A stretch of DNA of 64,000 nucleotides from Vitrella brassicaformis CCMP3155 (taxonomy: Eukaryota > Protista > Chromerida). This document shows, piece by piece, positions 1 to 64,000 of the stretch (positions within the stretch are counted from its first letter, which is position 1; every line of letters begins with the position of its first letter). The position numbers and the translations under genes are program-made. The notes beneath the pieces are model-generated. The model was not told where the DNA came from, did no database searches, and saw only the letters and a list, made by a program, of their open reading frames with translations. The stretch covers positions 4,661 through 68,660 of the forward strand of contig CDMY01000479.1 of assembly GCA_001179505.1 (NCBI GenBank), written 5' to 3'.

Positions 1-69
1 GAGGGTGAAGGCCGCGGCGAGGCTCGCGAGGCCGATAAAGGCTGCAACCAAGGTCAGGAGGCTCCTCAT
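1..69 (-). CDS. 5' end of a gene running off the window; N-terminal signal peptide (possibly bipartite plastid-targeting)
   Basis: Reverse strand from ATG at 69 reads MRSLLTLVAAFIGLASLAAAFTL: basic residue, hydrophobic core, AxA cleavage site followed by F. Open to the window edge. Not in the ORF track (too short). Confidence 0.6.
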   Translation of the reverse strand, partial: MRSLLTLVAAFIGLASLAAAFTL

Positions 70-174
70 TGTGACCAAAACTGCGAACTTCGCCGACTGT
101 GAGCTCAGCTGCGAGCTTTCCGTCCATTTTAGCGAACGGAAATGGCGCTGAAACTGAGTGTGTAGGTTGGCGTG

Positions 175-2344
175 ATGTATGCGCAGACGTTCGAGTTGAG
201 CGACGCCTTAAAGGCCGCCATCGACCGCTGGAAGGATGCCAGGTCCGACGCGCACGTGCTCAAAATCGTGTTCAAAGCAGGTGGGCAGCTCCGCACTGAA
301 GAGCAGAGGGCCATAGGCACAGCAGACAGGAAAAACAGCCCATAAACGACAGACACGCAATGATGTTGTCACATCGAGTGCTGTGTTGGTGTGTTGTATC
401 CTTTCTTCAGAGGTGCTGGTTGAGGCGCCAGCGCCCCAGAAGGCTGACAGCAGCGTGCCGGCCTCCTCCCTGTCCGGCGTTGAGGCGACCTTCCAGTCCC
501 TCCAGCCGCTAGTGCAGGAGAAGGAGGCCTGCATCCTCCTGGTCAAACTCGCCACACTCTCTAACACCCCGGAAAGGTCAGACTGACAGCATCAGAGAAG
601 AATGACGGCCACGCGCACGTGGTTTGCAATGTGTGTGTGTGTGTGTGTGTGTCAGGGTGTTGGTAGCGTGGGTGCCTGAGGGTGTGTCTGCGAAGGAGAA
701 GGTCATGTACGCCACCGGCAGGGCCATTCTCGGCAGGTACCTGGGCACAGGCACCGCCACCGGCAAGCAGGCCGTCCTGGAGGAGTTCTTTTGCTCTACC
801 AAGGTGGGTGAGTGACCCTCACCTCTTCCCACACACATATGGCACCGACTCGCCATGTGTGTGTTTCTGTCCGTTGGTCTGTCAGTCTGAGTTGTCGTAT
901 GAGGGGTACAGGAGTAGCAGAAAGGGCGGCTCGGGCAGGCCGGCGTCTGCTCAGGAGGCGGCGAGCGCAGATAGCCGTGTTGACAGGAAGGTGCGGCCAG
1001 CAAGAAGCGGCGGAGTGTGCTCAGTCGATCCATGCACTTATTGGTGTGGTCTGGTTGTGCCCAGGTTGAGAGGAGTGAGGATGCGTCGCGGCCCAAGCAC
1101 GCGGTGATGCCGTCGATACCCATCACACCGAAGGAGAGCCTCAAGGTGCTCTTTCTCAGACAGACAGATGGCCCGGGCTGTATCGACACAGGCACAGCTC
1201 ACTGTGTGTGTCTATCAGGATCACCTGAAGAACTTCAAAAACGGTCGCGAGAACTGCCTGCAGATCGTAAGACAGCAGAAACACATACCTAGTGTTGACG
1301 GATGGATGGATGGATGGATGTGTGTGGGTGTGCGTGTCTGCATCAGAGTGTTGACGACAAGTCGTCCACTGTGGACGCCAACCCCTCACCGTACCAAGGA
1401 GCAAGTGAGCGTCCCTGCAGGCCTGCACACACACGTGTGAAGTGTCTGCACACACGTGTGTCTGCCTTCCTCTCCCTGTGTGTGGGTGTCAGGCATCCTG
1501 TCGGCCAATCTGGAGTCAAGCAAGGCGCGTTACTATCTGCTGAGGGGGCGCGATCGAGTCGGTAAGCCGTGCATTCGTTTGCTGCATCCACGTCTGTATG
1601 ACACCTGGGTGTTCTGTGTGTCCATCAGTGTTGATACTGTCGTGTCCTGACGGGGCGTCGCCCACACAGAAGCTCTTCTACGCCGCGTGCAAGGCACCCA
1701 CACACACACGGCGCACTGACAGAGACCGACTCTCGCGTCAGTGGACTCTCTGTCTTTCCCTTTCTTTCTTTCTTTTTTTCTTCCTTTCTTTCTGTCTTTC
1801 TTGTCAGAATCGCATTGTCGACATCGTCCGAGAGGCTGGCATACACATTTGGAAATCGGTACGCCTCTCCACGTTATTGGCTTTGCCCGTCTTTCCTGCC
1901 ATATGTGTGTGTGTGTGTGTGTATCTGCGTGCAGCTTGACGTGCGCTCGCCCAACGACCTGAAGGAGGACACTTTGTGGGACGACGGCGGCCCTGCCGCC
2001 GGCACCATCGCCGCGGCATCGCTCATCTTCAACAAGCCATCGCCACCTGGCACCATCAAATCTGCGGTAAGCAGCTCGCCGCCCTCCCCACCATCACCTT
2101 ATTGTGCTTTCTTTCCCTTACCCAGGACCCGATGAATCCGTCCCTGGGCGGGCTGGCAGTGCCATCCAGCGGCGGAGCGGGGGCCGCCAGACACTCGTCA
2201 CGGATATCGACCATCGCGCAGTCGGGGCTGGGGCGGGCGGCTGCTGTGTTGGGTGGGCTGGGTGAGGGGGTGCAGTCGACGGCGAAGAGCAAGAAAAATG
2301 CGGCTGCCATTGTTGCCGAAGCCAGCGGGGAGATCACATTCTGA
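175..2344 (+). CDS. TWF: Twinfilin-like actin-monomer-binding protein (two ADF-H domains plus C-terminal tail), multi-exon
   Basis: Exon 1 (175-280, GT at 281) reads MYAQTFELSDALKAAIDRWKDARSDAHVLKIVFKA. Later exons give VLVAWVPEGVSAKEKVMYATGRAIL and LILSCPDGASPTQKLFYAACKA (two ADF-H W/C-P-D...K-x-x-Y-A motifs), then a tail FNKPSPPG resembling the twinfilin F-x-K-P-x-x-P motif. Stop at 2344. Confidence 0.8.
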
Positions 2345-3700
2345 CGGAGGGATGGGTGGGTGGGTTGGGTGCGTCGGTGGCTGGGTGGGCTGGCGGGGAG
2401 TTGGTTTGTGCATAAGTACGTGTGTGTTGACGATCGTTTCATGATGGCCGATGAATGAATGGATGGATGGATGGATGCGTGGTCTAATTCGCTTTGATGG
2501 CAGTAAGCCTATCATATTGTCATGTCAGCAGCTAGCCTAGTTGCGTCATCACACACATGCAAGCACACACCCCGCAGACAGACAGACATATACACACATC
2601 GGATTAACATTCACTCGCGCCCTCCGTCACAGAAAGACAGACAGACACACGTCGAGTATGTATGTTTGTATGTTGAGAAAGCAATGATCGTCTCACATCT
2701 GCTCACTCAGCTCTCAGCATGCGCCGAGGTGTCAATCAAGTCGTGATCGACACGTCGCTCCAGCACTCAGCATCCACTGGATGGATGGAAGCATGGAATT
2801 AAGTCCTAAAGAAAACACTTGCTCGTCTACGTATGTACACCCTACTACGTATGGATCGTATGTATGTATGTATGGCTCTCGCCGGTGTATGTCGCCGATT
2901 GACGATTGGAAAAACAGCAGAGGAAAACTAGAGCCCGCACACACCCATCCACACACACACGTACGCCACGTACGTAAACGGCCAGACAGACAGGCAGACA
3001 GCTGACTGAGGCGAAGGACGATTCAGGCACGCAATTCATTCATTCATCCACGCAGAGACACGTACACACGGAAAGAAACACTAGAGGCCCTCACCATACC
3101 ACATCCACAGACACACTCACACGCCGTCCCGTCCAACCACACACCACCACACCTACCGCCGAGTAGGTGCGTGGCGAGGTTAGGTAGTGTAGACAAGAGC
3201 AGTGTGTGTGCATTTCGCCCTGGGCCGACCCAAAGGCAAACAAAACGCCGACAGAAGGACACTCACCGATGTCACCTCCCCTCCCCCCATGGCTGCCAAT
3301 GGAACGCACATTCACACACGGACGACATAAAACGGCCAGACTGAGGCAAAGCAATGACACGGACAGACAGACAGACAGACAGACGCCCACTCACACGCAT
3401 ACACTTCTTTCTCGCCACTACGACATGAACCCCTCTCCCCCGCCCTCTCATCAAGACTCCATCCAGCCCTCTATGCCTACTGCCCGCGGCGAAAGAAAGC
3501 AACACGATACGTGTGTGGTGTGTACGTGCGGATCAGTCCAGTGGAGCGATGACGGTGAGGAAAAGACAGCCAGTCAGACGGAGAAAAAAGGGCCTGCACG
3601 CACCAGCGACAGAAGCGATTGGCGGCTGGCTGGCTTTCGTGTCATTGTGGCTGCCTGGGCCTTACCGCAAGGTCGTGTCGTATGTAGAGAGAGGCCGGGC

Positions 3701-4850
3701 CTACTGCCGGACTCTTCGCCTCCTGCCGTCAGGCTTTGCAGGGGCAGGCTTTGCAGGGGCAGGCTGTGCAGGGGCAGGCTTCACGGGTGCAGGCTTCACG
3801 GGTGCAGGCGCCTTAGGTGCAGCCGCAGGACCAGGGGCCACTCTGCGTCGTCTATCGTCATCATCATCGTCGTCGTCAGTAGGCGGGCAATCCCCCGAAG
3901 AGGGAAGCGAGAGCTTTTGGTCGTCGTAGGTGGTGCAGTCGCCCTTGAGCTGGTTCTTGCCCTCAACACACCGATCAGCTACGACGTCAGCGAAGCAGAA
4001 GTCCTCCGACTCGTACTCGCCTCCATTGCCCATACAGAGCACCTGGCCTTTCACGCAGTTGTCCTCTGTCTCGACTTCATCCTCGTTGTTCTCGATCCTA
4101 ACCCAATTCACGTGGTTGAACCCCCTTCTCCGCCTCGACCTCGTTGAAGTTTCCCACGAACTCTACGTTGTACACACGTTTCGGAGCTTCTGGGTTGGTA
4201 GTACACTCCGCCTTCTCGCCGGTTGGAGTCTTGCAAATGTCACCAAGGTGGGTGTTGCGTTGCGCGTCGATTTCTTGCTTGTTCTTCTCGACTGTTCAAG
4301 ACACGCAAGACAAGGGAATGCAGAGGAGAGGTGGATTCTCTGATGCTCGACTTGCTGACGGTCACTTACATATGGCTACGGGTGAGTCATTGCGCAGCAC
4401 CGTGATTCTTTCACCGCTGTTGATGCCACCCATTATCTTGATGACGCCGTTCTTGTCGTCGCCGCCTAGCGCGCCTAAATCCCCAGGCACACAGTTCTTC
4501 GTCAGCTTCAGACCCTTTTCGAAGTCCGTGATGGTCACGCTTCTTGCGCACACATTGCTGAGGCTAATGTCGGCTTTCCAATTCGTGATTTTAACGTCTC
4601 TTCTCACGATTGTTCCCAGAGACCCGTCCTGGTCGATGGGGAAGGTGCCCCCGTCCAGGATGACATCTTTATCGCAAGGCTCAACAGAATCGCCAGTGGT
4701 AGGGTCTTTACAAAGCGCATCAAGAATCGCCTTGGTGCAACCGGTGAGCTGACTCGCTTGACAGTCCCCCTGCCCGGCGGCGGGCGCAGCAAAGAGAACG
4801 GCGACGCCAACGAAGACAAGAGGGAGGCGGGCGAGGCGGGACGAGGCCAT
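3701..4850 (-). CDS. Secreted Cys-rich protein, paralog A, with acidic-RRRR-(PAPxK)n tail; apparent +1 frameshift at 4121-4125
   Basis: Signal peptide MASSRLARLPLVFVGVAVLFAAPAAG. One coding intron at 4369-4292. Exon 2 is homologous to paralog B (HLGDIC, RVxNVE, VNWV, NCVxGxVxC, GDCT). The frame switches at a C5 run between RVYNVEF and VNWVRI. Confidence 0.7.
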
Positions 4851-5189
4851 TGCGAAAGCGGCGGCGGCGAGCTAGAGGACAAGAGGGCAATGGAAGGGAA
4901 GGCTGACACACACAAGGCAGACTTCTCGAACCAAGGCAGCCAACCCAACGCGTGTCTGTTTGGCGTTGGAACGGCGCTCAGAATTATAGTCTAAGACGCC
5001 GCTTGCAACGCTCGTTAAATCTGACGCGGTGAGGGGTGAGGTGTGCAGGTGGACAGGATGGTGCGCAATGCTGGCGTGCAGTCGCAGTGCATTTGCGCAC
5101 GCATCTTTTTTCCAATGCCGCGTCTCACACGATTGACCGAAAGCGCATTCTATTTGTGTCCTTGGCTGTCTATCCTACTCTCAGCACAC

Positions 5190-6270
5190 ACACACCTCCC
5201 CGCAGCGGTGACCAAACAAAAGAGCTGCTACAACGGTCAGTCACGGCGACTGACAGAGCCACCGACCATGTCAGTCACACAACACCTACTACGGCTGTAT
5301 GTCATGTACTTGGCAGCAACAAGGGAGAAGAAATTCGCCTCTGTCTGCGAATGCGTCGCTTCGGATCAAGCCGGGGTTGTGCATTGCATTGGCTGACCTG
5401 TGCTCCTCGCTACTCTTCTTCCCTCTCACACAAAGGCACTCAATGCTCTCAGGCACATAACATACACGCACACCCCTCTTGTTCGATTGCTCGTAGACAA
5501 GTCTCACTGTCTGCCTGCGCCAACAAGAAGGCGTCCGTAGTCACTCACCAGACAAGAGAGCTCTACGACGGTCAGTCAAGGCGACTGACGAAGCCACCAG
5601 CCATCCACATGCCATGCTACACACACACGAAATCTACTACGTCTGTGTCTGTATGTTATGTATTCGGCAGCAGGAAGTGAGAGAGACGCTCTCGCCTCTG
5701 TGTGTCGTCGATTTGACGACTGGAAAAACTGCCAGGTGCTTGTTCATAAGGAACACACACACACACACGCAGCGACATGGAGTGAATAAGCGGCAAAGCT
5801 ACTTTCTTCAAATCAAGCCAGGGATGTATGTACATTCGCTCATCTTCTCCTCTCTCACACAGGCGCTCAATGCTCTCATCACACACACACGCACACCCCA
5901 CTCATTCGTCGGCTCGTAGACGAAGTCTCACTGTCTGCCTGCACAAACAAAAAAAGCGTCTGTAGGCATCATGCAAAGCAGTTGCTACGAAGGTCAGTCA
6001 CGGCGACTGACAAAGCCAGCAAGCATCCACATGCTACACACACACACACACACACACATGAAATCTACTACGTCTGTATGGAATAGGCAGCAGAAAGTGA
6101 GAGGCGCTGTCGCCTCTGTGTGTCGTCGATTGACGACTGGAAAAACTGCCAGACGATGTGGGAAGGCACACACATGAGGACACATGGAATAGGCGGCCAA
6201 ACTACTTCAAATCAAGCCAGGGATGTGCATAGACTTCTGCTCTCTCCTGCCTCCCTCCTGCCCTGCCCTC
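5190..6270. repeat. Three degenerate tandem copies (~340-420 bp period) of a non-coding unit between the two secreted-protein paralogs
   Basis: Motif gctacaacggtcagtcacggcgactgac recurs near 5225, 5562 and 5985. gctcgtagac..gtctcactgtctgcctgc recurs near 5490 and 5912. gtcgattgacgactggaaaaactgccag recurs near 5707 and 6125, with a related copy near 2895. Confidence 0.75.
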
Positions 6271-6459
6271 ACTGTCGGTGTGTGGTGTGGATCAGTCCAG
6301 TGGAGCAATGACGGTGATTGACGAATACACAGTCAGGCAGACGGAGAGAAAAGGCCTGCACGCACCAGCAACAGAAGCGAACGGTGGTTTGCTCGCTTTC
6401 GTGTCGTTGCGGCTGCCTGAGCCTTACCGCCATGTCGTATGTGGTGAGAGAGGGCGGTC

Positions 6460-7472
6460 CTACTCTCTCAGACTGGCCGCGGTGGCGCGGTCCGCAGGCT
6501 TTGCAGCGGCAGGCTGTGCAGGGGCAGGCTTCACGGGCGCAGGCACCTTAGGTGCAGCCCCAGGACCAGGGGCCACTCTGCGTCGAGTATCGTCATCCAC
6601 AGTGGGGCACTCGCCCTCCTTGGGAGGCGTCAGCTGGGCCGGCCTTCCCTCCGCATCGACGGTACAGTCACCGATGGCCAGGTTGTCGTCCTCACACTTA
6701 TCGTCATCGTCGTCTGCGGCGCAGAAGTCGTCCCCGGTCACGTAGTTGCCCCCATTGTTTTTACACACCACTTTGCCGAACACGCAATTCTTCTTGGTTT
6801 CGATTTCTGCATCATCGCCTTTGTTGTCGCTTATCAAAACCCAATTCACAATATTCTCAGTGGCATCCCACTTGCCCTTGTTGTTGGTGTACTCGACGTT
6901 GTGCACGCGTTCCACGTCATCGGCATCACAGTCCACCTTCTCATCATCTTCATCGACGCATATGTCACCGAGGTGGAAGTTTTCCTCCGTCGTTATCTTG
7001 GTGTCTTGTTGTCGACTGCCCAGGACACGCAAGAGGAGACAACACGTCGAGACGAGTTCTCTCTTTCTTCTTCCAGCTTACAGTAGACCCGGGGCGAGTC
7101 GTTGTTGAACAAGTCGAAGTCGCATTTGTTGTTTGTTATCCCGATAACACCCGTCGATATTCCGTCGCCGTCCACACAGTTCTTCTCAAGCACTATCTTC
7201 CCGTCACCAAGACCATCAATGACCACCTTTTGCGCGCAGGAGTTTTTCAGCGTCAGCCCAATAGTGTTACCGGCCCCTGCGACCACTGTGACGGTTTTTG
7301 CTGTCGCTCCCTCGACTGTCCGCCCGTCAGCAGGGATTGTCTCATCCTTGGCATCTTTGAAGTTGCACTGCAGATCGTCGCACGGCGAGGTCTGTGCGTT
7401 GGCGACGGCAGCGAAGAGGAGGGCGAGAGTGAAGCCGAAAGAGAGGCGGGCGAGGCGGGCTGAAGGGACCAT
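6460..7472 (-). CDS. Secreted Cys-rich protein, paralog B, with acidic-RRR-(PAPxK)n tail
   Basis: Signal peptide MVPSARLARLSFGFTLALLFAAVANA. ORFs 6993-7472 and 6460-7032 are joined by an intron with donor at 7081. Clear homology to 3701-4850. In-frame splicing needs the AAG acceptor at 7007-7005 rather than the CAG at 7018-7016. Confidence 0.7.
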
Positions 7473-7762
7473 GATAGCGTCGGCAGCGGCAGCGGCGGAG
7501 GGCGAAGAGAGTGCTGCAGGATAGCTGCAGGAAGGGAAGCGGCAGAGCTATTGCGGCAGAGGCGTTGGGTGCGTTGGAAGAGGAAAATAATGGGACAGGA
7601 CTTCGGCCTGACACAGGCTAATTGCTGAATACTTCTGTATGCTCTTCTTGCTGATTCCTTCTGCACACACAGGCTGCCTCAGAGGCGTACTTGCTGACTC
7701 AGAGGCGAGACGCGGCCCGGGGGTGACTGGGGGCCACTGCGAGCTGGGGCGAACGCTTCGGA

Positions 7763-10450
7763 ATGGATGAAGCTCCAGCGCTGTCCACTGCTGATCTGGA
7801 AGCCCTTTGGAGCCACTATGACAAAGACGGTGAGACGGAAGCATTGAATTTGAATGAACATCTATTGTTCGTTCTGATTTGCTGCTCGTTCTCGTGTGTG
7901 GCAGGCTCCGGCGCGCTGGTTGGAGGACGCACGCATTGTCAAGTGGGGTGCAATGCATTGTGTCTTCTCCTTGTGCTTGACTGTCATTTAGAGTCCAGCA
8001 GAGGTGCGAGAGCTCATTGTCAAGATACAGCAGAAGGAGGGCCTGTCGGGCACACTCAACGACCACTACTTCGCCAAGGTCTTCAAGCTCTTGGATCCCG
8101 ACGGCAACAACTCAGTCGACAAAAGCGAGTTTTTTGGTCAGTTCAACAAGTTCTGGAAGCACAGAAGGAGGTACCTCACGGTGAGTAAGGGGAGAGACGG
8201 CACCGCTGCGTGTTCTGGAATGATCTGATGGCGATGGTCTTCATGTCAGGGCGAGGAGGGAGGCACGATGAATCCTGCACCTGCGGCTGGTCCGGCAGAG
8301 ACTGATGCGCTGACCGAGAGCGATCTGAAGGCGCTTTGGAATGCGTATTCGGGCGGCGATGAGAAGATGGTAACACACTGACGCGCCAACCTCCACACGA
8401 TTGGATATCGATTCCCCTCCTCCACTTCTGTCTGTTGTATAGGACCACGGAGAGGTGCGCAAGCTGGTGGATCGCATCAGGGTACATACAAGCTGTTTAA
8501 GGCGATGTGCTCCATAGACTCACTTTGTCGAAAAACCGTGTTCTTGCAGGAGAAGGAGGGCATCCCCGGCACTCTGCAGGATGTGTACTACAAGAAGATA
8601 TTCAAGATGCTCGACCCCGACAACAGCGGCTTTGTCGACTGGAGCGAGTTCAAAGCCAACTTCAATCGGTTCTGGAGACACAAGAAGAGATACCTCTCGG
8701 TGGGCGGGCGGTGGGTGCAGCACAGCAGGAAGGACAAGGGACAAGGGACAAGCAGGCCTGCAATGTGCATTCAGGAGGGCGGTGAGATGGGTGAGCTCCA
8801 TCTACGTATGGGGGCGGCGCTGCTGTTGACGAGCCGGAATTGCGACAGCCAGAGCTGCGGGCGTTGTGGGACCACTACGACAAGGATAAGTCTGGCGCAC
8901 TGGTGAGCTGGGGCCGGCACCAACCCTTTCAATGGGCCTGTCCTTCATGTTTTCCGGCGTCCTGCCTTCAGAGCCGCACAGAGCTTCGTGTGCTGTTGGA
9001 AAAGATCCGTGTGAGTGATTTCTGTTGTCTCTGTGTGAGGGTGTCGATGGAATATTCTGCCCTGCCCATCCATTTCTGCAGTATCGCGACGGCGAGCGAG
9101 AGGCCTTGTCGGACAGCTTTCTCAATGAGGTGTTCCGCATGCTTGATCCGGACAACTCGGGCGAGATCACCTGGGAGGAATTCAGCACACGATTCAACGA
9201 CTTCTGGACGAGACGAAAAAGACGGGTAGAGCGAAGAAGCGCACAGATCGATCCACGCGTATTTTGCCACTTCTGTCAGTCGGGTGCTGATGGTGTGAGC
9301 GCCGCCACGTCTGCGCCGAAGCTGACGGATGAGGAGCTGCGTACACTGTGGGACCACTATGATACGGATGGTTCCGGCTACCTGGTGAGACAACAAGGCA
9401 TGGGATCAATGGGGGATCATCCATGAATGTCAGCCCCTTCTTGTGGTCAGGATCGTAACGAGATTCGTGTGTTGCTGGAGAAAATACGGGTACAGACATG
9501 TCGGTGTCTCGCATTCTTCTGCCTGTCTTTCCTTCTTTCTTTCTGACAGATCCGTGACGGCGTACCCGACCCATTGCCAGAGCCCTTCGTCCAGATGGTA
9601 TTTCAGGAGCTCGATCCTGACGGCTCCAATCGCATCGACTTCGACGAATTTCGAGCCAAGTTCAATGACTTCTGGGTGAGTACAGATACATACATACAAG
9701 ACGATCCGTCTCTTCTCCCCATACATACTGGACCGATCTTTTCTTGCTGTAGGTGCGTCGGTCTGGACGATTCATGGCCGCGACTCGTCCGTCGGCGACA
9801 GAGCTGAGGGTGAGGCAGGCCCGCATCATGATTGGGGTGCCGCTCTCGCTTGAGGCTCTGCGGCTCGATGAGAGGGCCGCTGGAGTGCGGCAGAGCCTCG
9901 AGAGCTGCCCTGGGCTCTTCTGGGGGCCAAATGCGCCACCCTGGAAGGGCCCACTGCCGTGGTGATGGCATGGATAGCTGCTGTGTCTGTCGTGTGGTGT
10001 GGTGTGGTGTGTGCAGATGATGGGGACGCCTCTCGGCAGGTGAGCGTCGCCCGCAGGCTGATTGATTTGTGGATGATAGATATGCACTTATGGACGATTC
10101 TGCGATTCCACAGAGTGGGCCACCTGAGCGACCCTTTTCGGTGCCCGCACTGTCAGCTGCCGATCAATGACGACAGACTAGCGGAGTATGTCAGGAGGAA
10201 AGAAGGTCAGCGAGCAATGTCTGTGTCTCACCGTAGTAGCTACGGAGAGATCTTAGTTATTCGCGTGTTTCTTCCAGGATTTCTCCACCGGACGGAGGAG
10301 GAGACGACTCTGCGACCCACCGCTCTGCCGCTGTACAGCCCGACGTTCTACCAAGGAATGTTCAAGACGGGTCGCACTTACGGCCCCGTGCCGCCATCCT
10401 TCTTCCGCTCGCCATACGACACGCACACGTGGGCGGTGCCCAAGACATAG
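7763..10450 (+). CDS. Multi-EF-hand Ca2+-binding protein: four tandem EF-hand pairs plus a unique C-terminal region
   Basis: Four repeats of L-x-x-L-W-x-x-Y-D-x-D-x-S-G-x-L...E-x-R-x-L...F-x-x-L-D-P-D-x-(S/N)-x-x-(V/I)-x-x-x-E-F...F-N-x-F-W, for example LDPDGNNSVDKSEF, LDPDNSGFVDWSEF, LDPDNSGEITWEEF, LDPDGSNRIDFDEF. Last exon ends ...WAVPKT* at 10450. Confidence 0.8.
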
Positions 10451-11007
10451 ATAGAAGACAGAACATAAGTATGTTGGGTTCGTGGCATTCATTGTGACGT
10501 GGAAGGGCATTCATTGTGACGTGGGAGCTTGAAAGAGTGTACGACCTAAAGATTGAGAGGGAGACTGACCGAATAGTGGATTGGTCCGTGTGCGTGTATG
10601 GGACTTCCTCTGTTTATCAGTAAGTATCATTCAAAAGATGCGTCTTCCTTGCTGGAAAGTCTGTGTCTCGTTCTGTGTTCGTCATGTACTCGGCATTCTT
10701 GTCTCACTCACGCAGCTCACAGTTAGGCGATTGGTAGCATTCGAGAATGCATGAGAAACCTGTCTCGTTGCCGCACCCATCCGTGGTAAGAACAGCTATG
10801 GGACCATCTCTGCGCATTTGACTTTGTCTGTTTGAGCTGGGTTTGAGTAGATGCATGAAACGGGCGACGAAGTTCGTCTAAGCATCACTTCGTATCAAGC
10901 AAATGAAGCGAAACAATACATGCAGAAACAATGGACAGCGCTCGTTGACTGCGAAAACATGTCGCACACTGCAAACAAGCGCGAGACATGCAACACGACA
11001 CGCACAC

Positions 11008-12125
11008 TCAGAACCCAGGTCCAGCCAGCCATCTTACAGCCCCGCAGCTGACGAAGTCCTCCGAAAACGCGCTGGCCCTCCGTGGCCCTCTGGCGGCCGC
11101 CGCGCGCTGCGCACGACTCGCCACTTGAAACGCGTTGTGCTTCATCAACTCGACGGACAGGAGCTGGCTCCAGCGGTTGACGATGCTCTCTCGGAAAGCT
11201 GTGTCCTCCTCCATGGGAATGGATGTGGGGCGAGGCTTTCGTTTGGCGAGCATCTTGAGAAAATCCATGGTCTTGTCTCCCCATCTGCCGAATGTCTCCG
11301 CAGCGAGGGGCACGAAGCGGAAGCCGGCCGCTTGGGTGATTGGTCCATACTTGTCGATCTTGTCTTTCTCNNNNNNNNNNNNNNNNNNNNNNNNNNNNNN
11401 NNNNNNNNNNNNNNNNNNNNNNNNNNNNNNNNNNNNNNNNNNNNNNNNNNNNNNNNNNNNNNNNNNNNNNNNNNNNNNNNNNNNNNNNNNNNNNNNNNNN
11501 NNNNNNNNNNNNNNNNNNNNNNNNNNNNNNNNNNNNNNNNNNNNNNNNNNNNNNNNNNNNNNNNNNNNNNNNNNNNNNNNNNNNNNNNNNNNNNNNNNNN
11601 NNNNNNNNNNNNNNNNNNNNNNNNNNNNNNNNNNNNNNNNNNNNNNNNNNNNNNNNNNNNNNNNNNNNNNAGCCGCCTTGCCACCTGGGAGCTGTGCACC
11701 ACGCCGGTTGACTGTTCGGTGGAAGGGGATGGGGGAGTTGTCAGGGCGGCAGGGGTGGGCGACGGTGACGTCGAGCAGGTAATCACTGCCGTCGATCACA
11801 CAATAGATGTCCATGCGCTGGTTGTTGGGGTTGTCGGCAGGCGGGGTGATGCCGAGGCTGTGCAGAGACACCTCCACATTAGAGGGAACATCTGCTTCAG
11901 CCAGGATGCGAACAAACAAGTTGCGCATGTTGTTGTGTCTCGTGACTCGCTCACGGCCCGTGTGACAGACGTAGAAGTGATCGCCAAACTTGTCCACCTC
12001 CCCGCCGCAGATGCATCGCTGCGAGACGGTTGCGTGCGGGAGGGCAATGCCGAGACACCCGGCTTTGTCTGTTTGTTCTGTTCTGGCCGCATGAGCTATC
12101 GAATCGAGCGCCAGTGAGAAACGAG
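11008..12125 (-). mobile_element. 5'-truncated non-LTR retrotransposon, 3' part with Zn-knuckle and restriction-like endonuclease (RLE; CRE/SLACS-like type)
   Basis: CICG-x6-H-x3-C knuckle, RHN, E, RMDI, LLDVTVAHP, EKDKIDKY and FVPLAAETFGRWG are the canonical motif order of RLE-clade C-termini. No RT domain is present in the window. The ORF is interrupted only by an N gap. Confidence 0.85.
11371..11670. other. Assembly gap (300 N) inside the retrotransposon ORF
   Basis: Run of N seen directly in the sequence. Confidence 0.99.
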
Positions 12126-12611
12126 CTGCATCACACACAAGCACACAAATCTACCACAAAACACGATGAATGGCGCCTTTGTGAGCCGCACTGACCCTGC
12201 TGCTTGTCGACGGATATGCATCGGTGGCAATGAAGGAACCCGCACCTGCAGCCACGGACGAATGAGTGGATGGATATGAGCCACGTCGATCTTCCTTCTT
12301 CTGTGCCTTCCGCCATGCGTCAACGCACGCCCTCACCATATTTGTCCTCATTCTGGTTGCTGGAGGCCAGCCCGAGGCTGGCGGCGGATCCGAAGCCGCC
12401 GTCGACGCTGGGTCAGTGCAGCGAGTCGAGATGGCGAGCGGCACAAAGGCGCAGCGTGCGCCTCTGGCCCCAAATCTGCGAGCCTTAGCCCCAAATTCAG
12501 TCCTCCCTTCTTCCCCCTCCGTTCTTCCCCCCGATGACGACAGCGCACGGGAACACCGACAAGGCGGGACCATTCTCCCACCTGTTCAAGCGCCGTTACT
12601 CATGTCCGAAC

Positions 12612-14268
12612 ATGCTCAATTCACTACCGATGACCAGGTTCAAGGACCTCGTCGACCAGGCCAAGCCACTTCTATGCGACCCCGATGCCCTCACCTTGGC
12701 GCAACTCGGCTCCCTCCTGCCGCTGGATTTGTGGCAACGCGTCGATATCAGCGACACCAAGGTGGTGCCCACGAGATGCATGTGACGAAGTAACAACACG
12801 TCGCATTGCTGCGCTTTGTGCATCCAACGCCAGGTGGGTTTCAAGAGGCCCGGCATCCACATCGTAACCCCATGGACAGAGACACGAGAAGGCAGGACCC
12901 GTTCTGTCTGTTGTGCTGCATTTCTTGGGTCTTTTTCAGTTGTACCGGTCAGATTGGCACCCCCCAATATGCCACTTCAACCACGGCACGGGTGAGTGGA
13001 CGGACGAAGAGTGCATCCGCTTTAATCAAGATCTGTGGTATGTGCACATCCTGCACCCGGTAAGCAAGGGCGAGGCGGGGCGGGGGATTTCCCAGGGCTA
13101 TATGTCGGTGTGTGGATGTGTCATTCAGACCGTTGAGTTCCTCATGTGTAATAAAAGCCACAGCGAATGGGACAATGCGACCTCGCCGCCTCCTTTGCGA
13201 CACAGTCAGCATCTGGGCAATGGGGACAGCGTCTAATGGAAAGAACCCACCCGACTTGCGGCTCTTCTGTCTGTCTGTCTGTCTGTCTGTCTGTGTCTTC
13301 TCGAATCAGAGTTCAGCTATCACGTCGAGAGAGGGGGGGTCTATTTGTTGCAAGGAGGAGAGCTGTATGGTCTGAGGTCTGGTGTGGATTATGTCGGTAA
13401 GAAGCTGATGAGAGACACACGGTTTTTCATCGAGAATCCAGCTGTTTGTTCGTCAGACTTGCTGTGTATCCTCGACAGAATGGCGCGGGCCTCAGCAGAG
13501 GCCCACGTTCTGTACTTCACCCACTGGACGTCTCCTCATATCCACTTCCGAAAGCCCAACAGCCGCTGGACAGAGCCTGCGGGCATCGTGTGCAATGCGT
13601 TCTCCGGCCGCGTGTGGCATGCGGCCATGCCATTCTATCACGTGAGCTGCACACCTCACAGAGACACCTGCACTCGCCTTTTGGGGGGTCGACGTGGTCT
13701 CATCCTGCTCTCACACAGGGGGTCAGCTTCCTCCTGCACGACGGCGACGGCTCTTTCTGGGACCGCGCTCCTGGAAGTAAATGGAGAATGATAAACACAC
13801 ACCACAACGCGCAGTGGATATTTTATGGTTGATGGTGGTTTTTGGTTCCTGTAGATGGCAACTACGTTCTCCGAGACGCCGGCCTGTATCTGCTGGTCGA
13901 GGGGCGCATTCTTCGCCCCGAGTGCCTTCGTAGGCGGCAGAACCTTCTCCGCTTTGTCGTTCCTGGCTTGAAACTCGCACTAGCAGACGCCTCAGGTGCG
14001 ACACACACGCGACCAATCTTGATCATCTGTGTGTCTCTTTCTATACGGTCTTTACAGCGGGACCGTTCGCCAAGCCGAGCATGGCGGCTTCTCCGGGCAG
14101 CAGCCCCACGTAACCAAACACCGCTGCTGCACATGTGGGGGGATCGCTTGCCTCATCTGTCTGTCGTTGTGTCTCAGCACCAGGACGACCCAGCCACCCA
14201 GCCTCCCGACCAGCTCCCCACCCGGCTCGCCTTCGTACTCACCCAGCAGCAGGCCAGCAGAGAGCTGA
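12612..14268 (+). CDS. Non-catalytic protein with two tandem CBM25-like (starch-binding) domains, paralog 1
   Basis: Spliced domain 1: HWHPPICHFNHGTGEWT...LWYVHI...VEFLMCNKSHSEWDN...YHVERGGVYLL. Domain 2: VLYFTHWTSPHIHFRKPNSRWTEPAG...VSFLLHDGDGSFWDRAPGNGNYVLRDAGLYLL. Both resemble the CBM25 pattern P-x-I-H-Y...W-T...F-N-D-G...W-D...N-Y. Start at 12612 or 12630; the 3' end is uncertain. Confidence 0.6.
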
Positions 14269-14639
14269 CATTGGAAGCGGCGAGGCGCCTGACTGCCTGT
14301 CGGCCGAAGAGTCTCAGCGTTGTTCAGCTGTCTTTCAGCGGCGAGCAAATGGGGTGGCGGGGGATGGTGATGTTTTGGCCGCGTGCGATGCAATGTGGAG
14401 GTCGATAGATGGCGTGTGGGCAGCGAGGCGGAAAGGTGGAGACCTATGCAGTTTTCTGTGTGTGTGAAGCTCGTGGTGTGCGGTGTGCACGTGGTCATCC
14501 CATTTTGAATTCCACAGCTGTACACCAATCACGCACAGCACACGGAATGCAGCGAGTCGCATCAAGTGCATTGCAGTGTGAGCCGACGATCGACCCGGGG
14601 AGAAATGGATGCACTGAGAAGGCAGAGAGGGAGGAGAGG

Positions 14640-17600
14640 GCAGCCCACAGCCAAACTGTCGGCAGAGAGACACCATCCATGCATCCCTTCATCCATGCAC
14701 ACAGATAGACTCTACAAGAGCAACACGTGCGGCCACCCGCCCCGCCCCCCGCCCACTGACTCATTTGGCGGCTAGTTGCATGTTGAGACGGTACCCTCCC
14801 CAATCAGCTTGCTCACATGACCCGCCCGTCATCGTGTAGAGCGCTTTGCTACGATCGTAGCACTCCCAAGCAAACGAACGGGCGGCCTGGACCCTCGACC
14901 CGCCATCCTCCTCATCCAACTCAGCATAAAATGAAGTCCACACTCGCTGCGCGAAGTGTCGACACCAACTGCAGGAATGACTGCACACCCTCCTTGCTAT
15001 GCCACTGATTTATGTCGAGGGCATCGAGAGGGGGAGAAACCAGGCGCTCTACACGGGGTGAGCGAAAGCTCCACTCCGCTGGCACGCTGGCTGGCCACTC
15101 ATAGGACATAGGCTCGGCTATATCGACCTCACTAAGGCGTGGCACAGAGAGGTATGATAGCAGCTCACAGCCCACAGAGGCGCTAAACAATTCGCGGAAA
15201 AAGACTCTCTCGAGCCCCGCCAGCCCCCCGAAAAGACGGCTGAGCTTAGAAGGTGCAGAGGGCAGGTCAGAGAGGGAGAGAGTGCGAAAACTCACATCTA
15301 TATGACGGACAGCTGGGAAGGATCGGCTCGCGGCGATGTGGCCCGCTCCATCCCTCTCAACCAGCCATGTGGGGATGCTCTCCACCACACCTGAGGCACT
15401 CGCTTTGATACGGAGCCAGAGGGATGTCGCGTTGCTGAAGACGAGCTTGTCACGCCATGATGGGTGGATTGGTGTGCCACCGAGCAGCAGCCAGACCTGA
15501 CACATACAGCAGACATACGTAGGGAGCCTTGTCTTGTTGAGATGCTCGACCTTTGCCCTTTTCTTCTACCCTTTTCTCTTACCTCCCCCGCCTCGGCCGC
15601 CAGCTGTTTCACTTTCTCTCCGTAGGGACCGTCAGGCGCAGGATGGGCGGGCCCAGCATCGCTGCTGCAGTCCACCATGAAGCGCGTACGTGTCCCGCCG
15701 CTCGAGAGCAGCCACCTCCGTGGCCGCCACTCCAGCTCACAGCTCACCTCCGCCGCCCACTTGCCGACGACCTGCAAGTCGGCCGCGCGCTGCGTGCAAT
15801 CCGCACCGATGTTCGGCTCAGACACAAACTCCAACCTCTTGGGCACATCTGCACCACACGAGAACGACGAAGACAGTCAGTCATTTGGTCACAAGTGCCC
15901 AACCAGCCTGTGTCAAGTCACCTTTCCTCTCTGGTTTGGCCCAGTGTTGGTCGAGGGCCTGCTTGAGCTGGTTGAGACGGCTGAACTGATTCATCTCGAT
16001 CTCCAGTCCGGTGATGGTCTTGATATCAGGGCAGCGGCCGAGGGCAGCGGTGAAGTCGGCCCACTGGGGGTCGTCGAAACGCATCATCTCGGCCTCGAGC
16101 CGCTCGACATTGGGCGATTCCTTAATGAGGCGCGTGAGGCACCCTGAGGACGTATCATACTGGGAAAGACGGCCGACTTGAAGACTCCTGAGCTGCGGGA
16201 GGGCCCAGCGACGAATGCTGCAGATAACCACAGCAACACGACGATGTGACAGTTGGGTGCAGAAACCCATCTCCTTCTCCCCTGTTTGCAGACCTGCTGA
16301 TGTGGCCAAGCCACTTTTCGGGCTGAATGTTCAGTCTTTCTAGGCTGGGAAATGCGGTGGGATCCCCTGAGGGTCGCGGCTGCGGTGGCTGGTGCGCACC
16401 CCATGTGTCGTCGTTGTCTTCATAGGGCTCGTGGCTATCCGGATACTTGTCCTCTGCAACATGCAGCTCCTTGAGCGTCTCTGCAGACCTCTCCAGCAGC
16501 TCGACCACACATTGCACCACACCGGACGCCTCCACATAGGCCGCCCGGATCTTGCCCTGCACACACACACACACACACCAAGCCAACAAATGTCACGTGC
16601 CACAGCTTTGCCAATGACACCACACTCCCATCTCACCAGGTGCTTCACTTCTCTCAGCTTGCGAATGGCCTGGTATTTGGCCTCCTCATCCTTCGTCATA
16701 CTGAAGTGCCGAAACACACCAAAGGTCTCGTCGGTGGCCTTCTGGTGGGTCTCCTTGTTGACGCGCGTCAGGCGAGTTGCCATCATAGTCGTCAGAAACG
16801 AGCCCATGTGGCCCATGACGCCCTCGGGCAGTCCAGGCAGACACGGCCGGCCGTAATTCTGACACACAGACACAACAGAGAGAGAGGGCATGCATGCGCT
16901 GGAGATGGCCTTATCTGTTTGTGTTTCACCTTTGTATTTGCTCCCCGCTGCTGTGTCGCTGCTGGTGCACCAGATACGCCAATCAAACAACCTGAAGGCG
17001 CGATGATAACGATGTTTGCTGCCTTCGGTGGGCCGGTGCTCATGCGTACCTCCATCACTACTGGCAGCAGCAGCAGCGGCAGCGGCAGGCGAGCTGGTCC
17101 CGACTCGTGAGCGCTTCCCATCACCAACAGACACCTGAACAAGTGAGTGAGATGTTTCACTTGCGCATGAATGAAATGTATCTTTGTGTGTGCGCTTTGG
17201 TGTACCGCTTTGCTCTGGTGTGCTGCCCTGTCGGTCTCGCCCGAACTCTCAGACACGCTAGAGCCAACGTCGTTGACATTGTACAGCCACCGAAACGTCT
17301 TGCGGTCACCATCCTTGCGCTGACATCCACACAGGGACAGACACAAGGGAGCGATTGGTTTGTATGCCTCTCCCTCCCTTCTCACTTCTATCGTTCGCTT
17401 CATCCTTACCTTTGTGCTGTGGCGGGCAGTGGGAATCTGTGCCAGCTCGTCGCTGAGCATCGAGTCGACGTCTGTGAGAGTCTTCAGGACACCCGACAAG
17501 CGGCCAGCCAACGATACACAGGCCTTCAGAGTACACAGGACTGAGTGTGGGCACATGGATGGCTGCGTGCATGTGTGTGTGTGTGTTTGTGGTGACCTGT

Positions 17601-18790
17601 GTATTGGAGTCTGCATTTGCTATCTTCACCTTCGCCACCTCAGTGCTCGCGGCTATGTTAGAGGCAACCTGCACACAGCAGGGCCAGCAACCGCTGCGGC
17701 ATGCAAAGGGACTCGCTATCCCTCCCCTCTCGTCTTTCTCTCACCGAGTGTATCTTATCTATAATATTCCGCAAGCTGCCGTTGCCATCCGATCCGTCGC
17801 CTTCCTCCCCTGAATGCAGCACACCATCACCACACGTACAAGGCATGACACTATTGGCGGCTGACGGCCATCAGTCGACGTGTGGTTGCATGTGTGAGTG
17901 TGTCATCACCTCGTGAGGGCGCCGGGCCGCCATCGCTACTGACGTCCACCGTCGGCACAGATCAACCACCTGCACCAACGGAGAGAGGGCGAGGGAGATG
18001 AGATCCATCCATTTATCCATCCATCCATCCATCCATCCTTGTGTGTCTGGGTCACTCCTCAGGTGGTAGCCGGCAGCCTCCACACAGCTGCAAATGACAT
18101 ATCGTCAAGAGAAGAGGCCCGATGTCAGCGCTGCCGTCAGCCGCCTGTACAGCCTCAGCCTCTCATCAAATCTGACAAGAGTATGACACGCATCCATCCA
18201 GGGGGGTGAGCCATCTTCTGTGTGTTTGTCTCTGCTGTATTGCCTTCTGGCTGCCTGCCTGTGTGATCTCTGGCTGCCTCGGCGATGCATATGCCACTCA
18301 GGTGCTCATGCATTCTTCATTGGGATATCTATCGTGTGGCCTTACCGATGAGAATGGGATGAAGGCCGGAGGCATCTTCAGCTCACGGCAGCGCCAAATT
18401 ACAAGCCATTCGTTCTTTTGTCGATGGCTCGAAGTGTCGAGAATTGGGGACAAACCCCGCTCCAAACCCTACGAGACGCCATTTTTTGAATTTTCTGCAT
18501 TTGCCCGCTGCTTCCTGTCACCGCTTCCCTTCCCCTGATGCCGCGTACTGCAGCCGCAGCCCGAGGCCTTCTCTCTGTGTCTGAGAGGGAATGAGGACAA
18601 TCGTGACAGCAACGGACAACACATTCAGCGGTACGGCAACTGCGGGCCCCGGGCTTTCGGCCGCTGCTGGCCATTCATGAAGCCACTTGTTTTTTGAGGG
18701 CAGCGGAAGCCGGCCATGATTACTGCAGCCGGCACAGAAGACAGGCACAAACGCTACGCTCTGGCTGACAATGATAATGAGAATCCGAAA
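14640..18790. repeat. Left arm of a ~4.1-kb inverted segmental duplication (partner 56730-60850)
   Basis: Reverse-complement matches in coding and non-coding sequence. Example: gctggccattcatgaagccacttgttttttgagggcagcgga near 18665 matches tccgctgccctcaaaaaacaagtggcttcatgaatggccagc near 56825. 14720-14770 matches 60700-60750. Confidence 0.9.
14761..17121 (-). CDS. F-box-like / LRR-like lineage-expanded protein, copy 1; 11-nt deletion frameshifts the last ~50 codons (possible pseudogene)
   Basis: LPGLPEGVMGHMGSFLTTMMATRLTRVNKETH is F-box-like, followed by LRR-like segments (LKELHV, FPSLERLNI, LPQLRSLQV). Colinear with copy 2 at 58344-60704. The frame stops at 14921 (VDFILC*) while the homologous C-terminus continues in another frame to 14761. 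Confidence 0.7.
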
Positions 18791-19664
18791 GATCCGACGT
18801 GTCGTATGCGTTGTCTGTGCGTTTCTCTGACGTCAGCTGGTAAAAACCCGTCGGAATGCGAGTATGTTGACGTCCACGACCTGTTCGACATGATAAACCT
18901 CCTCACAATCTCATCCCGCCACCCCTCCCCTATCTCCCCCCGATGCGGCCGAGATTCGGAAAGATGTCATCATCGGGATTCGCGGCCTCTACTACTATGC
19001 CCTCGCCTATCTTTCGCCGCCACGTCAATGAAGCGCCTAGGCATCGACAATCTGAATAACGACGTGCTCGTGCGGTGGACTGAGTTGCGGCAGGGCCTTG
19101 AAGAGGCGAGCACAACAACGAATGCCACATCATCGCTGCAGCCCCGTTACCCATCCCGACGCCTCTGCCGCCCATCCTACACTATAAGGGGGCAACTTTT
19201 ATCGATTGCGGGACCATGCTGCAGGGAGATGCCGAGAGAGGAGAACAGTTGTGCGGCTGTCACACGACCCCATCGAGCAGATCAGAAGTGGCAAGCTCAG
19301 CTGCTTGCGGCCTATGCCTGGGGATGCATCGTCCCTGAAGTGGCGCTGGTTTCCATTGACGGCCGCATGAGCGACGACTCGGGAGAGACGTTAGAAGAGG
19401 ATCTTAGTCTGAGCCCCGCCACAACCCCGACAAAGATATAGGAGATCAAGGAGATATGTGGCCGGCAGGTGGAGAGATTCGCCGAAAGGGGGGTGATAGG
19501 AATGGAGGGACCAACGGTTAGGGCGGTGCGACTAGACGAGGAGCGCAAAGACGTGGGCCATCGAGTCTACACAAATGTGCACACGCACATTCCTGTCTTG
19601 CCTCGCAGGATATTATCTCGCTGGCGAGAAGCACGACGGCATTTTGTGTCAGTGGCTTGACAGT

Positions 19665-20664
19665 CCGGCTTCAGCAAAAGGCAGGGCGTGCAAATCGAAG
19701 ACTTGGACGAGGAATACCTCGAAGATAACAATCGGAACGTCCCACTAAAGGTATACTTCTCTACCGACACAGAGGTCTAGAACAGCAACACTGTTTCTTC
19801 CTCGTGTCTCCAAACAATGCTTTGCGTTTTCTTTTTCTCAGGCCACCAAAATAATTGAAATCGAAAAAGGACAATCGACTTTCGAAGAGGATTTTTCAAC
19901 AAAGGCCCTACTCACGTGAGGACAATCACAGACGCGCTCACATGCACTCACATATTGTTGTCTGGGCGTTGTCACAGAGCATTCGACACGCCGCGGCACT
20001 CACCATACAAAAAGTCTACAAAAAGCTGCTCAAGACCAGGGAGATTCAAAAAGCCGCCGCAACGATGATACAGGCGGCCCACAGAGGGTCCAAGGGACGC
20101 AGACAGGCAGAGCTGATCAAGGAGCAGCGGATTGTTGACGAGATTAATTCAAGCAGCCTGCCGATCGAAAAGCACGAGCAGGTAAGCTGACGAGTCAACA
20201 CAAATGTGTGCACGCACATTCCTGTCTTGCCTCGCAGGATATTATCTCGCTGGCGAGGAGCACGAGGGCATTTTGTATTAGTGGGTTAAGTGGCACCGGG
20301 AAATCAACACTGGTGTGTGGCCAGCTAGATCTCTTCATCCATGTCTCTTGTCGATTGCGAGTTCTTCGATTTGTCAGACCCCCATATTCCTGCTGAAGGA
20401 TGCGCTAAGGCGAGGCGAATACACACATATACTGATTTCTCAGCCGCGCCGCATGGCAGCAGAGAAGATTGCCAGGTAATACAAACACATAGACAAGCCA
20501 AGCTTGATTTGCATGTCTCCCTCAGGCGACTGGCAGACCTCTGTGCTACAGAGGGGCTGGACACGCGCACGGGGGACGATAAAGGCAAGGTTGGAGGGAC
20601 TGTGGTGCCGCATCGCGGGCGCCACCGTCGGGCTCCGCCACTTGAGTATCCCCCATGCGCTTGA
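19665..20664 (+). pseudogene. Truncated 5' fragment of an IQ-motif-containing DEAH-box RNA helicase
   Basis: Spliced reading: ...TIQKVYKK...MIQAAHRGSKGRRQ (IQ motifs)...SSLPIEKHEQ|DIISLARSTRAFCISGLSGTGKSTL|TPIFLLKDALRRGEYTHILISQPRRMAAEKIAR|RLADLC... This gives the DEAH LPI motif, Walker A and QPRR (motif Ia). The frame stops at 20664 with no DEAH motif II or later motifs. Confidence 0.7.
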
Positions 20665-20794
20665 GCTCAAGGGCGGAGACATCCCGCATCCCCGTGACCA
20701 CCGCCTCCGCATGTGTGTCCATTGTATGCGAGTGCCCGTCGATGGGTGCATGCGACTGACTGTCTGCCCGCCCGCCTGCCTGTCTGCATCGATG

Positions 20795-21020
20795 GATGGA
20801 GAGTATCGCTGTCTACATTTTATATTCGTTGATCGTCTGTCTTCGCTGACTCGGTCGTCCTTGCTTGGCATGCAGTGAGTGCAGGACCTTGAGAGTGTTG
20901 AGTTGGCAAACAAACACCTCTCCTGCCTCACAAAGCCGCGCGAATGAAAAGCATACACAAAGAGGCTGCCTATGCACAGCGAATGTGATGCCGAACCAAG
21001 CACGTATCGAAAACCCGACA
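20795..21020. repeat. ~230-bp non-coding dispersed repeat, copy 1 (inverted relative to 53505-53735)
   Basis: gagtatcgctgtctacattttatattcgttgatcg...gcaggaccttgagagtgttgagttggcaaa...cctcacaaagccgcgcgaat matches the reverse complement of 53505-53735. Confidence 0.85.
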
Positions 21021-21078
21021 AGAATGGACAAAACGGGGGCCATACGGGCCCCTTCTTTCTCATACACCCCCCTCTCAC

Positions 21079-24000
21079 TCACATGGACTCCTCTTGACTA
21101 ACGCCAAACAGCCCGTCGAATCTGTCCATCAGTTTGCTCAGCTCACGGTCTTCCCTCTCCGTCCAGGCGCCATCCCTCTCCACCTCACTCTCGCCCTGAT
21201 CGCGGGGGCTCACAAGCGCCCTGTCGTTCGTGTCTTCCGCAATTACGTGATGTGTGGTGCTGTGCCGCTTTAGAATCTTCCTCTTCAGTGCTTCTGGGAG
21301 ACCGCACTCTGCAGACAGAGAGAGACAGAAGGAGACTGCGATGTGTCTCTGTCTGTCTCTGCGGTGTGCGTACGTGCTTTGAACTGCTCGAATTTCTCCA
21401 TGGCCTGTTTCCTCTTGCTGGGGCTGTTTTGGGGGTTCGTGGCGCTGAGGTGGAGGGCGACATAGGTGAGGGCGGCCGCGTCGCGGGCCAGGTGGGGCAT
21501 CACCGGGCGGCGGTCACCCACGTCTGTGAGGGCCTCGCAGATGGCCTCGGACAGACTCACCTAACCAGACAGGCAAAGTGAGACACACGCACGCCTTATT
21601 CAAACGGTATTTCGGGGCGTGTCTCTGTCTCTGCCGCTCACGTTGAGGAATGCCATGGTGTTTCCCAGCTCCTGCTGGAGCTTGCGCATGCCCAGGCAAA
21701 GGTCGCCCTCTTCTCTCTCCTCCTCTTTCTGAGCCTCCCTCTTGGCCCGCTCCCTCCTGGCTTCCTCACCCATGTGGGCGAGGGTCACCTGGGGCGCATG
21801 GCCCATCTCCTGGCTCGCCGGGAGCTTCGCCGGCAGCAGAGAAGGGGACTTCTGGACGTACCTGCACGTGAAGGGTAGTCGATCAGGGGCATGTCCATCG
21901 TGCTATGTGTGTGTGCTCGCTGTATGTCGCTGTATGTGACCGTGATGGCAGTTGGCAGAATCTCTGCAGGTTGTTGTGTGAGGCGAAGACCCAGTAGTCC
22001 TGCCCGTACTGGACGATGTGGTGGCTCGCCAGCGGCTTGACCAGCCGGCCGTCGTCCACTAGTGGATCGACACAGACAGAGACAGAGACAGAGACACCAG
22101 AGTCTGTGCGAGTGTGTCCGTCTGTCTGTCTGTGCAGGCGTGCGCACCGCACCGAGTGCGACAGGGTCGTATCCCCTGAGCGCCTTTTCGATGGACATCG
22201 ACTGGCACTCTGTGAAGGGCAGCACACGCGGGAGGGTCCGCGGCAGCGGCGTGGACAGGTAGTGGCTCGGGTGAGACAGGAAGGCCTGCATCCACAGTCG
22301 TGATCGTGTGTATGTGGCGACGTACACACGGGGAGAGTGGGGAGAGGGTTGTTGCTGACCTGTTGGCTGTCGTGCGATTGGAGCCAGAATATTCTTCCCT
22401 TGAACTCGACGGCGAATGAGAAGTCGCCTGAGGCGTCAACCAACTCATCCTACACACACATGCACACACACACACAGACGATCCATAGAACTTTCTGGCT
22501 GTGACGTGCATACCTTCACAGTTAGGGCCACAGGGCAGAATGTCCTCCAAGGCGACACCTACGCGCAGAGAGACACGTGTGTGTGAAAACGCCCAACACG
22601 CAAGCGTACAAAGTACTTTGCTTTGGATGACTCGTGGTGTCCATCCCAGGCCGCTGCATGGAGCAGCCCGCTTGTTGGCGTGCAGCCGGTGGTACAAATG
22701 CCGACGGGCTATCGCTGACTGCACACACACGAAGACAGACAGGGATGCGTTCGTCCATTTCTGCTTCTGTGTGGGTGCGGTGCGTTGGAATGTACCTCTG
22801 CTTCCTTCATTGCAGCGTCGTAGATGCGCCACAAGGACTGGTCGCCAGGCAGCAGACTGACAACGAACGAGACGCGCAGACAGAAAGTATCTATGTCTGT
22901 CTGTCTGTCTGTGTGTCTCTGTGCCGTGTGTGTGGTTGTGTGTGGTTGCCCACCTGACGCACGAGTACATTTGGCTGTAGTAGCTCTGCACCTGCGGCGC
23001 CCGCACAGTGTAGGCGTTGAGGGCCTCACGCTGGAACAAGACGACGCGACGACTGTCCTGCACGTCGCCAACTGCACACACACGCACACACAGGCGAGCA
23101 CACCCGTTTGTGTGCACATGATGAGTGTGTACTCCCACCGCACCGGTGTTGTCAGCGATCAGCCTCTGGCACCGCTGGAAGGTCAGTTCCTCCCCCGCCT
23201 GGTTGCGTGTGCGCTTAGAATACACACAGGTGACTCTGTTGTGTCTCTCGGTGTGTCAGACCTGCAAGACGAAGACGTTGTGAGGGATGACTCTGTATCT
23301 CGACAGCAGAGTCGCCTGCTTGACGTTCAGCGGCAGACCGTCGAGGATCCACCCTGAGTCGAGAGAAGAGATGTACACACAGACACATGTACACACACAC
23401 ACACACATACACACATGGTGTCTGGTGTGTGTGGTACCTCTCTCCAGGCAGTCCTTTTCTGAGAGGCGTCTAACGATGCTGGCCACCATCAGCTCGTCAC
23501 CCACCACGCCCCCGCTGCACACAAAAGGTCCACACCCAAAGATGCACACAGACATGACCCCACAAACACACACACACACACATGGGTGCTAGCTACTACC
23601 TCTTGAGAGCGTTGTCGACGTGCAGCGCCAGCTGGTTGTCCATCTTTTGCAGAGCGCCGCTCAGCACCTCTTCGCCAGTGACCACGATGGCGCCCGTCTT
23701 CTCTGCCAGCTTGGCTGCCAGGGTGCTCTTGCCGCTCAGGGGTGGACCTACAGAAGCGCAACACGCACAAAGTGGATGTGCCTTGGCGCACACGAACACA
23801 GCCCGTGTGCATGCGCACCCATGACAACGATTGCGGGGTGTGTCTCGACTGGTGAGGGGTCTGGCGCCTGGAGAAGGTCGACAATCCTGCCCTTACTTGC
23901 CTCCCTCTCCTCGAAGGACCCCGCCACGTAGTAGATGCGATCGCGATACAACAGGGGAAACTCATACGTGCTGGGGTGGACCTACACACGTCCAGCGTCC

Positions 24001-27000
24001 ACAGATGTGTGTGTGTGTGTGTGTGTGTATGTGTGTGTGGCGAAAGGCACACTCTAGTACCAGTCTGTCAACGCCAGTGGGGTTGAATTTTCTGAACCGG
24101 GAGAGCCGCGCGTGGCCGTGCCGCTGCAGACGCTCCGCATACAGAGGGTCGATCGACCTGACAAATGGCCGGCCGGACGCATGGATCGATGTGTGTATGC
24201 AGGTGTGTGCAGAGAGAGAGAGCCACGGGAGGGAGGTGTACCTACCTGCACTGGTGCTTCTCAATGAGGCTGTTCCGGTGCTGCACATAGGGCCTCAGGG
24301 CGTGCTCAACCATCTTCATGACGTTCGTGTGCGACCGCTGCGTCTTGACGGTGAAGATCGGCACACGTGACTCGTCGAGGGATCCACGCATCAGCGCCAG
24401 GACGGCCTCCTGCTGTCTCTTGGCAGCCGTGAACTGCTCGATCGCCTTCTCCGAGGCCTTGGGCGCACCCTCCTCAGCCTCCTCTTCCTGCGCACACAGG
24501 CCCATGGGCGAGGTGGGAGGTGTGTATGTGTTGGGAAGAGAGCTGCCCACCTCTTGGTCGGCCTCTTCTTCCTCTTCTTCGACTTCCTCGCCCGCAGCAA
24601 GACGCTGCTCGCGCTCCCGCAGCTGCAGACAACATGCGTGTGCACATCAGTATGCCTGCCTGCCTCTCTGTGTGGCTGTGTCTGTGGATTGTGGCTGTGT
24701 GTGTGGGTGTCGATCGACACACAAGTGCAGCGTGCAGCCGAGCCGACCTTTTCAGCCCGAATGGCTTCCTTCTCCTGCCTCTTCCTCTCCTTCTCTCTCT
24801 CGGCCTCCAGCTGATGGGCGCAGACAAAGCACACAGAAACACGGCCATTTTGTGGCTATGTCTCTCTCTGTGCATCGCTGTGTGTGTGTGTGCGCACGTC
24901 GATTTGCTCGAGGTTGAGGCATCGGTCGATGGCTGTGGCGTCATCGATCTCCAGGATGACCACACAGTCGGGGAGACGGCCAGCCTGACACACACACACA
25001 CAGAGAGACAAGGGGGGAGGGGCAAGGAGGCTTTGTGAGTGCACGCGTCAGCTTACCCGTGCCATGATTGCGGCGACATTGTTATTGGTAACGTTCTCTT
25101 CGTCGATCTCCTCGCTCTCAGTGTTGACAAGACCAGCAAACACGTTCCCTGGCGTGACACACACATACACCCAGTGGATAGACGCATGTGTGTGTTTACG
25201 TGCAGACGCACACTGGGTGGGTTCTATGCATCACCGTCAATGATGAGCGCGCCAGTGTGTGCGTGGAGCGTGTTCCGCATGGCAGATCGCTGCAGCGAGT
25301 CCACCACCTCGGGATCGAGCTCTGCGTGTCATGGACGCACAAAGGGTGTGCGAGAGTGGATGCGTGTGTGCTAAGGTGTACGTCTCTGCCGGACCTGGCT
25401 CGCCTTCCTCTTCCCCTTCTCCCTCCGCCTCTCCCTCCTCGCTGCACACACACACACACACACACACACAGGGATATGACAGGGCGCATGTGTTGTGTGT
25501 GTGTGTGTGTGTGTGTGTGTACGCAATGATGAGGTTTCCCTCTTCGTCGACGATCGGCTCCTGGTTCTTGAGGCGCTCCTTCTCACTCGCCACACCAGCC
25601 AAGTGCTCGGCCTCCAGGCGGGCATACTGTCCAGTCAGAAGCAATGTGTGTGTGGGGCCTGGGGGACAGAGGGGCTGTGGGGGGTACCTCTTGTGTGTAT
25701 GTCTGTTCGATGCCCATTTGTGGGATCTTCAGCTTGTCTGCGAGCGACTCCGCCACCGAGGGCAGCATGCAGCCAGAGGGGCCCACAAACATCAGCCTAC
25801 AGACACAGACACACACGTGTCTCATCTCTCTGTGTGTGTGGGGTGGGGCATGAAGGCGCCACCTACCTGGGTGGCGGCACGTCAGCGTCCGTGTGGATGT
25901 AGGCGGCAGGGTTGAGGGAGAAGGCCTTCATCGCCGGCTCAGAGAACAGCCGATACTGCTTGTGAGACAACTGCACCTGCACACACCACACCACACCACA
26001 CCCCACACAGATGGACGTGGATGTGCACACCTCTGTCCAAACACAAACACGTCTCTCTCGTGTACTTGAAAGTCGGCCTTGCCCGGCACCAGCCATTTTT
26101 CATTTCTCAGTGTCACCGGGCAATAGAGACCTGGCACACGCGCCCCCACCCTCTCACACACATACGCACACACGCACCCTTTGTTTGCACGCACCTGTCT
26201 CGCCCCACGGAACATATAGCGGCAGCTTCGGGGGTTTCTCGACTGTCTCCCCCTCCTCTCCCTCCTCCTCCTCTGCCTGCTCTTCCTCGGCCTCTTCAGG
26301 CTCGGCGTAGGGGTCGATCGGCTCCTCAACGTGGGAAGGGTCATCTGCACACGCCGGTGTGATGTGTTCGTCTCACCTGTGTGTGTGTGTGTGTGTGTGT
26401 ACCTGGTTGGATGAAGAAGGGGTCGAACGCCTTGCGGACGTGGCAGAAGGTGTCGTCGATCGATGGCTCCAGCGGGATGGGAACTGTCCATGTAAACATA
26501 CACACACACGCATGTGCAGCCATATCACATGTGCTTGCAGCCGCATCCCATGTGCTTGCAGCTGCGCGTACCCACTCTCTCCCCGAGGGCATCAAGCTGC
26601 GCGTCATAGGCCTCAACCGCCGGCTCCAGTAGCATGTGCTCGTCAGCAGCTCTACATTCATGTTGTTGATGTGTATACGAAGGCGCGTGTGTGTCTCTCT
26701 CTGTGTGTGGGAGAATACCGTCTTCTGAGTATGTCTGTCATCGAGGGGGCGTCCTCCTCCTCTGACAGCGCCTGTGTGTGAGACACGTGTTTGTTCACAC
26801 GGAGATGCCTAGGGGCCATCGATCGTACCTTGTAAGCGAGAATGCGGTGGAACTTGATGTTGAGTCCCTCCAGCGCCACGATCTGCCCACACGCACACAC
26901 ACACACAAAACACAATATGCAGCACACTTGTCCGTCACACCCACGCCACGCCACGCACTCAATGTCAGCACCTCTTCCTCCTTCATCGGCGCGCCGCACA

Positions 27001-27555
27001 CCACAAACCCCCGGGATGGCCACTCAAGCGGACCCTCCTGTCGTCATGCACACACAAGGTATACCTGTCTATGGCTGTCCGCGCATTCCCCCTCCCTCCG
27101 TACCAGCTCGACGATCGGCTCGCCGGTCTCCTCATCGATGGGGTACTCGGGAGGCTCCGTGCCTTCAGGCTACACACACACATGCAGGGAGACAGCGAGA
27201 CATGAGAAAGGAAGTGTGGGGTGGGGGAGTGGGGGGGTACCGCTTCTTTCGCGGCTTCAATCTCCTTCTTGATCCCCTCGATCTGCTTCTTGCGTGTGTC
27301 GACCATCTTCCAGTTGTTGAACAGACCCAACTCACACGCAATGCATCGCACTATCGCGTCGCTGCCTACACACACATGCGCACACACCTGTCTGTGTGTG
27401 TGTGTGTGTGTGCGTGTGTGTGCGTGCGGATTTGCTGTGCTTACTGAGTTCTTTGCCGTCTATGACGGCCTCTCGCTCCTTGGGGTAGAACTGAAAGTCG
27501 CCCGTGTCCGGTGGGGGCGGCTGGCGGGCGAGGAGAGGAAAGGCAGGAGTGCATG

Positions 27556-27589
<34 letters not shown>

Positions 27590-30409
27590 TGTACCTCCTC
27601 CTCCTCTTCAACAGGTTCTGATGGTGGCGGCTCCACCTCCTGCTGCTTCTGCGGGTGGGCACACGAACACACACACATGGGTGAGGGATGATGTATGGGT
27701 GGGGACTTGTGGTGTGTACCTTGCCCCTCCTCTGCTTTTTTCTCTCTTTCTCGAGCCTCTCCCTCTCCTCCTCGGCCTTGCGGCGGGCCTCTTCAATCTG
27801 CACACACACACACACACACACACGCGCGCGCGCGCACACACTCAACCACACACACACATGGATGGAATCGGAGTGCATCTGCTTGTACCGTACCTCCTCT
27901 TTGGTTGGCGGCACGTAGTGGTCCCTCCTCTCCAGACCTCTCTCGATGGCAGACGGCAGATCGACCACTTGGAAGCCATACATGTCCTACAAAGTCACAT
28001 CACACACGCGCGTCTGTGGATGCGCATAAAAGCTCTGTATACGGCGGAGGGACGGGTCATACGCTGATCATATTGGCTTGGGTCTTCTTGCCACTTCTGG
28101 GCGGCCCCAGAATGGCCAGGCCGAGGGTGGGCGGCACCTGCGGCCACTTGTCGATGTACCTGAACACCTCTCACACACATCCATGTGTGTGTTTTGTGGA
28201 ATGGAAGGTGCAGAAGTCACTTACTTTCTGGGGTCTCTCTTGAAGGCTGTCATGGTCTCGGGTGAGGAGAAGAGGAACACGCGGCCGCCATAGTCGACGG
28301 CATTCTCCTGACAACCACACACACACACACACACAGGGAGAGAGAGAGAGAGAGTGGGAAATGAGTACAGCTGTATCTGCGCCTGTGTGTCTCTCTCTAT
28401 CTGTGACACACCTGAGTGCCTTCTCTGATCTCGCTCTTGTCCCTCACGGCCACACAGTCGACTGTGCGCCAGGGTGACCATCGTCGAGGAGGGTCCTTCT
28501 CGTCGAGATTCAGACGCAGCAGCTCCTACACACACACACACACACACAATTAGACGCACACATGACAAATGGCTGGTGGGGCTGGGGCTGGGGTGGTTAC
28601 CTTCAGTTCTCCGACGTCTGCGCTGCCCTCTATGTCTTTTGCCACTGGGGGCGGCGCCAGACACCGCTGCATCGCCTTGGTGGGGTGGATGTGGGTCATC
28701 AAGGTCGACAACAGCTGCAGAAACAGCCACCAGAGACATACACACCCACACACCCACATGTTTGTGTGAATGCGATGGATGGATGGATGGATGGTGACTG
28801 ATCCACCTCTTCCGGCGCGCGGCCTTCAACAGAGAGAGTGGTGCACGGCACACCTGCGGCCTTCGAGAGAAACGAAGAGACACACACAGAGAGAGAGAGA
28901 GCACAAGCGCACACCAAGCATGTCGACACACCCCACTCCCCACACGCGCACCTCCACTTTTTGCAGCACTTTCTTGGCCCCCTCGACGTCGGCGTGGCCC
29001 GGCGTCCTCTCGGGCAGCAGCAGCTCAGACGACAGGGGCATCGGAGGGAGCTGCGCTGCACACATACAAGGTCGCGTGTGTGTATCCCCCGCACACACAC
29101 AGAAAGGATGCAGGCACGCACCTGCTGACTTCTTGAAGGGTGGCTGAATATACGGTCGGATCTCCTGCACCCACACCCACATACACAGGCAGCCTTTGCT
29201 TGTGTCGATTTCTGCCGATGGGTGTATGTGTGTGTGTGTGTGTGTGTCTATACGTTGATGAGATCGACCCCTGGGATGTCGAGGTTGCCCTCCTCGTCCA
29301 TCGGGGGTTCCGGCAGCGCCTCCTCCTCGGGCAACTCCTCTTCGGGCACCTCCTCACCAGCAGCCTCAAGCGCCTTCACACACACACACAGAGAGACACA
29401 CAGAGGTGCTGGTGGAGGGCGGGAGGGTGGAAGGGCGGTTACGGCTGCTAGTGCATGCACACCTTTCTCGCCGCCTCCTTCTCTTTGTGTCTACTCTCCA
29501 GCTGTGTCAGGTCGTCCTTGCCCCACACCTGGCCACTCGGCTCGTGAACCCTACCAACCCCCCCACACACACATGGGATGGATTTCTTTCTGTGTGTCCA
29601 TCGAAATGTATGTGCAGCAGAGGAAGAGGCACCTGAGTCCACCCGCATAGACACTGAGGTCGCTCTGTGGGTAGTCGAGGTAGACGGCCAGCCGTGGGAA
29701 GGCGTCAAGGAGGGGGTTGTCCACCCAGTGCTGGGGAGGGGGCGGTGGGGGTGGGGGGGCGGGAGGCTGCATGGGGGGTCGGATGCATGTGTGTGTGTGT
29801 GTGTGTGTGTAAACACCGCTGGCTGTCTGGCTGCGTGTGGCTGACCTCTTCTCCCTCTTCAGCTGGCTGTCCTCCCTCCCCCTCCCTCTCCCCCTCTGCA
29901 GGCTGCTCCCCTTCTGCGGCTGCTGCTGCTGCTGGGGGTTTCTCGGTCTCCTCGGGTGCACCCTCTTTCTCACCTGAGCACAGAACAGACACACAGTGGG
30001 GTGTGTGCGTGTAGGCGCTTGTGTCTGATGCGCACACACACAGATACGCACACCCATACCTGGCGGCTCTGGCTGCTCAGCGGCCTCTGCGGCTGTCTCG
30101 TCTCCCTCTCCTACTGCCGCCTTCTCCCCCTCGCCCTCTCCCTCTCCCTCTAGCTGCTGCTCTCCCTCTCCCTCGACCCCTGCCTCCCCCTCCTCGGGCG
30201 CCACAGCGGGCTCCTTCGTCGGCACTGCAGACACCGTTTGGGTACACGGATGGGTTTGCCTGCCTGCTGGCGGGGTGTCGTGTGCAGTATTGTGTGTGGC
30301 TTACACGGGGGAAGCTCGACGTCGTCTTTGGTGAAGCTGAGCCACTCCAGCCGAGGCTGAAGGAGAGAGACACAGGGCACAGACAGACAGGCGATAGATG
30401 GCACCCATC

Positions 30410-30442
<33 letters not shown>

Positions 30443-33400
30443 GTACCTGGATGGAGAGCTGCCTGAGCCTGTTCAGGAAGTCTTCCAGCTCCTGAAAACA
30501 CAACACACCAGACGCCGCCCGTCGGTGGCCGTGTCTCGCGGCGGCCGGTCCACTACCTGCTCGCCGCCCTCGTAAGTGGGCAGGTCCACCACATAGCCCG
30601 CTGTGCGGCACTTGGGTGAGGCCGCCATGAAGTCAACCAACAGACGCAATGTGTCTTCCAGAGACACGGACATGCCTGTGCGCGCGCATGTGTGTAGACA
30701 CAGAGGTGTGTGTGTGTGTGTGTGTTGGGGGTCAGGGCGAGGAGCGGACCTCTGTAGAGCTGTTCGTTCAATCGGCTGACGAGGGGGGTCTGCTTGCTCT
30801 TGGGCACTTTCAAGGCGATCTGTCCAGACAATGAGAGTGGCCATACCGATACCGCCTCAAGTATGTGTGTGTGTGTGTGTGTGTGAAGGTGCCTGCATAA
30901 TCTCTTCTGGGTTGATCCACTCAAGCCCCATTCGCTGCGCCAACTCGTAACCCACACGCTTCTTGGCTGCACACACACACACACACAGACACAGGAGATG
31001 GATGTCTCTGTCCATCACGACAGACTCACACAGGCCTTCGTGTGTGTGTACCGTCACAGTCGACCCCTAACAGCACAATGCCCATCTGGGGCGTCTTGGC
31101 GCAGTCCACCAAGTCACGATCCGTCGCCGGCTGCTCAGGACGGTCGGCCAGTGGGGGGAACTCTGACGCATGAGCAGGCTGCAGGGGAGGGGGAGGAGGG
31201 GAAGGCTCCGCGGCCACCTGCACACACACACACACATATCCGCACACAAAGGGTGTGTTTCTGCGACCACACACACGCACAGGGAGACACAGACGATCAG
31301 AGAGTGACTGAGTGTGTGCGTACCTCTCCCCCCGCTCGTTCTTCCTCCTTGCCCTCTTCGTCTTCAGGGATGTTGAGCATCCACTGGGGGTCCAGGTCAC
31401 CCAGCTCCGAGCGCACCCACTGGGTGCCCGCTGAGGGGGGCTTCTCCTGCACACACAGGATGTGTATACGTGTTTGTGCGTGCGAAAGGCTGTGTAAGGC
31501 AGCATGGTTGTTACGTCTGGGAACCGAATGTCTTCCGGTTTTTGGATGGCCGTGGCAGCGAGGCCTTTCAGCGGCCCCAATGGACCGATCTCCTCTTCCT
31601 CTCTCTGCTCAGCAGCACCCTAATAAGCGTCCTCGGTTGTGTTTGGATGATGTGGGTGTGTGTAGTGGTGTGTGGCCTTTGTACCTCCTCGGCAGCAGTG
31701 GGCTCCTCCTCCCTGTGTGTGGGCATAGGCATGGGCGCTGGTGATGGAGAGGGGGCCCTCCCATTCTCCCTCTGCTGCTGCTGCTGCTGCTGCTGGGTGA
31801 ACTCAGTCCACCTTCTCCGAGACTCCCTGTGTGTCCCATTGGTGTTATTCACTGACGCCTTTGTGTCGTGGGTGGCTCTTTCTGCTTGCACATACGTGTC
31901 TTTGAAGGCCTTGCTGGCGGCCACCCCAGCATCGTGTGGCAGGGCGAGCGAGTCTCGCACAATGTCCAGCTGCACACACATATACACACATAAGGACACC
32001 CACGACGCATATTTCAGCGAAGGACCTGGTTGAGAATGGAGTTCTGGCTTGGTGTGATGACAAAGCGGCTCGCGCGCGGCGCACCTCCAGCAGCAGCAAC
32101 AGTCCTGCGAGACCTGTTTATGGGCACAAGTGACTTCGCATACACTGTCGTGCCATGACTCTCGTGTACCCCATGAGCAGGTCGGCGAAGTCGGCCTTCT
32201 TGTCGGTATCCTTGACACGGAAGTCCACATGCACCTCTGCTGCTGCAGCTGTTGCTGCTCTCGCAGCTGGTTCTCCTTCTTTCGCTGCTGCTGCTTCTGC
32301 TCTCTCCGTTTGCTCTTGTTCTCGCTGCAGCTGGGCACGCTGCTCCAGGCTGACCTCTGTCTTGGACATACGAATGCGCGGCTGCAACACAAAGACGGAG
32401 GAGAGGATGGGTGGATGGGAGAGACACGGCACTCTCACCTCGGGCTTGTGTCCGTCGACGACCATCTCCACCTCACACACCACACTGCCCGAAGATCGCT
32501 GCTGCTCAATGCCCTTACTGCACACACCCGCCCCCCAACGACATATGAGCAGAGGGGCACCCATGTGTTGCTCACGCTTGCTGCTCCTGCTGCTCCTGCT
32601 GCTGCTGCTGGTCCAGCTGCTCCTCATCCGGATGGTCGAGGTAGGTGTATGTGGTGTATGTCCGTGGCGCCAGGGCACCGCTGACCGTCTGTGACCGCTT
32701 CTTTACCTCACTCCCCTCGGCAGCAGGCTGGGTGTAGGCCACAGTTCTCCGCGGCACTTGCACCTCACCAGCAGCAGCGACAGCGACAGCGGCAGCGGCA
32801 GCCTGACACGTTTACACACAGGAAGTGTGCAGAGTGTGTGTGTCTGCACCCTGCACACCTGCTCAGCAGCAGCAGCGGCATCAGCGGCACCAACGGCAGC
32901 AGCAGGAGCAGCAGCAGGTGGTCTGGGTGAGATCTCCTTGGATGGCAGCAGCGACGCAGTGCGCATCGACTGAATGCGATCCGACGCCCTCTCGGCAGCC
33001 AAGCGGACCAGCTCCTGCGCCTCGGCGTGCAGCTGCGCCTAAGAAGAGGAGCCGAAGGACCTGCATAGGACGCGTCGGTATGTCTCGTGTGTATGTGTGT
33101 GTGTACTTCAGAGCTGGTGCGAGCCCGAACGGCGATAGGAGGGCCGGCAGGTGCGCTGGCGGGCACTGCTTCCGCCGCTGCTGGCGCTGCTGCAGGTGTC
33201 TCGGCTGGCATGCGCTGCTGCGTCCTTTTGTCTGGCGATTTGTCCTCCTCTGTCTCCTCTTCGAGAGTGGGCAGCTGTGTGGCCGTCTGGGCGGACCGAA
33301 ACGACTCCAGCAACATCTGCCAACGCGCACCACACAGGCCATGTGTGTGTGTGTGTGTGTGTGTATGGGTGTGTGTGTTTGTGTGCGCACCTTGGCTGCG

Positions 33401-34824
33401 GCGCCGAAAGGCGTGACCTCTTCAGGCTTGGCCCACACGACCTCTACCGCATCCTCCGGATCGATTCCTTCATTGTCGTCGACGCACTCCTCCTCATACT
33501 CGAGCACCTCCACGTCCTCGGCAAAACCGGTCGTGCGGTCCTCTGCACACACACACACACACATGCAGCGGCTCCCATTCAGCGGGGCTGTGACGTTGTT
33601 CGCACACCGTCTGGTCCTGCTCCCATCTTTGGGTGCTGCAGCTGTGTCGTGTCGGTCAGGGCTACGTCGTCATCCCACTGGGCCATCAGCGACACCTGCC
33701 GGGCGTCAGTAGCCTCTGTGTGAGCGCACATACACATGTGTGTCGGGGAGGAAGACACTCACTCATTCTCTGTGGGTGTTGGTGGTGCTTTCTCCGACCT
33801 TGTGAGACCTTGAACGATGCCGCGAAGGACTTCTTGCGGCGAATGGGGGCGGCCGGCCTCTCCTCCGCCTGATACAAGACACCCAACACGCGAGACACGC
33901 GCGTGTACGCGATTCACACGTCTGTGTCTTCGTGTGTGTACTTTGGGCGGCTCTTCTGCATCGACGGCCATTGAAGCGCCGCGAGTTCGGCGAAAGGTCA
34001 CCTAGGAAAGAAGAACAGGGTGCGCTTCTTTGTTGTCATGAATGTCTTCATCTATCCGTCGTTCCCGATCCAGACAAGGAACAACAGTACCATACCACAA
34101 TCTTGGGGAGTTTCCTGATCGTTTCGCCCGTCGCCTTCTTGACGCTCCGGACGGTGATGCGCTTGAACAACTTTGTCTGCACACGAAGCAGAATGAGTGT
34201 CTTATATATGTGGGCACTGCCTGACGCACCAGGAAGTCTGAGTATGCCTTGTCGCTGATGACGGGCGTCCAGACGTCGGCCAGCTGGAAGAAGGCCTCGA
34301 AGAAACGCGTGAACTCCAGCGCATCAGCACCTGCACCCACCATACACACAAATGCGCCTTTCTCGCTCGCGGAAACACTCCTAGGTGCTTCGCCGACCTC
34401 TGCTGTCGTGCAGCCAGTCGCTGTCGACCACTTGGAGGGCCTGCTCGGGCGTGAAGTCAGGCAGCAACACCTTGCAAATCATCATCAACACCTGAGGACC
34501 ACACACAGACCAGATCCAGGCACACAGGTGTGAACACACAGACACATACACATCCACGCTCATCTCATTCTCGCCTACCCGAGTGTACTCGTCCCTGGGC
34601 ACTTTGTCGTCGCCGTTTTTGCGGAACAGCTGCCAGAGGCCGGCCACCTTCCGCTGCAGCACCGGCGACCACTTGAGCCGCCCACGGGCTGACAGAGCTG
34701 AGGGCGTCTCGAAGGCCTGGTCGCCTGCAATACGCAGAGGCAACAGAGAACCGCCTCCACATCTCTCTCTCTCTGTGTGCGTGTATGTGTTGTAGCTGAC
34801 CCTGTAGGTAGTAAGGGATGGCAT
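21079..34824 (-). CDS. AK9: Adenylate kinase 9-like giant multi-domain protein (several AK domains and YHS-like repeats; likely flagellar), many exons
   Basis: AK motifs: GPPLSGKSTLAAKLAEKTG, GWILDGLPLNVKQATLL, GPSGCMLPSVAESLADKL, AGYVVDLP. YHS-like segments: GYDPVAL, YGQDYWVFASHNNLQRF, YGGRVFLFSSPETMTAFKRDP, YRLFSEPAMKAFSLNPAAY. C-terminal LTYVALHLSATNP. Putative start MPSLTTYR at 34824. It may be more than one gene. Confidence 0.8.
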
Positions 34825-35453
34825 TGTGGACACCGGGCCGCTCCCACTCAAACAGCAAATCCTCAGACGGCTCCTGAGGAAGACAGGCGCACACAGAGAG
34901 CTCATAGTCGATTCATCGCCGCTCACCGTCATGACGGCAGAGGAAACGGCAAAGTGGATGGCCTTGTCTGCTTACAACCCGCCGCTGCGTGAATGTAATG
35001 ATCCACTGGCAGGAAACGAATAACTTTACCCCTCCAAAACTTGAAGGAGCTTCTATCTAGAAGTTCCCCTCAGAGTCTCGTGGTGGGGGCGCAGCTGGGG
35101 GCTTCCGTCTGCATGCAGGGGGACTCAGTAGGCTGTTACGCGGAATTCGTATATATCGCATAGATGAGCATGAGAAAGGGTCTGTGGGCCTCGCATCAGA
35201 CACAGACGAGGGTTCCGGCCATGATGTGTCTAGCAATCCAATCGTATCCAAGATTGTATCAATCAGTCTACCGCCCTATGCACACGAGAGAGAAAAACAC
35301 CATGCAGCGGACCGAACCAGCCCCCTTCCCCGCCTTTCCTCCGGACCCCCTCCTCTTTCCGTTCTGCACACACGTTGGCACTGTACATATACACCCGGGT
35401 CTGTATCTCTGTCTGTCTGTCTCCCCGTCTCCCCATCTATGTGAGACGGCCAA

Positions 35454-38400
35454 TTAGTTGAGTTTGTCCTGTTGCGGGCTGTACTCCTTGACGATATCAA
35501 CATCGCCCTGCAGTCCACACACACACACACACACACACACACGGCCCCATCGAGACACACACACAACAAAAGAGAGAGTCTGACACTCCTGGCTGTCTTG
35601 AAGTATGCCCTCGCAGATATATAGTACTACCTCTTTTGTGGCGGTGTCTCCTGCTGCTTCCTCATCCCCGCTGTTTTTCTTGATGACGACTGTCCCCTTC
35701 TTGGCGGGCTTGGCCACCCTCGATGAGGCCTTGCTGCTCGCCGTGCTGTCCAGGGCCATCGAGTCGTCGTCGTGGACGTCGTCTTCGTCACTCTGCACGC
35801 AATCATGTGGACGGATGAAGGGAGAGAGGGACGGATGAAGGGATGTGTGTGTGTGTGTGTGTGTGTGTGGACGTGTGTGTTGCGATATTACGTCTGCATC
35901 GATGTCGATTTCCTCGGCCCACACCTGGATGTCCTCGGGGTCTGACGGGCCCTGTGTGGTGTGGGAGAGAGAGCAACACGCGGTTGTCTGTCTGTGTCTG
36001 TGTGTAATGCCATGTGTGTGGGCGGCCCACGCCCGGCGCACCGTGTCCTTCTCCGCCACATCTGACGGCAGCTCGTGTGAGTAGGCATACCTGAGTGCGG
36101 CCACACACACACACACACACACACATGAGTGGAAGGACATGAATCGCGCTGTTTGTGTGTGTGGCGTGCCAGCCAGCAATTATTATCAGACTTACTTACC
36201 GCTGTGAGTGTCTGTGTGGCGCCCACAGCCACATTATGGCCACCAAGACAAAGAGAAAGAGCAGGTGGGAGATGCCGTCGGTCAGCAGCCATTGGGACTG
36301 CCACCGAGCCGTCACATTCTGCACACACAAGACACCCACCCCCGCCCGCAGACGGTCACACACCAAGACACACAGAGGTATGTCTGCTGCGTCTTGACGT
36401 GAGGACCTGGGAGAGGTATGTGATCTGGTAGATGAGAGCCGCCGCAGCGATGATGAGCGACATGACTAGCACGTTCCACAGCCGCGTGAACAGCAGCAGC
36501 TTCTCTGTCTGCTTGCGGGCGCGCAGCTTCTGTCGCACGCAATGTAAGAACGAAATGAGCGGAGCGTATGTGTGTGTGTGTGTGTATTGTCTAATTCTGC
36601 GTGTGGGCACACACAGATATGTACCATGATGAGGGCGGAGAGTGATGTAAAGATCCAGTAGAAGAGGATGGCGTTGAGCAGAGAGACGGGGAAGAGACAC
36701 ATCAGCACAAAGGCGAAGTTGAAGGCGTGGGAAGACCCGTAATTCAGCACCACCAGCCTGTCAGTCGTAGGTATAAGTCCACCAAACAAACCACACATAC
36801 TCACACACAATCTGTTCGGCACGCGACTGACCTGCAGGTGTCCAAGATCGTGTAGACGATCGACGTCTGCCGTATTCGCCGCACCACTGACGCCTCCAAC
36901 GTGGCCCTGACCACACCCCACCCTGCACACACACACGCAGATCAGATGGATGTGTGTGTGTGTGTGTGTGTGTGTGGCGGGGGAGGGTACGATACCGAGG
37001 CTGGCTACGAGGACGAGCATATAGGAAACGATGCACTTGACGACCGACAGGACGATGGCGCAGAAGAAGAGGGCGTGTATGCGGTAGCCGTAGGTGTTCC
37101 ACCAGTGAAGGTGCACGTGCCACAACACACACTCCAGAAACCCCAGAAATATCACGCCTTGCCACAAACAAACAGAGAGATAAGAAGGCATGAGAAGGCG
37201 TGCAATGGACGCCTGTGTGGGGGCGGGGGCTGGCCATCGCATATATCGTACCCGCGATGCACATTTGTATTTTGATGAGTTCGGTGTTCCAGCGGAGGGA
37301 GGCCGCAAACCAGACCACAGACAAGAACATGTAGGCCAGGGTCAGATACCCTGAAGCATAGATAGTGCACAGACATGACGTCACATGACGTCCACCAATA
37401 AAGACGCGTTTGTTTGTTCTGTCAGTGAAGGCACCGTAGAAAGGCATTCGAGGGTATTCGCTGCCCGGCAGATAGCCGTAGGGATTCTTCACCACCACTT
37501 TGCCGCTTATCGTACCCCTGTGACCCACAGGAATACGGAGGAGGCATACACACCTTCTTGTCTGTGTGTGTGTGTGTGTGCACAAACAAAGCCATACCCT
37601 TTCTTGTCCCCACAGTTGGAGAAGGTCAGCACATAGACGCCCGTCTGGCTCAGCAGCTGCCGGTCTCTGTATGTGTAAGCACACAGCGGCAGTGCACACA
37701 AACACACACACACAGAGGAGAGGCAATAATGGATGGATGGCAGGTCACTCACCTGGCTGGGTGTGGGCCGTATTCGATGCCGTGTCGGTACATTGGCTTC
37801 TCCCTCGACCCAATCAGAGTGTCCTTGACCGAACAGAGGCCCTGTTCAATACGCACACACACAAACACCCCTCATATGGACGGCTGGCTGGATGGATGGA
37901 TGCGGGCAGTGAATGGCCTTCTCACGACAGCAATGTCATCTTCGTTGCAGCAGAACTTCTGCGGCGATATAATCGACCAAAAGTCTGAACACACACACAC
38001 GAACCACACACCACAACAGACAGCAATCAATAAGCCTCCCCGCTCTCCATCCGGCCCTGCCCACCAGTGAATCGCATCAGCGACAGCTCCACCCCCACAT
38101 AGTCCCGAAACTTCTGCACGTCCCCTCCGCCCTTCCCGGTGAATTCCATCCCCTCGAACGTCACCTGCGCCTCCCCACCTCCCCGGCCAGCGGGGCTGTC
38201 CTCTTTCCCGTACACAAAGAAGCTGTTGAGCACCTACACACACACCCGCCCACGCACACACATACAGGCTCCCATCCATCGCTCTCTCTCTCTCTCTCTC
38301 TGTTGCTGACATTGAGCTGTTTGTTGTCGGGGATCGGGGTGTCACGGAACTCATAAACCTGCGCCAGGGCCATCCTCCATGGGATGAGGAGGGCCGTGAG

Positions 38401-38469
38401 CAGCAGCTGGCCAGGTTTCGGCCCACGCCATGGACGGATCTGCCAAATCTCTCGCGGATCTGTCCCCAT
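35454..38469 (-). CDS. TMEM87/GPR107 (lung seven-transmembrane receptor, GOST) family membrane protein
   Basis: Signal-like N-terminus (LLLTALLIPWRMALA), luminal TGVYVLTFSNCG and GKVVVKNPYGYLPGSEYPRMPFYG, then TM segments (YMFLSVVWF, IQMCIAGVIFLGFLE, SYMLVLVASLG, FYWIFTSL, QTEKLLLFTRLWNVL). Acidic tail with stop at 35454. Confidence 0.85.
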
Positions 38470-38679
38470 GGCACCCTGTAGTCAAACCTACTGGTGGAAA
38501 GGAGAAAAACGATACGCGGGAAACGGCGATCGCGCGCTAAGCTCGCAGGCAGGGAAGGGAAGGAAAAGATGGCTGTGTTGAGTCATTCTTGACGAGTTCG
38601 GCACAGAGATGGCACTCACAGGTGAAAGTTCAAGTTGTTCGGCCTCTTTTGGTGGCTGATTGATTCACTGAGCTGACCA

Positions 38680-41600
38680 ATGGAGAGCACGGCGGCGTCA
38701 CCGCCCTGTGTGGGCGAGCAGGAGGCGCAGACAGTGCTGCAGGAGATCTCTGCCGAGCCATTGATTGTCTGTGGGTCACTCCCGAGCGAACGAGATGCGA
38801 ATTACCTCGTCCGAAAGAGGTCAGTCGTGATGAGGGCCGCTGAGCGATTGGCACACTGTCTTTGGCTGCCTGTTGGTGTGTGCAGCTCGGAAGCAGCGCC
38901 GTGCTACGTGCTGAAGATCAGCAATGAGAGCGACCAGCCGTCTTTGATTGACTGCCAGAATGAACTGATGGTACTTACACGCACACACGCACAGCACACG
39001 GCTGTCTGTTTCTGGATCATTCATGTGGCTGTGTGTCGTCGTCAGGCGCACCTCGCCCGCCATGCAGGCCCAGGGCGATTCACCGTGCCCACTCCCCTGC
39101 TGCTCAAGAACGGCTCCCACACCATGCGGACAACAGGCGGCGGCCATCTCTGCCGGCTGCTCACCTACCAGCAGGGCGTCCCTCTGGCGGATTTCTCGCC
39201 ACACGACGCCACCCTCCTCGGGCGAGTCGGTCGGGTGATTGGGCATGTGACGAGTGCGCTGTGCTGGTTTGTACATAGCGGGGCGGAGAGGGCGATCGTG
39301 TGGTCGATGGAGCGGTGTGGAGAGGTCATTGGGGCGCATCTGGGGCACATGAGCGGCAGCCAGGAGGGGGACACGGAGGTGATAAAGAGATGGCTGGAGA
39401 GGTATACGAACGTCATCGAGCCGAAGATGAGAGACCTGCCAAGGGTCAGCCTGCACTGCACTAATGCATTTTATCTGCCGCCGCAGCGATTCATCTTTGT
39501 TTTGCAGGGTGTGCTTCACGGCGACCTCAACGACCGCAATATCTTGGTCGACTACCGCTGGGAGGGCCGGGCGGGGGAGGGCACACACAGCGTGGCCGTC
39601 ATCGACTATGGGGACGTCAGCTGCGGGCCCAGGGTGAGTGACAGACAGATGCACACAGACGACATGAATGAAAGGACTGTCGTCGTTGTTTGCTTGCAGG
39701 TATCTGACCTGGCCATCGCGATGTCCTATGTGATGTACCGGAAGGAGGAGCCACTCGCGTGTGTCATGCCATTTGTCGCAGGGTGGGTGGGTGAGGGGCC
39801 GATCAACACGCATATTGACTTCGGCCATGGAGGGATGGATGGATGGATGTGTTTTGTGTGTCAGGTATCACAGCGTGCATCCGCTGACTGAGGGCGAAGT
39901 GGACGTCCTCTTCGACCTCTCACTCATGCGGCTCGCAACCACAGTCGTTATGGCCGCACACCATGTACGCCAACGAGGATACACACACGCACAGAGAGGG
40001 GAGGGTATCCACAATGAGTATGGTCTTTCATGTTGCTGGCAGCGGTCGATTAGGCCCGAGAATGCTTATCTGTCTGTTTCCGAGAGCGGGGCTCTGCGGC
40101 TCCTGCGTCTGCTCGACTCAACTGTCGATGTCAACCACCTGCTGCCGCGAGCCATCCTCCGACACACGTGCAATATGGTACGCGCCGTATGCGACCACAA
40201 ACACCACCACACAACGCCCTTCTCGGTCGGCCTTCAGGCGCCCATCCCCTCTGCGCCGTCCCTGCACTCACTCGCGCCGCCCCACGTTGTGCGGCCCCCT
40301 TCATGTCTGGCGGTCGTCGACCTCACCAGCAGCAGCCACCTGATCGAGTGCGACGCCGAGATGTTCGCTGTGAGGGGCGGCGTCGACTGGGAGAGGCGGC
40401 CTACTGACCTCGGGGCCAAGATGGACCAGGAAATGGTAATGGGGGGTGGGCGGATGGGATGGGATGAGATGTCCTCAATGTCCGCTGTGTGCATCCGTTG
40501 AGTCAGGGCGTGGACCAGTGTGTGGCGATGAGCGGCTACATGGACGCCTGGCCCGTTCCTCTGTGCGGCATCAACGGGCCCTCTCCCTCCCCCTCCCCCT
40601 CCCCTGGTCACCCCCGCGACCACCTTCTGCGCGACGGCTGCATCCGCCCCTCTCTCGCCACCACACAAATCGGACGCACCTTCTTCCTTCGCTCGCCGGC
40701 AGCCGAGCCAGTGGGGTTCGCTCGGCACCAACGCGGCAAAGGCGGCCAGTGGGAGGTGTTCTGTCCTCTCGATGGGTGTGAGTTGCTGCACGTGGATGCG
40801 GCGAGCAGGAGAGGGACGGGGCTGGTGGTGCTGCTGCAGCGGGTGTCCTCTCAGGTGCGGGAGGTGTCGAGCGCGTCCACTCTGACGGGCGGGGCCAACA
40901 GCAATAGCAGCCCACCGGCTTCAGACTGCGATGAGGACCCACCCCACCACCACCAGCAGCAGCAGCAGCAGGCGCCCACAACAGACGTGTATTGGCTCAT
41001 TGCGGGGCTGCATGGCCCCTCGCTAGACACGAGAAGGCAGGGCAGGGCTATCAGCAAGGGAGACATTATCGGCCCTGTGGATGTGGGCCAGTGGGGGTGT
41101 GCCGGGCTGGAGGGAGTGGCGACACTGCCGCCGAGGGTCCACGTGACGGCTGCCTTTGACCTATGGGGCCACGAGGCCGACCCTGCGGCCTTTCCAACTC
41201 GCTGCACGCGGAGGCTCAAGGTCAGTACACACACACAAACCGCAATTGTGGCCCGAGACACACACCATCTCTCTCTCTGTGTGGTACTGCAGGAGGTGTA
41301 TGAGTGCTTGTGTCCGGACCCTGCCGTGCTTCTGGGTCTGCTTCCCTCCGCTGTGGGTGTGGGTGTAGAGGCCAAGATGTCTTTGTGTGACGGCATGGTG
41401 CACGTCGGTGCCCCCTCTGTGCTGGCCGGGGGCAAGAGGGACCCTGAAGAGCTGAAACGGGTGAAGATCCTCTTGTATGCGGGTGTCTTCACCCAGCGCG
41501 TGTGCGCCTGTGTGTGTTGTGCAGATAAGGCGTGACGTTCTGGGCAGGAATCTGTCGCTCAACTACAAGGCGGACCCTGTCAAGGTCGTCAGGTGAGCCA

Positions 41601-44030
41601 TTCGCCATGGTGCATATGGACGGACGGATGGATGGATGGATTGATGGATGTGTGCAGGGGCAGCGGTCAGTACTTGTACGACGAGACGGGGCGGGCCTAC
41701 CTTGACTGCGTCAACAACGTCACACACGTGGGACACGGCAACCCCATTGTCGTCAGGTACAAGCTTCAGACACACACACACACGCATCAAGCAACGACAT
41801 TTCCTCAAACATGTGTGTGTGTGTGTGTGTGTGTGCAGGGCGCTGCAGCAGCAGATGGAGGTGCTCAACACCAACTGCCGCTACCTCCATGACGCACTGG
41901 TCGAGTACGCCGCACAGCTCCTGGCCCTATTCCCTGACCCTCTCAGGTAGACAGACACCCACACGCGCACACAGACAGACAAACGCATGGTATGGATGGA
42001 AATCGGTGTCTCTGTGCAATCTATGCGTTCAGAGTGGTGTATTTGGTCAACACGGGCACCGAGGCGAACGAGCTGGCCCTGCGGCTGGCACAGACACACA
42101 CCAAGCGGAGAGACGTTCTCATTGTCGACCACGCATACCACGGTAGAACATCCATCCATCCATCCATCTGTGTGTGTGTATATGCCTGTGTCTTGCAGGC
42201 AACTCGAGCGGTCTGATCGGCATGTCGCCGTACAAGTGTGACGGCAAGGGCGGCAGCGGCGTGCACGACTGGGTCCACAGGGTCCCCATACCCGACAGAT
42301 ACAGAGGACCCGCCACATACGACGACCCACAGGCAACCACAACCACACCCACACCCACACAATCCTCTGTCTCTGTGCATCCCTCTCTCTCCCTCTCCCT
42401 CCCTCTCCCTGTTTGTGTGTGTGCTGCAGGCCGGTGACTATTATGCGTCCCACGTCGAGCGCGTCATCCGCGAGTCCAAACGTCCCATCGCCGCTTTCTT
42501 CGCCGAGTCGGTGCTCTCGTGCGGGGGGCAGGTGTTCCACCCGCCCGACTACCTCTCGGCCGTATACGCCATTGTGCGTGCGCATGGGGGCGTGTGCGTG
42601 GCCGACGAAGTGCAGACGGGCTTTGGGCGGGTTGGGGGGGACAAGTGGTACGCATGGATGGATGTGCACACAGAGAGAAAGGACTCATGGATGTGTGTGT
42701 GTGTGTGTGCAGGTGGGCGTATGAGTCGAGTGGCGTCATGCCTGACATAGTGGCGATGGCCAAGCCCATCGGCAATGGACACCCGCTCGCGGCAGTCGTC
42801 ACAACCACCGAGGTGGGTGGCATGCTCACTCCCTCTCACTCACTAACAAGCAGCCGCACGCACACCGACGAGCATCACTTGCGTATGTGCACGATCCGTG
42901 CAGATCGCTGCGTCGTTTGACAACGGCATGGGCTGGTTCAACACGGTACGTGCAGGCACAAATCATACCCGCATTCATTTTCGCCACTCGCGCGTGTGAG
43001 TGGATCTGACCGGTGTGATGCTGTGATGCATCCAGTATGGCGGCAATCCCGTCTCGTGTATCGTCGGCTTGTCCGTGCTCAAGGCCATCAACGAGGTGCG
43101 CAAAAGTGCACGAATCCTACATGCACACACACACACACACACACTCGCATCTCTACTTGTGTGTCATCCACACACGCAGCTTGGTCTCCGCGAGAACGCC
43201 CACGTGAGCGGCAGGAGCCTGCTCGACGGGCTGAAGACCCTCATCGAGACGAGCGACTGTGTGGGGGACGTGCGGGTACGCCACTCAGCACTTGACACTG
43301 GATGCCATCTGAATGCGTGTGTGCATGCGGCTATAGGGTGAGGGCCTGATGGCGGGCATCGAGATGGTCGAGTGCAAGCGGACCAAAGCGCCAGCGCCGG
43401 CAAAGGTGGGTCCTGATGGATACGGCAGGCAATGTGTCGATGTGTGTGTGTGCGTATGGTCCACGCAGGCCAACTACGTCATTAACCGGATGAGGCAGCT
43501 GGGCTTTTTGCTCAGCACAGATGGGCCCTTCGACAACGTCGTCAAAGTCAAGCCGCCCATGCTCTTCTCGGTACACAACTGCAGCCGCACACACACGCAT
43601 GTGCCATCGCGTCATCGGAAACAGGTTGCCGACGGCCGTGCCTTGGTGGATGCCCTGAGAGTGGTGCTCAAGGAGACGCCCATGACCGTCAAGACACCAA
43701 TGCGGCTGCCAATTGTGTCAAGACAAACAGCCAGAGATGCAGCTGGTCAGCCAGCACAAGCGCACCAATCCCTCCCCACACCCACTGCACTCCTCCACAC
43801 ACCACCTCATCTTATCTTCAGGCCCCCATCGGCAGCTTCCCTCTTTCTGGGACGATTGCCGCCAGCCCACTCCCCTCCGCACACAGTTCGACCGTCACGA
43901 GTTCGACGCCCATGTGCCTGCGAAACGGCCTGGTTACGGCCACAAGGCCCGGCGGCTGATGGTGGCCCTCAGCACGTGTGGCGCGATGGTGTTGGCTGTG
44001 CTGCTCGCATGGGCCAGGCGAGAGGGATGA
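38680..44030 (+). CDS. Fusion: hydroxylysine-kinase-like phosphotransferase (APH) + degenerate peptidase M23 + class III aminotransferase/phospho-lyase (ETNPPL/PHYKPL-like) + C-terminal hydrophobic anchor
   Basis: APH motifs: [37 protein letters not shown]. Middle region: [28 protein letters not shown]. Aminotransferase motifs: [80 protein letters not shown]. The last intron (phase 1) joins a tail ending [24 protein letters not shown]. Confidence 0.85.
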
Positions 44031-44546
44031 TGGGGTGGGTGCGATGGGCACAATGTGTCCGTACCTGCGGGGATGCTGTGTGTGTGCTCAAGGCGCACAT
44101 GCACGAGGCAGTCAGTGTTGATGCAGACCCGTCCGCAACAGCGTGGGTGTGGGTAAAAGAGGGAGGGAGGGGTTTTTGCCTGTTTGTTCTTTTTTCTTCT
44201 GACGCCAGCCACTTTTTGCTGCCTGGTATTTTGGGTGGGGCAGTCGGTGTGTCGGTCGGTGATGGTATTTTTCTCCTTTTGTTTGCTCTTCCTGCCTGCC
44301 TGGGGAATGGGCGGTGAGTTTCATCCACGTCATGTCAACGCCCTCGACGCGACTGGACAGTCACAGATCGAAGTCCACCCTGCTGATTGAAGACGGGACA
44401 CAGTCGATGTCCGATCCATGTGAAATTATCCATCTGTTTGCTGGGATGCCATCGCGGCTGCATTTCTCATTCGTTCAATCATGGCACCGGCTTAGCTCGC
44501 AGATTTCCAAAGAAAACCGCTCGAGGTCTGCAGGGCGTGTATCGTT

Positions 44547-47175
44547 ATGCTTCGTGATGACCGTGTGGTGGTGTGGTCGTCGTGGCATGAGTTCAAGGAT
44601 GTGAGAGATCGCATCTTCTCCGCCAACCTCCACCACAAGAAAGACGCAACCAACAGGGTGGGTAACAGAGGCGCCAGAAATGAATGACAGGAGGGAGGAC
44701 AAGGAAGACCGAAGATCTTCACGAATTCGTGCTCCTCTGTCGGATGTGTGTTTGGTTGATTGTGTCCAGGTTGATCAGTGGCGCAGGCGGGGCAAGGTGC
44801 CTGTGGCCGTGGATGCGACGGCCAACCTGCTGTCTGTCATGCTCAATGACCCGTGAGAGAACAGACAGCACACAGATTCAGACAACCGCATGCACTGCTC
44901 TCACACCTGTATGTGTGTGTGTGTGTGCATTCAGTGACGTCAATCCGTTCACTGAGGCGCCTCGTGACGACACAGAGCTGCGCCTCCTCTACGCCATGAC
45001 TATCGTCAGGTGCACCACAGCACACACACTATATAATGGCATGGTGTGTGTGTCATGTGTCTGCAGGGTGGTGAATGGCTTTGTTGACCAGGCACAGGAG
45101 AAGCAGTTCGCCCGGTCGGTCGCGCTGCTGGCGAGTCAGCTGGGGCTGCCGCCCTTTCTGGTGGATCTGCGGCACCAGGCCACGCACGCCGAGCTGCCCA
45201 ACAGGGCCCAACTGAGGTACACGAAGCATGCCGAAGAAGGGTCCTGGGTTTGATAGTGTGCCAATCGTGTTGTGGGTATTTGCAGGTTTGCCGTGCAGGA
45301 GTTGGAGCAGCTGTTGAGGCAGCGATTCTGGTGAGCAAGGCGATCGCCCTCGTGCACCTGCCCACTCGTGTATCCTCTTTGTCTGTGTGTGCAGGGATCC
45401 ACAGATGGCCCGTCTTGACGCCTTCTTCTCAGTGGGCAACCTGGAAAAGGTCAGCTTACACACACGCACACACCTCTCTCGGGCCATCGTGCGTCCTCCA
45501 TTCTCCATTTCAGTGTTTTCTGCCCCCTGTGCGTCGCCTCGTCGCGCTCATTCCATCTGTGAGCCTGCCGGTGCTTGACCATGGCAATGGTGATGCGATC
45601 GACATGGATGCCTTGGCAGCTGAGATGCCCCCCGAAGACGATCAGCCACAGGTACGCAAGTGCAAGGCCTTCGGTGCACTAAGGCGGGCACCTGAAGTGT
45701 GTGTGTGTGTGTGTGTGTGGTGATCAGAGGAAGGGCAAGAAGCGGCGTCGGGTCGATGCGGAGGAGAGGGTGAAGAGGTCACCACAACAAATCAAAGGCG
45801 CCCTCGTGGACAAGGTGCGGGAGACCCACACCCAACTACGTGTCTTCTCATATCCTATCATATGCTTCTGCCGGATGTCTCCATCAGTCGGTGGCTGCCT
45901 TCACGTCGGTGTGGTCCGAGGCCAGATCAGCCGTGTCCAATTGCCCTGACGAAGTCCTGCTCCTCTCAATCGTCACGGAGTGCCTGCAGCAGATGCATGA
46001 CCCGTACCTGCAGCCTCTCTCTCTGATGGCCCTCCACCTCATCTGCGGGGCCGCGTCATGCAACCTCGCTGTCAGGTCAGAACACGTGACATCAGCGCAC
46101 ACGGACACACCTGCGCCGTCCATCCCTTCTCTGTCTTGCCTTTCAGGGTCGTGTCGTCCATCTTCCATGCCCTCCTCTCCCCCTCTCCCTCCCAACCACC
46201 TCGCGAGCAGCTGCAGGGCAGCACTGAGGTGCGGTATCAGTCCGTCCGGGGCCAGCCATATCGTTGGAAGCTGGCGCGGGGCGGCTCTGGTCTGGCTGAC
46301 CGGCAAGTTGGCGACAGGGGCGATGATGTGAGGAAAGGGTGGATGGCTGCTCTGGGCGTGGCGCAGGAGGGCATTGATGGCGACACTGCCGACTCTTCTC
46401 CTGAAGGTCACACGGGAGTGATGATCCTCTCTCTTTCCCTTCCCACTGGTGGGTGTTCGATTCCCCTGTGCAGCACCTGAGAGGACCCACCTGCGGTGGC
46501 TGAGAGCCGTCCTGAGCCTCCCCCCTTCGCCCACTCAGCCGGCCACACACGCCGCCCCATCCCCCGCTCTCTCGTCATTCCATTCGCTGGCGTTGGCCGC
46601 GCCCCTGGCCCAGCTGTCTAACACCGAGGGCGGCAGTGTCTACCATCGCGGCATAAGGCGGCTGCACGAGGCGGTCAGGTGTGTCGCGCCACACGCCATC
46701 GGCACGGCCGTGGGGCACATAGCGCGTCATGGCGCCAATGACAGGGCGGCAGCGGGGCTTCTCGGCGCTTTGGGAGAGGCAGGTATGTGGGCGACATAAA
46801 TGACAATGAATGGCTTTCCGCCACTTACACACGAGGGGGTTTGTGGTGTCTTTTAGGCATCCTGACGAGCACGATCGCCACGTTGCTGCAGTGGATGGGT
46901 GAGAGGGGCATCACCGACATCATCAGCACACCACCACAAGACACTCGTCATGCAGCAGAGAAGGGGGCAACAGCTGATGCACGGCAAAATGGAGGCGACG
47001 ACTTGCAGGACTGTGTGGCGGATGGCCTCGTGCCTCCCTCGGTGTCGGCCAGTGGTGTGGCGTCAGAGGTGCTGCCGCTGACGGTCGAGGGCACATGGTG
47101 GGACCCCCAGACATGGACCATACACGACGTGAGCGAGCCTGTCAAACAAGCACTCGTGTGCGGGGGTGTTTGTCA

Positions 47176-47208
<33 letters not shown>

Positions 47209-47517
47209 AGTGTGCAGAGTCTGCCTGTGGAGGGCTTCTTCCGTCCAGTGTGCCCTGTCGCATCGACCGCACAGCCAGCGACACCACCCAGAAGAACAGC
47301 AGCCCCACGTGCACCACGGCCAAGCGACACGGACGAGGTCTTACCGGTGGACGGTCTCGCTGTCCCGCAGATGCTCTGCGCGCCTTTTGCGCTTGTGCCG
47401 GAAGGGCAAAACGGTGCTGCAGCTGCTGTGAATGGTGTAGTGAGCGAGGGGCACAGTGATGGTGTGGATGGGAGGAGGCTGCAGATAGACTGGTCGAAAG
47501 TCGTGCCTCTCCTGTGA
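44547..47517 (+). CDS. LAS1: Las1-like HEPN endoribonuclease (pre-rRNA ITS2 processing)
   Basis: MLRDDRVVVWSSWHEFKDVRDRIF...QWRRRGKVPVAVDATANL...LRLLYAMTIVRVVNGFVD...LPPFLVDLRHQATHAELP matches the Las1 N-terminal domain with an intact R-H-x3-H motif. The C-terminal exons are less certain. Confidence 0.85.
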
Positions 47518-47864
47518 GTGACGGACGAGGAATAGATGTGTATATGGGGGTCGATCGATCGACGAGCGAAACGTCGTCATTTTATGATCACGCACAGCTG
47601 GCCAAAACACATAGGGGAAGGTACACAAACGGCCATAAGCGAGCCTCCTTATGGGTCGAATCGATGGCACAGATCAATCCGTCCCTATCGAGAACCTCAT
47701 GCCCTATCAAATCCATGGACAGCCTCCAGAAACACAGGAAAAAGACACGCGCACCACACAAAAATGCCCGCCTTCGTCTTGTGTGTCTCCCGATGTCAGT
47801 CGCCTATACGATGCCTCCCCCACCGCACATGTGCCTGTCTTGTCGGTCGAGGGTCAGTCGAAGG

Positions 47865-49476
47865 TCAGTTGCCCCTATGGTGTCTCCTCTCCGGCCGCTC
47901 TGAAGGACGACAGTGACTCAGCCACGAACGGATCCAAGCATCCCGCTCCCGCTTGCTCTCATAATGCTCATCGGCAGCTGACACACAGCACAACACACAG
48001 ATGGGTAAACAAATCCATCTCACTTCTCCAGGCTGCTCGTTGCTTACCGGCCATGTCAGCCGTCTTTGCCTCCAGCAGCTGGTATATGTGGCAAAGGAGA
48101 GCATCGTCAGCCGCGTGGACGGTGGAGGCCGAGTACATGCAGCTCTACGATATGATGTAAAGGCCCAGCGAGGGGATCACATAGGCATCCCTGCCATCTG
48201 GAGAGGGAGACACGGAGCCAGCAGGTATCAGCAGTTGCGGCTGTCTTACCCTGCGGGCAATCCCAAGCGGCTCTCGCTCCATTACCATCATTGAACTTCA
48301 GGCGCAGGTTCTGACAACACACGACACGATGAGCGACACAAAGATAGCAGAGTGTGTCCGGCGTCTTCTCACCTCATGCCAGGCCATCGAGACGTGAAAG
48401 AGGTCTCCCCCGCCCTCTGGCACCCCCTCACACCTGACACCGGGCGAAAGGGTCCACTTCTCCTCCCTCACTCCGCTGCCTGAAATCTCGTCTGCTCGTC
48501 GATAGTGGCAGCAGGGGTGTATCCACCCCGTCGTGTACAGGACGTTTGCCCTGTTTGCTGTTATGGCTTCCTTATCGAGGAGCGACAGAATGTCTGAACG
48601 AACAAAACAGGGAAGCCGAATGTATGGTTTTAGGTCGACTCTCACCGAGACAGGCCGCACGAGCGATGATATCCTCGCACCAGAGTGTGTGTGGACAACG
48701 CCTTCATGCAGCAAATAGACCCCCTCTTGCTTGATGAAATAGTAAGGCCCTAATGCACCAGTTAACCGAGACTGTTCTCTTCTTTGCTTGATAGCTGTAT
48801 GAGTGGCGCTGGCCTTACGTTTTCCGTCTGTGTCGACGGGCGCATCCCACTCTTTCTCCCTGCCGCCCTCGGTGATCCCCATCACGAAGCACATTGACTG
48901 AAAGAGAAGGTAGGCAGCCCGACAACAATTCGTGCCCGGCTGTCGGCCTTGATGTGTCTCGCCTCACCTTCCGCTCAACATGAACATACCACAGCTCATT
49001 CGTTAGCTGGAGGCACTCCTTGCTGTTCACACGATACTCCGACGGATCCTCTGCAAGGCCGACGAAATACTCACACTTCAGTTGTATCTGCTCGCTGCTG
49101 CTGCTGCTGCTGTTGCTGCTGTTGCTTGACTTGAGTGTGTAGTAGAGGTGCAGCCCCGGTCGCTGGAGGTCTCTTGTATCGTCAGCCTGCAACATCAGAA
49201 GGCGTACGACAACTGACACAGCGTGTTTTCCTTCGTATTTTCAACCTGATGCCATCGGGCGGCCGAGTCGAACGTCGCTTGCTGTGCTTCGGCAGTTCTC
49301 GCTGCGGTGGGCTGGCCGGGTGAGTTGACCGGCTGGAGGCGGAATCCGATGAGCTGATGGGGCTTGACCAGGGAACGAATGTGAGCCCATATCTCCTCGC
49401 GAGAGATATCGGAAAGCCCCCTTACACCCTTCCGCCGCTCTCTAATGCGCGCGAGAAGTTCTCCTATCTTCGTCAT
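47865..49476 (-). pseudogene. Tandem CBM25-like domain protein, paralog 2, with one in-frame TAG at 48147-48145
   Basis: Colinear with 12612-14268: QRPGLHLY / LWYVHV / EKEWDAP / YFIKQEGVYLL / SDILSLLDK...VLYTTGWIHPCCHYR...KWTLSPGVRC / LKFNDGNGARAAWDCPQDG...GLYII. The splice phases checked in the 3' exons keep one frame, which continues past the TAG to a stop at 47865. Confidence 0.65.
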
Positions 49477-49513
49477 GCGCGGCGGAGGAGAAGGGAGAGA
49501 AGGGAGAGGGGGG

Positions 49514-49813
49514 NNNNNNNNNNNNNNNNNNNNNNNNNNNNNNNNNNNNNNNNNNNNNNNNNNNNNNNNNNNNNNNNNNNNNNNNNNNNNNNNNNNNNNN
49601 NNNNNNNNNNNNNNNNNNNNNNNNNNNNNNNNNNNNNNNNNNNNNNNNNNNNNNNNNNNNNNNNNNNNNNNNNNNNNNNNNNNNNNNNNNNNNNNNNNNN
49701 NNNNNNNNNNNNNNNNNNNNNNNNNNNNNNNNNNNNNNNNNNNNNNNNNNNNNNNNNNNNNNNNNNNNNNNNNNNNNNNNNNNNNNNNNNNNNNNNNNNN
49801 NNNNNNNNNNNNN
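49514..49813. other. Assembly gap (300 N) flanked on both sides by G runs, in a divergent promoter region
   Basis: gagggggg|N300|ggggggggg lies between ATG 49476 (-) and ATG 49877 (+). Confidence 0.99.
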
Positions 49814-49876
49814 GGGGGGGGGGCGATCGCGGGCTGGGGGCCCGTCTCAACTCGGAGACACCTGGAGTGGCGGACC

Positions 49877-52342
49877 ATGATGATGTCAAGCGCCCCTGTT
49901 TTTCTCCTCGCGGCTGTCTCGGCCTTTCTGGTCTGCCTTTCGTCCGCCGAAACAATTGAGCACTCCTGCGCCCTGAGGCTCGAAGAGCAGCCGGAGCTGC
50001 CCAAACCGCCCAAGGAGGAATGCCCCGAGAACAACAAGCTTGTCTCATACGAGAAAACCGATGACAAACTCCGAATTTTGCACTGGGTTCGTGTTCACGC
50101 TTGGATGCATCACAGCGTGGGTGCGACACTCCTGCTGTGCATGCATGTGTTCCCGGCGCAGAATATCATGTGGATGTTCTCGCCCGCGTCCCTTCGCGCC
50201 AGCTGGCAGGTTGAGGACGAGCAGCTGAAAAACAAGGTATATCAGTGCCCAGTCTTCTGGCAAAACGTCGCTGACTGCACCGAGAGACCCGAATTCGAGC
50301 ACCCAGCTAACGGGAAGAGACCGAAGACGAAGCACCAACAGTCGTGCGGCGGGAAGGCGCCAAAGCCGGACGGGTGGGAGTGGTACGCCTCCCAAGTCCA
50401 GAAGGTCGCCAAGGACGTCAGCAAGGGCACATCCAAAAACCAGGGCGTGACATGCATCAATCAGGTAAGCATGCATCAATCAGCTGCAAATGCCAAGTAC
50501 AGTGCTTTGTTGTACTGCGGCAATGACGGTGGAACCGGATCAACGACGTGGCGAGATGGCTCAGCTACTTTAACACGAACATCACCAAGGAGCACGGAGA
50601 CGGTCTGGATGTAATCTCGCTGTCAGAGGTGAGGCCTTGCGTATGTAATGCGCTTCCCGCGCTGTTTCGTGTGGATGTGTTTGTGCGTATGTCATGCAGA
50701 TCGACGGCTGCCACGTTTTAAAAGACTTGTTGGATCTGTCGGGCCTCGATCGCAATGGCTTCGGTATGCAGGTGTATACACAAGGCCGTGTCTCCATATA
50801 AACACAACAATCGCTCAAACATGGATACGTATCGCTACCCATTGTCTTGGTGCATGACTTTGGGGTAAAGTTCCCTATCACATCACTGGGAACGACTTCC
50901 GCAGCTACCAGCAAGTGGGCTTTCTCAGCAGAATCAATCCAGTCGAACCCATTACAACCACGTACACACATAAGTCACGCATACGCCCATTTGCCATGAG
51001 TGTCGCTCCGCTGACCTTTGCTGCAGGCGAAAGAGTATGACGGGAAGTGAGTTCCCGGCGACAGTCAACCCCCTGTGCCAAAAGGTGAGGTGGCAGGTGC
51101 TTCGTTTGTATCGCCGATGAGTGGATCGATCTGCCAATTGTCCCTGCCAGTTCAGCGGCGTCGAACGCGGCAGGGAATTCAACTACAAAGAAGAGCGGGA
51201 AGGCATCGGACTCAACAAAGTCGCCCGGATGGACGTCAACGTCAAGGGCATCCCGATCACCATACTCACCATCCACCTTAAGAGCATCCCCACACGTATG
51301 CACACACAGCAGCTGGACTGAAAGGGAAGGCGGACCGACCTTTGGATATGTGTGTCCAATGTGTGTGTCTGTGTGCCTACGTTTGCAGGCTAGTCCGCGT
51401 GTATGTATCGAGAGGTCGAAGCCGTCCTGCTCGATCAGCTCATCGAGTCAGTGGCACACACAGCTGCAGCAGCACGCAACACCTGTCGACATCGGGATAC
51501 TTGTGCCTCTGTGTCTGTATGCAGCGACATACCGGGAGACCATGAGATCATCATCATGGTACCTCCCTTGCCCACGAAATGGAAGCAGCGCCACCATGCC
51601 TTGTCTGCTCTTCAACACATCTGTGTGTCACCCTCTGCAGGGCGACTTCAATGACTACGACGATCAGCAGCCCTACACGCGTGATGCCCGACACCAGAAG
51701 AAAGAAAACGCGACGCACCCATACAAGCTGCCAATGGAAGGCTTCGATGCATTCTCCGAGGTAAAGAAGCATTCGACCAACACCGAACACTTCTTTGTAT
51801 GTGACGCTCACCTGTCTGCCTCTCTTGCCGTGTGTGATGCGTCGCCTCAGGAGTACCTGCCCAAGGTCAAAGAGACCATTGACTACGACAAGTTCGTCGC
51901 GGAGATTGAGGCAAAGGAGCAGGCAGACCTAGAGGCAGAGCTGCAGAAAGAGAAGGAGAAGCAGGAGAAAAGAGCGGCCAAAGCAGCGGCCAAGATAGAG
52001 AAGGCAATGGCAAAGAAAGCTGCGAAAAAGGCTGAAGCTGAGAGGGCTGCCGGAGCGTCACCACTGTCAGTGGACTGACTACGAAGGGAGGCAGCAAGCG
52101 AAAGAAAGGAGGACCAGTGTCGTATTCTGCTGTGCTGTGTTGTGTTGTGTTGTGTTGTATGTCAGAGAGCATGAGAAAGAAGAAGAACCTGAGGAGGAGT
52201 TCATGCTACCTGGGCTCTTCGCTGCTGGAAATGAATCATTCCTCGATCTGGCCACCAGCCTTAGTGACGAGGAGGAATCGGTGAGACATGAAACAAATGT
52301 CTCTTATCGCCATTCAACGGATCGCCGCAGCATACCAATGCA

Positions 52343-52380
<38 letters not shown>

Positions 52381-53099
52381 TGTAAAGCCTTGGGCCACCT
52401 CATGGGTGTTTCCCATCATCAAGTACGGCGCCCACAGCCAGCGCTTAACACCACCCACCAGCTCACCAACGCAATTGGCAAGTTCCCCAAATACGGAGGA
52501 GTGCAGACGTGGCGCAAATTTAGGTACGTAATTATTCAACCTTCACCGCATCTAAGCCGCAAACACAGCTTGCTGCGGGCAGCGAGCACATGTGCCCCCT
52601 TCATTGTCTGGCATCCATCTGCAGCTACACGTGGAGTGGAGCGCGTTCCCTCCTCGACCACATACTCGTAAGTAAACCACACGGACGGCTGCTTTGATGA
52701 CTACCTGAAATGTTCGTGTGCGTGCTATTTCAGGTGAGCCAGAACCTCTGGAAAGCCATTACAAAGGTGCAGCCGCTCAACCACAGAGCGGCCTACAAAG
52801 ACGTAAAAGCGTCCTACAAAGACGCGCACCTGCCCTTCATCAAGCCGCCGCGACGCCGCGATCCCACCAAAAAGGACGAGTGGATCGGGAGGGTGAGTAT
52901 GCAGCCAACACGTGCTCATTGCAAGCAACGAATTCCTCCCTCCCTCTTTGTCTTTGTCTCTGTCTCTGTCTCTGTATTTGTGTGTGTGTGTGTGTGTGTG
53001 TCGCAGGGTGAGAATCCCTCGGACCACTTCCCCCTCTACATCGAGTTCGACCTCACCAAGCTGGCCGAGATTCGAAACAAACAGGCTGGTGCCAAGTGA
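49877..53099 (+). CDS. Secreted endonuclease/exonuclease/phosphatase (EEP, DNase I-like) family protein
   Basis: Signal peptide MMMSSAPVFLLAAVSAFLVCLSSA. EEP motifs in order: LRILHWNI, DVISLSE, QQVGFLSRINP, TIHLKS, GDFNDYD (51641), LDHIL (~52655), SDHFPL (~53020). Stop at 53099. Confidence 0.85.
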
Positions 53100-53504
53100 C
53101 CGATGTTGACTCGAGCGAGATACAGATCCACCTTGGTGAGAGGTTCAAGGATGGATGACTAAAGGTACTTTTACTTTTGCAAGAGTGACCGACCACCGCA
53201 GACGGCCAACCAACCAACAGACAGAAGGGTTGCGATTGTAGTGGCGGTGTCTGGTGCCTGGTTGGTTTTCTTTTTGTAATGTCTGCCTTGTAAGTGACTG
53301 AAATGGTCAGTGGACAGTCGATGACGGGATTTGCAATGGAAGACCTGGAGAGACACAACGCAGCAAAAGAAGTTGCTCCTTTGCAGTTTCCCCGGCGCCA
53401 ACGAAGGCGGAGGCAGCGGAAGCTGTGGACTCCAAATAGCGCAACGGCAGGCACAGACACGTGAGACAGACTGTTTCATGACTTGCACTGGAGTCTGTCG
53501 GTCT

Positions 53505-53735
53505 CTCATTGTCGGCTTTTCGATACATACGTGCTTGGTTGGACATCACATTGGCTGTGCATAGGCTGCCTCTATGTGTATGCTTTTATTCGCGCGGCTT
53601 TGTGAGGCAGGAGAGAAGGATAACTATTTGCCAACTCAACACTCTCAAGGTCCTGCACTGCATGCCAACCAAGAAAGACCGAGTCAGTGAAGGCACACGA
53701 TCAACGAATATAAAATGTAGACAGCGATACTCTCC
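53505..53735. repeat. ~230-bp non-coding dispersed repeat, copy 2 (inverted relative to 20795-21020)
   Basis: Reverse-complement match to 20795-21020 throughout, with scattered substitutions. Confidence 0.85.
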
Positions 53736-53907
53736 CTTCCTTCTTTCTGCGGAACCCGACGGTCCCGCCCGCGATGCGGCATCAAACGCTGCTGGAAGCA
53801 CATCGCTGAGACACAAGGAAAGAGACAACAATGATGGCTGAACCAAAAGAGAACAATGACGGCTTACCTGTGTCGATGGAAGCCGTTTCAGTAACAAGGA
53901 TCTTAAA

Positions 53908-54003
53908 CAAATGGAGCCAGCCCCCCATCCACCCAAACAAATGGACCACCCAAGTGCAGTGCATCGGCTCGCGCCTGTGCTGTGCACGTGGCGTGTCTGT
54001 GTG
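53908..54003 (+). repeat. ~95-bp near-identical direct repeat, copy 1 (partner 55876-55970)
   Basis: caaatggagccagccccc(c)atccacccaaacaaatggaccacccaagtgcagtgcatcggctcgcgcctgtgctgtgcacgtggcgtgtctgtg occurs twice. Confidence 0.95.
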
Positions 54004-55875
54004 TAGGTGTGTAAGTCTGTGTGTGTACCTTTGGCGTGTCGCCTGAAAGCGTCACGGATGGTGGAGGAAAAGTCTATCGAGAAGATCGTCGACCTTCGTA
54101 CGTTGTGCACTGTCTCGTTCGATACAAAACAAACCTGCAGAAAAGAGAGGGTGTGTCATTTGATAACACAGTGCAGCCGCACACTAGTCTCTGTTCGCGC
54201 GGCGCCGACCTGAATCACATATGAAGCGAATGTCTCGTCGTTTGCAGAAACCCACAGGTGGAGACTGACCAGCTGTTCCCTGTTCTCCCGAGAAGATGTC
54301 TGAAGAAAAGCATAGCGGGCATGTGGCTACATCCATAAAAGACCAGACAGTGAAGCGTGTCTCATGTGAATAGAAAGGACACCTCCGGCAGGGATGATTT
54401 TCACACTCTCTTTCGCTTGGTTGCTGAGATCGAGCGGCCTGTATCGGTTCAATTTCCTCAAAAACCATCCCATGAGTCGACACATTCGTCAACATGGGCC
54501 CGTACCATTCATGACTGATAATGAGTTTCATCTTCTCGATCCGCCGCATGAAATTGGTATACGTCTGCATGCGCACCCGCATGTGACGTACACGTCTCTG
54601 GCAGCTCTCTGCGATCTTACCTTCTCGGCTTGCAGAAGGGAGACAGTTCTGATGCCGGCTGCTTTGGCTGCGTCTTCGAAGGTCTTTTTTTTCTTCCTGG
54701 TCCAGCTGCATGCATTCAATGGGACAGCGTGACGGGGGAAAAGCTGTCTGTCGCCGACCTTTCCACTGATGTATTTCTCATACAGCCGGTGCTGCATTAT
54801 GGCAGACCACACGACTGGAGATCAATCATGGTATCGCAGTCCGTGTTTGCCTGTACAATAACAAGGACGGAGGAAGAAAAGAGCTTTGAGCCTAGTCTGA
54901 AGTTATTACGTGGATGATGTGTTTCGATCTGCATCACAGGTGGACACAGACAAAGGCGGCATGCGCATTGTGGTTGCTGGGGACCTACCTGTTGACCATT
55001 ACAGTCTGGCTGTCAACATTTAGTACTGCAGCAGCTCTCGTAGCCTCTCTCAACATGCCCAGGACCACGCCTACACTCAACACAATCCGTGAACTCATGA
55101 ACTTACGGGATCGCTCTCAAACCGTAAAGGATTATTTTAGTTTGTTCTATCGAGCACGGCATCTCGCCCGCCCACCTGAAGGCAAGGGGATGACAGTAAA
55201 GTAAGCATCCATTTGTCTCCGCCTCTTTAGTTAGGCACCTTGCCGATGAATGTAAGGCTATGTAAGGCTGCCCGAAGGTGATCCATTGGGTACCGGAGCG
55301 GTCAATGCACCTGACCAACATCATGTTTGTGTGAATTGTGGCATGTTGGAGTCGTGGGAGAGTCAGTAGCTCCAATACTGAACCCACACAGACACACAGA
55401 AAGGATGACCGTGAGTGACAGGCAACCAGCCCTTTGTCTCCACCTATCGTCTTGCTGAAACCCTTTCTCTTGCATGCGATCGTCGTAGCGGCCGGCCTTC
55501 TCCTCCTCGGCCTCATCCAAACCAAACCTGAAAACGACAACAAGAGTGACTGTGCGCACTGGCGATTCATTCTCCGTACTCGTCTACGTCGTTAGCCATG
55601 TGTGCATCGACGCCACCCCCACCACCACCGCTGTCCTCGACATGATCCACATGGACACACAACAGTGGACAAGGGCGGAACAGCTATCGGCTCACGACCC
55701 CCCATGAGTCATTCCTGCCTCACCATCACTCAGAACATGCATCGAAACATACTCTCATGTAAGTGTAATGCACTCATGAACCGCGAGCGTCGATACGGAG
55801 GAATGCTCTCTCTCTCTCTCTCTCTCTCTCCATCTGTGTGTGTGTGTACTGCCAAGATACACAAATCAATGAGGA

Positions 55876-55970
55876 CAAATGGAGCCAGCCCCCATCCACC
55901 CAAACAAATGGACCACCCAAGTGCAGTGCATCGGCTCGCGCCTGTGCTGTGCACGTGGCGTGTCTGTGCG
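55876..55970 (+). repeat. ~95-bp near-identical direct repeat, copy 2
   Basis: Same string as 53908-54003, differing by one C in a homopolymer run. Confidence 0.95.
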
Positions 55971-56339
55971 TGTGTGTGCACGTGGGCCGCGACTGCCAAT
56001 CGGACATCACCTATTGCAAGACACAACAAAGGTCCATTCAGCAAGAAACACCCTCTCACCTTCTCTGTCGCACGTTCAGCTACATGTAAGTACCTTACTT
56101 GTCGTCGCCCTTGCTGACCGCGGCCTTGGGGTGGCTGCTCAGCAGCTCCTTGATGTGGAACAGGAGCTTGATGACCTTCTTCGCGGCCTCAACGCCCTCC
56201 TCCCACGTCATGTGTGCCGCGTGTAGAGCCCACAGCAGCCGCAACACCCACAGCAGCAGCAGCAGCAGCACGGTCAGCAGCGCCACCACGACGATGGCAC
56301 CATGCCCGCTCCTCAATGCAGTCCCCGAACAAACGCACG

Positions 56340-56690
56340 GAATAGTAGCTTTCCATACTACACAGGCGTGCGAAGGGATGGCGGTCTCGACTGTCTGTGT
56401 CGGTCACGGTGTGGAAGGGCGGCGCGTCCCACTCTTTCTCCCTGCCGTCCCAACATCCGTTCCCTCCCCATCTTCTCTCACCTTCCGGTCGATGTGGATG
56501 TACCACAGCTCATTGGTGAGCTGCCCGCACATCTTGCTGTCCAGACGATGGTACAGCGGCTCCCCTGACTCACTTTCCACGCAGCCCACAACGTACTCGC
56601 ACTTCGGCATCCTTAGGCTCCGGTTGGCTGCCGCTGCTGCCGCCGTGGAAGTCGGTGAGCCGCCGCCGTTGCCGAGCAGAGGAACACCGA
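56340..56690 (-). pseudogene. Remnant of a third CBM25-like paralog (first domain only)
   Basis: KCEYVVGCVESESGEPLYHRLDSKMCGQLTNELWYIHIDRK and GREKEWDAP closely match paralog 2 (KCEYFVG...CLQLTNELWYVHVERK, GREKEWDAP). Downstream sequence diverges and the upstream frame is closed by a stop. Confidence 0.7.
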
Positions 56691-56729
56691 CTGCACACAC
56701 AGAGATGAAAGTGAATGACACATGCCGGA

Positions 56730-59700
56730 CCTTTCGGATTCTCATTACTTGTCAGCCAGAGCGTTAGCCAGGACGTAGCACTCGTGCGTGTGTTCTGTGC
56801 CGGCTCCGGTAATCGTGGCCGGCCTCCGCTGCCCTCAAAAAACAAGTGGCTTCATGAATGGCCAGCAGTCGGCCGAAAGCCCGCATCCGCTGAGCGTCTT
56901 GTCGTTGTTGTCACGATTGTCCTCCTTCCCTCTCAGACACAGAAAGAAGGCCTCGGGCTGCAGCTGCAGTACGGGGCATCAGTGGAAAGGGAAGCGGTGA
57001 CAGGAAGCAGCGGTCAAAATGCCAGAAAATTCAAATATGGCGTCTCGTAGGGTTTGGAGGGCGGGTTTGTCCCCAATTCTCGACGCCTTCGAGCCATCAA
57101 CAAACAAGAACAAATGGCTTATAATTTGGCACTGCCGTGAGCTGAAGATGCCTCCAGCCTTCATTCCATTCTCATCGGTAAGGCCACACGATAGATATCC
57201 CAATGAATGCATGAGCCAGTGGCATATGCATCGCTGAGATAGCCAGAAGGCAATACAGCAACGACAGACGCACATGGCTCACCCCCCTGGATGGATGCGT
57301 GTGATACTCTGTCAGATTTGATGAGAGGCTGAGGTTTTACAGACGGCTGGCGGCAGCGCTGACGGCATCGGGCCTCTTCTCTTGACGATATGTCATTTGC
57401 AGCTGTGTGGAGGCCGCCGGCTACCACCTGAGGAGTGAGCCAGACACACAAGGATGGATGGATGGATGGATGGATCTCATCTCCCTCGCCCTTCTCCTTT
57501 GGTGCAGGTGGTTGATCTGTGCCGACGATGGACGTCAGTAGCGATGGCGGCCCGGCGCCCTCACGAGGTGATGACACACTCACACATGCAACCACACGTC
57601 GACTGATGGCCGTCAGCCGCCAATAGTGTCATGCCTTGTGCGTGGTGATGGTGTGATGCATTCAGGGGAGGAGGGCGGAGGATCAGGTGGCGATAAGGAT
57701 AGCTTGCGGGATGTCATAGACAAGATACACTCGGTGAGAGAAAGATAGAGAGGGGAGGGATGGCAAGCTGCCCCATATACTGCAGCGGTTCGATTGTTGG
57801 CTCTGCGGTGCGCAGGTCACCTCACGGATGGCCGAGAGCTCTCAGGCGGCGAAGGTGAGGATAGCACATGCCGACTCCAATAAACAGGTCAGCACAAACA
57901 CACACACATACATGCAGCCAGCCATGTGCCCACACTCACTCATTCCTGTGTACTTTGCAGGGCTGTGCAACGTTGGCTGGCCGTTTGTCTGGTGTCCTGA
58001 AGACTCTCACAGACGTCGACTCGATGCTCAGCGACGAGCTGGCACAGATTCCCAGCGTCGACCACAACACAACAGTAGGATGAAGCGACCAATAGGAGGG
58101 CACACACGAGCTGGTCACTGACCTGCATCTGTCTGCGTCTGCCCATTTCAGCGAAAGGGCGGTGACCGCAAGACGTTTCGGTGGCTGTACAATGTCAGCG
58201 ACAGTCGGACGGCGGGCGTGTCTGAGAGTTCGGACGAGACCGACAGGGCAGCGCAGCACAGCAAGGCGGTATGCACGTGCTCACACAAGGATACGGTGCA
58301 TCCGCGAAATGGACCATCTCGTGGGATCAGGTGTCTGTTGGTGATGGGAAGCGCTCACGGGTCGGGACCAGCTCGCCTGCTGCTGCTGGTGCTGCTGCTG
58401 CCAGTAGTGATGGAGGTACGCATGAGCACCGGCCCACCAAAGGCAGCAAACATCGTTATCATCGCGCCTTCAGGTTGTTCGATTGGCGCATCTGATGCAA
58501 CAGCAGCAGCAGCAGCGAGACTGCGGGGAGCGCAGTCTCGCCAGCTCACACAGGTGAAACACACATAGATAAGACCATCTCCAGCGCATACATGCCTTCT
58601 CCTTCTGTTGTGTGTGTGTGTGTCAGGATTACGGCCGGCCGTGTCTGCCTGGTCTGCCCGAGGGCGTCATGGGCCACATGGGGTCGTTCATGACGACGAG
58701 GACGGCGACAGCTCGCCTGACGCGCGTCAACAAGGAGACCCGCCAGAAGGCCACCGACGACACCTTCGGCGTATTCCGGCACTTCAGTATGACGAAGGAC
58801 GAGGAGGCCAAATACCAGGCCATTCGCAAGCTGAAGGACTTGAAGCACCTGGTGAGATGGGGAGTGGAGTGCGCGACATTTGTTGATTTGATCACCCCTG
58901 TCTTTCTGTGTGTGTGCAGGGCAAGATCCGGACAGCACATGTGGAGGCGTCCGGTGTGGTGCCGTGTGTGGTCGAGCTGCTCGAGAGGTCCTCAGCGACG
59001 CTAAAGGAGCTGTACGTGTCGCCTGACGACAAGGTCCACAACGGCGACACATACGTAGATAAAGACGGCACACCCATCCCACCGGCGCGCCCTGCCGGGG
59101 TCGCAACACCCTTTCCCAGCCTCACACATATGAACATTCAGTCCAACGTGTGGCTCGACCACATCAGGTACTGCATCGTATCGACCGACACAGACAAGGG
59201 AGAGCAACAATTGTTTACCTGACACATAACATACGTCGTTGTGCTGATTGCTGGCGTGCAGCGTCCGTCGGTGGGCCCTCCCAGCCCTCACGAGTCTTCG
59301 AGTCAGCAATCCTGCCCAGTGGGATGGGTCAGCTCCCGAGTGGAATGGGTCATTGGCGTCCCTCATGCACCTTGTCGAGACGGCGCCCGCGATCGAGCGG
59401 CTGGAGGCCGAGCGTATCTGGTGTGACGACAGTAAGTGGGGTGAGTTCACCGCTGCCCTCGGCCGCTGCCCGCAGATCAAGACCATCGCCGGCCTGGATG
59501 TCGGGTTCGGCCGCCTCAATGCGCTCAAGCAGGCCCTCGACCGTCACTGGGCCAAACCAGAGAAAAAAGGTGACTTAATGAAGAGCTGAGTCAGACCTCA
59601 ACGCGTCTTATTCTCCTGCTCCGTCCTTTTCTAATTTGCAGCTGTGCGGAAGAAGCTGGGGCTCGTCGTGTCTAGCACGATCATCGGCGCGGACTGCAGG

Positions 59701-60850
59701 GAGGAGGCGGCCGACCTAGGGGTCACCAGCAAGTGGGCGGCAGAGGTGAACTGTGAGCTGGAGTGGCGGCCTGCAGGCGAGTTGGTCATCGACTGCAGCG
59801 AGGAAGCGAGTGCTGCTTCTTCTGCACCTCATGGCGTGTTTGGGGAGGTCGTTGGACAGCTCGTGGCCAAGGCGACTAGTGTAAGGAGGGGAGGCAAGAG
59901 AGGACGTCAGGCAAAGCAGCGAATGAGTGTGCGTCCTTTGTGCCTGTGCAGGTTACTTTGAGGCTGGGCGGCAGCCCCCTCCACCCGTCATGGCGTGACA
60001 AGCTTATCTTCCCCAACGCCAAATCACTCAGCCTCCAGCCCGTGTATGGCGCCAGTACCTCAGCGGTGGTCGCGAGCATCCCCGAGTGGCTGACTGAGAG
60101 GGATGGAGCGGGGCAGATCGCCGCGAGCCGATGCTTCCCGGCTGTCGAGCAACTGGACATGTATTTCCAGTTTCTCTCCTTCTCTGACCTGCCCTCTGCC
60201 CCATCCAAGCTGAGCCGTCTTGTCGGGGGGCTGAGGGCTCTCAAGAGGGTCGCCTTCCGCTGTCTGTCTAGCTTAGCCGTTGGCTGTGAGCTGCTATCGT
60301 ATGTGTCTGTGGGGCAGCTAGATGAGGTTGAGATAGCCGAACCTCTGTCTCGCGAGTGGCCAGCCAGTGTGCCAGCGGAGTGGAACTTTCGCTCGCCTCC
60401 CATAGAGCGCCTGGTTCCCCCCCATCCCGATGGAGTCCTCGTGGATGAGTGGCCTAGCAAGGCAGGTGTGCAGTCATTTCTGCAGCTGGTGTCGACACTT
60501 CGCCCAGCGAGTGTCGACCTCACTGCAACGCTGCGTGATCATGAGTTGGAGGGAGAGGACGGGGCGTCGAGGCTCCAGGCCGCCCATTCATTCGCGTGGG
60601 AGTGCTACGATCGTACTAAGGCGCTCTACACCATGACGGGCGGGTCATGTGAGCAAGTCAGTCAGGAACGGCACCGTCTCACCATGCAGCTGGCTGCCAA
60701 GTGAGTCAAGTGGGTGGGGTGGGGGGCGGGGCGGGGCGGGTGGCCGCACGTGTTGCTCTTGTACAGTCTGTCTGTGTGCATAGGTGGGTGGATGGATGCA
60801 TGGATGGATGGATGGTCCGCATGTGTTGACACTTCGGTGGGCTGTTTTGC
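56730..60850. repeat. Right arm of the ~4.1-kb inverted segmental duplication (partner 14640-18790)
   Basis: Same reverse-complement matches as listed for the left arm. Confidence 0.9.
58344..60704 (+). CDS. F-box-like / LRR-like lineage-expanded protein, copy 2 (apparently intact)
   Basis: Exon ...MEVRMSTGPPKAANIVIIAP...QLTQ splices in phase 0 to DYGRPCLPGLPEGVMGHMGSFMTT...RLTRVNKET. Further exons are colinear with copy 1. The final exon 59940-60704 is open to ...LTMQLAAK*. The start codon is uncertain (58344, 58410 or 58422). Confidence 0.75.
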
Positions 60851-62035
60851 TCATAACCAAGCTGATAGTGTGTGGGGCCTGAATCGTTCTTCTCTGCTGC
60901 CTGCCTGACTCCGCCTTTTGCTCGGCTGACCACCGGCAACACAGCCACCAGGTCGGCCGGCCGACGGGGGGGTTGGTTGGTTGGAAAGGACAGACAGCGG
61001 AAACACAGCAAGGCTGCCGGCTAACTGTGGTGGGATAGAGAGACGTGCGCGTGAATGAGAGATGAGGAGCTGCATGCTGCCTGGCCTGCGGTGAAGACCT
61101 TGACCATGCAATGAAGGCAATGAGTGGGTGGTGCATGGGCAGGGGGCGTTTCTCTGCCGGTGTGGTCATCAAGCACAAGCAGTTGAATGAGAGCCATTGT
61201 TCACACACACACGAAGAGGAGTCAGGCGGCTGTCCACCCCACACGCGGCAACAGCCAGCAGACCCCTCACACCACACACACACACACCTCCCCCTCCCTC
61301 CATGCCCACTCCGCGGATGCTTTTGCTTGTGGTCCACAAACAGATAAGTTGAGCAGCACAATCTGTGAAATGAATCTGGGTACGTGTGTGGATTAAGATC
61401 ATGCCTCTGTGTGTGTGTGTGTGGTGGGGCCCATGCCGATGTGGCGTCTCTGCTGCTACAGCAAGCCTCTCCCTAGCGCCCAGCAATTGCGCTGGTACGG
61501 ACGGACGGTCCGCCAACCAAAGCCATGTCTGTGTGTGTTTCTATCTGTCTGTCTGTCTGTCAGAGTTGCGGGGCATCAAGAGCAAGGTGCTGATGAAGAG
61601 ACCCCAATGCTGCTGCCACAAATCAGAGGTGGTGCCGGATGGATGGACGGATGGATGGCTGCGGAGCGCCGGCTGTCGGCTGTGACGCCTACAGCTGCAG
61701 CCGCGTGTGTATATGTGTCGAGATGTGTGTGATTTGTGTGTCTGTCTTCAAAGGGCCCTTTCTATTACTTCGGCGTCTGACGATATGTCGACAGAAGAAT
61801 GGGATATATGTGTCCGGAGAGAGAGAGAGAGAGTCCCCAATGCATTGCCACACACTCATCTACCCACACACACACACAGGCAGTCTATCACCCCACTCAA
61901 ACACGCCGCCGCTCCGCCCCATCACACACACACACCGTCCACCAACAGAGCTGTCAGTCTCTCAAACACACCTGCGGCAATGGCCAGACAGACAGGGAGG
62001 CTTTCTGTTCACTCGAGACTTGAGAGATTAGCCAG

Positions 62036-63798
62036 TTAGTCTACGGCTACGTCTAGCTGGTTGCCGAACACCACTTGTGCGTCGGCTCCCATGACCTGCC
62101 GCACCCGCCTCACTGTCTGGGGGAACCTGGCGGCTCCGACCCCCATGACCGGAGGCTCCGTCGTGTAGAGGGAGGCGGCGGCAACGGTGGGGGTGCTGAA
62201 GATGGAGATGTGTGCCGCGAATGTCTGGCCGGGCTGATCGCCATGCAGCACTATCACTCGGTAGAAGGATCCTTCTGCCGGCCAGTGGCTGGTGCTGGTG
62301 GTGTGGCAGCCCCAGATGGGCGGCGGCTGAGTGGCGAGCTGCCGCTGGAGAGAAGGTGAGATATGACAGTGAGTGAGTGGGGCAGTTGGTGAGGCTCTTC
62401 ATGTGTTCCTTGCTGACCAGACGGTTGTGGCGTGTGGCATCGTTGGACCGGAGTACCCTTCGATCCGCGACCTCCGATCCTCCCCAACGCATCCTGATCA
62501 GACAGACCACGGCAGAGCGGTGCAGCCACTGTGTTTATGTGTCCGCGTGTGTCGTTCTATGCATCTTCTCATGCATACAACACAGCGTCGCGAACTGAAG
62601 CAAAGTCGGCATCTGCGAAAAGACATACACACACGCAAACAAATGGTCCCCCTGCTATAGCTCTGCGCCCTCTCCCTCACCATAATACGCACACACGGGA
62701 TTGGCCTCGTCGTATCCGTTGCGGAAGGGGCTGTTGGCCGGCAGTGTGTGCCGGGTGCGGATGGTCAGTCGACGCCCATCCAGCAGCTCCACACCGCTGT
62801 TGCGGCGCTCGAGAGCGATGTTGATGTGCCGCTTGATGAGTGAGAGCTGGCGCAGCGCCTCACACCGCCCCTCGAACACCGCCCGGCTGCCCACCCCCTC
62901 CACATCAGCACTGCCCAGTTCTATCGGCAGCTGCCCGCCTCTCCACCCCTGATGCTTGGCCACCCTGACGATCGCCACCGTCGCCGCCCACTCGTCGCTC
63001 TGCTGGATGATGTCCAGCAGCCGCAGCAGATGGCCGACGGATGGCAGGTCGTAGCTGAGAATGTCCTTGAGGCCTTTGGCGACGAGAAGTGCATCGATCT
63101 GCGTCTTGACATAGGCCTCCGACACGCGCCGGCTGCCGTGTGTGCAGGTGCGGCGGAGGCGGGCGAGGCCATCGGGGCCGAGCAGGCGAAGAAGACGTCA
63201 CGCTCGACCTCCGGTGGCAGGTCGAACAGGCCAACGTGCTGGCCGGGCTGAGGCGAAAGGCGGCAGAATGAGAGATATGTGTGGCTGTCTGTGTGTGTCT
63301 GTTCTCTGTGGCTGTCTGTGTGTGTGTACCGTGTTGCCGTTGGACTGATCGCGTGGCGCCCTCTCAAGTAATGTGAAGCCCTCATGCACCTGCACACACC
63401 ACAACACACACACACACACACAAAAGGTGGATCAGCAGCCACCGGACCGATGGGCACATCAGAATGCCTACCTGTTGGCCGTGCGGCGATGTGTTGGCCT
63501 GGTGCGGCACCACCACAGTGAACACCTCTCTGCCCGCTACTTCCCTCATCGACACCCTCGTCCCTCCGCCGGTCTCCTCAGTGCGGTAGACGTCGGCTTT
63601 GACCCACTCCTGCCCGCCCTTCTCTCGATTGGCCGTCACCATCCACACACGCGTGCCGGTCTTGTAGCGCTCGTGGGACGACGGCACCATCTGATGGATC
63701 AATGGATGAAACCAATCAACCAAATGAATGAGTGAATGGGCTACTCGTACATGTGGCTGCGGGAGGTCTGCAGCAGCAGATGAAGATGCAGCCCCCAT
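62036..63798 (-). CDS. Lineage-specific multi-exon hypothetical protein with an F-box-like segment, of the type I recall as highly expanded in Vitrella
   Basis: GLFDLPPEVERDVFFAC is F-box-like, followed by TQIDALL...LLRLLDIIQQSDEWA...AKHQG...LPIELG...VGSRAVFEGRCEALRQLSLI...DEANP. The last exon ends GNQLDVAVD* at 62036. GT-AG introns are consistent. The family assignment is from memory. Confidence 0.65.
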
Positions 63799-64000
63799 GG
63801 CACCGCACTGGCCAAGCACACCTGAAAGCAAGAGCACAGAGGCACACAGTGCATCTCATCCCTCCAGCCATTCCTCTCATCTTACCCCCCATGATTGAGT
63901 TGGTGATTTCTCGGCTGTTTCTCCTCCTTTTCGGATGAGCGAGCGTGTATCGGACTACACCCAACCCCCTCCACCTACCCTCATCCCGCGAGACGGCGGC

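What the first reader, a model, noticed from the sequence alone, without database searches (positions are those of the whole stretch)
12612..14268. Unrecognised family of non-catalytic tandem CBM25-like starch-binding proteins (4 copies or remnants in 64 kb)
Seen: after manual splicing, this gene and 47865-49476 share a two-repeat architecture, W-x-x-P-x-x-H-(F/Y)...W-T...W-D...Y-x(4-5)-G-(V/L)-Y-x-(L/I). Remnants sit at 56340-56690 and ~18855. No hydrolase, synthase, kinase or phosphatase domain is attached. Known: CBM25 is mainly a bacterial amylase starch-binding module; chromerids and coccidians store amylopectin-type glucan; plants use catalytically inert CBM48 proteins (PTST) to target enzymes to starch. 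Inference: this could be an undescribed, expanding set of glucan-granule scaffold or targeting proteins in a chromerid. The ORF track fragments these genes, so automated annotation would probably call them hypothetical.
Basis: partly seen in the sequence, partly recalled or inferred. Interest (0 to 1): 0.75.

Follow-up and report, generated by a model that had tools for sequence, protein, structure and literature searches.

The report
Enzyme-free tandem CBM25 starch-binding gene
The alga Vitrella brassicaformis has an intact gene for a protein made of two starch-binding (CBM25) modules and no enzyme, one member of a family so far seen only in Vitrella that may tether other proteins to its cytosolic starch, though binding is untested.

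Summary
The core reading holds. The gene at 12534-14268 (+) is the annotated Vitrella brassicaformis protein P0002 (355 aa, "uncharacterized"), with ten GT-AG exons.

**Identity.** It encodes a helical N-terminal region, two CBM25 beta-sandwiches, a helix and a Ser/Pro tail.
- Sequence: phmmer against Bacillus halodurans CBM25 gives E 2.5e-4 over the full domain.
- Predicted structure: Z 12.1 for module 1 and Z 9.9 for module 2, rmsd 2.3 Å.
- Relatives: 47 of 51 non-Vitrella relatives carry Pfam CBM_25.
- The His/Trp/Trp sugar-binding triad is kept in both modules.
- It has no catalytic domain, signal peptide or membrane segment.

- "Unrecognised" is overstated: UniProt already labels one paralog as CBM25.
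- The copy at 49476-47865 (-) is a different half-type (B). Its first module is degenerate, and it carries a +2 frameshift and a premature TAG.
- 56673-56333 (-) is a fragment of the B first module only.
- ~18855 is a 5-residue trace, not a CBM.
- On contig C406, types A and B are spliced into single four-module genes.
- One paralog is fused to a USP deubiquitinase.

Starch binding and the scaffold role are inferred, not shown. This scan already noted the family on other Vitrella contigs.

The parts
12534..14268 (+). Type-A gene (protein P0002, 355 aa). Ten exons: 12534-12761, 12834-12863, 12940-13059, 13129-13204, 13310-13396, 13457-13641, 13719-13776, 13855-13995, 14058-14109, 14178-14268 (the last includes the TGA stop).
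   Evidence: The database protein maps exactly onto the window with GT-AG introns. The protein was found.
12534..12761 (+). Exon 1: a disordered N-terminus (residues 1-25) and a small helical region (helices 26-67). It has no signal peptide. Paralogs start at the Met encoded at 12630.
   Evidence: AF2 secondary structure; hydropathy; paralog N-termini.
12834..13396 (+). Exons 2-5 encoding CBM25 module 1 (residues about 80-174). The His/Trp/Trp triad is kept; the residue equivalent to BhCBM25 Asp81 is Ser.
   Evidence: Family HMM E 8.3e-16. VIA-align gives Z 12.1, rmsd 2.3 Å, 85 residues aligned to 2c3x_B. Residue table.
13457..13995 (+). Exons 6-8 encoding linker helix 179-192, CBM25 module 2 (residues 192-285; H210, W218, W256, N264) and helix 283-308.
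   Evidence: phmmer to 2c3v_A, E 2.5e-4, domain positions 10-98. Z 9.9, rmsd 2.3 Å, 91 residues aligned. HMM E 9.8e-22.
14058..14268 (+). Exons 9-10: a disordered Ser/Pro-rich tail and the stop codon. The 3' flank stays homologous to the intron that joins type A to type B in the C406 genes, but the donor site is lost here.
   Evidence: pLDDT below 50; composition; DNA alignment A5 read.
47865..49476 (-). Type-B gene. The annotated model is P0028 (287 aa, exons 49476-49246, 49186-48968, 48897-48819, 48593-48373, 48310-48250, 48197-48145). Homology to the paralogs continues to about 47865. It has a degenerate first module and a CBM25 second module.
   Evidence: Pfam CBM_25 E 8e-4, below threshold. 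HMM E 1.5e-17 for residues 188-287.
48686..48695 (-). A +2 nt (CA) insertion in a CA run, inside the exon that encodes the last strands of the first type-B module. It shifts the frame relative to three paralogs, and the annotated model skips this exon.
   Evidence: DNA alignment A4; frames.
48145..48147 (-). In-frame TAG where paralogs P0003 and P0005 have Gln. It removes the last beta-strand of the second type-B module and the C-terminal helix.
56333..56673 (-). Fragment of a type-B first module only (two exon pieces, 56670-56482 and 56446-56333). No second module or N-terminal part lies nearby.
   Evidence: tblastn with P0005: 78% and 89% identity, E 2e-46.
18854..18868 (+). It has no significant similarity to any CBM and sits at the end of a duplicated segment.
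14673..18802 (+). One arm of an inverted segmental duplication: 14673-16500 and 18015-18802 match 60807-58976 and 57475-56720 on the minus strand at 67-85% identity. The other arm ends at the type-B fragment.
   Evidence: blastn. The genome holds only three copies of the 0.8-kb piece.
49514..49813 (.). Run of 300 N lying 38 nt upstream of the type-B start codon. It hides whatever precedes the type-B gene.

Best explanation
The gene at 12534-14268 is an intact, spliced nuclear gene of Vitrella brassicaformis. It encodes a soluble protein with no enzyme domain, most likely cytosolic.

The protein has a short helical N-terminal region, two genuine CBM25 beta-sandwich modules joined by a helix, a further helix, and a disordered Ser/Pro tail. 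Each module keeps the single alpha-glucan site of CBM25: the two stacking tryptophans and the histidine.

The most likely mechanism is bivalent, avidity-enhanced binding to the surface of the alga's cytosolic starch (amylopectin) granules. The helices and tail would then be free to recruit or position other proteins, making this an adaptor or scaffold rather than an enzyme.

It is the 'A' half-type of a family seen so far only in Vitrella. Elsewhere (contig C406) the full form is a four-module gene with type A spliced to type B. In this window the A half stands alone with its own stop codon. The B half, 35 kb away on the other strand, is damaged.

Shown: gene structure, CBM25 homology, the predicted fold, conserved binding residues, absence of catalytic or targeting signals, and family organisation. 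Inferred: glucan binding, location on starch, and the adaptor role.
For: **Gene model.** The database protein maps exactly onto ten GT-AG exons. Intron positions within the CBM25 module are the same in all Vitrella copies.

**CBM25 identity.**
- phmmer of P0002 against PDB sequences gives BhCBM25 (2c3v_A) as the only significant hit: E 2.5e-4, domain positions 10-98 of 102.
- The AF2 model has pLDDT above 90 in both modules.
- The top Foldseek hit is 2c3w_D: TM 0.79, rmsd 2.3 Å.
- VIA-align gives Z 12.1 for module 1 and Z 9.9 for module 2.
- An exhaustive phmmer search of 1.84 billion proteins gave 59 hits. Of the 51 non-Vitrella hits, 47 carry Pfam CBM_25.
- Paralogs P0003 and P0004 pass Pfam's threshold.

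**Binding site.** The BhCBM25 ligand residues are W34, W74, H26, D81 and N76 (PMC4625611). They correspond to W218, W256, H210, N264 and R258 in module 2. The H/W/W triad is present in every Vitrella A-module 1, A-module 2 and B-module 2, and in more than 90% of 154 outside domains.

**Avidity.** Tandem CBM25/26 binds granular starch about 50 times more tightly than either module alone (PMC3398936; PMC4625611).

**No enzyme or targeting signal.** Pfam finds nothing else in P0002. There is no hydrophobic N-terminus or membrane segment. No GH13 exon lies on any CBM25 contig.

**Compartment.** Chromerid starch is cytosolic (bioRxiv 10.64898/2026.09.25.754361).

**Constraint.** dN/dS between paralogous exons is 0.15-0.68.

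**Family organisation.**
Against: - No binding, localisation or expression data exist. I found no transcript evidence; P0002's 90% cluster has a single member.
- P0002 itself scores far below Pfam's CBM_25 threshold (11.5 bits against 27.3).
- Two secondary ligand positions differ from BhCBM25: N76 is Arg in module 2, and D81 is Ser in module 1.
- dN/dS reaches 0.5-0.7 for module 1, which indicates relaxed constraint.
- The gene looks like a truncated derivative of a four-module gene.
- Neighbouring family members in this window are decayed, so this copy could also be on its way out.
- The structure is a prediction built from a shallow alignment of 26 sequences.
Confidence: 0.62

Rival explanations
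1. By-product of segmental duplication. The window copies are broken pieces of the four-module A-B gene that are decaying, and the intact-looking A copy has no function of its own.
For: - The type-B copy has a frameshift and a nonsense codon.
- The element at 56.5 kb is a bare fragment.
- The 3' flank of type A keeps homology to the A-B intron with the donor site lost.
- The window holds a large inverted segmental duplication.
- An earlier scan note calls the repeated gene pairs on another Vitrella contig segmental duplicates.
Against: - Type A keeps an open frame across ten exons with canonical splice sites.
- Both modules fold with pLDDT above 90 and keep the binding triad.
- dN/dS against paralogs is below 1 for every exon tested.
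Confidence: 0.17
2. The modules have the CBM25 fold but serve a purpose other than storage starch. They might recognise another glycan or a glycosylated or ubiquitin-pathway partner, as the USP fusion in a paralog hints.
For: - Paralog P0004 joins the same two modules to a USP deubiquitinase through a 60-nt intron.
- Other Vitrella genes carry single CBM25 modules grafted onto unrelated sequence, for example P0006 and the earlier scan notes.
- Secondary ligand residues differ from BhCBM25.
Against: - The stacking Trp pair and the His that define alpha-glucan recognition in CBM25 are invariant across all the good Vitrella modules.
- All close structural matches are alpha-glucan binders: CBM25, 26, 41, 20 and 48.
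- A USP fusion fits equally well with targeting a deubiquitinase to starch.
Confidence: 0.14
3. A secreted or phagosomal accessory for digesting external starch, like the CBM-only proteins of bacterial amylosomes.
For: - The nearest outside relatives are modules of secreted bacterial amylases and alpha-glucosidases.
- The R. bromii proteins Sas6 and Sas20 appear among the structural matches.
Against: - No paralog has a signal peptide or hydrophobic N-terminus.
- There is no dockerin or anchor.
- Vitrella is a phototroph with cytosolic starch.
Confidence: 0.04

Closest known systems
CBM25 of Bacillus halodurans alpha-amylase G-6 (BhCBM25; PDB 2C3V, 2C3W, 2C3X)
   Same: Same domain family. The sequence match spans the whole domain (E 2.5e-4). 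The predicted fold matches (Z 12.1 and 9.9, rmsd 2.3 Å). The H26/W34/W74 ligand triad is conserved.
   Different: BhCBM25 is one module of a secreted bacterial GH13 enzyme. Here two modules stand in a eukaryotic, intron-rich, signal-less protein with no enzyme domain. Identity is about 25%. The N76 and D81 equivalents differ in part.
Vitrella four-module A-B genes on contig C406 (public models P0001, P0003, P0005)
   Same: Direct paralogs: 50-75% identity, the same exon structure, and the same N-terminal helices, modules and Ser/Pro linker.
   Different: In those genes the A tail is spliced by a canonical 59-nt intron into a type-B half, giving four modules. In this window type A ends in its own stop codon and type B is unlinked and damaged.
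Chromera velia Cvel_4418 (P0047) and similar CBM25-FN3-GH13 alpha-amylases (P0007, P0012)
   Same: The closest non-Vitrella eukaryotic CBM25 found, and the nearest outside neighbour of module 1 in the domain tree.
   Different: Those proteins carry a GH13 catalytic domain and FN3 domains. Only the CBM is shared. E is just 2e-4.
Plant PTST proteins (CBM48 plus coiled coil), by function only
   Same: Non-catalytic proteins that combine a glucan-binding module with helical segments for binding partners. This is the proposed way of working. The comparison rests on general knowledge and was not tested here.
   Different: A different CBM family (48, not 25), located in the plastid, with one module. 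No homology outside the generic beta-sandwich; the AMPK-beta/CBM48 folds score only Z about 6.
Ruminococcus bromii Sas6 and Sas20, and human STBD1 (CBM-only glucan binders)
   Same: Enzyme-free proteins whose job is to bind starch or glycogen. Their CBM26 or CBM20 domains appear among the structural matches (Z 9.3 and 7.1).
   Different: Sas proteins are extracellular amylosome parts with dockerins. STBD1 is membrane-anchored with a single CBM20. Neither is in the CBM25 family.

Membership tests
CBM25 (CAZy family 25; Pfam PF03423) | Sequence similarity to family members at the family's own threshold | tested here: inconclusive
   P0002 scores only 11.5 bits against the 27.3-bit Pfam cut-off, and the exon pieces give no hit. 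Against that, phmmer to BhCBM25 gives E 2.5e-4 over the full domain. Paralogs P0003 and P0004 pass the cut-off at 33.6 and 35.9 bits. Of 51 outside relatives found with P0002, 47 are Pfam CBM_25. Membership is therefore met by transitive and pairwise evidence, not by the curated threshold.
CBM25 (CAZy family 25; Pfam PF03423) | Beta-sandwich fold of about 95 residues that superposes on solved CBM25 structures | tested here: met
   The AF2 model has pLDDT above 90 in both modules. BhCBM25 is the top match for each module: Z 12.1 (85 residues, 2.3 Å) and Z 9.9 (91 residues, 2.3 Å). Foldseek gives TM 0.79. This is a predicted structure, not a solved one.
CBM25 (CAZy family 25; Pfam PF03423) | Single alpha-glucan site formed by two Trp and a His (BhCBM25 W34, W74, H26), with polar helpers N76 and D81 | tested here: met
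   H210, W218 and W256 in module 2, and their equivalents in module 1, are conserved. D81 corresponds to N264, and Asn is the family norm at that position (142 of 154 domains). N76 is Arg in module 2. D81 is Ser in module 1. I could not inspect the geometry in the model coordinates.
CBM25 (CAZy family 25; Pfam PF03423) | Demonstrated binding to starch or malto-oligosaccharides | not testable with these tools
   This needs recombinant protein and binding assays.
Non-catalytic starch-granule adaptor (PTST-like way of working) | No catalytic domain in the complete gene | tested here: met
   Pfam finds only CBM_25. The model shows only helices, two sandwiches and a disordered tail. The stop codon is in place. 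There is no USP or GH13 similarity downstream in the window. No RNA-seq was available to exclude unannotated exons.
Non-catalytic starch-granule adaptor (PTST-like way of working) | Same compartment as starch, and a surface for binding a partner | tested here: inconclusive
   There is no signal or transit-type N-terminus, and chromerid starch is cytosolic. Helices 26-67, 179-192 and 283-308 are predicted. No partner is known.

The most novel reading that the evidence does not exclude
Vitrella has built, from the CBM25 of an ancestral alpha-amylase, its own class of cytosolic starch-granule adaptors with two or four modules. These would play the part that CBM48 PTST proteins play in plants. One member delivers a USP deubiquitinase to the granule, which would tie ubiquitin signalling to storage-glucan turnover in a relative of apicomplexan parasites.
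Probability: 0.3. Interest if true: 0.7.

Novelty: new variant of a known kind. Interest (0 to 1): 0.45.

Why it matters
CBM25 is known almost only as an appendage of secreted bacterial starch-degrading enzymes. Here it appears as the sole functional content of an intracellular eukaryotic protein, in a family that has multiplied in one chromerid alga.

If these proteins sit on starch granules, they would be the first candidate non-enzymatic granule proteins in the lineage that leads to apicomplexan parasites. They are absent from the most recent pathway survey of that lineage that I could read. The idea is directly testable with recombinant protein and with the transfection tools now reported for the related alga Chromera (PMC12407925; title and abstract only).

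For annotation, the practical lesson is that intron-split CBM25 modules fall below Pfam's threshold. As a result, most family members are labelled uncharacterized, and several public gene models are cut or merged wrongly.

Tried and rejected
- **Pfam on single exon-bearing ORFs.** No hits at E up to 10. The fragments are too short, so this says nothing against CBM25.
- **PF03423 and PF16760 on the whole genome.** No hit in this window. All eight weak CBM_25 hits fall on places that the window's own exon also hits, which gave the first transitive link.
- **The look-up of encoding contigs for P0002.** Not on record, so I obtained no neighbourhood gene calls.
- **The ~18855 'remnant'.** Rejected as a CBM.
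- **First module of type B as a CBM25.** Only half-supported: hhalign probability 58% for the C-terminal half, and generic sandwich matches at Z about 7. I call it a degenerate CBM-like module, not a CBM25.
- **A GH13 amylase next to any Vitrella CBM25 locus.** None found.
- **A single inversion separating types A and B in this window.** The orientations and the retained intron homology allow it. The right-hand junction lies in the N run, and flank searches found no supporting homology, so I leave it as a possibility.
- **The ORF beside the other N run (11008-12144, minus strand).** No Pfam hit.
- **Joined spliced model.** I did not build or search one of my own. Exon pieces were searched by reference, and the full-length work used the public proteins P0002, P0028 and their paralogs returned by the tools.

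Full report
**Source and gene model**

The window is contig C479:4661-68660 of a 72.7-Mb, 1064-contig assembly. The proteins it encodes are deposited as Vitrella brassicaformis CCMP3155. Nothing in it looked human.

The public protein P0002 (355 aa, "unnamed protein product / Uncharacterized protein") maps without a mismatch onto ten exons between 12534 and 14268 on the plus strand. Every intron is GT-AG.

Exon-bearing ORFs were searched by reference. Full-length analyses used the database proteins that the tools returned.

**Is it CBM25?**

Pfam alone would say no. The exon pieces give nothing, and P0002 scores 11.5 bits against a cut-off of 27.3. Five independent lines say yes.

1. phmmer of P0002 against all PDB sequences returns one significant hit, the CBM25 of Bacillus halodurans amylase (2c3v_A). 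E is 2.5e-4, aligned over positions 10-98 of 102.
2. An exhaustive phmmer search of 1.84 billion representatives finds 59 proteins. Of the 51 outside Vitrella, 47 carry Pfam CBM_25, often in several copies, on GH13 amylases, GH31 glucosidases or alone.
3. Paralogs P0003 and P0004 pass Pfam's threshold. UniRef already names P0003 a CBM25-domain protein.
4. An AlphaFold2 model built from a 26-sequence alignment has pLDDT above 90 across two beta-sandwiches. BhCBM25 is the best structural match of each: Foldseek TM 0.79, rmsd 2.3 Å, and VIA-align Z 12.1 for residues 81-174 and Z 9.9 for 192-285.
5. The ligand residues of BhCBM25 are W34, W74, H26, D81 and N76 (PMC4625611). They align with W218, W256, H210, N264 and R258. 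The His/Trp/Trp triad is present in both modules of P0002 and in every good Vitrella module, as in more than 90% of 154 outside domains.

The first is not met. On the second, the platform residues are conserved in sequence, but I could not inspect the model coordinates.

**Architecture and likely mechanism**

The model gives the following layout:
- a disordered N-terminus (residues 1-25);
- helices at 26-67;
- module 1 (about residues 80-174);
- a helix at 179-192;
- module 2 (residues 192-285);
- helices at 283-308;
- a disordered Ser/Pro tail.

Nothing else is detected by Pfam. There is no hydrophobic N-terminus or membrane segment. No GH13 exon lies on any contig that holds these modules. 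Chromerid starch is cytosolic (bioRxiv 10.64898/2026.09.25.754361).

CBM25 has one binding site per module. Joining two such modules raised affinity for granular starch about 50-fold in the Bacillus case (PMC3398936; PMC4625611).

The best-supported mechanism is therefore bivalent attachment to the surface of cytosolic starch, with the helices and tail available for partners. Binding, location and partners are all inferred.

**The family**

Genome-wide searches with P0002 and P0005 and a family HMM show two half-types.
- Type A, as in P0002, has two good modules.
- Type B has a degenerate first module and a good second one. In the first module the His and first Trp are replaced, there is a Ser/Asn-rich insert, only the C-terminal half matches the CBM25 profile, and the predicted fold is a generic sandwich at Z about 7. 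The second module gives Z 11.6 to BhCBM25.

Contig C406 carries three A-to-B pairs arranged head to tail. In each, the Ser/Pro exon of type A ends in a consensus GTGAGT donor, and a 59-nt intron leads into the first type-B exon.

Further relatives:
- a truncated A copy on C406;
- a single-module chimera (P0006, C406 at about 21 kb);
- a three-module run on C386;
- P0004 on C343, where the two A modules are joined by a 60-nt intron to the Cys box of a USP deubiquitinase.

All modules share the same three-exon structure, so the expansion happened inside this intron-rich genome. Paralogous exons have dN/dS of 0.15-0.68.

In a domain tree, the A first modules form one well-supported group, and the A and B second modules form another. 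The tree does not exclude a single Vitrella origin. The nearest outside neighbour of module 1 is the CBM25 of Chromera velia Cvel_4418, a CBM25-FN3-GH13 amylase. The helices plus two-module architecture was found only in Vitrella. Chromerid and other protist genomes could not be searched directly.

**The other elements in the window**

The "second copy" is a type-B gene on the minus strand. It is annotated as P0028 at 49476-48145, with homology to paralogs continuing to about 47865. Relative to the three C406 paralogs it has two extra bases in a CA run near 48690. These shift the frame of the exon that encodes the end of its first module, and the public model skips that exon. It also has a TAG at 48147-48145 where the paralogs have Gln, which removes the last strand of the second module and the C-terminal helix. 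It is probably a recent pseudogene, unless both lesions are assembly errors. A 300-N run lies 38 nt upstream of its start codon.

The element at 56673-56333 (-) is a fragment of the B first module only.

At ~18855 no search finds CBM similarity. Only "ECEYV" resembles the start of the B exon. It does sit at the end of a duplicated block. The segments 14673-16500 and 18015-18802 are repeated in inverted orientation at 60807-58976 and 57475-56720, and the second arm ends at the 56.6-kb fragment. So it is a breakpoint trace at best.

The 3' flank of the A gene remains alignable to the A-B intron of the C406 genes up to the acceptor, but the donor is lost and a TGA follows two codons later. This suggests that the solo A gene derives from a four-module ancestor.

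**What is known**

No paper in the searchable library links CBM25 with Vitrella or chromerids. The 2026 survey of myzozoan starch metabolism mentions CBM20 and CBM48 proteins but not these. Eukaryotic CBM25 modules are reported on oomycete GH13 and GH31 enzymes (PMC4176579).

Enzyme-free glucan binders are known in other CBM families: PTST, STBD1, and Sas6 and Sas20. This is therefore a new variant of a known kind, namely a eukaryotic, intracellular, enzyme-free tandem CBM25 protein from a lineage-specific family.

This scan had already noted the same family on other Vitrella contigs. I checked the A-B splice, the USP junction and the duplications for myself.

**Verdict**

- CBM25 identity is near certain.
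- The absence of a catalytic domain in this gene is likely, subject to transcript data.
- The starch-adaptor function is plausible at about 0.6 and untested.

Noticed in passing
L015:394-2519 (G000:C343, about 69.8-71.9 kb, minus strand): Paralog P0004 joins the two type-A CBM25 modules and Ser/Pro linker, through an intron of about 60 nt, directly to the Cys box of a USP deubiquitinase domain (Pfam UCH, E 1e-43). No start codon lies in between. It may be a deubiquitinase targeted to starch.
   Followed up: partly
L026 (G000:C406:72.1-75.5 kb), L025 (10.3-7.0 kb), L029 (18.2-14.8 kb): Three head-to-tail A-to-B units are joined by a canonical 59-nt intron, giving four-module genes. The public models P0001, P0003 and P0005 cut these genes in the middle of a module or start them late.
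   Followed up: partly
window 14673-18802 (+) and 60807-56720 (-): An inverted segmental duplication of about 4 kb at 67-85% identity. The genome has only three copies of its 0.8-kb end piece; the third is on C1019.
   Followed up: partly
window 11008-12144 (-), interrupted by the N run at 11371-11670: A long ORF rich in Cys/His motifs (CICGG...GDH...CH...RHN) with no Pfam hit. It could be a mobile-element protein lying just upstream of the type-A gene.
   Followed up: partly
window 8500-9430 (+): Repeated exon-like ORFs with EF-hand-like motifs (DPDNSG...W.EF, LWDHYDKD.SG). This is probably a multi-EF-hand gene upstream of the finding.
   Followed up: no
L028:5000-7550 (G000:C386:87.0-89.5 kb, minus strand, near the contig end): A run of three more canonical CBM25 modules, 38-50% identical to the CBM25 of the Chromera Cvel_4418 amylase. 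No GH13 exon lies within the 9 kb downstream.
   Followed up: partly
P0047 (Chromera velia Cvel_4418): UniRef labels it only as a fibronectin type-III domain protein, but Pfam shows CBM25 + FN3 + the GH13 alpha-amylase catalytic domain.
   Followed up: partly
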